Source: Eledone cirrhosa
Taxonomy: Eukaryota
Direction: 5' to 3'
DNA length: 64,000 nt
Assembly (NCBI GenBank): GCA_964016885.1
Contig: OZ024743.1
Coordinates: 88,846,001 to 88,910,000 of the forward strand
Below are positions 1-64,000 of the stretch, in pieces (position 1 is the first letter of the stretch; the number at the start of each line of letters is the position of its first letter). A program made the translations under genes and the position numbers. The notes below the pieces were generated by a model. That model was not told the origin of the DNA. It saw only the letters and a list, made by a program, of their open reading frames with translations, and did not search any database.

Positions 1-150
1 GTCTTCCTGGCTCTCCCCACTCCCAGGCTTTCAACGACTTTGAGCGCTCTGCACTTTTTTATGCAACTGTCATCCTTCATATGCAACACATGTCCATACC
101 AACGCAATCTCCTCTCCTGCACACAGCATTTGATTCCTCTTATGATTTGA
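1..150 (-). mobile_element. RTE-clade LINE fragment (C-terminal region), runs off window edge
   Basis: Minus strand reads IRGIKCCVQERRLRWYGHVLHMKDDSCIKKCRAL, matching the other RTE copies in the window. Confidence 0.85.
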
Positions 151-170
151 TTCCTCATATGATTCCTCTT

Positions 171-177
171 ATATATA

Positions 178-243
<66 letters not shown>
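171..243. repeat. (TA)n microsatellite, one of dozens in the window (e.g. 1724-1780, 2649-2897, 19511-19570, 26144-26227, 27750-27836, 55388-55507, 59661-59742)
   Basis: Direct observation. Confidence 0.95.
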
Positions 244-247
<4 letters not shown>

Positions 248-289
248 TTGTTGTTCCTATTTGCTGCTGTGCTGATAAGCGTTTTGGCA

Positions 290-410
290 TTGATACACTG
301 GTTGGATGCCCTTCCTAACACCAGCGCCACTTTACACCATGGACTAGGTGCTTTTATTTGTGCCACCAGCACTAGAGAGGATGTCTTACTAGGCTCAAGG
401 GCCCTCTCTA
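290..410 (-). mobile_element. Retroposon UTR module (ggtgttaggaagggcatccag motif); related copy at about 7820-7935
   Basis: Reverse complement of the motif found in the RTE family B and C 3' UTRs. Confidence 0.55.
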
Positions 411-473
411 CCCCTCCATTTTACACCATGGTCATAAAAAAAAAAAAAAAAAATTGATAGACACATTTTTCAA

Positions 474-1127
474 ATGCAGGAGGGTGCTATAGAAGTGGTG
501 GATAGCTTTCGGTACCTAGGAGATCAGATTAGCATGGGAGGAGGCTGTTCCGAGGCCATAGTATCTAGAATAAGGACGGGTTGGAAGAAGTTTAGGGAGC
601 TGCTTCCTCTGCTGATGAAGAAGGGTTTCTCCCTGCGTACGAAAGGCCGATTGTATGATGCCCGTGTGAGGAGCGCGATGCTGCATGGTAGTGAGACATG
701 GGCAGCAACTGCAGAGGATATGCGACGGTTGGAGAGAAATGAGGCAAGCATGCTCCGTTGGATGTGCAGTATAAATGTGCGTGAACGACCCAGCATGAAT
801 GTGTTGAGAGAGAAACTGTGTCTAGGAGGGATAGAATGTAGTGTACGGGAGAGGAGACTGAGGTGGTATGGACATGTGATGCACATGGAGGATGACCGAT
901 GGGTGAAGAAGTGCCAGGAAATGCCAGTTGAAGGAAGACGTGGTAGAGGTAGACCACGAAAAACATGGGCGGAGGTGGTGAGAACAGATCTCAGATCATT
1001 AAAGCTCACGGTGGAGATGACGAAGGACCGTGACGAGTGGAGAGATGCTGTGCTGAATAAGACCCGTCCCACCCTTGCGAGCAGGGAAGAGCGGACGTAA
1101 AATGATGATGATGATGATGATGATGAT
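474..1127 (+). mobile_element. 5'-truncated RTE LINE, family A; ORF 474-1100 encodes the post-RT C-terminal region; (ATG)n tail
   Basis: FRYLGD, LHGSETW, RLRWYGHV and GRGRPRKTW motifs; stop codon immediately before the (GAT)n tail. Confidence 0.92.
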
Positions 1128-1344
1128 ATATATATATATTTATAAACATATATATCACTAGATATACAAAATAAACATACTTATATATCATCATCATCAT
1201 CATTTAACGTCTATCTTCCAGGCTAGCATGGGTTAGACAGGTTTATATATATATAAACACCATGCACACTATACAACACCATACAAAAACAACACAGCAA
1301 CATTCAACACCATATAGTGCTAAGCCCTACCATACCCAATATAA

Positions 1345-1540
1345 TTATTGTGTACAGTGCTCAGGTGCACTACAACTCATCAAAGGTGCATGTATAGTAC
1401 ATAAAATAATGTACAAATGTCAGGAAAGTGAACAGTGCATGAGTCATGATACACACAGACACACACATGCACATGCGTGCGTGTGTATGGAGGGGGAATA
1501 TCAGGTATAGTGTTGCTGCATTTCGGGAAGCATGGAAGCT
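1345..1540 (-). mobile_element. LINE 3' end (tentatively CR1-like); second copy at 39400-39617
   Basis: Two diverged copies end in similar peptides (ASMLPEMQQHYT* and SFKMSMLPEIHQLYT*) followed by a shared UTR; clade assignment is from recall only. Confidence 0.5.
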
Positions 1541-1675
1541 CTATCATAGCTGCCATACAACACTATACACTGCTCCACCATACAACCTAACATTACCCAA
1601 TATACCACACTAACCAACAACTATATATAACATAATACGTATGTATATATATATAGTATATATATACATAACATG

Positions 1676-1782
<107 letters not shown>

Positions 1783-1942
1783 TAAGAATATTTTCGAAAC
1801 AGCGAGTTTGAAATTAGAAATATAAGCTATCGCCGTGTTTTGACTAAAAAAATGATTTAGCCTGATAGTGGGGTTAAGAACCCTCGGAGAAATGGAAAAA
1901 GATGAGTATTGACTCCCGTGTACATCAATACTCATCTTTTTC

Positions 1943-1991
1943 TGTGCTGAATAAGACCCGTCCCACCCTTGCAGGGAAGAGCGGACGTAAA

Positions 1992-2031
<40 letters not shown>
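1943..2031 (+). mobile_element. Extremely 5'-truncated RTE family A 3' end
   Basis: Near-identical to 1049-1127, with (GAT)n tail. Confidence 0.9.
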
Positions 2032-2032
<1 letters not shown>

Positions 2033-2491
2033 ATATATATAATATAAAACAAAAAAAACATAAAGACAAAGGTAGCAGAGTAGCCACTACACAACAACAA
2101 CAGTAACCTTAACTTTAGTAATATTTATTAAACAATGAGTAAAGAACAAATGATGAAACAAACTAATGTTGAAGGGAAACCATCGATGAATGTGAAACTG
2201 GCCAATTGTTTCATCTGAAATAGAAACCAGCCTGAAATATAGATTACGAAAGTTCTCCTCTTAACAATAACTCTCATTCACAGTGGCTAGTGGAGAACAA
2301 CAACAACAGCAACAAAGACACTCTAACCACTACATATTGATTTGTTTATTGCAGTGGTGATGGGAAGCTGGGTACAAAGTACTGAGATGAATATCAAAAT
2401 ACTGTATAGATTTGTTTTAATGAGTTGGCTGACATCATGCTTTCTGCATTGGATTATGTTGTGAGAGGAGGTGGGATATATCTGTGTGCGT

Positions 2492-2536
<45 letters not shown>

Positions 2537-2552
2537 CCCCCCCCCCTCTCTC

Positions 2553-2586
<34 letters not shown>

Positions 2587-2645
2587 AGTATGTATGTAAC
2601 TGCCGTACTAAGAGTGAGAAATGAAATTTCGTTTCATTCTATTCC

Positions 2646-2720
<75 letters not shown>

Positions 2721-2753
2721 TATATACATGTATATATATATATATATATATAC

Positions 2754-2798
<45 letters not shown>

Positions 2799-2831
2799 CA
2801 TGTATATATATATACATATATATATATATAT

Positions 2832-2896
<65 letters not shown>

Positions 2897-3249
2897 CATC
2901 ATCATCATCTTCGTTTAACGTCCATTTTCCACGCTAGCATAAGTTAGACATACATATATTTATATATATATACTTATATATATACATATATATATACATA
3001 TATATATATAAAGAGAGAAAGAGAGAGAGGAAGGGGGCTGGTGGTCGTGTGGAGTTGATATACACACACATACATATATATATGTATCATCGTTTAATGT
3101 CTATTTTCCATGCTAGCATATATATATATATGTATAAATGTGTGTGTGTGTGTATATATACCAGCCTCAGATGAGATTGAGAGGGAGACGGGGGGGGGGG
3201 GGACTAATGGCCATTGCCTTAGTATTTTGTAAAAAACTGGTTGTAGAGA

Positions 3250-4108
3250 GAATAAGGAAGTTCATTATACCACTATTAGCTGCTAAAGGTTTCTCTCTAA
3301 AAATGAAAGGCAGGCTGTATGATGCCTGCAATACGAACAGCAATGTTACATGGCAGTGAGACATGAGCATTGTGTGCAGAGGATATATGCAGACTGGAGA
3401 GGAACGAAGCTTGCATGCTCCGCTGGATGTGTAATAGTAATATACGTGAACGGCAAAGCATAAACGAACTAAGAGAGAAATTAGGAATAAGAGGGATCAG
3501 ATGTTGTTTACTCGAGAGAAGACTACGTTGGTATGGTCACGTGATGCGCATGAAAGACGACAGCTGTATAAAAAAGTGCAGGGCGATAAAAATAGACGGT
3601 AGCCATGGAGTAGGCAGACCCAGAAAAACCTGGGACGACTTGATAAATTCCGACCTCACACACTTAAACCTCTCCAAGACAATGTCACTGGACCGAGATC
3701 TTTGGCGCTACACAGTAATACAGAAGACCCGCCTTGCCTAAGTACAAAGCGAAACCTACAGTCAGTAGGCACTTCTTAACAAAAATACACCCCGTCCCAC
3801 TACCCCCACCCCATCCACATCACCCCTTTCGATGTAAAGTTATGTTGGTACCACAACATCCAGTCCGAAATAAATGAGGTCGTGTAGGTGTCACGACAAA
3901 AAAACACACAGTCCACGCTGTAATGTGGCCGTGTAGGTAACACGGTAAAAACCTCTCAGTCCACACTGTAAACGTGGTTGGTGTTAGGAAGGGCATCCAG
4001 CCGTAGAAAACCCGCTAGACAGTCCTATACGAGCAAGACAACCACTCTTGCCTCAAGTGGGATAATTCCCGTCCAAACCCATGCAAGCGTGGAAGATGGA
4101 TATTAAAC

Positions 4109-4141
<33 letters not shown>
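3250..4141 (+). mobile_element. 5'-truncated, frameshifted RTE LINE, family B, with about 370-bp 3' UTR and (GAT)n tail
   Basis: ORFs 3138-3359 (end) and 3370-3741 give KGFSLKMKGRLYDAC...RLRWYGHV...GRPRKTW. Confidence 0.9.
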
Positions 4142-4142
<1 letters not shown>

Positions 4143-4159
4143 AGATAATGGAATTCTGG

Positions 4160-4700
4160 GTCAGTCAGTGAGTACTGGGTAGCATTAGGGGTGGTGTTGT
4201 ATCACTGTTGGTCAGTATGTATTTGGGGTGGTATTGGTCAGCAGTCAATGTGTATCAGAGTGGTGTTGGGTCACTTTTGGTCAGTGTGTATTAGGGTTGG
4301 TATTGTGTCACTGTTGGTCAGTCAGTATGTATCAGGAGAGGTGTTGGCGACTGTTGGTCAGTCAATGTGTATCATGGGTGGTGTTGGTCACTATTGGTCA
4401 GTCTGTATGTATTAGGGAAGGTGTTAGTGACTGTTGGTCAGTCAGTGTGTATCATGGGTGGTATTGGTCACTATTGATCAGTCTGTATGTATTAGGGAAG
4501 GTGTTGGTCAGTCAGTGTGTATCAGGGGGGGGGGGGGGGTGTTGGTCACTGTTGGTCAGTCAGTGTGTATCAGGGGTGGTGTTGTGTCATTATTGGTCAG
4601 TCTCTATGTATCATGGGTGGTGTTGTGTCACTGTTGGTCAGTGTGTATGTATTAGAGAAGGTGTTGGTCAGTGTGTATCTGAGGTGGTATTAGGTATATA
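4160..4700. repeat. Degenerate minisatellite, unit about 37-41 bp (gtggtgttgtgtcactgttggtcagtcagtgtgtatcagg)
   Basis: Direct observation; related to the 9900-11790 array. Confidence 0.85.
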
Positions 4701-4809
4701 AAGCTGGTGCTTATCCCAGTTTCTGTGGTATTAAGCAACTGAGAGTACACAACTCCTCCTGGACAGGACGCCAGACCTTCACAAGTTTAAACCTCCAGCT
4801 ACAGCTGAG

Positions 4810-5545
4810 TGTTGTGTTGGACCTCTCTCCATTCCAGCGATGCTGCTAATTAGGTCAATTAGATAGCAGAAGCTATTAATCATGTCTATGGATCCTTCCT
4901 GTGACTGGAAAAGGTTTATATTTTATAACGGAATACTCCTATGGTTTACTGGCGAAGATTCGAAACTGAATCTGAGGTTTCTCGCCTCTGGGACCACCCA
5001 TTATTGGAAGGTTTCCACCATTGTTCTGTCAAGACAATGATGATAAACATACATACCACTTTACCTGTGACCCCAGTTTCCTGGGAGACGATATCCACAT
5101 GGCTGATCATAAATCAACCTCATATACACATCCTTCTAACTATAGCATTATTATAAATACAAAGACTTTGGGAACCCAGTACACAGACCCAAAGCAGCAG
5201 TCAGTGAGAGATAATGATGTAGGCATCAGCAGACCTTTTACCCTTTCTCTCTCCTGGCCTCACAGACGCCACAGACGCCAGCCAGCACACAGACCGAAGC
5301 AACCAGCAGTCATTGAGACGAATAATGTATACTAAGAATACACACACACACACTCAGGTTTGATTATACTGTTTACTGCTGTGTTTTAACTATTCTTGCG
5401 TCTTCCTGTTGAATCACTTATATTGTATCGTCATATATATACATGCATGCATGCATGCTAGCTCGAAGTAGCTAGCCAGCAAATTAATGTAGGGATAAAT
5501 TCTGTCACATATTGTTATTGTAAAATAAACATTGTCAACATCACA
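4810..5545 (+). mobile_element. Possible solo LTR
   Basis: TG...CA ends with imperfect short inverted termini (tgttgtgttggac / gtcaacatcaca), internal TATAAATA and AATAAA near the end; no target-site duplication (TSD) found. Confidence 0.28.
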
Positions 5546-5679
5546 ATCATGGCATTATTCTTTTCATCAAACATCCATCAAAGAATAACATTTATCTGCT
5601 ACAAATGGTGTCTGCCGACGTGATGCGAACTCACAGCCTTCTCAACACATTTATCCGCTACAATATTAGCACTCTTCCT

Positions 5680-7620
5680 CTTGATTACTCCTGTGCATCT
5701 TCTACATGCAAAGTTCTCTCTTCCTGTTCATCTACTTGTTATCCCACTAAATCTTTTGTGTATCCAAACTTTATGCCTATTCCCTTTCTTCATATTGAGC
5801 ATGGCCACTTTGCTGAGAAAATCTGGTTCCTTTCTTCTCTCCTACTCACTAGCACTTTAGTTTTGGCTAAGTTTATTCTCAGACCTTTTGATTCCAAATT
5901 CAGTTTCCATAATTGGAATTTATTTTCTAATTCCTTTTGGGTTTCAGCTATAAGACCAAATCATCTGCATAGAGAAGTTCCCATGGGCAGCCCATTTTAA
6001 ACTCCTCTGTTATGACCTGAAGAACTATGAAGAACAGCAGTGGGCTAAAAACTGAATCTTGATGAACTCTACTTGAATTCCTCACTAAACTCATTTCCTA
6101 CTCTCACTTTATAGATAGTTCCTCTGTACATAGCTTACACTGCTCTCACAAGCCATTTTCTACACCTAATTTCCTTAAGGACCACCAGATAATAGATTGA
6201 GGTACTCTGTCAAAGGCATTCTCTAGATCAACAAAAGCTAAATATAGTGGCTTATTCTTGACTAGGAACTTCTCTTGTAGTTGCCTCACCAATAAGAGGG
6301 CATCTGTAGTACTTTTCTCAGGCATGAAACCAAACTGCATCTCATCTATTTTGACTCTTTCCCTTTTGGGCATCAGTGGTGCTAAGTGCACCAGCATCAT
6401 TTCTAACACATTTTCCCCCAACAACATCTTGATTCACACTAATACACTGCCTTGCAATACAGAACACTTCACATCTCTGATCCTCCCATCTCAAGACTGG
6501 CAAGTTAACTTTCTTAATCCTCTCTCCAAGCTGTGTATACTTGTCTCCTAGCTTCTTTTTTAGCTACTTGGTACCAGTCTCTGCTACCTCCATTTTTCCA
6601 GTCTTTCCATGTTTAAATCTACTATGCTGTTCCACTACTAGGTCACCCTCTATCTGGCTGGTGCTTTATTCCAGCTGCAAGTCTTGCCAGTAGTTCACAA
6701 AAGGTTGTCTTGTAAGAATTTCTAGTTGCCCTCTACGTTATATGTATCTATCTCGTCATTCCTCTCAAGTGCATCCTGTACGGCCTTTCTAAACCTATAT
6801 TTAACCAAGAGGTCCTTTAGCTTCCACACCCTCCGTCTCCATATTTTCCTGCATGTCTTGTTCTGTCTTGTTTATTTTGATGTCACTAATAACTAACTTG
6901 TGCTGGGCAGTGCATTCTTCCCCAGGGAAGGCCTGAGTATTTATTACAGTCTGTTTGTCTTGTTATCTAACAAGTAAGTAATTAATTTGGCTTGTGTGTT
7001 CACCAGATTGATATGACATCAGGTGGCTGGCAAGTTTCCTTAAATTTATGTTGCAGATGGTTATTTCATTTGCATCACAGAATTCCAGGAGTCTCAGCCC
7101 CTCTTCAATTCTTGAACCATAACCATAGCAACCATGAACTCTGTTGAATCCATCCTGGTATTGTCCCACATGTCGATTGAAGTCTCCTGCTAGGATGATG
7201 AAGTGTCTTTTGTCAATATCTGTTGTCTCTAAAAGTTCTTCATAGAACCTGTCCTTTTGTTCTTTACCCAGTCCTGCCTGCAGAGCATAGATAGATGTGA
7301 ATATCACCAGTCTATTTCATACAGTTAATTTTATCTTGATGATTCTGTTACTTACTCTACCTCTATCACCTTATCTATCCATTTCTCAGTTAGTAAGATG
7401 CCTACACCTCCTACCCCAATCATTATTTCCTACCTAGTAGAGTTTATATCTAAGTTGCTTGCCATGATTAATCTTGCTGAGGCACCCCTCCATCTCACTT
7501 CTTGTACACAGCATACATCTACTCCTCTCCTCTCTAACAGTTCCACAATTTCACATGGTTTGCCTTTCAGGGTACCAACATTGAGGGTGGCAGTCCTGAA
7601 ATTTGTACCTTGATAGTTGT
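5680..7620 (-). pseudogene. Degenerate RTE LINE ORF (AP endonuclease plus RT) with stops, frameshifts and deletions
   Basis: TLNVGTLKGK..VDVCCVQEVRW (APE N-terminus), ILAGDFN, QFGFMPEKSTTDA..AFVDLENAFDRVP (RT). Confidence 0.88.
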
Positions 7621-7960
7621 TGTTACTTCTTTGACTAGAAGTTCTATGTATCTGAAAGGGAAAGTGGTTATATGATTGCTTGATGACAATTGAGGGGTTC
7701 TCCCACATGGCTACTCTAGCCACCACACTGCCATGTACAGCACTAACATGGCTAGTGTTAACCCTGTGTTCACAACTAGTGGAAATCATATTGGTTGTGC
7801 TTTTTATAATTTTGGCTGAGTTTTATTGGCTGTATGCCCTTCCTATCATCAACCACTTTATAGTGTGGACTGGGCACATTGTTCGAGCCACCAGCACTAG
7901 AGAGCTTGTCTTATTAAACTTAAGAGTTTTCTCCACTCTGTATCAGTTTTTATTTGGACA

Positions 7961-8180
7961 GAGCTCACGTCTGCATAAGCTTATCATAATACTCAGGGTG
8001 ATTCAGTATGACACATTGTGTGACTAGGCTGGTCCTTTAAATTACAAGTACAATTAATTTTTGCTAGCTGAGTGGACTGGAGCAACATAAAATAAAGTGC
8101 TTTGCTCAAGGACACAATACAATGTTTATAAATCAAACTCATGACCTTACCAAACATTCTAACCACTAAGCCATACATCT
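7961..8180 (-). mobile_element. tRNA-derived CORE-like SINE
   Basis: Minus strand: tggcttagtggttag head, then gtccttgagcaaagcacttt...ccagtccactcagct core-like domain. Confidence 0.7.
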
Positions 8181-8214
8181 TCTCTAATGACACACACCAC
8201 TTACATATATGTAT

Positions 8215-8348
8215 GTATGGTCACGTAACTCCTGTTGGAGTTTGTGGGGGATCGTAGTGGCATACAGCATTTCTTGGGTACTTTTAAGTGTGGTGGAGCC
8301 CATCCCTCTCCAGGTCTGAATACAGTAGATTTTTTCCAGAGAAGGATT

Positions 8349-8432
<84 letters not shown>

Positions 8433-8598
8433 CGACTCCAGTACTAGACTGGTACTTTTTTTATTGACCTTGAAAGGATGAAAGGCAAATTGGACCTGAC
8501 CTTGGTGGGAGTTGAACACAGAGAGAAGAGAGCCAGAATAAATAGCCACAAAGCATTCTGTCCGATGTTCTAACGACTCTGCCAATTAGCCGCCGCCT
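8215..8598 (-). mobile_element. tRNA-derived Nin/Deu-like SINE with long tail and internal (GA)n; related plus-strand copy at 41425-41700
   Basis: A-box tggcagagtcgttag, gcctttcatcc domain, tail shared with 41575-41700. Confidence 0.7.
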
Positions 8599-8779
8599 AC
8601 ATATATACAAACCTATCAGAAGATGGCATCGTCCTACATCTTTTATTACCTAGCAACAGAAATATATGTCTTAAGTTGCAGTGTTGTTGTTATATTACTG
8701 TTACTTAGCAACAGATGGACATAGAGAAATAGATAGTCACACAGATGGACTTCAGTGATATGATGTAATATCTACATGT

Positions 8780-9015
8780 ATGTTGTGATGGTGGTGGTGG
8801 TGATGGTGGTGATGGTAATGATGGTGATAGTGGTGGTGATGGTGATGATGATGGTGGTGGTGGTGGTGATGGTGATGGTAATGATGACGGTGATGGAGAG
8901 AATGGTGATGGAGAGAATGGAGAATAGTGATAGTGATGGTGGTAGTGATCATGATGGTGGTGTTGGAGGTGATAATGATAATGGAGATGGTAGTTGTGGT
9001 AGATGGCGAAGATAG

Positions 9016-9065
<50 letters not shown>

Positions 9066-9100
9066 GTGCTGATGTTGATAATGATGATGATGAGGAGGAT
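8780..9100. repeat. (GGT/GAT)n compound microsatellite
   Basis: Direct observation. Confidence 0.9.
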
Positions 9101-9289
9101 ATAATCTCATACCAACTGCAGTATGTGTCTCTACCCCTAACCCATTATCCTCTTGCTCCATACCCCCTCCCTTTCACCCCATACACCCCCCCTTTTGCCC
9201 CATACACCTTCCCAAATTTAAAGGTTTCATAATGTGTTAGAAACATGTATTGTTGTTGTTATTGTTCTTGTGGCTGCAGCATGACCATA

Positions 9290-9415
9290 TAGTTAAGAAA
9301 CTCACTTCACAATCATTTGCATGATATCGTGGGCTCGTGTCATTTACCATAGTCTCAGGTTTACCCAAGCCTTCTGATCGAATTTGGGTAGACAGAAACT
9401 GTTTGGAAGCCCGAT
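9290..9415 (+). mobile_element. Degenerate SINE; same family on the minus strand at 19337-19500
   Basis: Shared ...atttgg(g)tagacagaaactg..gaagccc end between the two copies. Confidence 0.5.
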
Positions 9416-9899
9416 GGATGAAATGTACCTGTAATTCATTCAATTCTGTCTATTTGTGATCTCTGTGTTCTGAGTTTAAATCTTGCCATGGGATTGATAA
9501 AATAAGTACCAGTCAACTATTGAGGTTGATTAAATTCATTGCTTCCCACCAATAATCTGTGAAGTGTTATCTCAATCTTATACAATTGATAACCATTGGT
9601 GACTTTGATCAGGTTTAAATTTTATGTAATTTCCAGTTTTCATACACTTTTTTTTTCTTTTTTTTTATTAGTTTGTTCTGGAGGAAGGGGTTTTGCCTGT
9701 CCAGGGTCTTTGCAGGTCCTCATTGGTAAAGGTATGAAGATTACAACATCCCATCTCTGTCTATCTTCCCTTTATAACTATGGAGCTTTAGCCCTCCTCT
9801 TCCCCTCAACCCTATGCCACTGGTCTGATTATTTGACAGAGTTTCCCCACCGGGCACCCTCATATAAGTGTTTCTTATACCTGTAACCTTTACAATATT

Positions 9900-11790
9900 A
9901 GGGGTGGAGTCTTCTCATTGTTGGTCAGTCAGTGTTAAAGGGTAGTATAGTTCAATCAATATGTATTAAGGGTGGTGTTGTGTCATTTGGGGTGGAGTTT
10001 TGTCATTGTTGGTCAGTATGTATTAGGGGTGGTGTGGTGTCACTATTGGTCAGTATGTATTAGGGGTGGAATCTTGTCATTGTTGATCAGTGTGCATTAA
10101 GGGGTGATATTGGCCAGTCAGTTCATCAGGGTGGTGTTGTGTCATTGTTGGTCAGTATATATTAATGGTGGTGTTGTATCATTGTTGGTCAGTATATATT
10201 AGGGGTGGTGTTGTGTCATTGTTGGTCAGTATATATTAATGGTGGTGTTGTGTCATTGTTGGTCAGTATATATTAATGGTGGTGTTGTGTCATTGTTGGT
10301 CAGTATATATTAGGGGTGGTGTTGTGTCATTGTTGGTCAGTATATATTAATGGTAGTATTGTATCATTGTTGGTCAGTATATATTAATGGTGGTGTTGTG
10401 TCATTGTTGGTCGGTATATATTAATGGTGGTGTTGTATCATTGTTGGTCAGTATATATTAGGGGTGGTGTTGTGTCATTGTTGGTCAGTATATATTAATG
10501 GTGGTGTTGTGTCATTGTCGGTCAGTATATATTAATGGTGGTGTTGTGTCATTGTTGGTCAGTATATATTAATGGTGGTGTTGTGTCATTGTCGGTCAGT
10601 ATATATTAATGGTGGTGTTGTGTCATTGTTGGTCAGTATATATTAATGGTGGTGTTGTGTCATTGTTGGTCAGTATATATTAATGGTGGTGTTGTGTCAT
10701 TGTTGGTCAGTATATATTAATGGTGGTGTTGTGTTATTGTCGGTCAGTATATATTAGGGGTGGTGTTGTGTCATTGTTGGTCAGTATTTATTAATGGTGG
10801 TGTTGTGTCATTGTTGGTCAGTATATATTAATGGTGGTGTTGTGTCATTGTTGGTCAGTATATATTAATGGTGGTGTTGTGTCATTGTTGGTCAGTATAT
10901 ATTAATGGTGGTGTTGTGTCATTGTTGGTCAGTATATATTAATGGTAGTGTTGTGTCATTGTTGGTCAGTATATATTAGGGGTGGTGTTATATCATTGTC
11001 GGTCAGTATATATTAATGGTGGTGTTGTGTCATTGTCGGTCAGTATATATTAGGGGTGGTGTTGTGTCATTGTTGGTCAGTATATATTAGGGGTGGTGTT
11101 GTGTCATTGTTGGTCAGTATATATTAATGGTGGTGTTGTGTCATTGTTGGTCAGTATATATTAGGGGTGGTGTTGTGTCATTGTTGGTCAGTATATATTA
11201 ATGGTGGTGTTGTATCATTGTTGGTCAGTATATATTAATGGTGGTGTTGTGTCATTGTTGGTCAGTATATATTAGGGATGGTGTTGTGTCATTGTTGGTC
11301 AGTATATATTAATGGTGGTGTTGTGTCATTGTTGGTCAGTATATATTAATGGTGGTGTTGTGTCATTGTTGGTCAGTATATATTAGGGGTGGTGTTGTAT
11401 CATTGTTGGTCAGTATATATTAGGGGTGGTGTTGTATCATTGTTGGTCAGTATATATTAGGGGTGGTGTTGTGTCATTGTTGGTCAGTATATATTAGGGG
11501 TGGTGTTGTGTCATTGTTGGTCAGTATATATTAATGGTGGTATTGTGTCATTGTTGGTCAGTATATATTAATGGTGGTGTTGTGTCATTGTTGGTCAGTA
11601 TATATTAGGGGTGGTGTTGTGTCATTGTTGGTCAGTATATATTAGGGGTGGTGTTGTGTCATTGTTGGTCAGTATATATTAGGGGTGGTGTTGTGTCATT
11701 GTTGGTCAGTATATATTAGGGGTGGTGTTGTGTCATTGTTGGTCAGTATATATTAGGGGTGGTGTTGTGTCATTGTCGGTCAGTGTTTGT
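9900..11790. repeat. 37-bp minisatellite (ggtggtgttgtgtcattgttggtcagtatatatta[at/gg]), about 50 units
   Basis: Period of 37 measured between 10131 and 10168. Confidence 0.97.
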
Positions 11791-11936
11791 TACCCCTGTA
11801 ACCCTCAGTCTATTCAATATTTATATTTCCAAGTTAACAGTCACTCCTCAAAACACAGTCTATGTAATTTACGACTCCTCACAGTTACAACTATTTATAC
11901 CTCGGAGTGCACATGGCATGTATGTGTTTCCTATAG

Positions 11937-12150
11937 ACGTCAAATATACTTGAGCAATTCAATGAGACCTCAGGCATCCTTGGACCCCAAACACCTGACC
12001 TCCTCTGGAAAACAGGATTGATAGCAGCTCGTCTGAGGAAGGGGCTCTGCGAGGTGGGAAGGCTATTGCAGTGGGTGTCACTGGCCATTGTCCATGGAAA
12101 TGACTTTGCCATTTAGTCAGCAGGGCGCAGCTTAGACCTAGGTGTAGAAT
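11937..12150 (+). pseudogene. Degenerate C-terminal restriction-like endonuclease region of a CRE-type non-LTR retrotransposon
   Basis: Manual translation ETSGILGPQTPDLL...RLLQWVSLAIVHGNDFAI* resembles the CRE C-terminal pattern ET.G..G......L...L.Q..SLAI.RGNA. Confidence 0.5.
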
Positions 12151-12741
12151 CCATCACACTCTCCCCTTCCCCCTTTCTTTCTTCCTTTGTGTAGTAGCCA
12201 TTGCTCTTCTCCTCCTTTTCCTCTCATTTATGGCATTTATAGTCCTTTCCATCACTGCTTTCTATTTCTGTATGTTTGACCAATTTATAATTTATATTGA
12301 AATATTCTTCAAATATTCCTAATCTAAAAAACGTTTTTTTGCACCAACTTTTCATTGTGCAGTTATGGTACAACATATTTGAAATTATTGAATATCGATC
12401 TAAATTATTGTTATACATCCTGATATATATATAGTAAAGAGAAATGTTGATAGTTATCATAGTCGGTCCGTATATCTTAATTTCTCTTTTTAATTGAGTT
12501 CTGTGAACCGTACTATCTTTAGTTAATATATTCTTCACCTTGGCAGTTCTGTATCTCTTATGATTTGAACACACACACACACACACATACACACACACAC
12601 ATATATATATATATGTATGTGTGTGTGTTCTCTCTTTACTGTGTTATAAAGAGGTCGGAATTTTTTCCTTGAGCTTATTTGATTATAAGGGAATATTGTG
12701 AGTTTTTAACTCAACATGTTAATTTTTATATATATCATCAT

Positions 12742-12792
<51 letters not shown>

Positions 12793-12794
<2 letters not shown>

Positions 12795-12926
12795 TTTGTC
12801 GAATATAACCCCAAACTGCTAGGCGATGCAGTCAGGTTTTTACCTTCCTCTATACCCACTTTGCTTCTTCCCATGCATAGAGTACTCCCATGATTTGTGA
12901 TCTCCCTGGTCTCAACAGTGCAGACT
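12793..12926 (+). mobile_element. Short repeat in (TA)n, probable PLE terminal fragment; copies at 24391-24470 and 26228-26270
   Basis: Three related copies; the 24391 copy starts with a ggctt..aagcc hairpin followed by GAAAC. Confidence 0.5.
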
Positions 12927-12934
12927 ATATATAT

Positions 12935-13013
12935 ATTACCCACTCTACTACCCTAAGTATCAAGTACTCTGGTGCATTATGGTCCACCTGGTATCTTCCC
13001 ACACCTTCTTTGT
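12935..13013 (+). mobile_element. PLE family alpha 3' tail fragment
   Basis: Matches 23262-23345 (-), 38058-38140 (-) and 56380-56460 (+). Confidence 0.7.
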
Positions 13014-13021
13014 TATATATA

Positions 13022-13488
13022 TTAGCAGAAAAACCACCCTTTGTGTAGTGTGTATATTGATATTATATGCAAGTATATATACATCTAGATATGATACATC
13101 AAATAAATCATAATTGACAATATACACAGAAATTGAACGAAGGCTGTGTTACACTGTCTTATGTAATCAGTAACGTAATCCATGATACATTAAAAAAAGA
13201 CGATATTATATATAAATTGCATTAGGAGAAAATTAGTGACGGAAATATATGAATGTTTATTTAAGCGATCACTAACCGGAAGTGTTGACATTTGAAAATT
13301 TTAAAGAAGCGAATCTTAAAATAACCAACAAAATTATTTATATTTAATCAAGAATAACGAAATTTAGTAGATAAATTATGTAATATTCATTCATTATTTA
13401 TTCAAATTAATCCAACTTATTTTACAACCGGGATAAAAAAATATATTCTGGACGCAGTCCCACACTCCTTACTTTATTATAGTTTAGA
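13022..13488 (-). mobile_element. Probable non-autonomous Helitron
   Basis: Minus strand starts A|TCTAAACTATAATAAAG and ends ...gggtggtttttctgCTAA|t (CTRR). Confidence 0.5.
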
Positions 13489-13532
13489 TATAAAGGCAGC
13501 TTTTCCCTCTTAATCTGTGTGTGTGTATATAT

Positions 13533-13780
13533 CTAAGGTGGGTAAAATTCCCGAGATCCATGGACGAGTTCTCTCCAGCGGTCTCTGTCCCTCATTATCG
13601 CTGCCATGTCCTGCGTCTCCAACAGACCAGTGTCTGTCCTTAGAGCATCAACATACGTTAACCTTGGTCTTCCTCTTCTAGTGTGTCCATGTAGGGGCTC
13701 CCACAGGAGCACTGAGAGCAATGTCAACTCTGGATGTCGGTGAGCATGTCCAGCTAACCTCAGTCTCCTCTGTGTCACTT
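13533..13780 (-). mobile_element. RTE/RTE-X-like LINE 3' fragment
   Basis: RRLRLAGHAHRHPE...LLWEP..G.TRRGRPRLTYVD. Confidence 0.8.
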
Positions 13781-13789
13781 TTGATATAC

Positions 13790-13917
13790 AAGTTTATCCC
13801 GGGTTCAATCGGGGGTAACCACAGTAAGTAAGGTACTCAATACAAAGCAGAGTATAAATATTTAATATAGAAAAGGCTTCTACAGGACTAGAACTGTTTT
13901 ATTCGGGAGAAATCATA
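13790..13917 (-). mobile_element. PLE family beta terminal fragment; copies at 31981-32113 (-) and 58160-58230 (+)
   Basis: Shared ggttcaa..ggggtaaccacagtaagtaaggtactcaat...cttctacaggacta sequence. Confidence 0.6.
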
Positions 13918-13994
13918 TACACAAAGAGGAAAAAACTGTCTTCTCCCTGTCTAAACAAGAAAAAAAAATGAGTCATACAAAGTACAGCCAATAC

Positions 13995-14555
13995 TTTGTA
14001 TGGTATTGTGTTACTATGGCAACAATATCCGATGTTGCGTTTCTAGAATAATGTATTACCATGACAACAGTATTTCATATAGCATTACCATGGTAACAAT
14101 GTCTCATAGAGTATTGTATTATCATAACAACAGTGTCTCATATGATATTGAATTACCATAGCAACAGTGTCTTGATCAATGGCAACAATGTCTCACATAA
14201 TATTGTATGATCATAAAATCAGTGTCTCATATAATATTTCCATGGTAACAGTGTCTCATATTGTATTGCATTACTATAGCAATGATATTTCATATTATAT
14301 CATAATCTCACAGTAACAGTATCTCATATAATATTACCATGGCAACCATGTTTCATAAAGTAATGTTCTACCATAGCAACAGTATCTCATATAGTATTAC
14401 CATGGCAACCATGTCTCATAAAGTAATGTATTACCATAGCAACAATGTCTCATATAGTATTGTATTACCATGACAACTATGTCTCCTAAAGTAATGTCTT
14501 ACCATAGCAACAGTGTCTCATATAGTATTGTATTACCATGGCAACAATGTCTTTC
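13995..14555. repeat. Degenerate minisatellite, unit about 35-41 bp (gtattaccatggcaacagtgtctcatata...)
   Basis: Direct observation; one more unit resumes at 15136. Confidence 0.85.
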
Positions 14556-14567
14556 ATTACGGCTTAC

Positions 14568-15133
14568 AGAGCCCACGTCTGCACAAGCTTAACATAATAC
14601 TCAGGGAGATTCAGTATGACACATTGTGTGACTAGGCTGGTCCTTTAAATTACAAGTACAATTAATTTTTGCTAGCTGAGTGGACTGGAGCAACATAAAA
14701 TAAAGTGCTTTGCTCAAGGACACAATACAATGTTTATAAATCAAACTCAAGGACACAATACAATGTTTATAAATCAAACTCAAGGACACAATACAATGTT
14801 TATAAATCAAACTCAAGGACACAATACAATGTTTATAAATCAAACTCATGACCTTACCAAACATTCTAACCACTAAGCCATACATCTTCTCTAATGACAC
14901 ACACCACTTACATATATGTATGTATGGTCACGTAACTCCTGTTGGAGTTTGTGGGGGATCGTAGTGGCATACAGCATTTCTTGGGTACTTTTAAGTGTGG
15001 TGGAGCCCATCCCTCTCCAGGTCTGAATACAGCAAATTATCACAACTATCATCTTCGGCATCATTATCACCGTCATCACCACCATCATCATCACTACCAC
15101 CATCACTATCACTATCACCATTCTCTCCATCAC
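14568..15133. repeat. Local duplication: direct copy of about 7960-8325 (33-bp unit expanded to 4 copies) joined to an inverted copy of about 8889-9000
   Basis: Near-identical sequence; the ORF track shows the same peptides MSLEKMYG... and IQTWRGMG... at both places. Confidence 0.9.
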
Positions 15134-15409
15134 CAGTATTACCATGACAACTATGTCTATATATAACATCTTATTTGCGTTACTATGGTCACAGTGATGT
15201 CCCACATAACTACTGCGTCTTTAACACTGAAAATACTTAGTGACCTCAGTTGGTCATTGTGTCATCGGTGAAGGTCATTACGTGACAGTGTTGAGGGGAA
15301 GTCAGCCTGTGGGGGACTCTCTACTTCTACAGGGGGAGTATTAACTACAGATGGAAACAGGAGCCAACAGAAGTTAATCAAATATTTCAGCTGCGTCACA
15401 GATGTGGCT

Positions 15410-16352
15410 TACCACCACCACTACTACCACCACCACCACCACCACTACTACCACCACCACCATCACCACCACCACCACCACTGCTACCACCACCACCACC
15501 ACCATCACCACCACCACCACTGCTACCACCACCACCACCACCACCACCACCATCACCACCACCACCACCACCACTACTACCATCACCACCATCACCACCA
15601 CCACCACCACCACCACTACCATCACCACCATCACCACCATCACCACCACCACCACCACTACTACCATCACCACCATCACCAGCACTACCACCACCACCAT
15701 CACCACCACCACCACCACCATCACCACCACCACTACTAACACCACCATCACCACCACCACTACTAACACCACCACCACCATCACTACCACCACCACCACC
15801 ACCACTACTACCATCACCACCATCACCACTACTACCACCACCACCACCACCACCACCACCACCACCACCACCACCACCACCACCACCACCATCACCACCA
15901 CCACCACCACCACTACTAACACCACCACCACCATCACTACCACCACCACCACCACCACTACTACCATCACCACCATCACCACTACTACCACCACCACCAT
16001 CACCACCACTACTACCATCACCACCATCACCACTACTACCACCACCACCATCACCACCACCACTACTACCACCACCACCACCACTACTACCATCACCACC
16101 ACCACCAGCACTACTACCATCACCACCATCACCAGCACTACCACCACCACCATCATCACCACTACAGTTGTAGCTACTGCTGGCACCCCCACCCCACACT
16201 ACTTTATAGTGGTGCCCACACATATGTCATTGATAGAAATAGAAACTACTACTACTACTACCACCACAACTACTACTACTACTACTACTAAACCACCACC
16301 ACCATCACCACCACCACCACCACCACCACCACCACCACTACTACTACTACTA
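15410..16352. repeat. (ACC/ACT/ATC)n trinucleotide array
   Basis: Direct observation. Confidence 0.95.
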
Positions 16353-17029
16353 CTGGACTATTTCTTCCTACACCATCCAAATGAATGACAAAACAAACAT
16401 CATTAGAAACTAGTTTTAATGACAACAATTAATGTACAGAACTCTTCTAAATCCCCCTCCTCCTCTTCTTCCACCTCCTCTCCCCTCTCCTTTATCTTCC
16501 ACCACCTCCTTCTGACCCTCTCCCCCCTCCCCCCTCCTCTACTGTTTCAACACTCTCTCTCCTCTAGGAAGTTGCTTATTGTTCAAATTGTCAGTTTTTA
16601 TAAATTTCCTAGCTCATGGTAGTCCCAATAAAACGGTAATCAGTGTCTAGTAGACCAGTGGACTGGACAGTAGATAGTAGGTCAGTATTATGAATTGGTG
16701 GGCAGTAGTAGGTCAGTTTTGAGTACTAATGGATAAAAATTGACTGGGTCATAAAACCAGCCTGAACAGTCAATGGAAATTGAAGAACAGACAGTACATA
16801 AAAGCAATATCAAAGGACCAAAGCAGGCAGAATGTTGGTCACTCTCTTTCTTGACAACCTCAAATAAGAACACTTTTAAACTAGGCCGAAAACTACACCA
16901 CACAAAGTGGAGGAAACAGTGACTCCTGACCAATGCTTCAAACAGAGCCTTTTAAATCTATGTTTCACTTTAGTATTATCTTTGAACAGAAGTTGAGTGT
17001 TTTAAAACTGGTTCCAGCGCTTGAGCAAC

Positions 17030-19005
17030 ACTAACTAACAGGCTACTGACTTCTGAGGGTCAGAGGTGTGTTTTCACTGCTCAGCTAAGGTGACACTGGC
17101 TAACAGACTGTTGACAGCTGAGGGCCAGAGGTGTGTTTCACTGCTCAGCTAAGGTGACACTGGCTAACAGACTGTTGACAGTTGAGGGCCAGAGGTGTGT
17201 TTCACTGCTCAGTTAAGGTGACACTGTCAAACAGATTGTTGACAGCTGAGGGCCAGAGGTGTGTTTCACTGCTCAGCTAAGGTGACACTGGCTAACAGAC
17301 TGTTGACAGCTGAGGGGCAAAGGTGTGTTTCACTGCTCAGCTAAGGTGACACTGGCTAACAGACTGTTGACAGCTGAGGGCCAGAGGTGTGTTTCACTGC
17401 TCAGCTAAGGTGACACTGGCTAACAGACTATTGACAGTTGAGGGCCAGAGATGTGTTTCACTGCTCAGCTAAGGTGACACTGGCTGACAGACTATTGACA
17501 GCTGAGGGCTAGCGGTGTGTTTTCACTGCTCAGCTAAGGTGACACTGGCTAACAGACTGTTGACAGCTGAGGGCCAGAGGTGTGTTTTCACTGCTCAGCT
17601 AAGGTGACACTGGCTAACAGACTGTTGATAGCTGAGGGCCAGAGGTGTGTTTCACTGCTCAGCTAAGGTGACACTGGCTAACAGACTGTTGACAGCTGAG
17701 GGCCAGAGGTGTGTTTCACTGCTCAGTTAAGGTGATACTGGCTGACAGACTGTTGATAGCTGAGAGCCAGAGGTGTTTCACTGCTCAGTTAAGGTGATAC
17801 TGGCTGACAGACTGTTGACAGCTGAGGGCCAGAGGTGTGTTTCACTGCTCAGCTAAGGTGACACAGTCAAACAGACTGTTGACAGCTGAGGGCCAGAGGT
17901 GTGTTTCACTGCTCAGCTAAGGTGACACTGGCTAACAGACTGTTGACAGCTGAGGGCCAGAGGTGTGTTTCACTGCTCAGCTAAGGTGACACTGGCTAAC
18001 AGATTGTTGACAGCTGAGGGCCAGAGGTGTGTTTCACTGCTCAGCTAAGGTGACACAGTCAAACAGACTGTTGACAGCTGAGGGCCAGAGGTGTGTTTCA
18101 CTGCTCAACTAAGGTGACACTGGCTAACAGACTGTTGACAGCTGAGGGCCAGAGGTGTGTTTCACTGCTCAACTAAGGTGACACTGGCTAACAGACTGTT
18201 GACAGCTGAGAGCCAGAGGTGTTTCACTGCTCAGCTAAGGTGACACTGGCTAACAGACTGTTGACAGCTGAGGGCCAGAGGTGTGTTTCACTGCTCAGCT
18301 AAGATGACACAGTCAAACAGACTGTTGACAGCTGAGAGCCAGAGGTGTTTCACTGCTCAGCTAAGGTGACACTGGCTAACAGACTGTTGACAGCTGAGGG
18401 CCAGAGGTGTGTTTCACTGCTCAACTAAGGTGACACTGGCAAACAGATTGTTGATAGCTGAGGGCCAGAGGTGTGTTTCACTGCTCAGCTAAGGTGACAC
18501 TGGCTAACAGACTGTTGACAGCTGAGGGCCAGAGGTGTGTTTCACTGCTCAGCTAAGGTGACACAGTCAAACAGATTGTTGATAGCTGAGGGCCAGAGGT
18601 GTGTTTCACTGCTCAGCTAAGGTGACACTGGCTAACAGACTGTTGACAGCTGAGGGCCAGAGGTGTGTTTCACTGCTCAGCTAAGGTGACACTGGCTAAG
18701 AGACTGTTGACAGCTGAGGGCCAGAGGCGTGTTTCACTGCTCAGCTAAGGTGACACTGGCAAACAGACTGTTGACAGCTGAGGACCAGAGGTGTATTTCA
18801 CTGCTCAGTTAAGGTGACACTGGCTAACAGACTGTTGATAGCTGAGGGCCAGAGGTGTGTTTCACTGCTCAACTAAGGTGACACTGGCTAACAGACTGTT
18901 GACAGCTGAGGGCCAGAGGTGTGTTTCACTGCTCAGCTAAGGTGACACTGGCTAACAGACTGTTGATAGCTGAGGGCCAGAGGTGTGTTTCACTGCTCAG
19001 CTAAG
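17030..19005. repeat. 64-bp minisatellite, about 31 units (ctgctcagctaaggtgacactggctaacagactgttgacagctgagggccagaggtgtgtttca)
   Basis: Period of 64 measured between 17141 and 17205. Confidence 0.97.
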
Positions 19006-19095
19006 TCACATTCTCTTTTTGTTTCTATATTTGTATGGCAGCTGTGGTTTCAGGATTTTGGAACATTTTTCAGCTGTTTTTCTTTTTTAACCCAG

Positions 19096-19147
19096 CCCAG
19101 TGGCCCAGCAGCTCACCGTATGGCAACTCCCCCTCTGTTAATGGACA
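19096..19147 (+). other. Candidate small host exon
   Basis: Pyrimidine tract plus ccag acceptor, GC-rich stop-free body (QWPSSSPYGNSPSVNG), gtaggt donor. Confidence 0.28.
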
Positions 19148-19505
19148 GTAGGTCAATGTTGTAGACTAGTGGATAGTGATAGGTCATCGTTCACAGCTGC
19201 GCACTCACACACACATATATACACACATATATACACACACACATATATACACACACACATATACACACACACACACATATATACACACACACATATATAC
19301 ACACACACACATATATATGCACATACATATGTATATGACAGGCTTCATTACAGTCATTGTCCACCAAATTTCCCTCACTCAACATTAATCAGCCAAAGGA
19401 TATAGTAGAAGATACTTGTCCAAGGTATGATACAATGGGATTGGACTAGAAACCATGTAGTTATGAAATAAAGAGGTTTACCACAGACATGCCTGCACCT
19501 ATGTG

Positions 19506-19573
<68 letters not shown>

Positions 19574-19611
19574 GCATACAAACAGACATACATGCATATA
19601 TATATATATAT

Positions 19612-19828
19612 GATTTCTAGTATAGGCACAAGGCCAGTAATTTGGAGGGAGGGGAAAGTCGATTAAATCGACCCCAGTACATTACTGGTGCCTTATTTTA
19701 TGGGCCCTGTAAGGATGAAAGGCAAAGTTAACCTCGGTGGGATTTGAACTCAGATAATAAAGGGCCGTAACTCTGTGCTCCAAAGCATATCGTCCGACCC
19801 TCTACCGGTTCTGCCAATCCACCGGCCT
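19612..19828 (-). mobile_element. Full-length tRNA-derived Nin/Deu-like SINE
   Basis: A box tggcagaaccgg, B box gagttcaaatcc, gcctttcatcc domain, tail ctggccttgtgcct. Confidence 0.85.
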
Positions 19829-19861
19829 GTATATATATATTTATATAGTAATAATATATAA

Positions 19862-20410
19862 ACTACGGAGTAGGCAGACCCAGAAAAACCTGGGACGATT
19901 TGATAAATTCTGACCTTACACACTTACACCTCTCCAAGACAATGTCACTGGATCGAGATCTTTGGCGCTACGCAATAATACAGAAGACCCGCCTTACCTA
20001 AGTACAAAGCGAAACCTACAGTCAGTAAGCACCTCTTAACCAAAAATACGCCCCCATCCCACTACCCCTACCCCCGCCCCCATCTACGCCACCCCTTTTT
20101 CTGTAAAGTTATGTTGGTACCACAACATCCATAAATGAGGTCATGTAGGTGTCACGACAAAAAAACACAGTATACGCTGTAATGTGGCCGTGTAGGCAAC
20201 ACGGTAAAAACCTCCCAGTCCACACTGTAAATGTGGTTGGTGTTAGGAAGGGCATCCAGCCGTAGAAAACCTGCCAGACAGTCCTATACGAGCAGGACAA
20301 CCAATCTTGCCTCAAGTGGGAAAACTCCCGTCTAAACCCATGCTAGCGTGGAAAATAGACGTTAAACGATGATGATGATGATGATGATGATGATAATGAT
20401 GATGATGATG
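19862..20410 (+). mobile_element. RTE family B 3' fragment
   Basis: Highly similar to 3605-4141; (GAT)n tail. Confidence 0.9.
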
Positions 20411-20795
20411 AAAGGAACAAAAAATCAGTGTTGCAGCATATACATATTTAATTGCATATTACATATGTTTCACTGTTGATCAGCTCGAGGGACAATCGAT
20501 TAATGATCGAACCTGACTCTGGACTTGGAAGCTCCTCAGATATGTGTTAACATGTAGACTCGCTATGTTAACACATATCTGAGGAGCTTCCAAGTCCAGA
20601 GTCAGGTTCGATCATTAATCGATTGTCCCTCGAGCTGATCGACGGTGAAACATATGTAATATGTAATTAAATATGTATATGATGCAACACTGATTCTTTG
20701 CTCCCTTATATATTATTATTATTGATACTCTGCTCCCCAAGAGCATATCAGCATATCACCTACGGACGCAATTAATTTGCACCTTTAATACCTAT
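20411..20795 (+). mobile_element. PLE-like remnant: about 143-bp inverted arms (20411-20553 and 20565-20707) plus a 3' tail
   Basis: Near-perfect palindrome with an 11-nt spacer; hammerhead fold in each arm. Confidence 0.75.
20573..20664 (+). ncRNA. Type-I hammerhead ribozyme with extended helix II (antisense twin at 20454-20545)
   Basis: ACATAT-CTGAGGA-(61 nt)-GAAAC-ATAT-GTA-ATATGT; 6-bp helix I, GUA cleavage triplet. Confidence 0.72.
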
Positions 20796-20939
20796 ATACA
20801 CACACATATATATAGTGGTAGAATGCTGGTAGGTTATATCCGCAGTAGAGCACTCAGTCCATAGGACGAGTTTAATGATCCGTTTGAGGTGAAACAAATT
20901 GTTCTCGGAAATGGTGTATTAACTGTTGTGGAACTACTT

Positions 20940-21410
20940 ATCATCATCATCATCATCATTTTACGTCCGCTTTTCCCTGCTTGCAAGGGTCTTATTCAGC
21001 ACAACATCTCTCCACTTGTCATGGTCCTTCGTCATCTCCACCGTGAGCTTCAGCAATCTGAGGTCGGTTCTCACCACCTCCGCCCATGTTTTTCGTGGTC
21101 TACCTCTACCATGTCTTTCTTCAACTGGCATTTCCTGGCACTTCTTCACCCAGTGGTCATCCTCCATGTGCATCACATGTCCATACCACCTCAGTCTCCT
21201 CTCCTGTACATTCTATCCCTCTCAGACACAGTTTCTCTCTCAACACATTCATGCTGGGTTGTTCACGCACATTGACATTGCACATCCAACGGAGCATGCT
21301 TGCCTCATTTCTCTCCAGCCGTCGCATATCCTCTGCAGTTGCTGCCCATGTCTCACTGCCATGCAGTATCGCGCTCCTCACACAGGCATCATATAACCGG
21401 CCTTTCGTAC
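20940..21410 (-). mobile_element. 5'-truncated RTE family A
   Basis: Homologous to 637-1127 with frameshifts; (ATC)n tail at 20940. Confidence 0.9.
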
Positions 21411-21544
21411 TTATATATATATATATATATATATATATCATCACCATCATCATCGTTTTTTAATGTCTATCTTTCACAGTAGCATGGGTTAGATGGGTTT
21501 GTCCCACTTGAGGCAACTTGGGTCAGGTAACTGTGTCTTGCTTA

Positions 21545-23234
21545 TCATCATCCTCATCATCACCGTTTTACGTCCGTTCTTCCACGCTAGCATGGGTTAG
21601 ACGGGTTGTCCTGTTGTGTGTAGTGTCTGGTCGGCTGACCATGCCTTGCTCATACAGGAACTGATTTGGCTTGATTTCTACAGCTGGATGCCCTTCCTAA
21701 CACCAACCTCATTTACAGTGAGTGCTGGGTGCTTTTTCGTGGCGCCTACACGTCCACTTTACAGTGTGGGCTGGGTGCTTTTTTGCCGTGGCACCTCCAC
21801 GACCACCTTGCGGTGGAGGGTGTGGGGGCATACTGTTTATATGCTTCAGCATGTACCCATGGGAGGTCGGGTACTCTGTATTACTGCGTGACGCCAGAAG
21901 TCACGGTCGTGTGTCATTGTCTTTGAGAGGTGTAATTGGGTAAGGTCGGCTTTTATCACCTCATCCCAGGTCATCTTGGGTCTCCCCACTCCGTGGTTTC
22001 CATCAACTTCTAGTGCTCTGCACCTTTTTATGCAGCTGTCATCCTTCATACGCATCACATGTCCATACCAGCGCAACCGCCTCTCCTGCACACAGCATTT
22101 GATTCCTCTTATGCTCAGTCTCTCTCTCAATTCATTTATGGTTTGTCGTTTGCGTATATTACTGTTACACATCCATCGGAGCATGCAGGCTTTGTTTCTC
22201 TCTAATCTACGTAAGTCTTCCACCTTCAGCGCCCAGGTCTCACTACCATGCAACATCGCTGTTCGGATACACACATCATACAGTCTGCCTTTCATTCTGA
22301 GGGAGAAGCCTTTTGCAGCTAGCAGTGGTAGTAGTTCCCTAAACTTCTTCCATCCCGTTCTTACCCTAGTTATTGTACTTCCTGAACATCCACCTCCGTT
22401 GCTAATTCGGTCACCTAGGTAGCAGAAGCTGTCTACTGTTTCTACAGGGCCCTCCCAGAGATTGGTGGTACTTGTTTCCTGTGGCTGTTTGCTGCTTGCT
22501 GTTTCAGCACAGCTGCTGCATGTGAATCCTACATTCTTAATTAAGCTTCCTGAGATCCCGCTACATCTCTTGTGTACCCATTGTTTGCATTTGGGGCAGA
22601 GAATGGAGTTCCTACCTACACCTTTCCTACATACTGAGCAAGGCCATTTCCCTGAGGGGATCTGGGTTCTGTTTTCTCGTCTACTTACAAGGACCTTAGT
22701 CTTTGTCATGTTGACTTTGAGACCCTTTCTCTCTAGTCCCTGCTTCCAGGTTTGGAATTTATTCTCTAGTTCTACCATAGATTCAGCTATGAGTGCGAGG
22801 TCATCAGCATACAGGAGTTCCCATGGGCATCCGGTCTTAAACTCCTTCGTTATTACCTGCAGGACTATGATGAACAGGAGAGGGCTAAGAACAGAGCCCT
22901 GGTGGACCCCAACCTGTACGCTAAATTCCTCGCTATACTCATTGCTAATCCTAACTTTGCTGACTGCTCCCCGATACATGGCTTGTACCGCTTTCACAAG
23001 CCATTCATCTACTCCTAGTTTTCTAAGAGCCCACCAGATTACAGCACGTGGAACTCTGTCAAAGGCTTTCTCAAGGTCGACAAATGCCAAGTAGAGTGGC
23101 TTACTTTTAGCTAGGTACTTTTCCTGTAATTGCCTCACAAGGAAGAGGGCATCAGTGGTGCCTCTTCCTGGTACAAACCCAAATTGCATCCCGTCTATAT
23201 TCACCCGGTCCCTAATCAGCTGTGCTATAACTCG
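21545..23234 (-). mobile_element. 5'-truncated RTE LINE, family C; open RT ORF 21846-23234
   Basis: QFGFVPGRGTTDA, AFVDLEKAFDRVP, GVHQGSVLSP, YADD and a Cys-rich CSVC..CPKC..HKRC..CSSC insert. Confidence 0.95.
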
Positions 23235-23261
23235 TATATATATATATATATATATATATAT

Positions 23262-24151
23262 AACAAAGAAAGTGTGGTAAGAAACCAGGTGGACCATAAC
23301 GCACCAAAGTACTCGATACTTCGGGTAGTAGAGTGGGTAATAGGAAAAAAGTCAGGACCCTCATGGCTGAGATCCGGCCGTTTCGACAGTTAGGTCCAAA
23401 CTAAGCCAGCGGTATTAGGACGGCGGGAATCTAGCTGAACATATCAAGGGGTAAAGTCCATATATGGGCATGCAGTCAAAACAAAAAAAGCAGAAATATC
23501 TAATCAAACAATCCTTAGGTTAGCCCGGAATATTTTTACTCTTGTTAAATATACATAGCCATGCTTTTTTGGGGTGTATCATTATAAAAGAAAATACTAG
23601 TAAATTACTTTATTGAGGTGCCCTTCCCATGCATTAGAGTAACTGATAACTAAATTTCTTTATGAGGAATTTAATTAGTATTAATATCTATATGCTTTGC
23701 CCTTAGCTAAGTGTTAGACTTGGTATATTTACTTACACTCTAACAACCTTCCTTGATTCTTACATGCTGAAATTACTTTCTTACCCCTATTAAAGATAGT
23801 TGTAAAGATTTCTCTCTTAACACCTGACCAGCTTGGCACCCACAGGTCACACACTAATCTTACTCCCTCCCCTTTGTTCTACAGGCCAGTCCCCCCCCCC
23901 CCCCCGCTATGAAGGCATTTAACCATGGTACATGACATCCGCAAATCATTGACCACTCCCCATGACAGATAAGAAAAACAACAAATGTTTGATTTGATAT
24001 TTCTGCATTTTTTGTTTTGACTGCATGCCCATATATGGACTTTACCCTTTGATAAGTTTTGCTAGAATCCCACTGTCCTAATTCTGCTGGCTTAGTTTGG
24101 ATCTAGCAGTCGAAACGGCCGGAGCTCAGCTGTCAGGGTCCTGACTCTTTC

Positions 24152-24157
<6 letters not shown>
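23262..24157 (-). mobile_element. PLE family alpha remnant with inverted pseudo-LTR (arms about 23340-23510 and 23986-24157)
   Basis: About 170-bp inverted repeat containing a hammerhead; (TA)n on both sides; tail shared with 3 other copies. Confidence 0.75.
24044..24139 (+). ncRNA. Type-I hammerhead ribozyme, U3-A8 core variant (degenerate antisense twin at 23357-23452)
   Basis: ACCCT-TTGATAA-G..ttgctaga/tctagcag..C-GAAA-CGGC..GCTG-TC-AGGGT; GUC triplet at 24132-24134. Confidence 0.75.
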
Positions 24158-24183
<26 letters not shown>

Positions 24184-25104
24184 AATACTATATATTATTA
24201 TTAATACTAATAATAATAAATGTGAAGACTAAAATCCAAAGACGGCTTGATAAAGATAAATATATATCAAATATATAAGAAACAGAGCAGAATATCCCGT
24301 TAAGGGTGAAAGCAGCGCTTCTTTGCTTAAACTTTAATCTGTTATTTTAATATATATATATATATACATACACACACACATATATATATAGGCTTGCCGA
24401 ATATAAGCCGAAACTAGGCAATGTGGTAGAGTTTTTACCTTCCTCTCTACCCAGTCTACTTCTTCCTTCCATTACAGATTATGTAATGGAATAGTAAACA
24501 CTCCTACTGAACAAAGAGAAGTTTGTTGATTGTTGAGAGATTTATTTTAATTACTGTGTTAATTAAACTATTAATGACATACTACACTACCAGAATTGTT
24601 AGGTAGATCGTTAATTAACTGTCTTTAGTGTCTTTCATATATCACCAATACCAAATCTGACAGCAATCTGTGATAGGGGGCTCCACTGTACACCAGTAAG
24701 GAGGATTCCCCCCCCCCCCCCCGGCCACCGCCACCGCCACCGCCACCACCACCACCACAATACTTTGTGTTGTATAACATAACTATATTTTTGAAATATT
24801 GAGAGATCAAAGATAAATAAGGAGACAGCTGTACAAATAACATTACAAATTGTTTATAATTCTTACAGAATGAAAATATAAACACATATAATAAATACAA
24901 TTAATTATTGCTAGGAACCTCACAAATATAATACACAAAAATAATGATCAAAGCGATATAATCAGCTGCACACCTTTAGGGTGATGGCGAGGCTAAGACA
25001 TGAAGAATTTTTTCCTCTTTTGATACAAAACTGCTCGAATCTACCCCAGGTTCTGTTTATTTTAATATGTTTCTATTTATTTAAAAACCTTCTTCTTCAT
25101 CATC

Positions 25105-25715
25105 CACTTATTTTTGAGAGAGTTTTGGGGGCAGCATCTTCAAACACTCCTTCCACCAGATCCTGTCAGAAGCAACTGTCTCCAACTGATCCGGCTGGAT
25201 CTCTAAGTGAGACCAGCCAAGTTCATCGATGTTATCCAACGGTCTTAGACGGGGTCTACCCCTGGGCCTCCTACCAGTTGGTTTTGTCTGTCCAGCAATT
25301 CTTTCCTGAGACATTCTAACCACTTGCCCATAGTATTGGAGTTGTGATCTCTCAATTAGGAGAAGTAGCAGCTCTATCTGGAGTGACTCTCTGATCTCCG
25401 AGCTATGCACTCTATCGAGTAACGTTACTCCATAGACCCTTTGGAGGAACCCCATTTCGGCTGGTTGTATTTGCAATTGTATTCTTTCGGTCATTACCCA
25501 AGATTCATAACCATAGGTAAGGGTTGGCACGAATACCGAATTGAAGATATCAAGTTTGGCTTTTTACAGCCACCTCCCTTCTTCTGATTACCGAATGCTA
25601 AAACTGGTACATAACTACACCAGCTCTTGCCATACTCACATTTAATTCAGCCCCCTGCCTTCTATCACTCATGAACACGGCCCCAAAATACTTGAACTTC
25701 TCTACCTGCTTCATT
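25105..25715 (-). mobile_element. Degenerate RTE LINE (Expander/Rex3-like)
   Basis: PTLTYGYESWVMTE...AEMGFLQRV...GRRPRGRPR. Confidence 0.85.
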
Positions 25716-25719
25716 TCTA

Positions 25720-26138
25720 TGTAAGAACCTTTGTTAATTTATATTCCAAACACCAACTTAATAATGGTAAAGTTAGTTACACTACTAAATCTCTCAAAAT
25801 TCTTGCATATTTTCCAAATGATATGCAATGTTTTCCATTAGAAATATGGTAGCAAAAAGGTTAAAATGTTTATATTTATCTAAAAACTTTCCATCATAAT
25901 ATTATGTAGAAATATTTGTTGTGTTCCAAACATCAGCTTAATAATGAGAAAGCTAGTTCTGTTACTAAATTCCTACAAATTCTTGATATTTTCAAAATTA
26001 TTTGAAAATTGCAGACAATGTTTTTCATTAGAAATATGGCATTGGAAGTGTTAATAAAAAAGAAGAATGTTAACTTAAACTTAAACTTAGTTGTATTATA
26101 ATTATCATATTTATAATAAAATAATAAAATAAACTGTA

Positions 26139-26230
<92 letters not shown>

Positions 26231-26500
26231 TGCTGAATATAAGCCAAAACTGCTAGGCAATGCAATCAGATATATTTTGATTAATTAATGAAGAATTTGG
26301 AAGGATTTACTAAAATTATTAATTATTTCATTATTAAAATGGTATTTATAATATAATTTAACAAAAGGTTCTCATGTCAAATTATGTTGGAAAATTAAAA
26401 CTTATATAGGAGCCCTTTAAAATGGGTGGTTTTGTTTCTTAGAATGAGGGGTAGTTTGGGGTAGGTTTGCCAGTTTTAGATGGGTTGTTAGCAAAAACGA
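25720..26500. mobile_element. Fragments of AT-rich TTAA-type MITEs in both orientations
   Basis: Similarity to 52791-53020 and 38669-38805; aaaggttaa end near 25860. Confidence 0.5.
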
Positions 26501-27235
26501 TTGAAAAGAAAAACTACTCTCTCCACATACACACTGTAACACACATGCACGCACACAGCCCTACCCCACACAGAGATACATACATACACACATACATATG
26601 TACGTACGTATGTAAATACATACATACACATATACATATGTATGTACATACGTACATACATACATATATGTATATAGAAAGTGCACCTGGACCATTTTAT
26701 GTTAGTACCCTGATATAATGCACCCAGTACACTCTGTATTGGTGATCAAAGACAACATAGAATAGAGAGGATTCTTTACTGTTCTGTGTATGCCTGTGTA
26801 TGTTCTGTGTATGTGTGTGTACATGTGTATATATATGTCTGTGTCTGTATGTCTGTGTGTGTGTGCATATGTCTGTGTATATGTGTGTGCATGTGTCTCT
26901 GTGTGTGTGTGCATGAGTATGTATATGTTTATGTGTGTGTATATGTCTGTGTATATATGTCTGTACGTATATGTCTGTGTATTCCTACATTTCTTAGGCC
27001 ATGACCAATGACAACTGAGCCCCATATTCAAATACCCAGTAACCAGTACACATCTCTGACATTCACTACATAAATTAAAGGAGTTTCTGTTGAAGTTTTA
27101 TCTGTGAATCAACTGTGTATAGGGTTATCATCTTATAATCTCAAATGATATTTCATTTCTGTTGTAGTATGGATAAGAGGTATGATAGCAGGTGTGGTGG
27201 TGATAGGTAGAGGGAGATTTAGAAAAATAGACTGA

Positions 27236-27445
27236 AGGCGTGTGACTGAGTGGTAAGAGAATTGGATTCGCAACCGTGAGGTTGTGAGTTCGATTCCTGG
27301 ACTGGGGAATGCGTTATGTCCTTGAGCAAGACAATTTATTTCTCGTTGCTCCTTCTACCTGGAGTTGCGACCAATAGATAGTATTAGCAATTGGAAAGAC
27401 CAATGGAAACATTGTTTCCTCGGTCCGATTTGACGAGAGTCGATT
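27236..27445 (+). mobile_element. tRNA-derived CORE-like SINE
   Basis: gactgagtggtaag A box, gagttcgattcc B box, gtccttgagcaagaca core. Confidence 0.8.
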
Positions 27446-27474
27446 GAATGTCTATATATATATATATATATATC

Positions 27475-27720
27475 CAGGGAGTGTAACTTGGAGTTACTGT
27501 AGGTTCACCTGGGTGAGTACTCGATGTTTAGGTTCACTTCAGTGTCGAGGTGTAGAGCTATACAGAGTGTATTATAGTGAAAAGATAACAAGAACGATTG
27601 GTTACTCCTTCATTACATTTATTGGTTGGTGACAGGTGTTTCACCACTGATCAGCTCAAGGTTCGATCTGTATCGATCTTACCCGACTCTGTAATCTGCG
27701 GATCGACGGACCCCTTGAAA
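27475..27720 (-). mobile_element. PLE-like terminal fragment with the 3' half of an extended-helix-II hammerhead
   Basis: Minus strand cagagtcgg...gagctgatcagtggtGAAAC-acct-GTC parallels 20597-20658. Confidence 0.5.
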
Positions 27721-27746
27721 TACTAGTAGAAAATGTATATATATAA

Positions 27747-27838
<92 letters not shown>

Positions 27839-27861
27839 TCATCATGATGTATATATATATA

Positions 27862-27963
27862 TAATTGTTTCTACTTTTGGCACAAGGCCAGCAATTATCC
27901 CAGTGTATTACTGGTACTCTATTTTATCGACCCCGTAAGGATGAAAGGCAAAGTTAACCTCGG
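27862..27963 (-). mobile_element. Partial Nin-like SINE; another partial copy at 40672-40783
   Basis: Matches 38810-38920. Confidence 0.8.
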
Positions 27964-28086
27964 ATAATAAGTATGGTACCAGGAAAAGCCAGGCAGGGAG
28001 AATTGGTAAGAAGGAGAAATTCATTGAGAGTTCATTCTTTAACGTATGTTTCTGTACAATAACATCCACATTTGCTGTCTGTATAT

Positions 28087-31000
28087 TCTTATATATAAAG
28101 TGAAGTTGGGCGTTGTTTGTTTGGTTTCCCGAACTTGCAGGCTACACCGTTCATCTGATTTTCATGAAACTTGTCACATATATAAAACTTGACCCATAGA
28201 TTAGAATAGGCTACTTGATAATCAGGCCCCCAGAAGCCAAAAATCAATATTTTCAAACATCGTCCGATTTCGATGAAACTCGACGCAAGTGTGTATTTTG
28301 ATCCGGGGATTAACGTGGGCTGCGATAATTGGATCACCAGAGGCAAAAATCGATATTTACGAAATTTGTCCGATTCCAATGAATTTGACGTAGATATGTA
28401 TTTTGATGTGGGGATCAACGTGGGGGTACTTGAAATAAAAAAAAAATCGATAATCGGAACCCCAGAGGCAAAAATCCTGCAACCGAAAAACGCCATTCTT
28501 CTTGCTTCCATTTGTTGCGACTCCCGCCATGCAAAAAACGTTCAATCTATCAGGATTATCCACCGTAAGTCTATTTAAATTAACGCTCACCATATTCAGC
28601 AAACCTTTTATGCCGATTCTTCCATTTCTTATGTAAGGACTATCAAGACTATACCGCCGCGCATCATCCTGTATTGCACCTAATCTTCTCAAGCGATCAT
28701 CGAGCCTCCATGCGCTCTCTTCATTCCCGTGGTCCCACTACCGTAGCATAATGAGGCAACCGTCAACCCCTGCCCTCTCTCTTCCCTGCACGCCGTCATC
28801 CCACTGCATCGTCATGCCTCACCATGCCGCATTACTGCCCTGTCGGCCACCATCCCCTCCTCAGCCCGTTCTTTTGCCTGCCCGCCGTGCTCCTTCAAAA
28901 CTGCCTGCCTAACCAAGCCGCATCCCTGCCACCATCAAGTCCTGCCCTCTCCCTTCCCTGCACGCCGTTGTCCCACTGCATCGTCATGCTTCACCATGCC
29001 GCATCCATGCTCTGTCAGCCGCCATGCCCTCCCCTGCCCTCTCCCTTAACTGCACGCCTTGGTCCTTCACGAGTGCCATGGCTCACCATGCGGAATCCCT
29101 GCAACCGTCAATCTCGGCCATCTCCCTTCCCTGCACGTCGTCGACCCACTGCATCGTTATGCCTCACCATGCCGCATCCATGATCTGTCAGCCACCATCC
29201 CCTCCTCAGCCCTTTATTTTACCTGCCTGCCATGCTCCTTCAAGACTGCCATGCCTAACCAAGCCGCATCCCTGCCACCGTCAACTCCTGCCCTCTCCCT
29301 TTCCCGCACGCCTTGGTCCCTCACGACTGCCATGGCTCACCATGCGGCATTCCTGCCCTGTCAGCAACTTGCTCAAATGACATCAGCATGGTTTATTCCT
29401 GCGCCGCACATAACCGCCCATTATCTCACACCAAAGACAGCACCGAACATGAAGACGATCCTGTGTAAGTCTTTTTACATTCATTTTGACCATATTTAAC
29501 AAAATTAAACAAAAATTCATCCCTTTCTCCTCCAAATCCTACCGCTCATGTATGGCCGATAAACATCCTGCCTTGCACCCGGTTTTCTCAAACAATCATT
29601 GTGCTCCCTAGTGCTCTCTACGTTTCCGAGGTGCAACTCAATTGGCATGCCGCATCCACGCCCTGTCAGCCGCCATGCACCCCGCCCTTTCGTCATGCCT
29701 CATCATGTTGCATCCCTGCCTTGTCAGCCGCCATCTACTCCCTCTTGAGGGACCAAGTCGCATCTCTGCCACCGTCAACCCTTGCCCTCTCCGTTCCCTG
29801 CACACCATCGTCCCACTGCATCGTCATGCATCACCATGCTGCATCAATGCTCTGTCAGCCGCCATCCCCTCCTCGGCCCTTTCTTTTGCCTGCCCGCAGT
29901 GCTCCTTCAATACTGCCATGGCTCACCATGCGGCATCCTTGCCACCGTCCACCCCTGCCCTCTTCCTTGCCTGCTGGCCATCGTCCCACTGCATCTTCAT
30001 GCCTCAGGATGCCGCATTCATGCGCTGTCAGTCACCATCCCCTCCTCGGCCCTTTCTTTTGCCAGACCGCCGTACTCTTTCAAGACTCCCATGGCTATCT
30101 ATGCCGCATCAATTCCTTGCCACCCGCTTAAACGTCATCATCATGGTTTATTGTTGCCCCATTTGACCACCGATTTTCACAGGCTAAACACAATACCAAC
30201 ATGCACCATAGTCCATGGTAAATCATTTTAATTACATGTTCATCATGCTAAGCAAAGGATGAACAGCAACTTTTTCATTTCTCCTGACATGCCTTTCTGT
30301 CAATTATGGCTGAGAAGCATCCTGTGTAGCATCACGTCTTCTCAAGCAATCAGCATGCCTTCCACTGTCCTCACAATTGACTCACAACGCCGCATCTATT
30401 CCCTGCGATGCCCCTAAACATCATCAGCATGGCTTATTTTTCTGCCGTGTTTAACCGGCCCTCATTCTAGGCCATAAACAACAAAACCGCACGATGATGC
30501 TGCGTAAGTCTATTTAAATTAATGGTCAACATGTTCAGCAAAACAATTGTACCAATTCTTCCTCTTCACCTCCAAGGCCTATCCATTACATCTTAGAAGT
30601 CGGGATTCGCAATTTCTACGATTTCAATATTGACACAACAGTTCGTCAGGTTTTTTGGCACATGTTGCTCCGATAGGAATATCAACGTGATTTTCACTTA
30701 ATTCGTAAATGTTCAGTCTTCCATGTGCTTTTATTTTTTATTGATACAACACCGACTACAATCATCTAACTTCACTTTGTAGGCTAGATGCGAATCACAA
30801 GGAAAACAATCCTCTGATATACAACCCCACCAAATTCTTTGGTCTACCTAGATTTCAATGGCTATATCCTTTGCTTTTGTACGGTTGTACATTTGACAAT
30901 GTCGCAAAACATTATTCCACTTGATTCTTACCTTTCAGCTATGAATTGGGCAGTGCCTTAAAATCCCAGTTTATTTACGTGCAATTTTTTGATATCTTAT

Positions 31001-31933
31001 GAATGGAGAATTGAAAACCCTTTTTCTCATAACCTGATACATGCGTTACACATGCTCCATGGATGTTTGTGGACTATTTTTTCAAAATACCAATATCACA
31101 GATTGGAGCACAAAAAGAAACGTTTGTTCTTCATTTATTTCGGTTAAAGCATTCTGCTGGAATTTAGTGCAGACCCGTTTAAATCCAGCGCCTTATAACC
31201 CTGAGTGTAGCCGGGTACACCAGCTAGAAAGACAAATGGAAACATTGTTTCCTCGGTCCCATTTGACAAAAGTCGATTTAGTTCCACAACAAATTAACAA
31301 ACCATACTTGAAGATACGTTGAGGCTGTTGCAAAGGGCAATAACCCTAGACACAATTTTGATCAACTTTTTTTCACCTTTAGCAAATTTACAGGAACAGG
31401 TTTTAGCTACTCAAATCTATTTCAGAGGTCACGCATTCATGTAAAAAAATCAATAAAACTGAAGCGGGGGTTCGACTTTGTGCAAAAAACAAGGCAAAGT
31501 TGCACATGGGAAAACTTTTTACAGGAACGTCTGATTTTCTTGAAAACTGTCGCAAAAGACTCGCCATTATGCCGCGGTAGATAAAGTCCCTTTTATTTCT
31601 TCTTCTGCACATGTGAGCGCGAAAATTGTTAAAAAAAAAAAAAAAACTGTGAAAAAATTTACTTTTTCACCCTGCTTTAAAAATCAACTGAAAATTCAAT
31701 TTCAAGTGAATTTGACTTCCGTCAGTCGTGCAAAGAACAATTTCAATGATACACTTTGAACCTACAATTGATCCATTATTTATGCTCAATTACACACCTG
31801 TGTCTACTAACCTGTTTTTTCCTTGAGGTTCGAAGGTTTTTGCACCTGTGATGCGCGGGAAGTAACTTTCACACATTTTAACAACAGAGCAAAGGTCGAC
31901 TTACACCCGGGCAACGCCGGGTACTTCTGCTAG
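28087..31933 (+). mobile_element. Non-autonomous Helitron, about 3.85 kb, with internal GC-rich repeats
   Basis: 5' TCTTATATATAAAG...gtttgtttg...tgattttcatgaaacttg; 3' hairpin acccgg-gcaacg-ccgggt then CTAG|T. Confidence 0.8.
28565..30600. repeat. Helitron-internal modular GC-rich repeats
   Basis: Recurrent ccctgccctctcccttccctgcacg...ccatgccgcatcc modules; recurrent gtaagtc..attta block at about 28565, 29465, 30218 and 30504. Confidence 0.8.
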
Positions 31934-31980
31934 TATATATATATATATATTTATATGTGTGTGTGTGTGTGTGTGCGTGT

Positions 31981-32183
31981 GAGTCACAGGTTCAACCGGG
32001 GTAACCACAGTAAGTAAGGTACTCAATATATTAGTAGAGTGTAAACATCATGTTTAATATAGAAATTGCTTCTACAGGACTACAACTGTTTCAATCAAAA
32101 GAAATCATCAAGGCTTTCCTGATGATTTGTTTTGAGTGAAACGGTTCTAGTCCTGTAGAAATAATTTCTATATAAAACATGAT
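31981..32183 (-). mobile_element. PLE family beta remnant with short inverted arm (palindrome 32047-32183)
   Basis: Inverted repeat of about 65 bp; CTGATGA...GAAAC at 32119-32142. Confidence 0.6.
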
Positions 32184-32459
32184 ATAGATAGATAATTTTC
32201 TTTTTATTTTCCACCAGGGCATCAAAAAGTGGGACAAGTACAATGGGGGGAGTTTACATAACAAGGCGTCCTCAATAAGGAGGAGGCAATAACAAAATAT
32301 AAAAATAAAATGAAATATAACAAGATAAAATTTATAACAAAATCCTCAATAGAGAGGAGGCGCCTTGGGGAGTCGCACACACCCCCGAAAAAAAGTGTGC
32401 AACCCTTCCCCTCAGGAGCACAGAGAGGGGGTGCTCACTTGGTCTTTCATCTTCCTCAC

Positions 32460-35400
32460 CTATAGTCTGATGTAGAGTGAAGGCCCATTCACACGGGCCA
32501 TTCTCGCCACTTTCACCCATCTTTCATAAAAACGGCTGATCCTTTTTCCGAAATGATATCGAAAGAAACGGACCAGTTGTTGGCCAGAGAGAAAGGTGTC
32601 TGACCTCAGTCCTTTCAGACGCGTCCACCATACAACCTCTTTCGCCATGGCTATTATGCACAGAAACACCGCCTCTCCTTCGTTTTTGAAGAGGGGAGGC
32701 GGCTTGATCGTTACAATAGACTCGGTGCTCAACCGGATCGGTCCCACCCTTGACAGCAGTTGTTCGACATAGCTCCACAGATTGGCAATGCCCGAGCAGT
32801 GTACCAATGCGTGTACAACGGTTTCCTCATCGCACACGCATCTGGGACAGATCTTTTTCGAGGGGTCCCTACCCGGGCGCCCGTGTCTGTAGAGCCTTTC
32901 TCGAACGGGCAGAGCCCTTCTGTAGCACTGCCAGGCCAGGGACCTCTGGAAGTTATCCATGGGTCCCGGGCTGAATGTCCTACCGAACAGGTTGGCCAGT
33001 TCGTCTTCCTCCATGCCTAGGGCTTCACCGAGGGCGTCGTCGCACCTGCTAACCACCAGCCCTCTATAGAATGACGAGGTGGATTCTCCACTGACAGTCG
33101 GGTCCGCCTGCCAGAGAGCCGTGAGCGCCTGGGCACACTCGGTGTGCCAGGCGCCCAGTTTTCTCGGTCTTTTCTTGACCCAGAATTGCAGCTCGGTGAG
33201 TGAGACGAGTCTGGGAAAGGCTCGCCTCACAAACGGGGCCCACACCGGTTGACCGGTGAGGAATACCTGGAGGTACCGTAGCCTTAATGCGTGTTTACGT
33301 ATCATTAGCCACGGCATCCCCAGCCCTCCTTTCGAAGGGTGTTGACAGCAGATGGATCTCCTCACCATAGGAGCCCGCTTCTTCCAAAGGAATTGGAAGA
33401 GTGTGCGCTCCATTTTGGCGAGCGTTTCCCTTGGGCAAGGCACAACGGTCAGGCGGTAGTAGATGACGGACGCTATATAAGTGTTCGCCACCTCCGCCCG
33501 CCCTTTCAGGGACAGTTTGCACTCGGCCCACTTCTGGGTCAGTGCAAACACCCTGTTCGTTACCTCACCCCAGTTCTTCTCCACCTGGAGGTCTGGTTCG
33601 AACCAGACCCCGAGCAACTTCACCGGGCCCTCCGTCCAGCGCCCGACGACGCCATCGGAGGGCATCGATCTGCCCCTCCACGTGCCGAGTTGCAGACTGA
33701 TCGACTTGTCCCGGTTCAGCTTAGCCCCTGTAAACTTTTCGTACTCCTCCAGTAAGGTGCCAACCGCCCCGATTTCCGAGGCTGTCGACACCATCACTGT
33801 TACGTCGTCGGCGTAGGCCGACACCGCTTTCTGCAATCCCGGTTCCAACGGGATGCCCTGCAACAACTCCAACTTCCACAGCAGTGGCTCTAGAGTCATC
33901 ACATACAGAAAGGAGGAGAGAGGGCACCCTTGTCGGATGGACCGCGTGATTTCGAACGGCTCCAAGAGGTAGCCGTTCACCTTGACCCTAGAGCAGATGC
34001 GGCTGCTGTGCATGGCCTTGATCCAGCCCCTGAAAATGGGTCCGAAGCCTGCCGCCGCTAGCACCACATCCAGGTAACCATGGTCGACCCTATCGAACGC
34101 CTTAGATTGATCCAAGTTGATCAAGGCCCCACCAAAGCCCGGTTCGTTCCCAAGCCTCTCTATGATGTATCGCATGAGGTCGAGGTTCTCGTGGATGGAC
34201 CTGGACGGGATAGCACATGTCTGCGCATCTCCCACTAGGTTGCCCACGACAAGCGCCAACCTCTTTGCTAGCACCTTGGCCAAAATCTGTAACTCTGTAT
34301 TTAGCAGAATTATGGGCCTGAAAATATTTATACCGTCCCCCTTGTTCTCGTCCTTCCTCACTAGCGTGATTACGCCCTTGGTCACAGCACAGGGAATTCT
34401 CCCATTCTGTTGCCAGTTGCAGTAGACCGCGTCGAGGAGATCGGTGAACAAGTCCGGCATAGCTAGATATAGTTCGTATGGACGACCATCGAGACCCGGG
34501 GATTTGCGTTTGCCGCATTGGCTCAGCACGTCCTCTATTTCAGCGGCTGAAATCGGCTCCTGGCAGGACTTCACCTCCCTGTCCGAGAGACGCGGCAGGC
34601 CGTCGAGGTATGGACCGAAGTCCACATCCCCAACCGGCTCCCCGCCCCTTCCGAACAATCTGGCAAAGTACTTTTGAAAAGCCTCACACATCTGCTTAGG
34701 TTCAAGGATCACCCGTCCATCCTGGTCTCGCAAAGACCGGATAGTGGATCTGCTCCCTCTTTTGGCTTCTGTCACGCGGGCCCAGCTAACAGCTTTGGTC
34801 CCCTCGTTTCCCAGAGCGCGTATTTTGCTTCGGACGATGCAGCCTTTGTGTTTCGCGTCAAAGAACTGGCCCAGGGCCGTTCTCGACGCTAGCACTCTGG
34901 CCACGTCGCCGCTTCTAATTGCCTCTTCTACACTATCTACCAGCTCCCTTTCCTTCCTATTTCTATTTGAGGCTTACTCCTTACTAAATTCTATAGAGAC
35001 TACTCTAATCTCTCTTTTGAGAGATCCCCACCACCTGCTGTTGATGATGGCGCCCATCAACCGCTCCTTAACTAAAGTGCTAATCCGGTCCCTGTAAGCC
35101 TTACTTGCCGGTAAGGACAAGTTGAGCTTCCAGTAACCGGGTCCCTGTCTATGCGTTCTGTCAAGGTTGATCATGCAGCTCACTAACTTGTGGTCTGAAT
35201 AGCCAACCATGCTCATTTTTGGACAACTTAAAAAGTCCTTATCCTTATTTCTAACTAAGAACCTATCTAGGTACGACCTAGATGATCCGCTGCGATTTGC
35301 CCAAGTCCAGGTTGGCGCAGTCGGAAAATCTAGTGGATATCTATCGGCCAGGTCAAATCGACCGATTAACCCTTTGAGGCTATTACACCCCTCTCTATCG

Positions 35401-35864
35401 GGACAGGCCCCTACGTAGTCCCAGCGTGCATCTAGGATACCATTCCAGTCCCCCACTAATAGCAAGGAGCGGGACGTCCCTAGAAAAGTCTCCAGACGAT
35501 GGAAGAAGTCCGGCCGCATTGACCCGAAAGGGCCGTAGGCAGCTACCAACCTAAACGCTCCACCTTCACCACTGCCAAGGTCCAGAACCACTAGTTGACC
35601 CTCCGGGTCCAAATGTACCGTCTGTGTTGCGAGACCCAGATGTTTTTGCAGCAGAACGACAACCCCACCCCCACCTCTGGGCTGACAGAGAGATGTGTAC
35701 ATCTCAAAGTCATCAAAGGTGGGGCCCAGCTGTCGCACGTTGCTGATCCGGGCCTCGCAAATAACCATCACATTTATACGTTGTGACCTGAGGTCATTTA
35801 GAAGCATTGCTTGCTTCCAAGTTGAGCCCAGGCCACGCGCATTTAAACAGCCTACTCTTAGCAT
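32460..35864 (-). pseudogene. Tx1 ORF2 (AP endonuclease, RT, C-terminal Cys/His domain) with one in-frame TAA at 34974-34976
   Basis: CLNARGL, LVGDWN, SYLDRF, SDH; KSPGLDG, LDQSKAFDRV, IRQGCPLS, YADD; CPRC..EETVVHALVHC; both ORF pieces are in the same frame. Confidence 0.93.
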
Positions 35865-37624
35865 AGCCGGGTATCGGGCTGCACAATTTCCATTACGGTG
35901 GGGGATGGGTTGTTGGGTGGGGTGGTGGTTTGTGGAAGTGTAGGGGCATCAGTGTGTTGTGTGGCTGGGGTGTTTGGAGTTGTGTGGGTGTTTGGGGAGG
36001 GGGTGGGGTAGTTTTTTAGGAGGACGCGGTTAATGGGCCCGACGCAGGGGGGACCCACATCCTCTTTAAAGTTGTTTTTTAAAGTTTTATAAGTGTCCTG
36101 TGGGGCCTTAATCATTTTGTGGTGGGGGAAATCCCCTGCCTGGGTGAAGTTAGGCCCTTGGGTTTTTATTAAATTGTTGTTGTACACAATGTTTAACAGT
36201 TTTTTGTTTCTTGTGTTTATGTATGTGTATGCATGTTTTTGTTTTTGTGTGGTGTTTTTTGTTTGCTGTTGTTGTGAGCTCTTTTGTGTTGGTGTCAGTG
36301 TTATGTTTTGAGGGGTTGTTTTCATTTGTGTGTCTGAGGTGTGTTTTCTTTTTTTTTTTTGATTGTGTGGAAGTGCTCCTCCTCGTCTGACGACGAACTA
36401 GGGTCATCTTCCGCGTTGGAGGGGAGGCGTATATTTTCGGGTTGTGTGTGCGGTGCGGGTGTTTTGGAAATTTTTTTTTTAGTGTGGGGGGGGGGGGGGG
36501 GTTGGACATTGTTTTGTTTTGGTTTGAGCTGTGGTTGTTGTTTTTGTAATGGTAGTTGTGGTGATTGTGTTGGTTGTGCAGTTATTGGTGGTGTAGGCAG
36601 GATTGGGGTTTTCTTATTAAGTTGGGGACAGACAGCCCTCAGGTGACCTCTGGTTCTGCAGAGGTAACACGAGGGCCGCCTACCCTCAACGGTAATGTTG
36701 ATGAAAGTTTGATCATCCAGTATGACGCGTTCAGGGATCTGGGCGATCCTTTCGGGCCTCATTTGAACTACAAGTTCGAGGCTCGTTCCACTGAACGCGT
36801 CACCCAATGCCTTTCCCATGGACACCAGCGTGTCATCATCCAGGTTCAGGAAACCAGTCAAAACCCACCATATGTCCATAATCGGCAGGATGGTGTGAAT
36901 TTTTATTTTTTGTGTTCTTCTACCCATGTACGTAGGGTAGAAGGTGTATGCGGTGGATGTGATTGGTTTGATGGACAGTTTCACTGCTGTGTCCCTGTCC
37001 TTCATGAGAATGGATAGACTCCCGTAGAGTCTATCCTTCTGAATGAAGGTGATGTCGTTCATGACGTCTTTTAAAACCAGCTCTATCTCACTCTGTGATG
37101 GTTGAGCTGGTTTTTTGCTCTTATTTGAGATTGTCCTAAACATGACAGTGTTTAGGAGTCTCTGGCTTTTTAGTTCCGGGGGGGGGGGAGTGGATCGTGA
37201 ATGAACCATCTTCCCCGTACACTATATATTTTTTGGCATCTGCCAGTAGCTCCGACGCTTTGGTTATATCTACTGGCAGATAGTCGAGGGTTTTCCTTGC
37301 CGTCTGGGCGAAGGAGACTTTTTCCTTGTTTGTGTTGCTGTTGTTGTTATCATTGTTGTTGTTATCACAGTTATTGGTCTTGTTGTTGTTGTTATTGTTA
37401 TTGGTGTTGTTTTCGTCCGTAGCATTGTTGTTGTTGTTGCTGGTGCCGCTGGTTCTTTGGTTTGTTGGCATGGCAACGTCAAGTTGTCGGTCAGCAGGTG
37501 GAGAAAATCCTTCCTCTCGATGACCTTTGTTTTTGACCTCTGCTACTGTGACAGTGGCAGGGGGAAGCTGTAAGCTTATCTTCCCCTTTCCTCCTTCGAA
37601 TTTTGGTGAAGAAGCTTCAGCCAT
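35858..37624 (-). pseudogene. Tx1 ORF1 (gag-like, zinc knuckle), split by frameshifts near homopolymer runs
   Basis: CYLCRTRGHLRAVC (CX2CX4HX4C) in 36322-37209; flanking pieces 37136-37624 and 35858-36325 share a frame. Confidence 0.8.
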
Positions 37625-37825
37625 TTCAACAAAAAAAAAAAAACTTTTTTGTTTAACTATTTCGCCTAAAGGCGTAGAATATTTTGAGAGACTGACCAGA
37701 TCAAAGTTTGACCTGGCAGTCCCTCTACAAAATGGTACAAAAATTAAAGTTTACAGACAAGAATTTCTATAGAAATTTAAACAGAACTTACTCAGCAAGT
37801 TATACGCGTGTGTCCATCCCAGCGG

Positions 37826-37980
37826 TATAGATAGATAGATAGATGGATGGATAGATGGATAGATGGATAGATGGATAGATGGATAGATGGATAGATAGAT
37901 AGATAGATGGATAGATGGATGGATGGATGGATGGATGGATGGATGGAGAAATATACAGATAGGTAAATAGATAGATAGAT
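37826..37980. repeat. (GATA/GGAT)n microsatellite
   Basis: Direct observation. Confidence 0.95.
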
Positions 37981-38057
37981 GGCTAAATGGACAGATTGAT
38001 AGATAGTTCGATAAATCGAAAGCTAGATGGATAAATTGAGGAATGTATATATATATA

Positions 38058-38201
38058 TAACAAAGAGGGTGTGGTAAGATGCCAGGTGGACCATAACACA
38101 CCAGAGTACTCAATACTTAGGGTAATAGAGTGGGTAATAGGAAAAGAGTCAGGAGCCCGACGACTGGAGATCAGCCGTCAGAGTCCTGACTCTTCTCCTA
38201 T
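38058..38201 (-). mobile_element. PLE family alpha fragment with short inverted arm (38137-38201)
   Basis: Matches 23262-23375; aagagtcagga / tcctgactctt inverted repeat. Confidence 0.7.
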
Positions 38202-38284
38202 ATACATATATATATATATATGTAGGAGGTGAGTTTTATTGTAGTACAATAAAGCATTGAACTCCTTTAACCATCTTTTGATCT

Positions 38285-38323
<39 letters not shown>

Positions 38324-38331
38324 GATAGATA

Positions 38332-38411
38332 ACTTTCTTTTTATTTGCCACCAGGGCATCAAAAAGTGGGACAAGTACAATGGAGGGAGTTTACATAAAA
38401 AGGCGTCCTCA
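38332..38411 (-). mobile_element. 80-bp 3' end of the same Tx1 family
   Basis: Near-identical to 32195-32275; flanked by atagatagata on both sides. Confidence 0.9.
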
Positions 38412-38494
38412 ATAGATAGATAGATAGGTGGTGAAAGTAAGGTAGGCATGACGATCTAAGCAGGTTAGTGTTAGGTTTAGTTGGAAATGAAATA

Positions 38495-39375
38495 AAATAA
38501 TTGTTTCTACTTTTGGCACAAGGCCAGCAATTATCCCAGTGCATTACTGGTACTTTATTTCATTGACCCCGTAAGGATGAAAGGCAAAGTTAACCTCGGT
38601 GGGATTTGAACTTCACTACTGGGATAACAGTGTATTGTCTGCTATTTTTCTCCTCTTCCATTTTTTAACCCTTTCATTACCATATTTCTAATAAAATAAT
38701 GAAATACACTGTATATAGGTTTCAATTAATTTAGAAAATAATAAAACATTTGGAGGAATTTAATAAAATAACTAAATTTTCCATTAGTAAACTGATATTT
38801 AGTTCATTAATAATAATAATTGTTTCTACTTATGGCACAAGGCCAGCAATTATCCAGTGTATTACTGGTACTTTATTTTATCGACCACGTAAGGATGAAA
38901 GACAAAGTTAACCTCGGCGGGATTTGAACTCAGATCGTAAAGGGACGTAACTGTTCATTAATAATAATAATTGTTTCTACTTTCGGCACAAGGCCAGCAC
39001 TTATCCAGTTCATTACTGGTACTTTATTTTATCGACCCCGTAAGGATGAAAGACAAAGTCAACTTCGGCGGGATTTGAACTCAGATCGTAAAGGGACGTA
39101 ACTATGCTGGAAAGCATGGCGTCCGACCCTCTACCGATACTGCCAATCCACAAGAATGCTTTCTGATTTAGGCACAAGGACAACAGATTTTTGGGATGGG
39201 AAAAATCAATTAAATTGACCCCAGTGCATTACTGGTACTTTATTTTATCAACTCTGAAAGGATGAAAGGCAAAGCTAACCTCGACAGGATTTAAAAGCAG
39301 GACGTAAACAGCCGGAATAAATGCCACAAATAATTTTCTCCAACACTCTAATGATTCTGCCAATCCACCGGCCTA
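38495..39375 (-). mobile_element. Cluster of four Nin-like SINE copies (about 38495-38612, 38810-38953, 38960-39150, 39160-39375)
   Basis: Repeated ggcacaaggccagc...aaggatgaaag.caaagttaacctcgg.gggatttgaac. Confidence 0.85.
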
Positions 39376-39956
39376 GTACATTAATAATAATAATGAAAAT
39401 TATTGTTTACTGTGCTCAGGTGCACTATAGCTCATTAGATAAGGTAGCCAAAGGTGCATGTATAGTGAACAGTGTATGAGTCATGATATATACACACACA
39501 CACAACACACATACACACACACACACACACACACCACACATACCACACACACACACACAGGGGAATATCAAGTGTAGAGTTGGTGAATTTCGGGAAGCAT
39601 GGACATTTTGAAGGATTACTTAACAAAATCTTCTAAAATATATTATAACAAAAAGTCGTAATATATGGATCAACATTTTGGAAATAATAAAATATTTAGG
39701 AGTGTCTGAGGACTCTTCCCCCATGACCCTCGCAGGAATAAGTGGACGAAGAAGAAGATAAAATATTGGAGAAATTTAATAAAATAACTCTTTCATCAGT
39801 AAGCTGATATTTAGAACATTACTTTAGAAACATTTCTACAATGAAATTATAATTATGATGTAAAGATTTAATATAATTTATATAAACATAAATTTTAAAG
39901 TCATCAATTTTGTATCACAAATTCAGGCCAGTTTCTAGTGGTTTGGTAGGAAAAGG

Positions 39957-39957
<1 letters not shown>
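38669..39957. mobile_element. TTAA-flanked piggyBac-like MITE, interrupted by SINEs and LINE ends
   Basis: TTAA|CCCTTT ... AAAGGG|TTAA termini. Confidence 0.6.
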
Positions 39958-39961
<4 letters not shown>

Positions 39962-40032
<71 letters not shown>

Positions 40033-40042
40033 AGAGAGAGAA

Positions 40043-40078
<36 letters not shown>
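39962..40078. repeat. (GA)n microsatellite
   Basis: Direct observation. Confidence 0.95.
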
Positions 40079-40084
<6 letters not shown>

Positions 40085-40299
40085 TCCTAAGTAGCAGCTG
40101 AGCTTAAATTAGAGTCTGGTTCACTGAATGAACATAATAGACCAATGATAATAGTGAATAGTGGCAGTTGTAATCAACTATCTTAGTACTGATTTGTGGT
40201 GCAGTTCTGCTGCAAGACATATTTGTCTGACATCTCATTGAGAAGAGGAAGTTGCTGTGTTTTCTTTCTCACATTTTGCTCTCCTTTCTGTCTGACATC

Positions 40300-40335
40300 A
40301 TGAGACCTAACTACAGAATGAAACACCATAATAAG
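40300..40335 (+). other. Candidate first coding exon segment (MRPNYRMKHHNK)
   Basis: ATG in non-repetitive sequence, followed by a strong AAG|GTAAAC donor; no homology recognised. Confidence 0.25.
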
Positions 40336-41424
40336 GTAAACTTTATTTACATTTACCATAATTCTACCTCTGGTTGTTATTATTGTTAATACTATTAGTA
40401 ATATTATTAATATTTCAAGTTGTAAGAATGGCTATAGCTATCTATAAAACAGTAGTCTGGTTACATCATACAAATAGATCATTTACTTCACATTTAACAG
40501 CAGATTACTGTATTGAATTATTGATTTTGGTTATTGGGAATTGATGCGGATATATAACATAGATAGATTCAACTGCAGACAACAAAATGGCTACCTTGTT
40601 TTACTTTTTATGTCTTGACTTGTATATATATTTATTTGTATGTTTTGCTTGGTAGTTGTTGTAAATATTATAATAATTGTTTCTACTTTTTGGCACAAGG
40701 CCAGCAATTACCCAGTATCATTACTGGTACTTTATTTTATCGACCCCGTAAGGATGAAAGGCAAAGTTAACCTCGGTGGGATTTTAATAATATGTTGTAG
40801 TTCTTGATGTTGTTGTTAGTAGTTGGTTATTAGTTGTTGTTGATGTTGTTGTTGGGTAATCCTAACCACTGGTACAATACCTGGGGGAAGTAGGTTTAGG
40901 CTACCACCACACTCTGTGTACAATATAACAGTGTGGGTATCTTGACCGGTATGTGGTGAAATCAGACCAGATGCCTGGCTATTTAGCACCCTAGGCTATC
41001 TCTACAATGTGTGCTCCTTAAGCTAAGCATAAAATATTCCTGTGTATTTACTAACCTAAGCTATCTCTACAGTGAGTAGAGCCAACTATATAATGTGTGT
41101 CTGGGTATTTAGCACTATAGACCAACTCTACAATGTATACTCCATTCTCCCAAATAAAATAATTTCAACTTACAATTTGGTAAGCTGACAAACCTAATGT
41201 TTTACTCTTCATGCTCTGACCACACTAAGAATATTACTAAGCTTGCATTTCCCACTACACAGTTCACAGTTACTCACTTCAAGTCATGTAACAGGACATA
41301 ACACCATTTAACCCTCTCCACTGCTTCGGATATTTCCACAATATTACTACGCAGCAGAGATATTTAGCTATTTATCTATTGATTGCAGAAAATTATTAAA
41401 TATGTTTAATTTAACTTTACATAA

Positions 41425-41700
41425 TTGTGGCAGAGTTGTTAGAACGTCGGATAGAATGTTTTGTAGTATTTGTTCCGACTCTCTGCTCTCTAAGTTCAAA
41501 TCCCGCTGAGCTAAACTTTGCCTTTCATCCATTTAAGGTCAATACAAAAGTACTCGTCTCACTTCCTATCCTACACTGGAAGAAATCTATTGTGTTCAGA
41601 CCTGGAGAGAAGATGGGCTCAGCCAGGTTTAAAAATACCCTAGAGGTATCATATGTCAATATGGTGCCTCCATGACTCCCTCAGGAGTTACGGGACCATG
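41425..41700 (+). mobile_element. Nin-like SINE with long tail
   Basis: tggcagagttgttag A box, aagttcaaatcc B box; tail shared with 8215-8340. Confidence 0.75.
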
Positions 41701-41822
41701 TATAATTGTATAAAACTATGACCCTTTATAGTTCTGTAATACATCTCTCTGTGGTCTGTGTCCTAGGTGGTTGCCTATTTGGTCTTAATAGTAGCACCAG
41801 TCCTGGGTGTGACAGTCTAGAC

Positions 41823-42244
41823 CAGGCATGTCAAACTGAGGGTTCCCCGAGAGCCACATGGGTCACATATGTGTTGTCTGAGGACCACATGGGTCATATA
41901 TGTGTTGTCTGAGGACCACATGGGTCACATGTGTTGTCTGAGGACCACATGGGTCATATATGTGTTGTCTGAGGACCACATGGGTCACATGTGTTGTCTG
42001 AGGACTACATGGGTCACCTATGTGTTGTCTGAGGACCACATGGGTCATATATGTGTTGTCTGAGGACCACATGGGTCACACATGTGTTGTCTGAGGACCA
42101 CACACACACCAACAAATTGCGCACATTACAACTAATTTTTTAAATTTTATATTACGAAAATAAAACATGCTCGCGCTGTAAAAACCTTTGTGCGGGCCTC
42201 AGGTGTGTTGTAAAGGGCAGCGGGCCCCATGTTTGACATGTCTG
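41823..42244. mobile_element. hAT (Charlie-like) MITE containing a 29-31-bp minisatellite (about 41853-42100)
   Basis: Terminal inverted repeats (TIRs) caggcatgtcaaac / gtttgacatgtctg; imperfect 8-bp TSD gtctagac / gtctaggg. Confidence 0.75.
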
Positions 42245-42289
42245 GTCTAGGGTACAATAGGATAATGTTGGCAGATTGTATTGGATATA

Positions 42290-45200
42290 ATATGGTAATG
42301 TGGCTGGCTATGTTGTGTGGTAAAGTGTGTAGGATGTAGTATAATTATAATATGTATGAGTATTGTGTGGTAGTGTGTGTATATATGTATATGTTGTTGT
42401 AAGGTAGTGTGTATATGGTGCATATGTGTTGCTGTGGTGGTAGTGTGTGTATGTGTTGTTCTGTGGTTGTGTAACTATAATGTGTATGTGCTGTGTGGTA
42501 GTGTGTGTTTGTTGATGTGTGGTAGTGTAACTATAATATGTATGTGTTGTTGAATGGTAGTATAGGCTGTAGTATAGCAGTGTAACTATGTTGTGTGGTA
42601 GTATAGGCTGTAGTATAGCAGTGTAACTATGTTGTGTGGTAGTATAGGCTGTAGTGTAGCAGTGTAACTATGTTGTGTGGTAGTATAGGTACAGTGTATA
42701 GGCTGTAGTATATCAGTGTAACATTGTTGTGTGGTAGTATAGGCTGTAGTATAGCAGTGTAACTATGTTGTGTGGTAGTATAGGCTGTAGTATAACAGTG
42801 TAACTATGTTGTGTGGTAGTATAGGCTGTAGTGTAGCAGTGTAACTATGTTGTGTGGTAGTATAGGTACAGTGTATAGGCTGTAGTATAGCAGTGTAACT
42901 ATGTTATGTGGTAGTATAGGCTGTAGTATAGCAGTGTAACTATGTTGTGTGGTCGTATAGGCTGTAGTATAGCAATATAACTATGTTGTGTGGTAGTATA
43001 GGCTGTAGTATAACAGTGTAACTATGTTGTGTGGTAGTATAGGCTGTAGTATATCAGTGTAACTATGTTATGTGGTAGTATAGGCTGTAGTATAGCAGTG
43101 TAACTATGTTGTGTGGTAGTATAGGCTGTAGTATAGCAGTGTAACTATGTTGTGTGGTAGTATAGGCTGTAGTATATCAGTGTAACTATGTTGTGTGGTA
43201 GTATAGGCTGTAGTATAGCAGTGTAACTATGTTGTGTGGTAGTATAGGCTGTAGTATATCAGTGTAACATTGTTGTGTGGTAGTATAGGCTGTAGTATAG
43301 CAGTGTAACTATGTTGTGTGGTAGTATAGGCTGTAGTATAGCAGTGTAACTATGTTGTGTGGTAGTATAGGCTGTAGTATAACAGTGTAACTATGTTGTG
43401 TGGTAGTATAGGCTGTAGTGTAGCAGTGTAACTATGTTGTGTGGTAGTATAGGTACAGTGTATAGGCTGTAGTATAGCAGTGTAACTATGTTATGTGGTA
43501 GTATAGGCTGTAGTATATCAGTGTAACTATGTTGTGTGGTAGTATAGGCTGTAGTATAGCAATATAACTATGTTGTGTGGTAGTATAGGCTGTAGTGTAA
43601 CTATATAGTGTAACACTATTGTGCAGTGTAACTATATTGTGTGGTAGTATAGGCTGTAGTATAGCAATATAACTATGTTGTGTGGTAGTATAGGCTGTAG
43701 TATATCAGTGTAACTATGTTCTGTGGTAGTATAGGCTGTAGTATAGCAGTGTAACTATGTTATGTGGTAGTATAGGCTGTAGTATATCAGTGTAACTATG
43801 TTGTGTGGTAGTATAGGCTGTAGTATAGCAGCATAACTATGTTGTGTGGTAGTATAGGCTGTTGTATAGCAGTGTAACTATGTTGTGTGGTAGTATAGGC
43901 TGTAGTATAGCAGTGTAACTATGTGGTAGTATAGGCTGTAGTATAGCAGTGTAACTATGTTGTGTGGTAGTATAGGCTGTAGTATAGCAGTGTAACTATG
44001 TTATGTGGTAGTATAGGCTGTAGTATAGCAGTGTAACTATGTGGTATTATAGTTTGTAGTATAGCAGTGTAACTATGTTGTGTGGTAGTATAGGCTGTAG
44101 TATAACAGTGTAACTATGTTGTGTGGTAGTATAGGCTGTAGTATAGTAGTGTAACTATGTTGTGTGGTAGTATAGGCTGTAGTATAGCAGTGTAACTATA
44201 TTGTGTGGTAGTATAGCAGTGTAACTATATTGTGTGGTAGTATAGCAGTGTAACTATGTTGTGTGGTAGTATTGGCTGTAGTATAGCAGTGTAACTATGT
44301 TGTGTGGTAGTATAGGCTGTAGTATAGCAGTGTAACTATGTTGTGTAGAAGTATAGGCTGTAGTATAGCAGTGTAATTTTAATTTGTGGTAGTATAGGCT
44401 GTAGTATAGCAGCATAACTATGTTGTGTGGTAGTATAGGCTGTTGTATAGCAGTGTAACTATATTGTGTGGTAGTATAGCAGTGTAACTATGTTGTGTGG
44501 TAGTATAGGCTGTAGTATAGCAGTGTAACTATGTTGTGTGGTAGTATTGGCTGTAGTATAGCAGTGTAATTTTAATTTGTGGTAGTATAGGCTGTAGTAT
44601 AGCAGCATAACTATGTTGTGTGGTAGTATAGGCTGTTGTATAGCAGTGTAACTATGTTGTGTGGTAGTATAGGCTGTAGTATAGCAGTGTAACTATGTTG
44701 TGTAGAAGTATAGGCTGTAGTATAGCAGTGTAACTATGTTGTGTGGTAGTATAGACTGTAATATAGCAGTGTAACTATGTTGTGTGGTAGTATAGGCTGT
44801 AGTATAGCAGTGTAATTATGTTGTGTGGTAGTATAGGCTGTAGTATAGCAGTGTAACTAGGTTGTGTGGTAGTATAGGTACAGTGTATAGGCTGTAGTAT
44901 AGCACTGTAACTATGTTGTGTGGTAGTATAGGTACAGTGTATAGGCTGTAGTATAACAGTGTAACTATGTTGTGTGGTAGTATAGGCTGTAGTGTAGCAG
45001 TGTAACTATGTTGTGTGGTAGTATTGGCTGTAGTATAGCAGTGTAACTATGTTATGTGGTAGTATAGACTGTAGTATAGCAGTGTAACTATGTTGTGTGG
45101 TAGTATAGGCTGTAGTATAGCAGTGTAACTATGTTGCGTGGTAGTATTGGCTATAGTATAGCAGTGTAACTATGTGGTAGTATTAGCTGTAGTATAGCAG

Positions 45201-45545
45201 TGTAACTATGTTGTGTGGTAGTATAGGCTGTAGTAAAGCACTGTAACTATGTTGTGTGGTAGTATAGGCTGTAGTATAGCAGTGTAACTATGTTGTGTGG
45301 TAGTATAGGCTGTAGTATAGCAGTGTAACTATGTTATGTGGTAGTATAGGCTGTAGTATAGCAGTGTAACTATGTTGTGTGGTAATATAAGCTGTAGTAT
45401 ACCAATGTAACTATGTGGTAGTATAGGCTGTAGTATAGCAATGTAACTATGTGGTAGTATAGGCTGTAGTATAGCAGTGTAACTATGTGGTAGTATAGGC
45501 TGTAGTATAGCAGTGTAACTATGTTGCGTGGTAGTATAGGTACAT
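42290..45545. repeat. 41-bp minisatellite (gtggtagtataggctgtagtatagcagtgtaactatgttgt), about 70 units, degenerate at the left edge
   Basis: Direct observation. Confidence 0.97.
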
Positions 45546-45703
45546 AGCCTCTCTCTCCTTACTGTTGAACCTATTTTGGTAATATCTGGTGGAGCTGATT
45601 AATCTAGTAATCAGTTGATGTGATAAGTCTTATCTCTGGCGTCATCTGCATATTTAACCCCTTCATGACCACAATTCTAATGAATTATACTCTATTTAAT
45701 TAA

Positions 45704-45907
45704 CCCTTTATCATTTAAATTACTCTATATTTACTATTGTATTTTCATGGTAAACTCTATCTCATAATATCTAATCTGCAAGATTTTGATATTGCTTATT
45801 TTGAGAACAATACCTTAACATAAGTATAAGCAGCCATTTATGGCCATTTTGAATAGAAAGAGGTAAGAGAATTCTGGCTGGATACGACTGGTTTAAATGC
45901 TAAAGGG
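45704..45907. mobile_element. Complete piggyBac-like MITE
   Basis: TIRs ccctttatcatttaaa / tttaaatgctaaaggg (15 of 16 match); TTAA on both sides. Confidence 0.85.
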
Positions 45908-46657
45908 TTAATGAAGAATTTTGAGGGATTTACAAGAATTGTCAATTATATCGTTACTAAGATAGTAATCTATATTACTAAAACAGAGAATGTCTGTTTG
46001 TCTGTCTGTCTGTACAATCACTAAAACTCGAGAACCACCCAACCAATTGTTTTCAAACTTTACACATGTAATACTTATGGTCCTATTGAGTGTTCTGAGC
46101 AAAAAAAAATTTCAAATTTTCAATGCCCTGAGGACTGCATTAGGCGATTTAGCGATCTCTTTCTCTCTCTCTTAGTTTTTCTCTTTTTAGATAGATACAT
46201 AGATATTACGTTGCACCCTTATAATATTTGTCTGTATGCCTGGCTGTCTGCATTACGTCATTATGACGGTGTGTGTGTATGTATATATAGTGTGTGTATA
46301 TATATATATTGTTATACTTTGGGAGGGTCATGTTGCCAATAAGAAACACACGCACCAGTTGCTTTCACTTCAATTTATTATAAATTAAATTTATAAATTT
46401 AGGAATTTATAAATTTCTGGTTGGTTGGTTCCACAACCAGACGATTGTTCATATATTGTGAAAGTTCTTCGTCACACATTCTGTGACCTCTTCAGTGACT
46501 GGGATTCTTTTTTTTGTTTTTGTGCCTCTCCTTTGTTCTGTCCTACGCCATCTTGTTTTTGTGTGTGTTGTGTGCTTAGTTTGCGCATGTGTTACATCCG
46601 GGTGTCTGTGTGTGTTTATATTTGTTTATTTACATGTTACTGGTTGGTTGTTTGTTT

Positions 46658-46750
46658 AGACAAATTACAGAGGCAATAAACATAAATGAACTCCAACCAA
46701 AATTAAATAGAAAGCATGAATGGAATAGCAACATCACAACTTACAATTAA
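46658..46750 (+). pseudogene. C-terminal remnant of a PLE GIY-YIG endonuclease
   Basis: Manual translation RQITEAINI-NELQPKLNRKHEWNSNITTYN* fits the R..E...I......LN end of PLE GIY-YIG domains. Confidence 0.75.
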
Positions 46751-46943
46751 GGACAAAATGAAAACACACATAGAACAAACAACCAACCAGTAACATGTAA
46801 ATAAACAAATAAATAAACAAATATAAACACACACAGACACCCGGATGTAACACATGCGCAAACTAAGCACACAACACACACAAAAACAAGATGGCGTAGG
46901 ACAGAACAAAGGAGAGGCACAAAAACAAAGAAAAGAATCCCGA

Positions 46944-46986
46944 GTCACTGAAGAGGTCACAGAATGTGTGACGAAAGAACTTTGAC
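46944..46986 (+). ncRNA. Minimal type-I hammerhead ribozyme (mutated antisense twin at 46458-46499)
   Basis: GTCA-CTGAAGA-G-GTCACA(gaatg)TGTGAC-GAAAG-aa-CTT-TGAC. Confidence 0.75.
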
Positions 46987-47194
46987 AATATATGAACACT
47001 CGTCTGGTTGTGGAACCAACCAACCAGAAATTTATAAATTCCTAAATTTATAAATTTAATTTATAATAGATTGAAATGAAAGCAACTGGTGCATGTGTTT
47101 CTTATTGGCAACATGACCCTCCCAAAGTATAACAATATTGGTTTCAACACACGTTTTCTCAGATGAAGAATCTTGCTAAACAAATTCAGAAACG

Positions 47195-47240
<46 letters not shown>

Positions 47241-47243
<3 letters not shown>

Positions 47244-47452
47244 AATGTGGCCGTGTAGGCAACACGGTAAAAACCTCCCAGCACCACACTGTAAACGTGG
47301 TTGGTGTTAGGAAGGGCATCCAGCTGTAGAAAACCCGCCAGACAGTCCTATGCGAGCAAGACAACCACTCTTGCCTCAAGTGGGAAAACTCCCGTCCAAA
47401 CTCATGCAAGCGTGGAACATGGACGTTAAACGATGATGATGATGATGATGAT
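47241..47452 (+). mobile_element. RTE family B 3' UTR fragment
   Basis: Matches 3919-4141. Confidence 0.9.
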
Positions 47453-47626
47453 GTGTAACGTTTTTCGAAATATTTACTTCTGCGTTCACAGATTTATTAT
47501 TTTAGTTTCAGAAGATCCCGTTAAGGGTGAAAGCAGCGATTCTTTGCTTAAACTTTAATCTGTTATTTTAATACATATATATATATATACATATATATAT
47601 ATACATATATATATATATACATATAT

Positions 47627-47963
47627 GGCACATGGCTTAGTGGTTAGAGCATTGGCCTTGCAATCGAAAGGTTGTGAGTTCAATTCTCAGACTAGGTGAT
47701 GTGTTGTTTCCTTGAGCAAGACACTTTACTTCAAATTGCTCCAGTTTACTCAGCTGTAGAAATGAGAGAATAGGGACTGGGGTCCTTATCATTCCACTGC
47801 AAAGTGGTCGTGGAGGTGCCACGGCAAAAAAACATCCAGCACTCACTGTAAATGAGGTTGGTGTTAGGAAGGGCATCCAGCTGTAGAAATCAAGCCAGAA
47901 TCAGTTCCCGTCCCACCCTTGCAAGCAGGGAAAGGCAGACGTAAAATGATGAATGATGATGAT
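47627..47963 (+). mobile_element. CORE-like SINE joined to RTE family C 3' UTR and RTE family A 3' terminus
   Basis: tRNA-like head and core 47627-47768; family C UTR 47794-47908; family A end 47908-47963. Confidence 0.75.
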
Positions 47964-47984
47964 ATATATATATATATATATATA

Positions 47985-48249
47985 TTTAATGTATAATAAA
48001 CAATACAGTATAATTACCTCATTACCAGGGGTTTCCCGAATAAGGTGAATACAAGAAACGTCCGCATTCGTTCATCAGACAAGGCAATTTAAAACATAGT
48101 GAACTATTTGAAAAATCTCCTCAAGAAAGGCAAAAGTTTAACGGGCAAAAAAAAAAAATAAAAGTAATAATACAAGAGATGTATAAAAAAATAAAAATAA
48201 AGAAATATAGTAAGGGGATGTGTACCCCTGGTAATGAGGTAATTATACT
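47985..48249 (-). mobile_element. PLE-like remnant with a 26-bp inverted arm (48007-48032 and 48224-48249)
   Basis: Inverted repeat plus hammerhead, within (TA)n. Confidence 0.65.
48017..48084 (-). ncRNA. Type-I hammerhead ribozyme
   Basis: CCTTGT-CTGATGA-a-CGAAT..ATTCG-g-GAAACC-cct-GGTA-ATGAGG. Confidence 0.68.
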
Positions 48250-48377
48250 TCAATACATATATATATATATATATATTATATATAGAGTTATAAACTCAAA
48301 CAGTCTTTTACAAAATAGCTCAAAGAAAGAGATATTTCCAAGCTGTGTAATACAAATGAATATATGATAAACACTAA

Positions 48378-49313
48378 TCTATATATATAAAACTGTGGTT
48401 GTCTGTCTGTCTATCGATTTTTGGCACACATCTCCTCTTAGAATCTCTCACGGAATTGCACCGAAATTGCTATACTTGTACATTGAGCCCTAGCGAAGAC
48501 ATCGGAAAAAAAAAATTTCAAATTGACCCACCCTATGTGACGAAATCGAATATAATGTATCGATTTTTGAGCGTAAGTTATCAGTTATTTCCCTTTGTTC
48601 TGTTTACATTGAGCGTCTTGCGTAAAAAATTACGCTGGCTTTCTCAGCGTTTAAAAAATATTGACCTGCAAAATTCATCAGTTCGAACACTAAGCTTCCG
48701 TTTTGCTTCATTTCCATTTAAAAGCATTTTAAAACAATATTTTTTACTTGAAAACAAGTCTATTTAAAGACTACGTAAAACAAGCAAATATTTCGTCGTT
48801 AGGCGTGCAGACAGACAGTCGTGCAGACAGACAGTCGTGCAGACAGACAGTCGTGCAGACGGACAGTCGTGCAGACAGACAGTCGTGCAGACAGACAGTC
48901 GTGCAGAGAGGTGATATAGGCGTGCAGACAGATAGTCGTGCAGAGAGGTGATATAGGCGTGCAGACAGACAGTCGTGCAGAGAGGTGATATAGGCGTGCA
49001 GACAGACATAACTGATAATTTGGTTACGCTAATGTTTTTCTCTGCGTTGCAGTGTTTACATTTTCGATCTTTGTTAATAAATAACCAGTGCAGTTTTTAT
49101 CCCCAGCATCCTCTTTTGTTATAACATTCGGGTTATCGTTATGTTTTCTTAACTTCATAAGGCATATTGTTGGTTGAGGGAATATTAATCAAAAACACCA
49201 CATGCAAGTCTGCACAGTAGACACTACAGTTTTTAAGCCAAAAAAGAAACTTAACATTGTAACTTTAACACAGCTACTGAGCGACCCCGAGCAACGCCGG
49301 GCTTTACTGCTAG
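48378..49313 (+). mobile_element. Non-autonomous Helitron with internal 16-bp minisatellite (48803-49007)
   Basis: A|TCTATATATATAAAA...gtctgtctgtc start; cccgagcaacgccggg hairpin and CTAG|T end. Confidence 0.85.
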
Positions 49314-49626
49314 TACAAGTATATAAGTGTTTGTATTGCAAATGACCAAGTTAGCTAGATTGAAAAATACTAATTAATATATATATATATATACGATATA
49401 TTAACAAATGGAAACTATATTTATAAAACCATATCTATTTCATTATACATATTTCAAGTACACCAAGTTAAAATTATGGTGTGCTTTCATCAGATAAAAT
49501 ATAATATAGAGCAGTTTTATAAATAAATATTGACATACCCTTAAAAAATGCGACCATTTCTGTTGCAAGTTCCCGGATAGTCATCCGGGAGCTTCCAACA
49601 GAAATGGTCGCATTCTTTAAGGGTAT

Positions 49627-51459
49627 CATCATCATCATCATCATCACCGTTTTACATCTGTTCTTCCACGCTAGCATGGGTTAGACGGGTTGTCCTGTTG
49701 TGGGCAGTGTCTGGTCGGCTGACCATGCCTTGCTCATACAGGAACTGATTTGGCTTGATTTCTACAGCTGGATGCCCTTCCTAACACCAACCTCATTTAC
49801 AGTGAGTGCTGGGTGCTTTTTCGTGGCGCCTACACGTCCACTTTACAGTGTGGACTGGGTGCTTTTTTGCTGTGGCACCTCCACGACCACTTTGCAGTGG
49901 GAGGGTGTGGGGGCATATTGTCTATATGCTTCAGCTTGTACCCATGGGAGGTTGGGTACTCTGTATTACTGCGTGACGCCAGAGGTCACGGTCGTGTGTC
50001 ATCGCCTTTGAGAGGTGTAATTGGGTAAGGTCGGCTTTTATCACCTCATCCCAGGTCATCTTGGGTCTCCCCATTCCGCGGTTTCTATCGACTTCTAGTG
50101 CTCTGCACCTTTTTATGCAGCTGTCATCCTTCATACGCATCACATGTCCATACCAACGCATCCACCTCTCCTGCACACAGCATTTGATTCCTCTTATGCT
50201 CAGTCTCTCTCTCAATTCATTTATGGTTTGTCGTTTGCGTATATTACTATTACACATCCATCGGAGCATGCAGCCTTCGTTTCTCTCTAATCTACGTAAG
50301 TCTTCCACCTTCAGCGCCCAGGTCTCACTACCATGCAACATCGCTGTTCGGATACACGCATCATACAGTCTGCCTTTCATTTTGAGGGAGAAGCCTTTTG
50401 CAGCTAGCAGTGGTAGTAGTTCCCTAAACTTCTTCCATCCCGTTCTTACCCTAGTTATTGTACTTTCTGAACACCCACCACCGCTGCTAATTCGGTCACC
50501 TAGGTAGCAGAAGCTGTTTACTGTTTCTACAGAGCCCTCCCAGAGATTGGTGGTACTTGTTTCCTGTGGCTGTTTGCTGCTTGCTGTCCTAGTACAGCTG
50601 CTGCATGTGAAGCCTACATTCTTAATTAAGCTTCCTGAGATCCCGCTACATCTCTTGTGTACCCATTGTTTGCATTTGGGGCAGAGAATGGAGTTCCTAC
50701 CTACACCTTTCCTAGATACTGAGCAAGGCCATTTCCCTGAGGGGATCTGGGTTCTGTCTTCTCGTCTACTTACAAGGACCTTAGTCTTTGTCATGTTGAC
50801 TTTGAGACCCTTTCTTTCTAGTTCCTGCTTCCAAGTTTGGAATATCTTCTCTAGTTCTACCATAGATTCAGCTATAAGTGCGAGGTCATCAGCATACAGG
50901 ATTTCCCATGGGCATCTGGTCTTAAACTTTTCCGTTATTGCCTGTAGGACTATGATGAACAGGAGGGGGCTAAGAACAAAGCCCTGGTGGACCCCAACCT
51001 GTACGCCAAATTCCTCGCTATACTCATTGCTAATCCTAACTTTGCTGACTACTCCCCTATACATGGCTTGTACAGCTTTCACAAGCCATTCATCTACTCC
51101 TAGTTTTCTAAGAGCCCACCAGATTACAGCACGTGGAACTCTGTCAAAGGCTTTCTCAAGATCGACGAATGCCAGGTAGAGTGGCTTACTTTTAGCTAGG
51201 TACTTTTCCTGTAACTGCCTCACAAGGAAGAGGGCATCAGTGGTGCCTCTTCCTGGTACAAACCCAAATTGCATCTCATCTAGTTTCACTCGGTCCCTAA
51301 TCAACTGTGCTATAACTCTTTCGGTTATTTTCATGACCTGGTCCATCAGCTTTATACCTCTATAGTTTCCTCTATCAAGTGCATCATCTTTACCTTTGTA
51401 GCAGTTGACAATGATGCTACTGCACCAATCTTTTGGTATGACACCTTCTAGTATTACCT
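49627..51459 (-). mobile_element. 5'-truncated RTE family C; open RT ORF 49931 to about 51460
   Basis: NYRGIKL, QFGFVPG, AFVDLEKAFD, YADD; candidate TSD ggtat (49622-49626 and 51460-51464). Confidence 0.95.
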
Positions 51460-51498
51460 GGTATGTCAATATTTATTTATAAAACTGCTCTATATTAT

Positions 51499-51562
51499 AT
51501 TTTATCTGATGAAAGCACACCATAATTTTAACTTGGTGTCCTTGAAATATGTATAATGAAAT
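51499..51562 (+). ncRNA. Type-I hammerhead ribozyme (antisense twin at 49437-49500)
   Basis: ATTTTAT-CTGATGA-AAG.ACACCA..TGGTGT.CTT-GAAAT-atgt-ATA-ATGAAAT; 7-bp helix I. Confidence 0.75.
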
Positions 51563-51692
51563 AAATATGGTTTTATAAATATAGTTTCCATTTGTTAATA
51601 TATCGTATTTTTACTCTAATATTTTGTTGAGTGCTTTATATCAGTTATAATAATATTTGCTTGTTGTATCCCAACAATTTAAATTGAACTTC

Positions 51693-51739
<47 letters not shown>

Positions 51740-52189
51740 GTGTACAGATATTTTTGCATACACATATAAACAAAAGTATTTATTTCACGATAAAGTATTG
51801 ATTTTCTTCAAACGGGAAAAAAACCTGGTAATGTACAACAAACTTTTTTTATAAGCACAAAATGTAGACACCGACCCGAGGCCGAGGTATTCCGTACTTC
51901 TCCATACTGTTATTTATATATTCGTGTACAGATATTTTTGCATACACAATAACAAAATATAAACAAACGTATTTATTTCACGAAGCTCGAGAAGGATAAA
52001 TATATATCAAATATATAAGAACCCTAGAGCAAATCACGAGCAACGCCGGGCGATTCTGCTAGTTGAATGTAAAGTTCTTATATCAACCTTAAAATGAGTG
52101 GTTTTATTTCATAGAACCTGAGCCAGTTAACTAAAGGGTTAAGTTACCACACTTGGAAGATAAGATATCTCACTGATAGATGACCTAGA

Positions 52190-52780
52190 TGAAGTGAGGT
52201 CAACCAAAACCACTGAAACATAATATAGCTGTTAGCACAATATCTAATGGTAGATGTCCTTCATCAAGTGGGGCTCAATCAAAACTAATGAACCTAGCAT
52301 TGTTGTTAGTACAATATCTCAGTTGTAGATGTCCTTGACCAAGTGAGGTCAACCCAAACCACTGAACCATAGCATCGTTGTTAGTACAATATCTCAGTTG
52401 TAGATGTCCTTCACCAAGTGAGGTCAACCCAAACCACTGAACCATAGCATTGCTGTTACCAGAAAACATTTGAGGTGGAAATCAACCAAAATCATTGAAC
52501 CATAATATTCTGTGTTAGGGTCAACTATGTGAGGTCAATGAAAATCACTGAACTATAGCAATGTTGTTTGTACAAAACATCTGTGGTAGAAGACCAAGGG
52601 AGATAAACCAGAATTACTGAACCATAGCATTACTCTTAGTACAAATTATCTGTGGCAGAGGTCAACCAAAACCAATGAACCATAACATTGCTGTTTGCAG
52701 AAAACATTTGTGGTATAGGTCTTTGAGCAAGGGAGGTAAATCAGAATCACTGTACCATAGTATTTCTGTTCTGTACAAAA
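52190..52780. repeat. Degenerate tandem repeat, unit about 60-75 bp (gaggtcaacc.aaaccactgaaccatagcat...)
   Basis: Period of 75 between 52341 and 52416. Confidence 0.8.
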
Positions 52781-52790
52781 CATATTTCAA

Positions 52791-53020
52791 CCCTTTCATG
52801 ATTGTATTTCTGATGAAATTCACTCTATTTTAATTAATTAATGAAGAATTTTGAGGAATTTACTAAAATAATTAATTATTTCATTACTAAGATAGTAACG
52901 TAATGTAAGCTTCTTATATAAAATTATGTTGGAAGATTTTAATTTGAATTGGAAACCTTTAAAATGGGTGGTTTTATTTCATAGAACCAGAGCTGGTTTT
53001 GGCCAGGTTGGTAACAAAAG
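52791..53020. mobile_element. Uninterrupted degenerate copy of the TTAA-type MITE
   Basis: Collinear with 45658-45968 plus 52063-52138. Confidence 0.65.
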
Positions 53021-53539
53021 CATTCAGCTCTAAACCAGGACAATTTCAAAACCAAAACACATTCAAATTAGAACATTCCTGGCCAAACTGGGATATATAG
53101 TTATCAAATATTATACACAAATATTTACCTATATTCAACAAACATTTTATAACTTCAAAGAAAATATATATATATATGTTTGTGTATAGAACAATGGAAA
53201 CAAGACAGATGTCAGAGATAGGTAGTTAATTAGTTAATTGTTTTACGATTATTTAGAGGGTTGATTGTGGAAGATCGATGTAGAGATTAGCATGATAGTG
53301 GTTAAGTTACTACCTATTTCTAGTCTCAGAATTCACCTACTACAAAAACTACTGGCCACACCGCCTATTCTCACTGCAACCATTTTTCCAAGGACTCTTG
53401 AGTTCTAACAACATTATCAGCCCCACCGGGTGGAATAACTTCAAAGAGCAGCACTACAGTTAAGATGATACAATCAATAGAACCATCAAAGATATTTATT
53501 ACTGTAAAACAATTGTTGAATAATCTATTATCCTAGTAA

Positions 53540-54890
53540 CATACCTACATATCTACCCACATACCTTCCTCTCTACCTACCTACCAACCTACTTACCTAC
53601 AATTCTACCCACATACCTTCCTCTCTACCTACCTACCAACCTACTTACCTACATATCTACCCACATACCTTCCTCTCTACCTACCTACCAACCTACTTAC
53701 CTACATATCTACCCACATACCTTCCTCTCTACCTACCTACCAACCTACTTACCTACATATCTACCCACTACCTTCCTCTCTACCTACCTACCAACCTACT
53801 TACCTACATATCTACCCACATACCTTCCTCTCTACCTACCTACCAACCTACTTACCTACATATCTACCCACATACCTTTCTCTCTACCTACCTACCAACC
53901 TACTTACCTACATATCTACCCACATACCTTCCTCTCTACCTACCTACCAACCTACTTACCTACATATCTATCCACATACCTTCCTCTCTACCTACCTACC
54001 AACCTACTTACCTACATATCTACCCACATACTTTCCTCTCTACCTACCTACCAACCTACTTACCTACATATCTACCCACATACCTTCCTCTCTACCTACC
54101 TACCAACCTACATACCTACATATCTACCCACATACCTTCCTCTCTACCTACCTACCAACCTACTTACCTACATATCTACCCACATACCTTCCTCTCTACC
54201 TACCTACCAACCTACTTACCTACATATCTACCCACATACCTTCCTCTCTACCTACCTACCAACCTACATACCTACAATTCTACCCACATACCTTCCTCTC
54301 TACCTACCTACCAACCTACATACCTACATATCTACCCACATACTTTCCTCTCTACCTACCTACCAACCTACTTACCTACATATCTACCCACATACCTTCC
54401 TCTCTACCTACCTACCAACCTACTTACCTACATATCTACCCACATACCTTCCTCTCTACCTACCTACCAACCTACTTACCTACATATCTACCCACATACC
54501 TTCCTCTCTACCTACCTACCAACCTACATATCTACCCACATACCTTCCTCTCTACCTACCTACCAACCTACTTACCTACATATCTACCCACATACCTTCC
54601 TCTCTACCTACCTACCAACCTACATACCTACATATCTACCCACATACCTTCCTCTCTACCTACCTACCAACCTACATACCTACATATCTACCCACATACC
54701 TTCCTCTCTACCTACCTACCAACCTACATACCTACATATCTACCCACATACCTTCCTCTCTACCTACCTACCAACCTACATACCTACATATCTACCCACA
54801 TACCTTCCTCTCTACCTACCTACCAACCTACATACCTACATATCTACCCACATACCTTCCTCTCTACCTACCTACCAACCTACTTACTTA
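53540..54890. repeat. 52-bp minisatellite, about 26 units, grading into (CCTA)n
   Basis: Period of 52 between 53649 and 53701. Confidence 0.97.
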
Positions 54891-55356
54891 CCTCTCTACC
54901 CATATATCTACCTATCTATCTGTCCACCTACCTACCTACCTACCTACCTACCTACCTACCTACCTACCTACCTACTTTCCTATTTACTTACCCTACCCTA
55001 CCCTACCCTACCTACACACCTCTCTACCCACATACCTACCTACTTACCCACCCAACCTACCCTTGTTACCCTTGGTTAGAATGAAATGACAAATTCTTTT
55101 GTATTTGAGGTGAATCAGGTTAACTGCAAATTTCTTCTCTATCTTTTGACATTTACTGTTCCAAGACTAAAGTAGTGGTGAGGCAGTTATGGACAGGTAA
55201 ATTGAGGGGTGTGTGTGTGGGGGGGGGGGGGGGGATTGAGGCGGTCATGGACAGGTAGATAAAGTGGGCAGTTACCTAGGAAAATCAGAATGTTATCACT
55301 TAGACCCCCCCACACATACATATATACATACATACATACATACACATAATATCTCT

Positions 55357-55421
<65 letters not shown>

Positions 55422-55440
55422 CATATATATATACATATAC

Positions 55441-55511
<71 letters not shown>

Positions 55512-55728
55512 TTTATATATATACTACATACTAAACCACACAGTCATTTATGAGTTCAGATTATGCACACATAAATCACCAAAAAGTTCACATGTATACA
55601 CACACATACATATGCACATATGTGTATATGTATATGTATATGCATATATATATATATGTATGTATATGCGTTTATATATGTATGAGTTAACCCATGCAAG
55701 CATGTAAAAATGAACATAAAATGGTAAT

Positions 55729-55768
<40 letters not shown>

Positions 55769-56282
55769 TGCTCACACATACACATATACATACATACATA
55801 CATACAAGATACCTGCAATAGCATACACAAACAAATACATACAAACACAAACACAGGTAGAGAGGGTGAGAGGGAGAGAGAGTGAATCAGATAGAAAGAT
55901 AGACATACACAAAGAATTATATTGCACACCCATTAATGTATGTGTAGCATATATAAATATATCTGTTAGTTTATACATACATAACTCTACATACAACGAA
56001 TTAAGTGTATATAATGTTATTGTTCTAAATATACATAAAATAACAATCTTTCTTTGTTGTCTTCCACTGACCTACCTCTAGGCTGTTAATTGCTTTTTCT
56101 TATATCTTTACTATACACAAAATTATCACCTGTCCAGGTATTTCTACTCAGCCGACCACCTTAGTTACTAAATGCACACACAGCTATACATATATATATA
56201 TATATATAGTTGAATTATATTCTGTTAAAGAATGGATGGGACAATTTTCTCCTTGAAGGAACCAGAACTAGTTTTGTAAAAT

Positions 56283-56320
<38 letters not shown>

Positions 56321-56335
56321 AATATATATATAAAC

Positions 56336-56460
56336 GTCAAAACGGCTTGAGCTCTGCCGTCGGGGTCCTGAACATTTTCCTATTACCCACTCAATTACCC
56401 AAAGTATCGAGTACTCTGGTGCGTTATGGTCCACCTAGTTCCTTACCACACTTCCTTCAT
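56336..56460 (+). mobile_element. PLE family alpha 3' fragment retaining hammerhead helix III and GUC
   Basis: aaaa-cggc..gccg-tc-ggggt followed by the family tail. Confidence 0.7.
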
Positions 56461-56499
56461 TATATATATATACATATAGATACACATACGCACGTGCGA

Positions 56500-56539
<40 letters not shown>

Positions 56540-56739
56540 GTGTGTGTTACTTTAGTTCATCATGGTGAGCAAAATTAATTATTCATTCTTAAAAATGTTA
56601 CTACTAGTACCCATTGATAAATACAGCATCAGGTAAGTTATAAGCTATAGTAATTTCATATATTTCTCTGTGTGTGTTATATCTACTCTTTCTTTGTGTA
56701 TGTATGTGTTAATGTGTGTTAATATACACACTGTGGCAG

Positions 56740-57765
56740 GACTTTGAGAAATCGTGGGAGTATTTCAAAGAGGTGTATGTTTTTTTTTGTGGACCTTGAA
56801 AAGGCATATGACTGCGTTTTATGGCACCTGTTATGGAAGGTTCTGCAAGAGTGTAGGATCGATGGTCAGCTTCTTGTTGCCCTGAAGTCTCGATACAAAT
56901 GCCCTCATATTTGTGTTCAGATAAATTGTGCTAAGTTGAAACCATTCAGTGTGGGTGTTGGACCCCACCAAGGATGCATACTGTCACCTTTCCTGTTTAT
57001 AATCTTCATGGACAGGATTGACATGCACAACCAGGTTAGAAGTGATATAAAGACAGGCAGGTGTAGGATCACTCAACTGGAATTTGTAGATGACATTGTA
57101 ATAATTAACTCATCAGTAGTTGATCTCTGACAAGCACTTTGTTTGCTACTGAGTGCTGCATGGCAGGAATGGAAATCAGTGCTGTGAAGACTAAGAGACT
57201 TGTCCTTTCAAGGAAGCCTATGCAGTGCACTTTACATGTAAATGGAGTTCCATTGAAGCAGGTGAAGAAGTTCCAGTGTCTCAAGACCATGTTCACGAGT
57301 GATGGAAGGCAGCAAGCTGAATTAGGTGCAAGAATTGCAGGAGCTGGTGCAGTAATGTACTAGCTTCAACATTCAGTCATCAGAGAAAGGGTGGTAGGTG
57401 TAAAAGCCAAACTCCTATTTTCAATCCAGTATTTGTGTCAACCCTTATGGTCAGGACCAAAAGAATACAATCGAAAATACAAGCTACCACAATGGAGCTG
57501 CACCGAAGGGTCTTTGGAGTGCGAAGTTCAAAGATCAGGAAGTTACTCCTGGTAGAGACACTAATTATCTGAATTAAGAGATCACAGCTCCGTTACTACA
57601 GACATGTGGTTAGAATGTCTCAGGAAAGAATCGCTGGACAGATTTTATGGACAAAACCAACCGACAGGTGTCGGCACACCAAGCAAGATATTTGGATAAC
57701 ATCCTTGAGCTTGGCTGGTCTCTCTTGGGGATCCAGCTGGATCAGTTGGAGATGGTTGCTTCTGA
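56740..57765 (+). mobile_element. Degenerate RTE LINE (Expander-like)
   Basis: FVDLEKAYD, HQGCILSP.LF, FVDD; many stops. Confidence 0.85.
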
Positions 57766-57981
57766 CATATATACTAATATACAAGATATACTAATATTAA
57801 ATAGATCTAACAATATATTCTATCAACCATCACAAATGTTCATCCATTTGAAAAGCTCTCCTGAGCAAAGATGTCTGACCATTTGTCATGAATCTTTTGA
57901 ATTTTATTTTATAAATAATATTTATAGTGTCTAATAAGTCATACATTTAGTTAATTTCTCTCCCTCTCTCTCTCTTTCTCT

Positions 57982-58019
<38 letters not shown>

Positions 58020-58085
58020 GTGTGTGTGTGTTTTATCTCTATTTTCCATGCTTGCATGGTTAGACGTGTTGTCACATTCTGAGTG

Positions 58086-58118
<33 letters not shown>

Positions 58119-58123
58119 ATATG

Positions 58124-58156
<33 letters not shown>

Positions 58157-58236
58157 CACCATGTTTACACTCTACTAATGTATTGAGCACTTTACTAACT
58201 GTGGTTGCCCCCAATTGAACCCGGGACTCACATATA

Positions 58237-58490
58237 TCATCATCATCATCATAGTTAAACGACCGTTTTTGATGCTAGCATGAGTAGGACGGGTTGTCCC
58301 TATTGGAGAGATCAGGTTGGAGGACTGTATTTTTCTTACACAGGACTGATCTTGGCTTGGTTTCTACAGCTAGATGCCCTTCCTAATTCCAACCACATTT
58401 ACAGTGTGTGCTCACGTATATGATCACTTTATCACTTTACAGCGTGGATGAGGCACTTTTTGTCATGTCACCAACCCAACCACTTTACAA
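58237..58490 (-). mobile_element. Degenerate RTE 3' UTR
   Basis: (ATC)n tail, gctagcatg hairpin and gatgcccttccta motif. Confidence 0.75.
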
Positions 58491-58520
58491 TACACACATA
58501 TATATATATATACATACATG

Positions 58521-58580
<60 letters not shown>

Positions 58581-58634
58581 TATACATATATACATAGTGT
58601 AGATATATATACACATATATATATACATATACAT

Positions 58635-58915
58635 ATAACAGGTCCATTCATGTTGACATCTCTTATCTATATATATATATATATATATAGATAAGAGATA
58701 TCAACTTGAAAGGACCTGTTATTTTTATCTAAAGACATTTCTTTCCAAGTCCACCCGCCCGTCCCCTCAATCTATATTAATTTCTCATTCTTTCTTCTGA
58801 TGAAGGACTAGCATCCAAAGCGTTAAGACCCTCTTCCTGCTATATCAAGCGTTAACCTAATATATACCTTCCATATACTGTACTGATTGTGTTGTTATTT
58901 CTGTTTACCTTTTAC
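58635..58915 (+). mobile_element. PLE-like remnant: palindrome 58635-58722 and degenerate hammerhead 58793-58828
   Basis: TCTT-CTGATGA-a-GGA..TCC-aaagcg-TT-AAGA (GAAA box mutated). Confidence 0.55.
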
Positions 58916-58924
58916 ATACATATA

Positions 58925-60815
<1,891 letters not shown>

Positions 60816-60939
60816 TTTATTTTTCAACATAGTCCCTGGGAAGAAACAATGTAGTTATTAATATATATATATATATATATATATAAATACATAAATGAAA
60901 GGTACAGAAAACACTGCAGCGAAAAGCGAACAGCATTCC

Positions 60940-60986
<47 letters not shown>

Positions 60987-60997
60987 GTATATATATA

Positions 60998-61193
60998 CAA
61001 GGGTCAGCTGAAAAGTTCATAGGCTGACCAACATACTCCCATGGAATGACCAAATGAGGTTTATTTTTCAACATAGTCCCTGGGAAGAAACAATGCAGTT
61101 ATTAATAAGAAGAGTTGAAATTAATGCATGCACGATTTCACAACTCTAGCATCACTCTTTCATCATCACCCTATGAACTTTTCAACCGACCCT

Positions 61194-61195
<2 letters not shown>
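60998..61195. mobile_element. Mariner-derived MITE
   Basis: TA|caagggtcagctgaaaagttcatagg and cctatgaacttttcaaccgaccctca imperfect TIRs. Confidence 0.7.
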
Positions 61196-61224
<29 letters not shown>

Positions 61225-62202
61225 ACATATACATATATATATATATATAGTAAATAGATTTCTCTCCCTCTCTCTCTCTCATTTTACATATTTTTTTCAT
61301 TTCCCTTATTTTTTAATTTTCATCATGACCCAACTATTACCCCTCCTCATCCCAGCATCACTACCACCCCTAACGACTCCCCACCCCAACACCAAAATTG
61401 CCATGCCCCCCCATCCACCCCCAACCTATCCCCACCCCCACTACCACCACATTTATAGTGTTTGGTAATCAATATGTTTCCACAGAAAATCAATAGACTG
61501 TCTATTTGTATCCAAATATCTTGTGTATCAATTTGTTGAAATTATGTCCTGAAATGACAGCAGAAGATGGGGAAGGATGGAGGTGGAGAAGGTGGAGTAG
61601 GGAGGAGGGGGGCGGGATGGAGATGAGGAGGAGGGTGGGGAAGGAGGGGGGGGGGCGATGATGGTGATGATGGTGATGAGGAGGAGAGAACAAGGGGAAG
61701 GTGGAGAAGAAGAAGAAGGGAGGGGGAGGAGAGATGATAATGATGATGATGATGATGATGATAATGATCATGATGATGAGAAGAAGAAGAAGAAAGACAT
61801 AGAAGAATGAAGAAGAATGAGGAAGTATGATGTGAGGAGGCAGCGGAGGAGGATGTATCAGTTGAGAAAGACATCAGAGATGTGAGACAGAAGAAGTAGA
61901 AGAATATTGGGGGGAGGGGGGGGGGTATTCTTCCATAATAACTGAAGTGGAATGTCTGTTGGATGTTGGTTGTGAGAGAATTGAGAAGATAGAATGAACA
62001 GATTAGATTGTTGTAGGACATGCAGGCTCCTCCATCGGTTTTAATGAGGTGTGTTACACTTGTTTGATACATGGAACAGCCTACTCATGATATTAACGTG
62101 TAAGTGACTGTCCATTCCACAGATATGTGTACTCTTGACGTAATTTTCAGGGAGATTCAGTATGACACAGTGTGTTCAAAAGCTTTTGAATTACAAATAC
62201 AG

Positions 62203-62512
62203 TTCCTTCATCATCTCCTCTGAGAGTCTAAGTGATATGAGATCAGCTCTCACAACCTCTGCCAAGGTCTTTCTTGGTCTACATCTACTGCGGCTTCCTT
62301 CCACTGGCATTTCCTGCCACTTCTTCACCCATTGATCATCATTTATGTGCATCACATGTCTGTACCAACACAGTCTTCTCTCCTGCACATCACCTCGTAT
62401 TCCTCTTAAACACAGCTTCTCCCTCAACTCGTCCAAGCTCTGCCTTTCCCTCACACATACATTACACATCCAACAGAGCATGGTTGCTTCATTTCTTTCC
62501 AGTCTACTCATA
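62203..62512 (-). mobile_element. Degenerate RTE family A-like fragment; a SINE tail lies at 62085-62200
   Basis: RLERNEATMLCWMC...RRLCWYRHV...RPRKT. Confidence 0.85.
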
Positions 62513-62828
62513 TCCTCAAGGATTAAAACTATTTAATCTTCTTATGAATCATTTCCAATTTCAAATAGTATTTTGTAAGCACCATTTCCAATATTGAACA
62601 GTTGAGATCAGTTAGCTCTTTTGATACCAACCCATCCCCCATCCACAACCACCCCGAGTTATATGATGAAAACTAATTACAGCTGTCACTTGTAATAGAG
62701 TATGACTTGGTAGTATGTACCAAGTTTTTGTTAAGGGGTTTTAGATGCTTGTGCAGTGATGAGCAGACACAGAAACCTTCTAGACCCTTCCACACATGAT
62801 TTAGGGGAATATCCAGAATGTGACTGTT

Positions 62829-62862
<34 letters not shown>

Positions 62863-63354
62863 TTGCATTAGCCACTAGACTTCTTCATTCTTTATCAATC
62901 CTAAAAGGATAAAAGGCAAAATGGACCTCTACAAAATTTGAACTCAGAACACAGATACCAGGCATAAATATCCAATGTTCTAATAACTCTGGTGTAATCG
63001 GCCACCAAAGTTTCTCCTCCTCCTCCTCATCATCCACATCTCCCCTCCTCCTCCTCTCCCCCTTTTCTTCTCCTCCTCATCCGCCTCCATCCTTCCCTAT
63101 CTTCTGCCGTCATTTCAAGACATAATTTCCTGGGAAGGTTTTGGTTAGCAGAGTCCTCAAGCACATCTTCCAGCAGGTCCTAACTGCACCCAATTGATCC
63201 AGCTAGATCCCCAAGCAGTCTACCCTGGGTCTCCTGCCCATTGGTTTTGGCTGTAATTTTATATAAAAATATTATAAGTTATGAAATCAACTTTCCTCAT
63301 CGGATAAATTGCTGGCCTTGTGCCTAAATTAGAACTCATTATTAAATAAAAATA

Positions 63355-63568
63355 AGGGCGGTGGATTAGCAGTTTTGGTAGAACATCGGACACCATGATT
63401 CATAACAGAGTTACGGTCCTTTACATTCTGAGGCCCACCGAGGTTAGCTTTGCCTTTCATCCTTACGGGGTCAATAAAATAAAGTATCAGTTTAGCACTG
63501 GTGTTGATTTAACCGACTTCCCCTCCCCCCAAACTGCTGGCCTTGTGCCTAGAGTAGAAACAACTATT
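63355..63568 (+). mobile_element. Nin-like SINE (degenerate minus-strand copy at about 62855-63005)
   Basis: Reverse complement of the 19612-19828 family. Confidence 0.8.
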
Positions 63569-64000
63569 AAATGAAAATATATGAAAAGATAGATCATTGA
63601 TGTGAGAAACTGAGAGTCAATATCACAGCTTCTAGTTCTTTCTCTACAATATTTATTATAATTCTTCCTGTTTCCATCACATTTATAACCTTATATGGTC
63701 ATTTATACATTTATGAACACTCTATTTACAATGTTTTTTGCTTTGTTTTATTGTTAATATGTTTACTCTCGGGTCCCAGATAATAGGGGTGGGGGTGGGG
63801 GGTGGGGGGTTGAAAAATCAGTAATTTTTCTAGGTTGTCTGTTGATTTAAAAAAAAAAACAGAATTAGACATTTAGTTTACATATTGAGAGACCCAACCC
63901 ATCCTATTTATTTTTTGTGTGGGATTTCTAGCAATGTATTTTTTTTTTGTCATGTACAATGTTTTTTAATGTATAAAAAAAAAATCATTATCGCAGGAAT

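Follow-up and report, generated by a model that had tools for sequence, protein, structure and literature searches.

The LINE copy and its short relative in the window

The window, by which we mean the whole 64-kb stretch of octopod DNA that was analysed, contains a LINE copy between GATA repeats and, about 500 bp away from it, a second, much shorter fragment of the same family (Table 1). The 5' end of the long copy, CTGGGATGG... at 37822, was found in 29 of 29 other full-length copies of the family, and its 3' end is likewise common to 29 of 29 other copies. The last approximately 60 nt of the 3' UTR represent a sequence module that is kept in at least six subfamilies. The preliminary description had reported a 5.6-kb element with the same sequence on both sides, and this is indeed the case, as tatagatagata occurs on either side of the element and the two 12-mers are identical. 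Perfect GATA/TATC runs of three or more units are confined to the surroundings of the long and the short copy within the 64-kb window. Thus, the GATA flanks of both window copies are not a matter of chance. TATCTATC starts at 17 of the 128,000 position-strands of the window. Contigs from four public sequencing runs, examined over positions 31300-39300, yielded only repeat-driven depth and joints; none of them joined across the element, and a pre-insertion (empty) allele was not observed.

Table 1. Features of the LINE locus (positions refer to the window)
Feature	Position	Strand	Remarks
Downstream copy of the 12-nt target-site duplication	32183..32194	-	TATCTATCTATA in element sense; identical to 37826-37837
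LINE element body	32195..37822	-	5,628 nt, no poly(A); family 5' end CTGGGATGG to 3' end ...AAAAAGAAAAT
3' UTR	32195..32459	-	AATAAA at 32203-32208, 8 nt before the element end
ORF2	32460..35864	-	1,134 codons in one frame, interrupted by a single stop at 34974-34976
Putative C-terminal zinc-binding motif, zf-RVT-like	32775..32942	-	Pfam PF13966, E 4.2e-5, 24.5 bits, below the curated 27.5 bits
Reverse transcriptase domain	33606..34331	-	Pfam RVT_1, E 1.5e-23; human L1 ORF2p, E 3.6e-44; YADD at 33804-33815
APE-type endonuclease domain	35190..35804	-	Pfam Exo_endo_phos, E 8.3e-9
ORF1 remnant	36322..37624	-	at least two frames; CCHC knuckle (CYLCRTRGHLRAVC) at 36628-36669
Three extra letters at the 5' junction	37823..37825	-	CCG in element sense, between element and repeat; other copies lack them
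Upstream copy of the 12-nt target-site duplication	37826..37837	-	identical to 32183-32194
Microsatellite target on the upstream side of the element, a compound (GATA)n/(GATG)n array	37827..38033	.	51.8 copies of a 4-nt period (Tandem Repeats Finder)
GATA units flanking the short copy on its 3' side	38320..38331	.	tatagatagata
Short copy, separate and 5'-truncated	38332..38411	-	last 80 nt of the family; boundary extendable to 38414 by microhomology
(GATA)4, 5' of the short copy	38412..38427	.	atagatagatagatag

The short copy differs from the long one at 4 positions in 80 nt and has an identical orientation and register. Its flanks agree with the earlier claim that an 80-bp fragment lies inside GATA in the same orientation and phase. 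Due to the small distance between the two copies, together with their shared orientation and register, it was considered that the short copy is a local duplication of the 3' end of the long copy. However, the flanks of the two copies are unrelated outside the repeat, low-complexity matches aside, and an unrelated interspersed repeat of approximately 180 bp lies between them. Furthermore, an A private to the long copy replaces the family C, which the short copy retains (as do 29 of 29 other copies), the short copy carries three changes of its own, and truncated copies of 65-130 nt with TATC flanks are common elsewhere in the genome. A local duplication is therefore highly improbable. The unrelated flanks and the family base kept at the long copy's private change bear out the separate insertion that had been suggested before.

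Coding regions and clade placement

ORF2 of the window copy lacks approximately 24-27 nt near the C-terminal end that most other copies have. According to Pfam, an N-terminal APE-type endonuclease is followed by a reverse transcriptase within one ORF2 frame. The predicted catalytic residues of the endonuclease (N8, E37, D139, N141, D200, D224, and H225) show no variation among 20 relatives and line up with the corresponding motifs of human L1 ORF2p. PF13966 is annotated in many relatives of ORF2. A single ORF1 of at least 466 aa, which starts near nt 214 and continues through the remainder of the sequence read, is present in 3 of the 29 other copies (L040, L046, and L054), and three more of these 29 copies have a single ORF1 of 389-438 aa. 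Since ORF1 is out of frame and ORF2 contains a stop codon, the window copy is dead.

ORF1 has no Pfam match to Transposase_22. The ORF1 family profile matches retroviral NC knuckles (E 4e-6), and Pfam zf-CCHC is matched by 5 of 25 ORF1 relatives. An exhaustive search yielded 136 ORF1 relatives and a word-based homologue search yielded none. With the family profile, the N-terminal domain of ORF1 had no sequence match among solved structures. The Atlas clusters for ORF1 are of the ZCCHC3-type RNA-binding kind (scores of 0.88-0.90), which we note as a lead only.

In order to place the family, the family profile was compared with solved protein chains, whereby the best 60 matches were listed, down to E 0.0038. 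A search with the single endonuclease sequence against solved chains returned spurious matches only, and the family profile was used instead. Among the matches listed, human L1 is the best solved match for both the reverse transcriptase and the endonuclease: the profile reached 455 bits on human L1 ORF2p and about 110 bits on L1-EN (E about 1e-31), and at most 136 bits on R2. The R1Bm and TRAS1 endonucleases did not occur among the matches listed, though cellular APE1 appears at about 58 bits. Membership in the R1 clade was rejected, as these two endonucleases are absent from the matches listed while L1-EN matches. By its sequence the family is assigned to the L1 group: its best match among solved structures is human L1 ORF2p, ORF2 encodes an L1-type endonuclease, and ORF1 has a CCHC knuckle.

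Within the L1 group, the family looks Tx1-like, which is consistent with its L1-group reverse transcriptase and endonuclease, the CCHC-bearing ORF1, and the automatic Atlas label TX1. Protein searches yielded hardly any named proteins, and the only name obtained from cluster look-ups of protein relatives was BAC82613, a “pol-like protein [Danio rerio].” It is conceivable that the family lies outside the Tx1 clade, either in the L1 clade proper or in an unnamed L1-group lineage, since the 455 bits on human L1 ORF2p are not separated by a wide gap from the 636 bits on zebrafish BAC82613. In addition, two fish relatives that were tried as L1-clade anchors score 253-333 bits on human L1 and thus do not provide such an anchor. 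On the other hand, the nearest named Atlas cluster is the “Transposon TX1 uncharacterized 149 kDa protein family” (score 0.97), and an ORF1 with a CCHC knuckle but without Transposase_22 is called consistent with the Tx1 clade in the accessible part of PMC5203782. Moreover, the octopus repeat tables, as far as they appear in the available part of PMC13282606, include L1-Tx1 but not plain L1 among the LINEs with recent activity. We thus regard a position outside Tx1 as rather unlikely.

Genome-wide junctions with the TATC repeat

For the 3' junction alignment, a flank-free query of 100 nt was used, which gave 30 copies. All 30 are followed by a TATC-type tract and never by GATA. The positions +2 to +5 after the element are A, T, C, and T in 30, 30, 29, and 30 of the 30 copies, respectively, and the downstream tract has a median of 6 units with a range of 1 to 27. 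Genome-wide, exact 3' 29-mers are directly followed by NATCT in 207 of 241 cases and by TATCTATC in 126 of 241. Among the first 100 listed 3' ends, 89 have NATCT; of the other 11, six lie in TATC arrays whose first unit is a variant, and five lie outside such arrays and count against targeting. As a background, the two strands of the 2.996 Gb together contain 262,150 occurrences of (TATC)4, which corresponds to approximately 4.4e-5 per position-strand. Arrays are favoured beyond the TATCT pentamer, because TATCT continues as TATCTATC in 126 of 207 junctions vs 17 of 187 TATCT sites in the window. The family comprises hundreds of copies with a median pairwise difference of 2.7%, in some of which ORF2 is still open, and at least six subfamilies with the same TATC junction were present among the loci examined.

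At the 5' side, TATCT immediately precedes 220 of 334 exact 5' 24-mers genome-wide. From 30 full-length 5' ends, 27 lie clearly in TATC, two are degenerate, and one lies outside TATC. A TATC repeat or a duplication was found at the 5' boundary of 24 of 32 truncated copies (15/18 and 9/14). The remaining eight have neither at their apparent 5' boundary, which counts against targeting; two of them are visibly rearranged. Seven target-site duplications are informative in that they include non-repeat letters. They measure 11 to about 20 nt and all start with TATCT (window copy, 12 nt; L014, 11 nt; L076, 12 nt; L090, about 18-20 nt; L009, 11-14 nt; L083, 11 nt; L091, 17 nt), whereby L083 and L091 occupy lone TATCT sites. 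Thus, copies with different truncation points have the repeat on either side, in a fixed orientation and register and well above background. The preliminary description had proposed a (GATA/TATC)n-specific family on the basis of the window, and the junction counts at both ends substantiate this for the genome, where the flanks of most copies are TATC.

It might be thought that the element itself brings the TATC repeat along, as a 3' tail synthesised by the reverse transcriptase in the manner of LINEs with microsatellite tails, and that TATC occurs at the 5' side merely because copies land behind older ones or gather passively in DNA rich in repeats. The lack of a poly(A) and the almost invariant positions +2 to +5 after the element would fit such a tail, and 10 of 48 5' junctions are located just behind the 3' end of another copy. 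However, the 220 of 334 5' ends that adjoin TATCT in register demonstrate that the repeat is not restricted to the 3' side, and many 5' ends have long pure arrays with no older copy upstream. Also the variable length of the downstream tract and the TATCT duplications with unique letters at both ends, including the two at lone TATCT sites, speak against a tail, which makes this explanation extremely improbable. From the counts of junctions, truncated copies, and TATCT duplications it follows that the TATC repeat is target DNA and part of the target-site duplication. Some head-to-tail stacks of copies are tandem duplications and do not reflect repeated targeting; three junctions on one contig (C3) share identical spacers.

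Target choice and relation to other microsatellite-specific LINEs

Our preferred reading, which we consider very probable, is that the window element is a damaged member of a young L1/Tx1-like LINE family, that this family resides in (TATC)n/(GATA)n throughout the genome, always in one orientation and register, and that it likely does so because the predicted APE-type endonuclease places its nick on the GATA strand directly behind AGATA. The bottom strand would be nicked after 5'-AGATA-3', the 3'-OH of this nick would serve as the primer for copying the element RNA (target-primed reverse transcription), and the top strand would be cut 11-20 nt further on. The preference for arrays over a lone TATCT may reflect that more than one unit is recognised, or that the RNA pairs with the repeat at the nick through UAUC gained by read-through.

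It could also be that such pairing of read-through UAUC mainly sets the register and the target, with an endonuclease that is only weakly specific. AATAAA is located just before the element end (4-9 nt in subfamily 3' ends), and transcripts would therefore run into the flanking TATC; the favouring of arrays well past the TATCT pentamer is in line with pairing as well. However, the lone-site insertions L083 and L091 still begin exactly at TATCT, which points to a sequence-specific nick. In addition, no conserved 3' hairpin was found: RNAalifold with eight subfamily 3' ends gave three pairs with no compensatory change or covarying hairpin, and the single-sequence fold of the 3' UTR has z = -0.84. 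Pairing as the main determinant thus appears unlikely, and we favour a nick placed by the endonuclease.

With human LINE-1 the octopod family would share target-primed reverse transcription with duplications of similar length. Human L1 is nicked in loosely at TTTT/AA, ends in poly(A), and has an ORF1 of the Transposase_22 type, whereas the site of the octopod family is tightly linked to TATCT, its 3' end bears no poly(A), and its ORF1 carries a CCHC knuckle. Microsatellite targets are known from several groups of LINEs. Kibi and Koshi are Tx1-clade LINEs of teleosts with (TC)n and (TTC)n as targets (Kojima and Fujiwara 2004, as cited in the accessible parts of PMC4494074 and PMC3812793). As far as described there, they resemble the octopod family in being APE-type L1-group LINEs that insert sequence-specifically into microsatellites, but the repeats are (TC)n/(TTC)n in the fish and a tetranucleotide, (TATC)n/(GATA)n, in the cephalopod. 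The octopod protein is approximately 30% identical to BAC82613, the one zebrafish protein of the Kibi/Koshi deposit series that was compared. Crocodilian Tx1 families target (TTCC)n or (TTTC)n, as judged by flank analysis in the available text of PMC4494074. They are thus alike in type, in the preference for a tetranucleotide microsatellite, and in the flank-based inference, and differ in repeat unit and host; the threshold given there is 20% of flanks, compared to 52-86% of exact octopod junctions. Waldo, at (ACAY)n, and Mino, at (AC)n, combine an APE-type endonuclease with a microsatellite target as well (PMC3812793, in the part available), but belong to the R1 clade, whereas the octopod endonuclease profile matches L1-EN.

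GATA is a new target added to a microsatellite habit that is already known from fish and crocodilian relatives. No report of a LINE with a (GATA)n or (TATC)n target was found in the searchable literature, though Kojima and Fujiwara 2004 and Repbase Reports may be relevant to this point. We suggest tentatively, and with some doubt, that the family could be the first LINE lineage described as specific for the tetranucleotide repeat (GATA)n and, within molluscs, the first Tx1-like one described with a microsatellite target, with at least six subfamilies, in which the endonuclease reads a short AGATA and tandem repetition boosts integration many-fold. If true, it would constitute a natural two-step targeting system (nick plus register), and one by which the GATA microsatellites of octopod genomes would be reshaped as well.

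LINEs with a specific target serve as natural models of how integration is directed to a site, and the choice of microsatellites by APE-type elements is described as poorly understood in the accessible part of PMC3812793. In the octopod family, hundreds of young copies are available, the predicted nick site is defined to the single nucleotide, duplications at lone sites are informative, and the targeted four-letter repeat is widespread among animals, so that reading by the endonuclease and pairing between RNA and target could be separated in vitro. For annotation, the insertions of the family matter because they are closely tied to much of the apparent GATA microsatellite structure of this genome.

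Structure and surroundings of the two copies

The 5.6-kb element (the window copy, minus strand, body at 32195-37822) is enclosed by the 12-mer tatagatagata at 32183-32194 and again at 37826-37837, and direct sequence reading showed both to be letter-identical, just as the preliminary description had claimed in stating that one repeat string bounds the element on both sides. ORF1 of this copy is split and its ORF2 carries a stop, whereas each of these frames is open in some other copies, and therefore the window copy is defective in both ORFs. A Pfam match of ORF2 to zf-RVT stayed below threshold, and sequence reading revealed no poly(A) at the 3' end. About 24-27 nt near the ORF2 C-terminal end (window ~32537, element position ~5290) are absent from the window copy and present in most other copies; BLAST alignments split at about element position 5290 in most loci, and in the own-genome ORF2 search the same 743 aa span 2,256 nt in other copies versus 2,229 nt in the window copy. 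A near-perfect palindrome, which looks MITE-like, directly adjoins the 3' flank of the element.

Features of the window copy and of the surrounding DNA
Feature	Position	Strand	Remark
ORF1 remnant	37624-36322	minus	split over at least two frames
CCHC knuckle in ORF1	36628-36669	minus	sequence reading
ORF2	35864 to 32460	minus	one frame, single in-frame stop at 34974-34976
Exo_endo_phos in ORF2		minus	Pfam E 8.3e-9
RVT_1 in ORF2		minus	Pfam E 1.5e-23
3' UTR		minus	265 nt, AATAAA 8 nt before element end
Palindrome	32047-32183		64-nt arms, 89% complementary, 9-nt loop
Interspersed repeat	38043-38225		(TA)n-flanked
151-bp unit, twice	38802-39103		
ORF of another LINE family	21849-23351	minus	501 aa, RVT_1 then PHD finger
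ORF of another LINE family	49934-51472	minus	513 aa, RVT_1 then PHD finger
PHD-only frame	60058-60816		

The short copy (38332-38411) consists of the 80 3'-terminal nt of the same family and lies in the same orientation between GATA units, as had been described. Four of its 80 positions differ from the long copy; at one of them the A of the long copy is private, and the short copy has the base shared by all 29 other copies. Outside the repeat, its flanks are unrelated to those of the long copy, and the two copies are separated by an unrelated ~180-bp interspersed repeat. These observations rule out a local duplication of the long copy, and the short copy is thus a separate 5'-truncated insertion, as the preliminary description had proposed. 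The interspersed repeat gave 2,804 first-look genome candidates with 82-96% identity, some of them on both strands. The 151-bp unit showed by far the highest contig depth across all four sequencing runs, so it is a very abundant short repeat and probably a SINE. Within the 64-kb window, runs of at least three perfect GATA/TATC units occur only around the long and the short copy.

Genome-wide junctions and target-site duplications

For the genome-wide search suggested in the preliminary description, the element's last 100 nt without flank were used as a query against the own genome (~3.0 Gb), which yielded 796 candidates at first look; of these, 40 were scored and the 30 best were retrieved with their loci. 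In all of these 30 copies a TATC-type tract, never GATA, follows directly 3' in the element's sense, with a median of 6 units (range 1-27), and positions +2, +3, +4, and +5 are A, T, C, and T in 30/30, 30/30, 29/30, and 30/30 copies, respectively. The 3'-terminal 29-mer has 241 exact genome matches, whereby 207 continue with NATCT and 126 with TATCTATC. NATCT is absent at 11 of the first 100 listed sites; six of these are TATC arrays whose first unit is a variant, and the other five lie outside arrays. The background is low, with 262,150 occurrences of (TATC)4 on both strands (~4.4e-5 per position-strand).

Were the repeat confined to the 3' end, the element itself could have made it as a tail; the choice between target and tail therefore hinges on the 5' side. 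Full-length copies were found with the 5'-terminal 120 nt as a query, and all 29 other full-length loci begin at the identical base, CTGGGATGG. Among the 30 5' ends, 27 clearly adjoin TATC-type repeats, two adjoin degenerate repeats, and one adjoins none; the 5' 24-mer has 334 genome matches, with TATCT immediately upstream in 220. The sampled truncated copies are cut off at many different points of the element. In a first sample, 15 of 18 have TATC at the 5' boundary (one offset by 6 nt), and two of the remaining three are visibly rearranged; in a second one, drawn in genome order, TATC or a duplication marks this boundary in 9 of 14, and neither is present in 5.

The strongest evidence for a target rather than a tail comes from seven duplications with non-repeat letters, all of which start with TATCT. 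Two of them flank truncated copies (L083 and L091) at lone TATCT sites outside any microsatellite; off-array insertions therefore exist and reveal the minimal site.

Target-site duplications containing non-repeat letters
Locus	Duplication	Length
L014	TATCTATTATA	11 nt
L076	TATCTATTTCTC	12 nt
L083	TATCTTACAAT	11 nt
L091	TATCTTATATATGTTTC	17 nt
L090	starts TATCTTTATACAG...	about 18-20 nt
L009	starts TATCTATCTGT	11-14 nt
Window copy	TATCTATCTATA	12 nt

Since all duplications start with TATCT, including those at lone sites, the repeat beside the element is target DNA, and the first nick has a fixed position with respect to TATCT. An element-made TATC tail is contradicted by these duplications together with the TATC at the 5' ends. 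That most copies might have non-GATA flanks was not borne out either, with NATCT after 207/241 3' ends and TATCT before 220/334 5' ends. Thus, the observation of an element within GATA repeats is confirmed, and its earlier reading as a (GATA)n/(TATC)n-targeting family is supported by the fixed junctions and the seven duplications.

Composition and classification of the family

The fetched loci comprise at least six subfamilies, which have in common the TATC junction and a conserved 3' module of ~60 nt. Among 12 copies of the main subfamily, the median pairwise difference across the final 1,000 nt is 2.7%, and the window copy differs from other main-subfamily copies by 3.4%. Among the best-scoring 59 other copies in the ORF2 search, the 743-aa match is free of stops in 33, of which 8 additionally contain an open frame of 1,152-1,153 aa, suggesting that the family may still hold coding-competent ORF2s. 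ORF1 occurs as a single frame of at least 466 aa in 3 of 29 other copies (L040, L046, and L054; beginning at ~nt 214 and reaching the end of the sequence read) and as a single ORF of 389-438 aa in three more. On contig C3 of the own genome (~217,897,000-217,915,000; loci L072-L075), a head-to-tail stack holds at least three full-length copies at a spacing of 5,764 bp. Because its 34-nt spacers are identical letter for letter, the stack is the product of tandem duplication and not of repeated targeting, so that stacks alone should not be counted as independent insertions. Contigs from two public sequencing runs with other species labels (X4 and X6) cover the ORF2 part with a likeness of at least 90% but hardly reach 37174-37974 (5' UTR and ORF1 start); the coding part may be common to related species and the 5' part not.

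The nearest proteins are from cephalopods (Argonauta hians, 59% and 64% identity; Acanthosepion pharaonis, 48%), which makes an octopod host probable. Among solved structures the RT matches human L1 ORF2p best (E 3.6e-44), with R2 far behind, and the family profile scores 455 bits on L1 ORF2p and ~110 bits on L1-EN. These L1-type scores, together with the absence of the R1Bm and TRAS1 endonucleases among the best 60 solved chains listed for the profile, exclude the R1 clade. The nearest named cluster in the Atlas protein resource, which carries automatic labels, is the "Transposon TX1 uncharacterized 149 kDa protein family" (score 0.97). On zebrafish BAC82613 ("pol-like protein") the profile reaches 636 bits, and this protein, judged by its accession series, presumably stems from the screen by Kojima and Fujiwara. 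A CCHC knuckle is present in ORF1, which gave no Transposase_22 match in the domain search, a combination consistent with the Tx1 clade according to PMC5203782. Octopus repeat tables list L1-Tx1 with 13 recently active families, and 80 families in the supplement (PMC13282606, consulted part). Judged by these matches and labels, membership in the Tx1 clade is likely but unproven. The window also contains copies of another, unrelated LINE family and a PHD-only frame (see the feature table).

Proposed insertion mechanism and significance

Under target-primed reverse transcription, duplications that open with TATCT in sense imply that the bottom strand would be nicked directly behind 5'-AGATA-3'. 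The 3'-OH exposed there would serve as primer for cDNA synthesis at the RNA 3' end, and the second cut, in the top strand, would fall 11-20 nt further along. Endonuclease residues N8, E37, D139, N141, D200, D224, and H225 are invariant in 20 relatives and align to the LNxxGL, QET, GDFN, D, and SDH motifs of human L1 ORF2p, whose matching residues we take to be catalytic; judged by these residues, the endonuclease looks competent. Arrays are favoured beyond the TATCT pentamer: 17 of 187 TATCT sites in the window continue as TATCTATC versus 126 of 207 at the junctions. It might be that more than one repeat unit is read, or that the RNA pairs with the nicked repeat through read-through UAUC. The distance from AATAAA to the junction is 8 nt in the window copy and 4-9 nt in the listed subfamily 3' ends; folding of the subfamily 3' ends and of the single sequence yielded no conserved 3' hairpin.

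Reported LINE microsatellite targets include (ACAY)n, (AC)n, (TC)n, (TTC)n, and (TAA)n (PMC3812793), (TG)n and some HERO families (PMC4640811), as well as (TTCC)n and (TTTC)n (PMC4494074); none of those named in the consulted parts of these papers is (GATA)n. No report of a (GATA)n LINE target was found in a literature search of sources other than Kojima and Fujiwara 2004, Repbase Reports, and the supplementary figures of PMC4494074. The element type itself is already known, and what is new is the target, a tetranucleotide in a mollusc. The family is of moderate interest, mainly because it forms a clean natural system in which to study how APE-type LINEs select a repeat.
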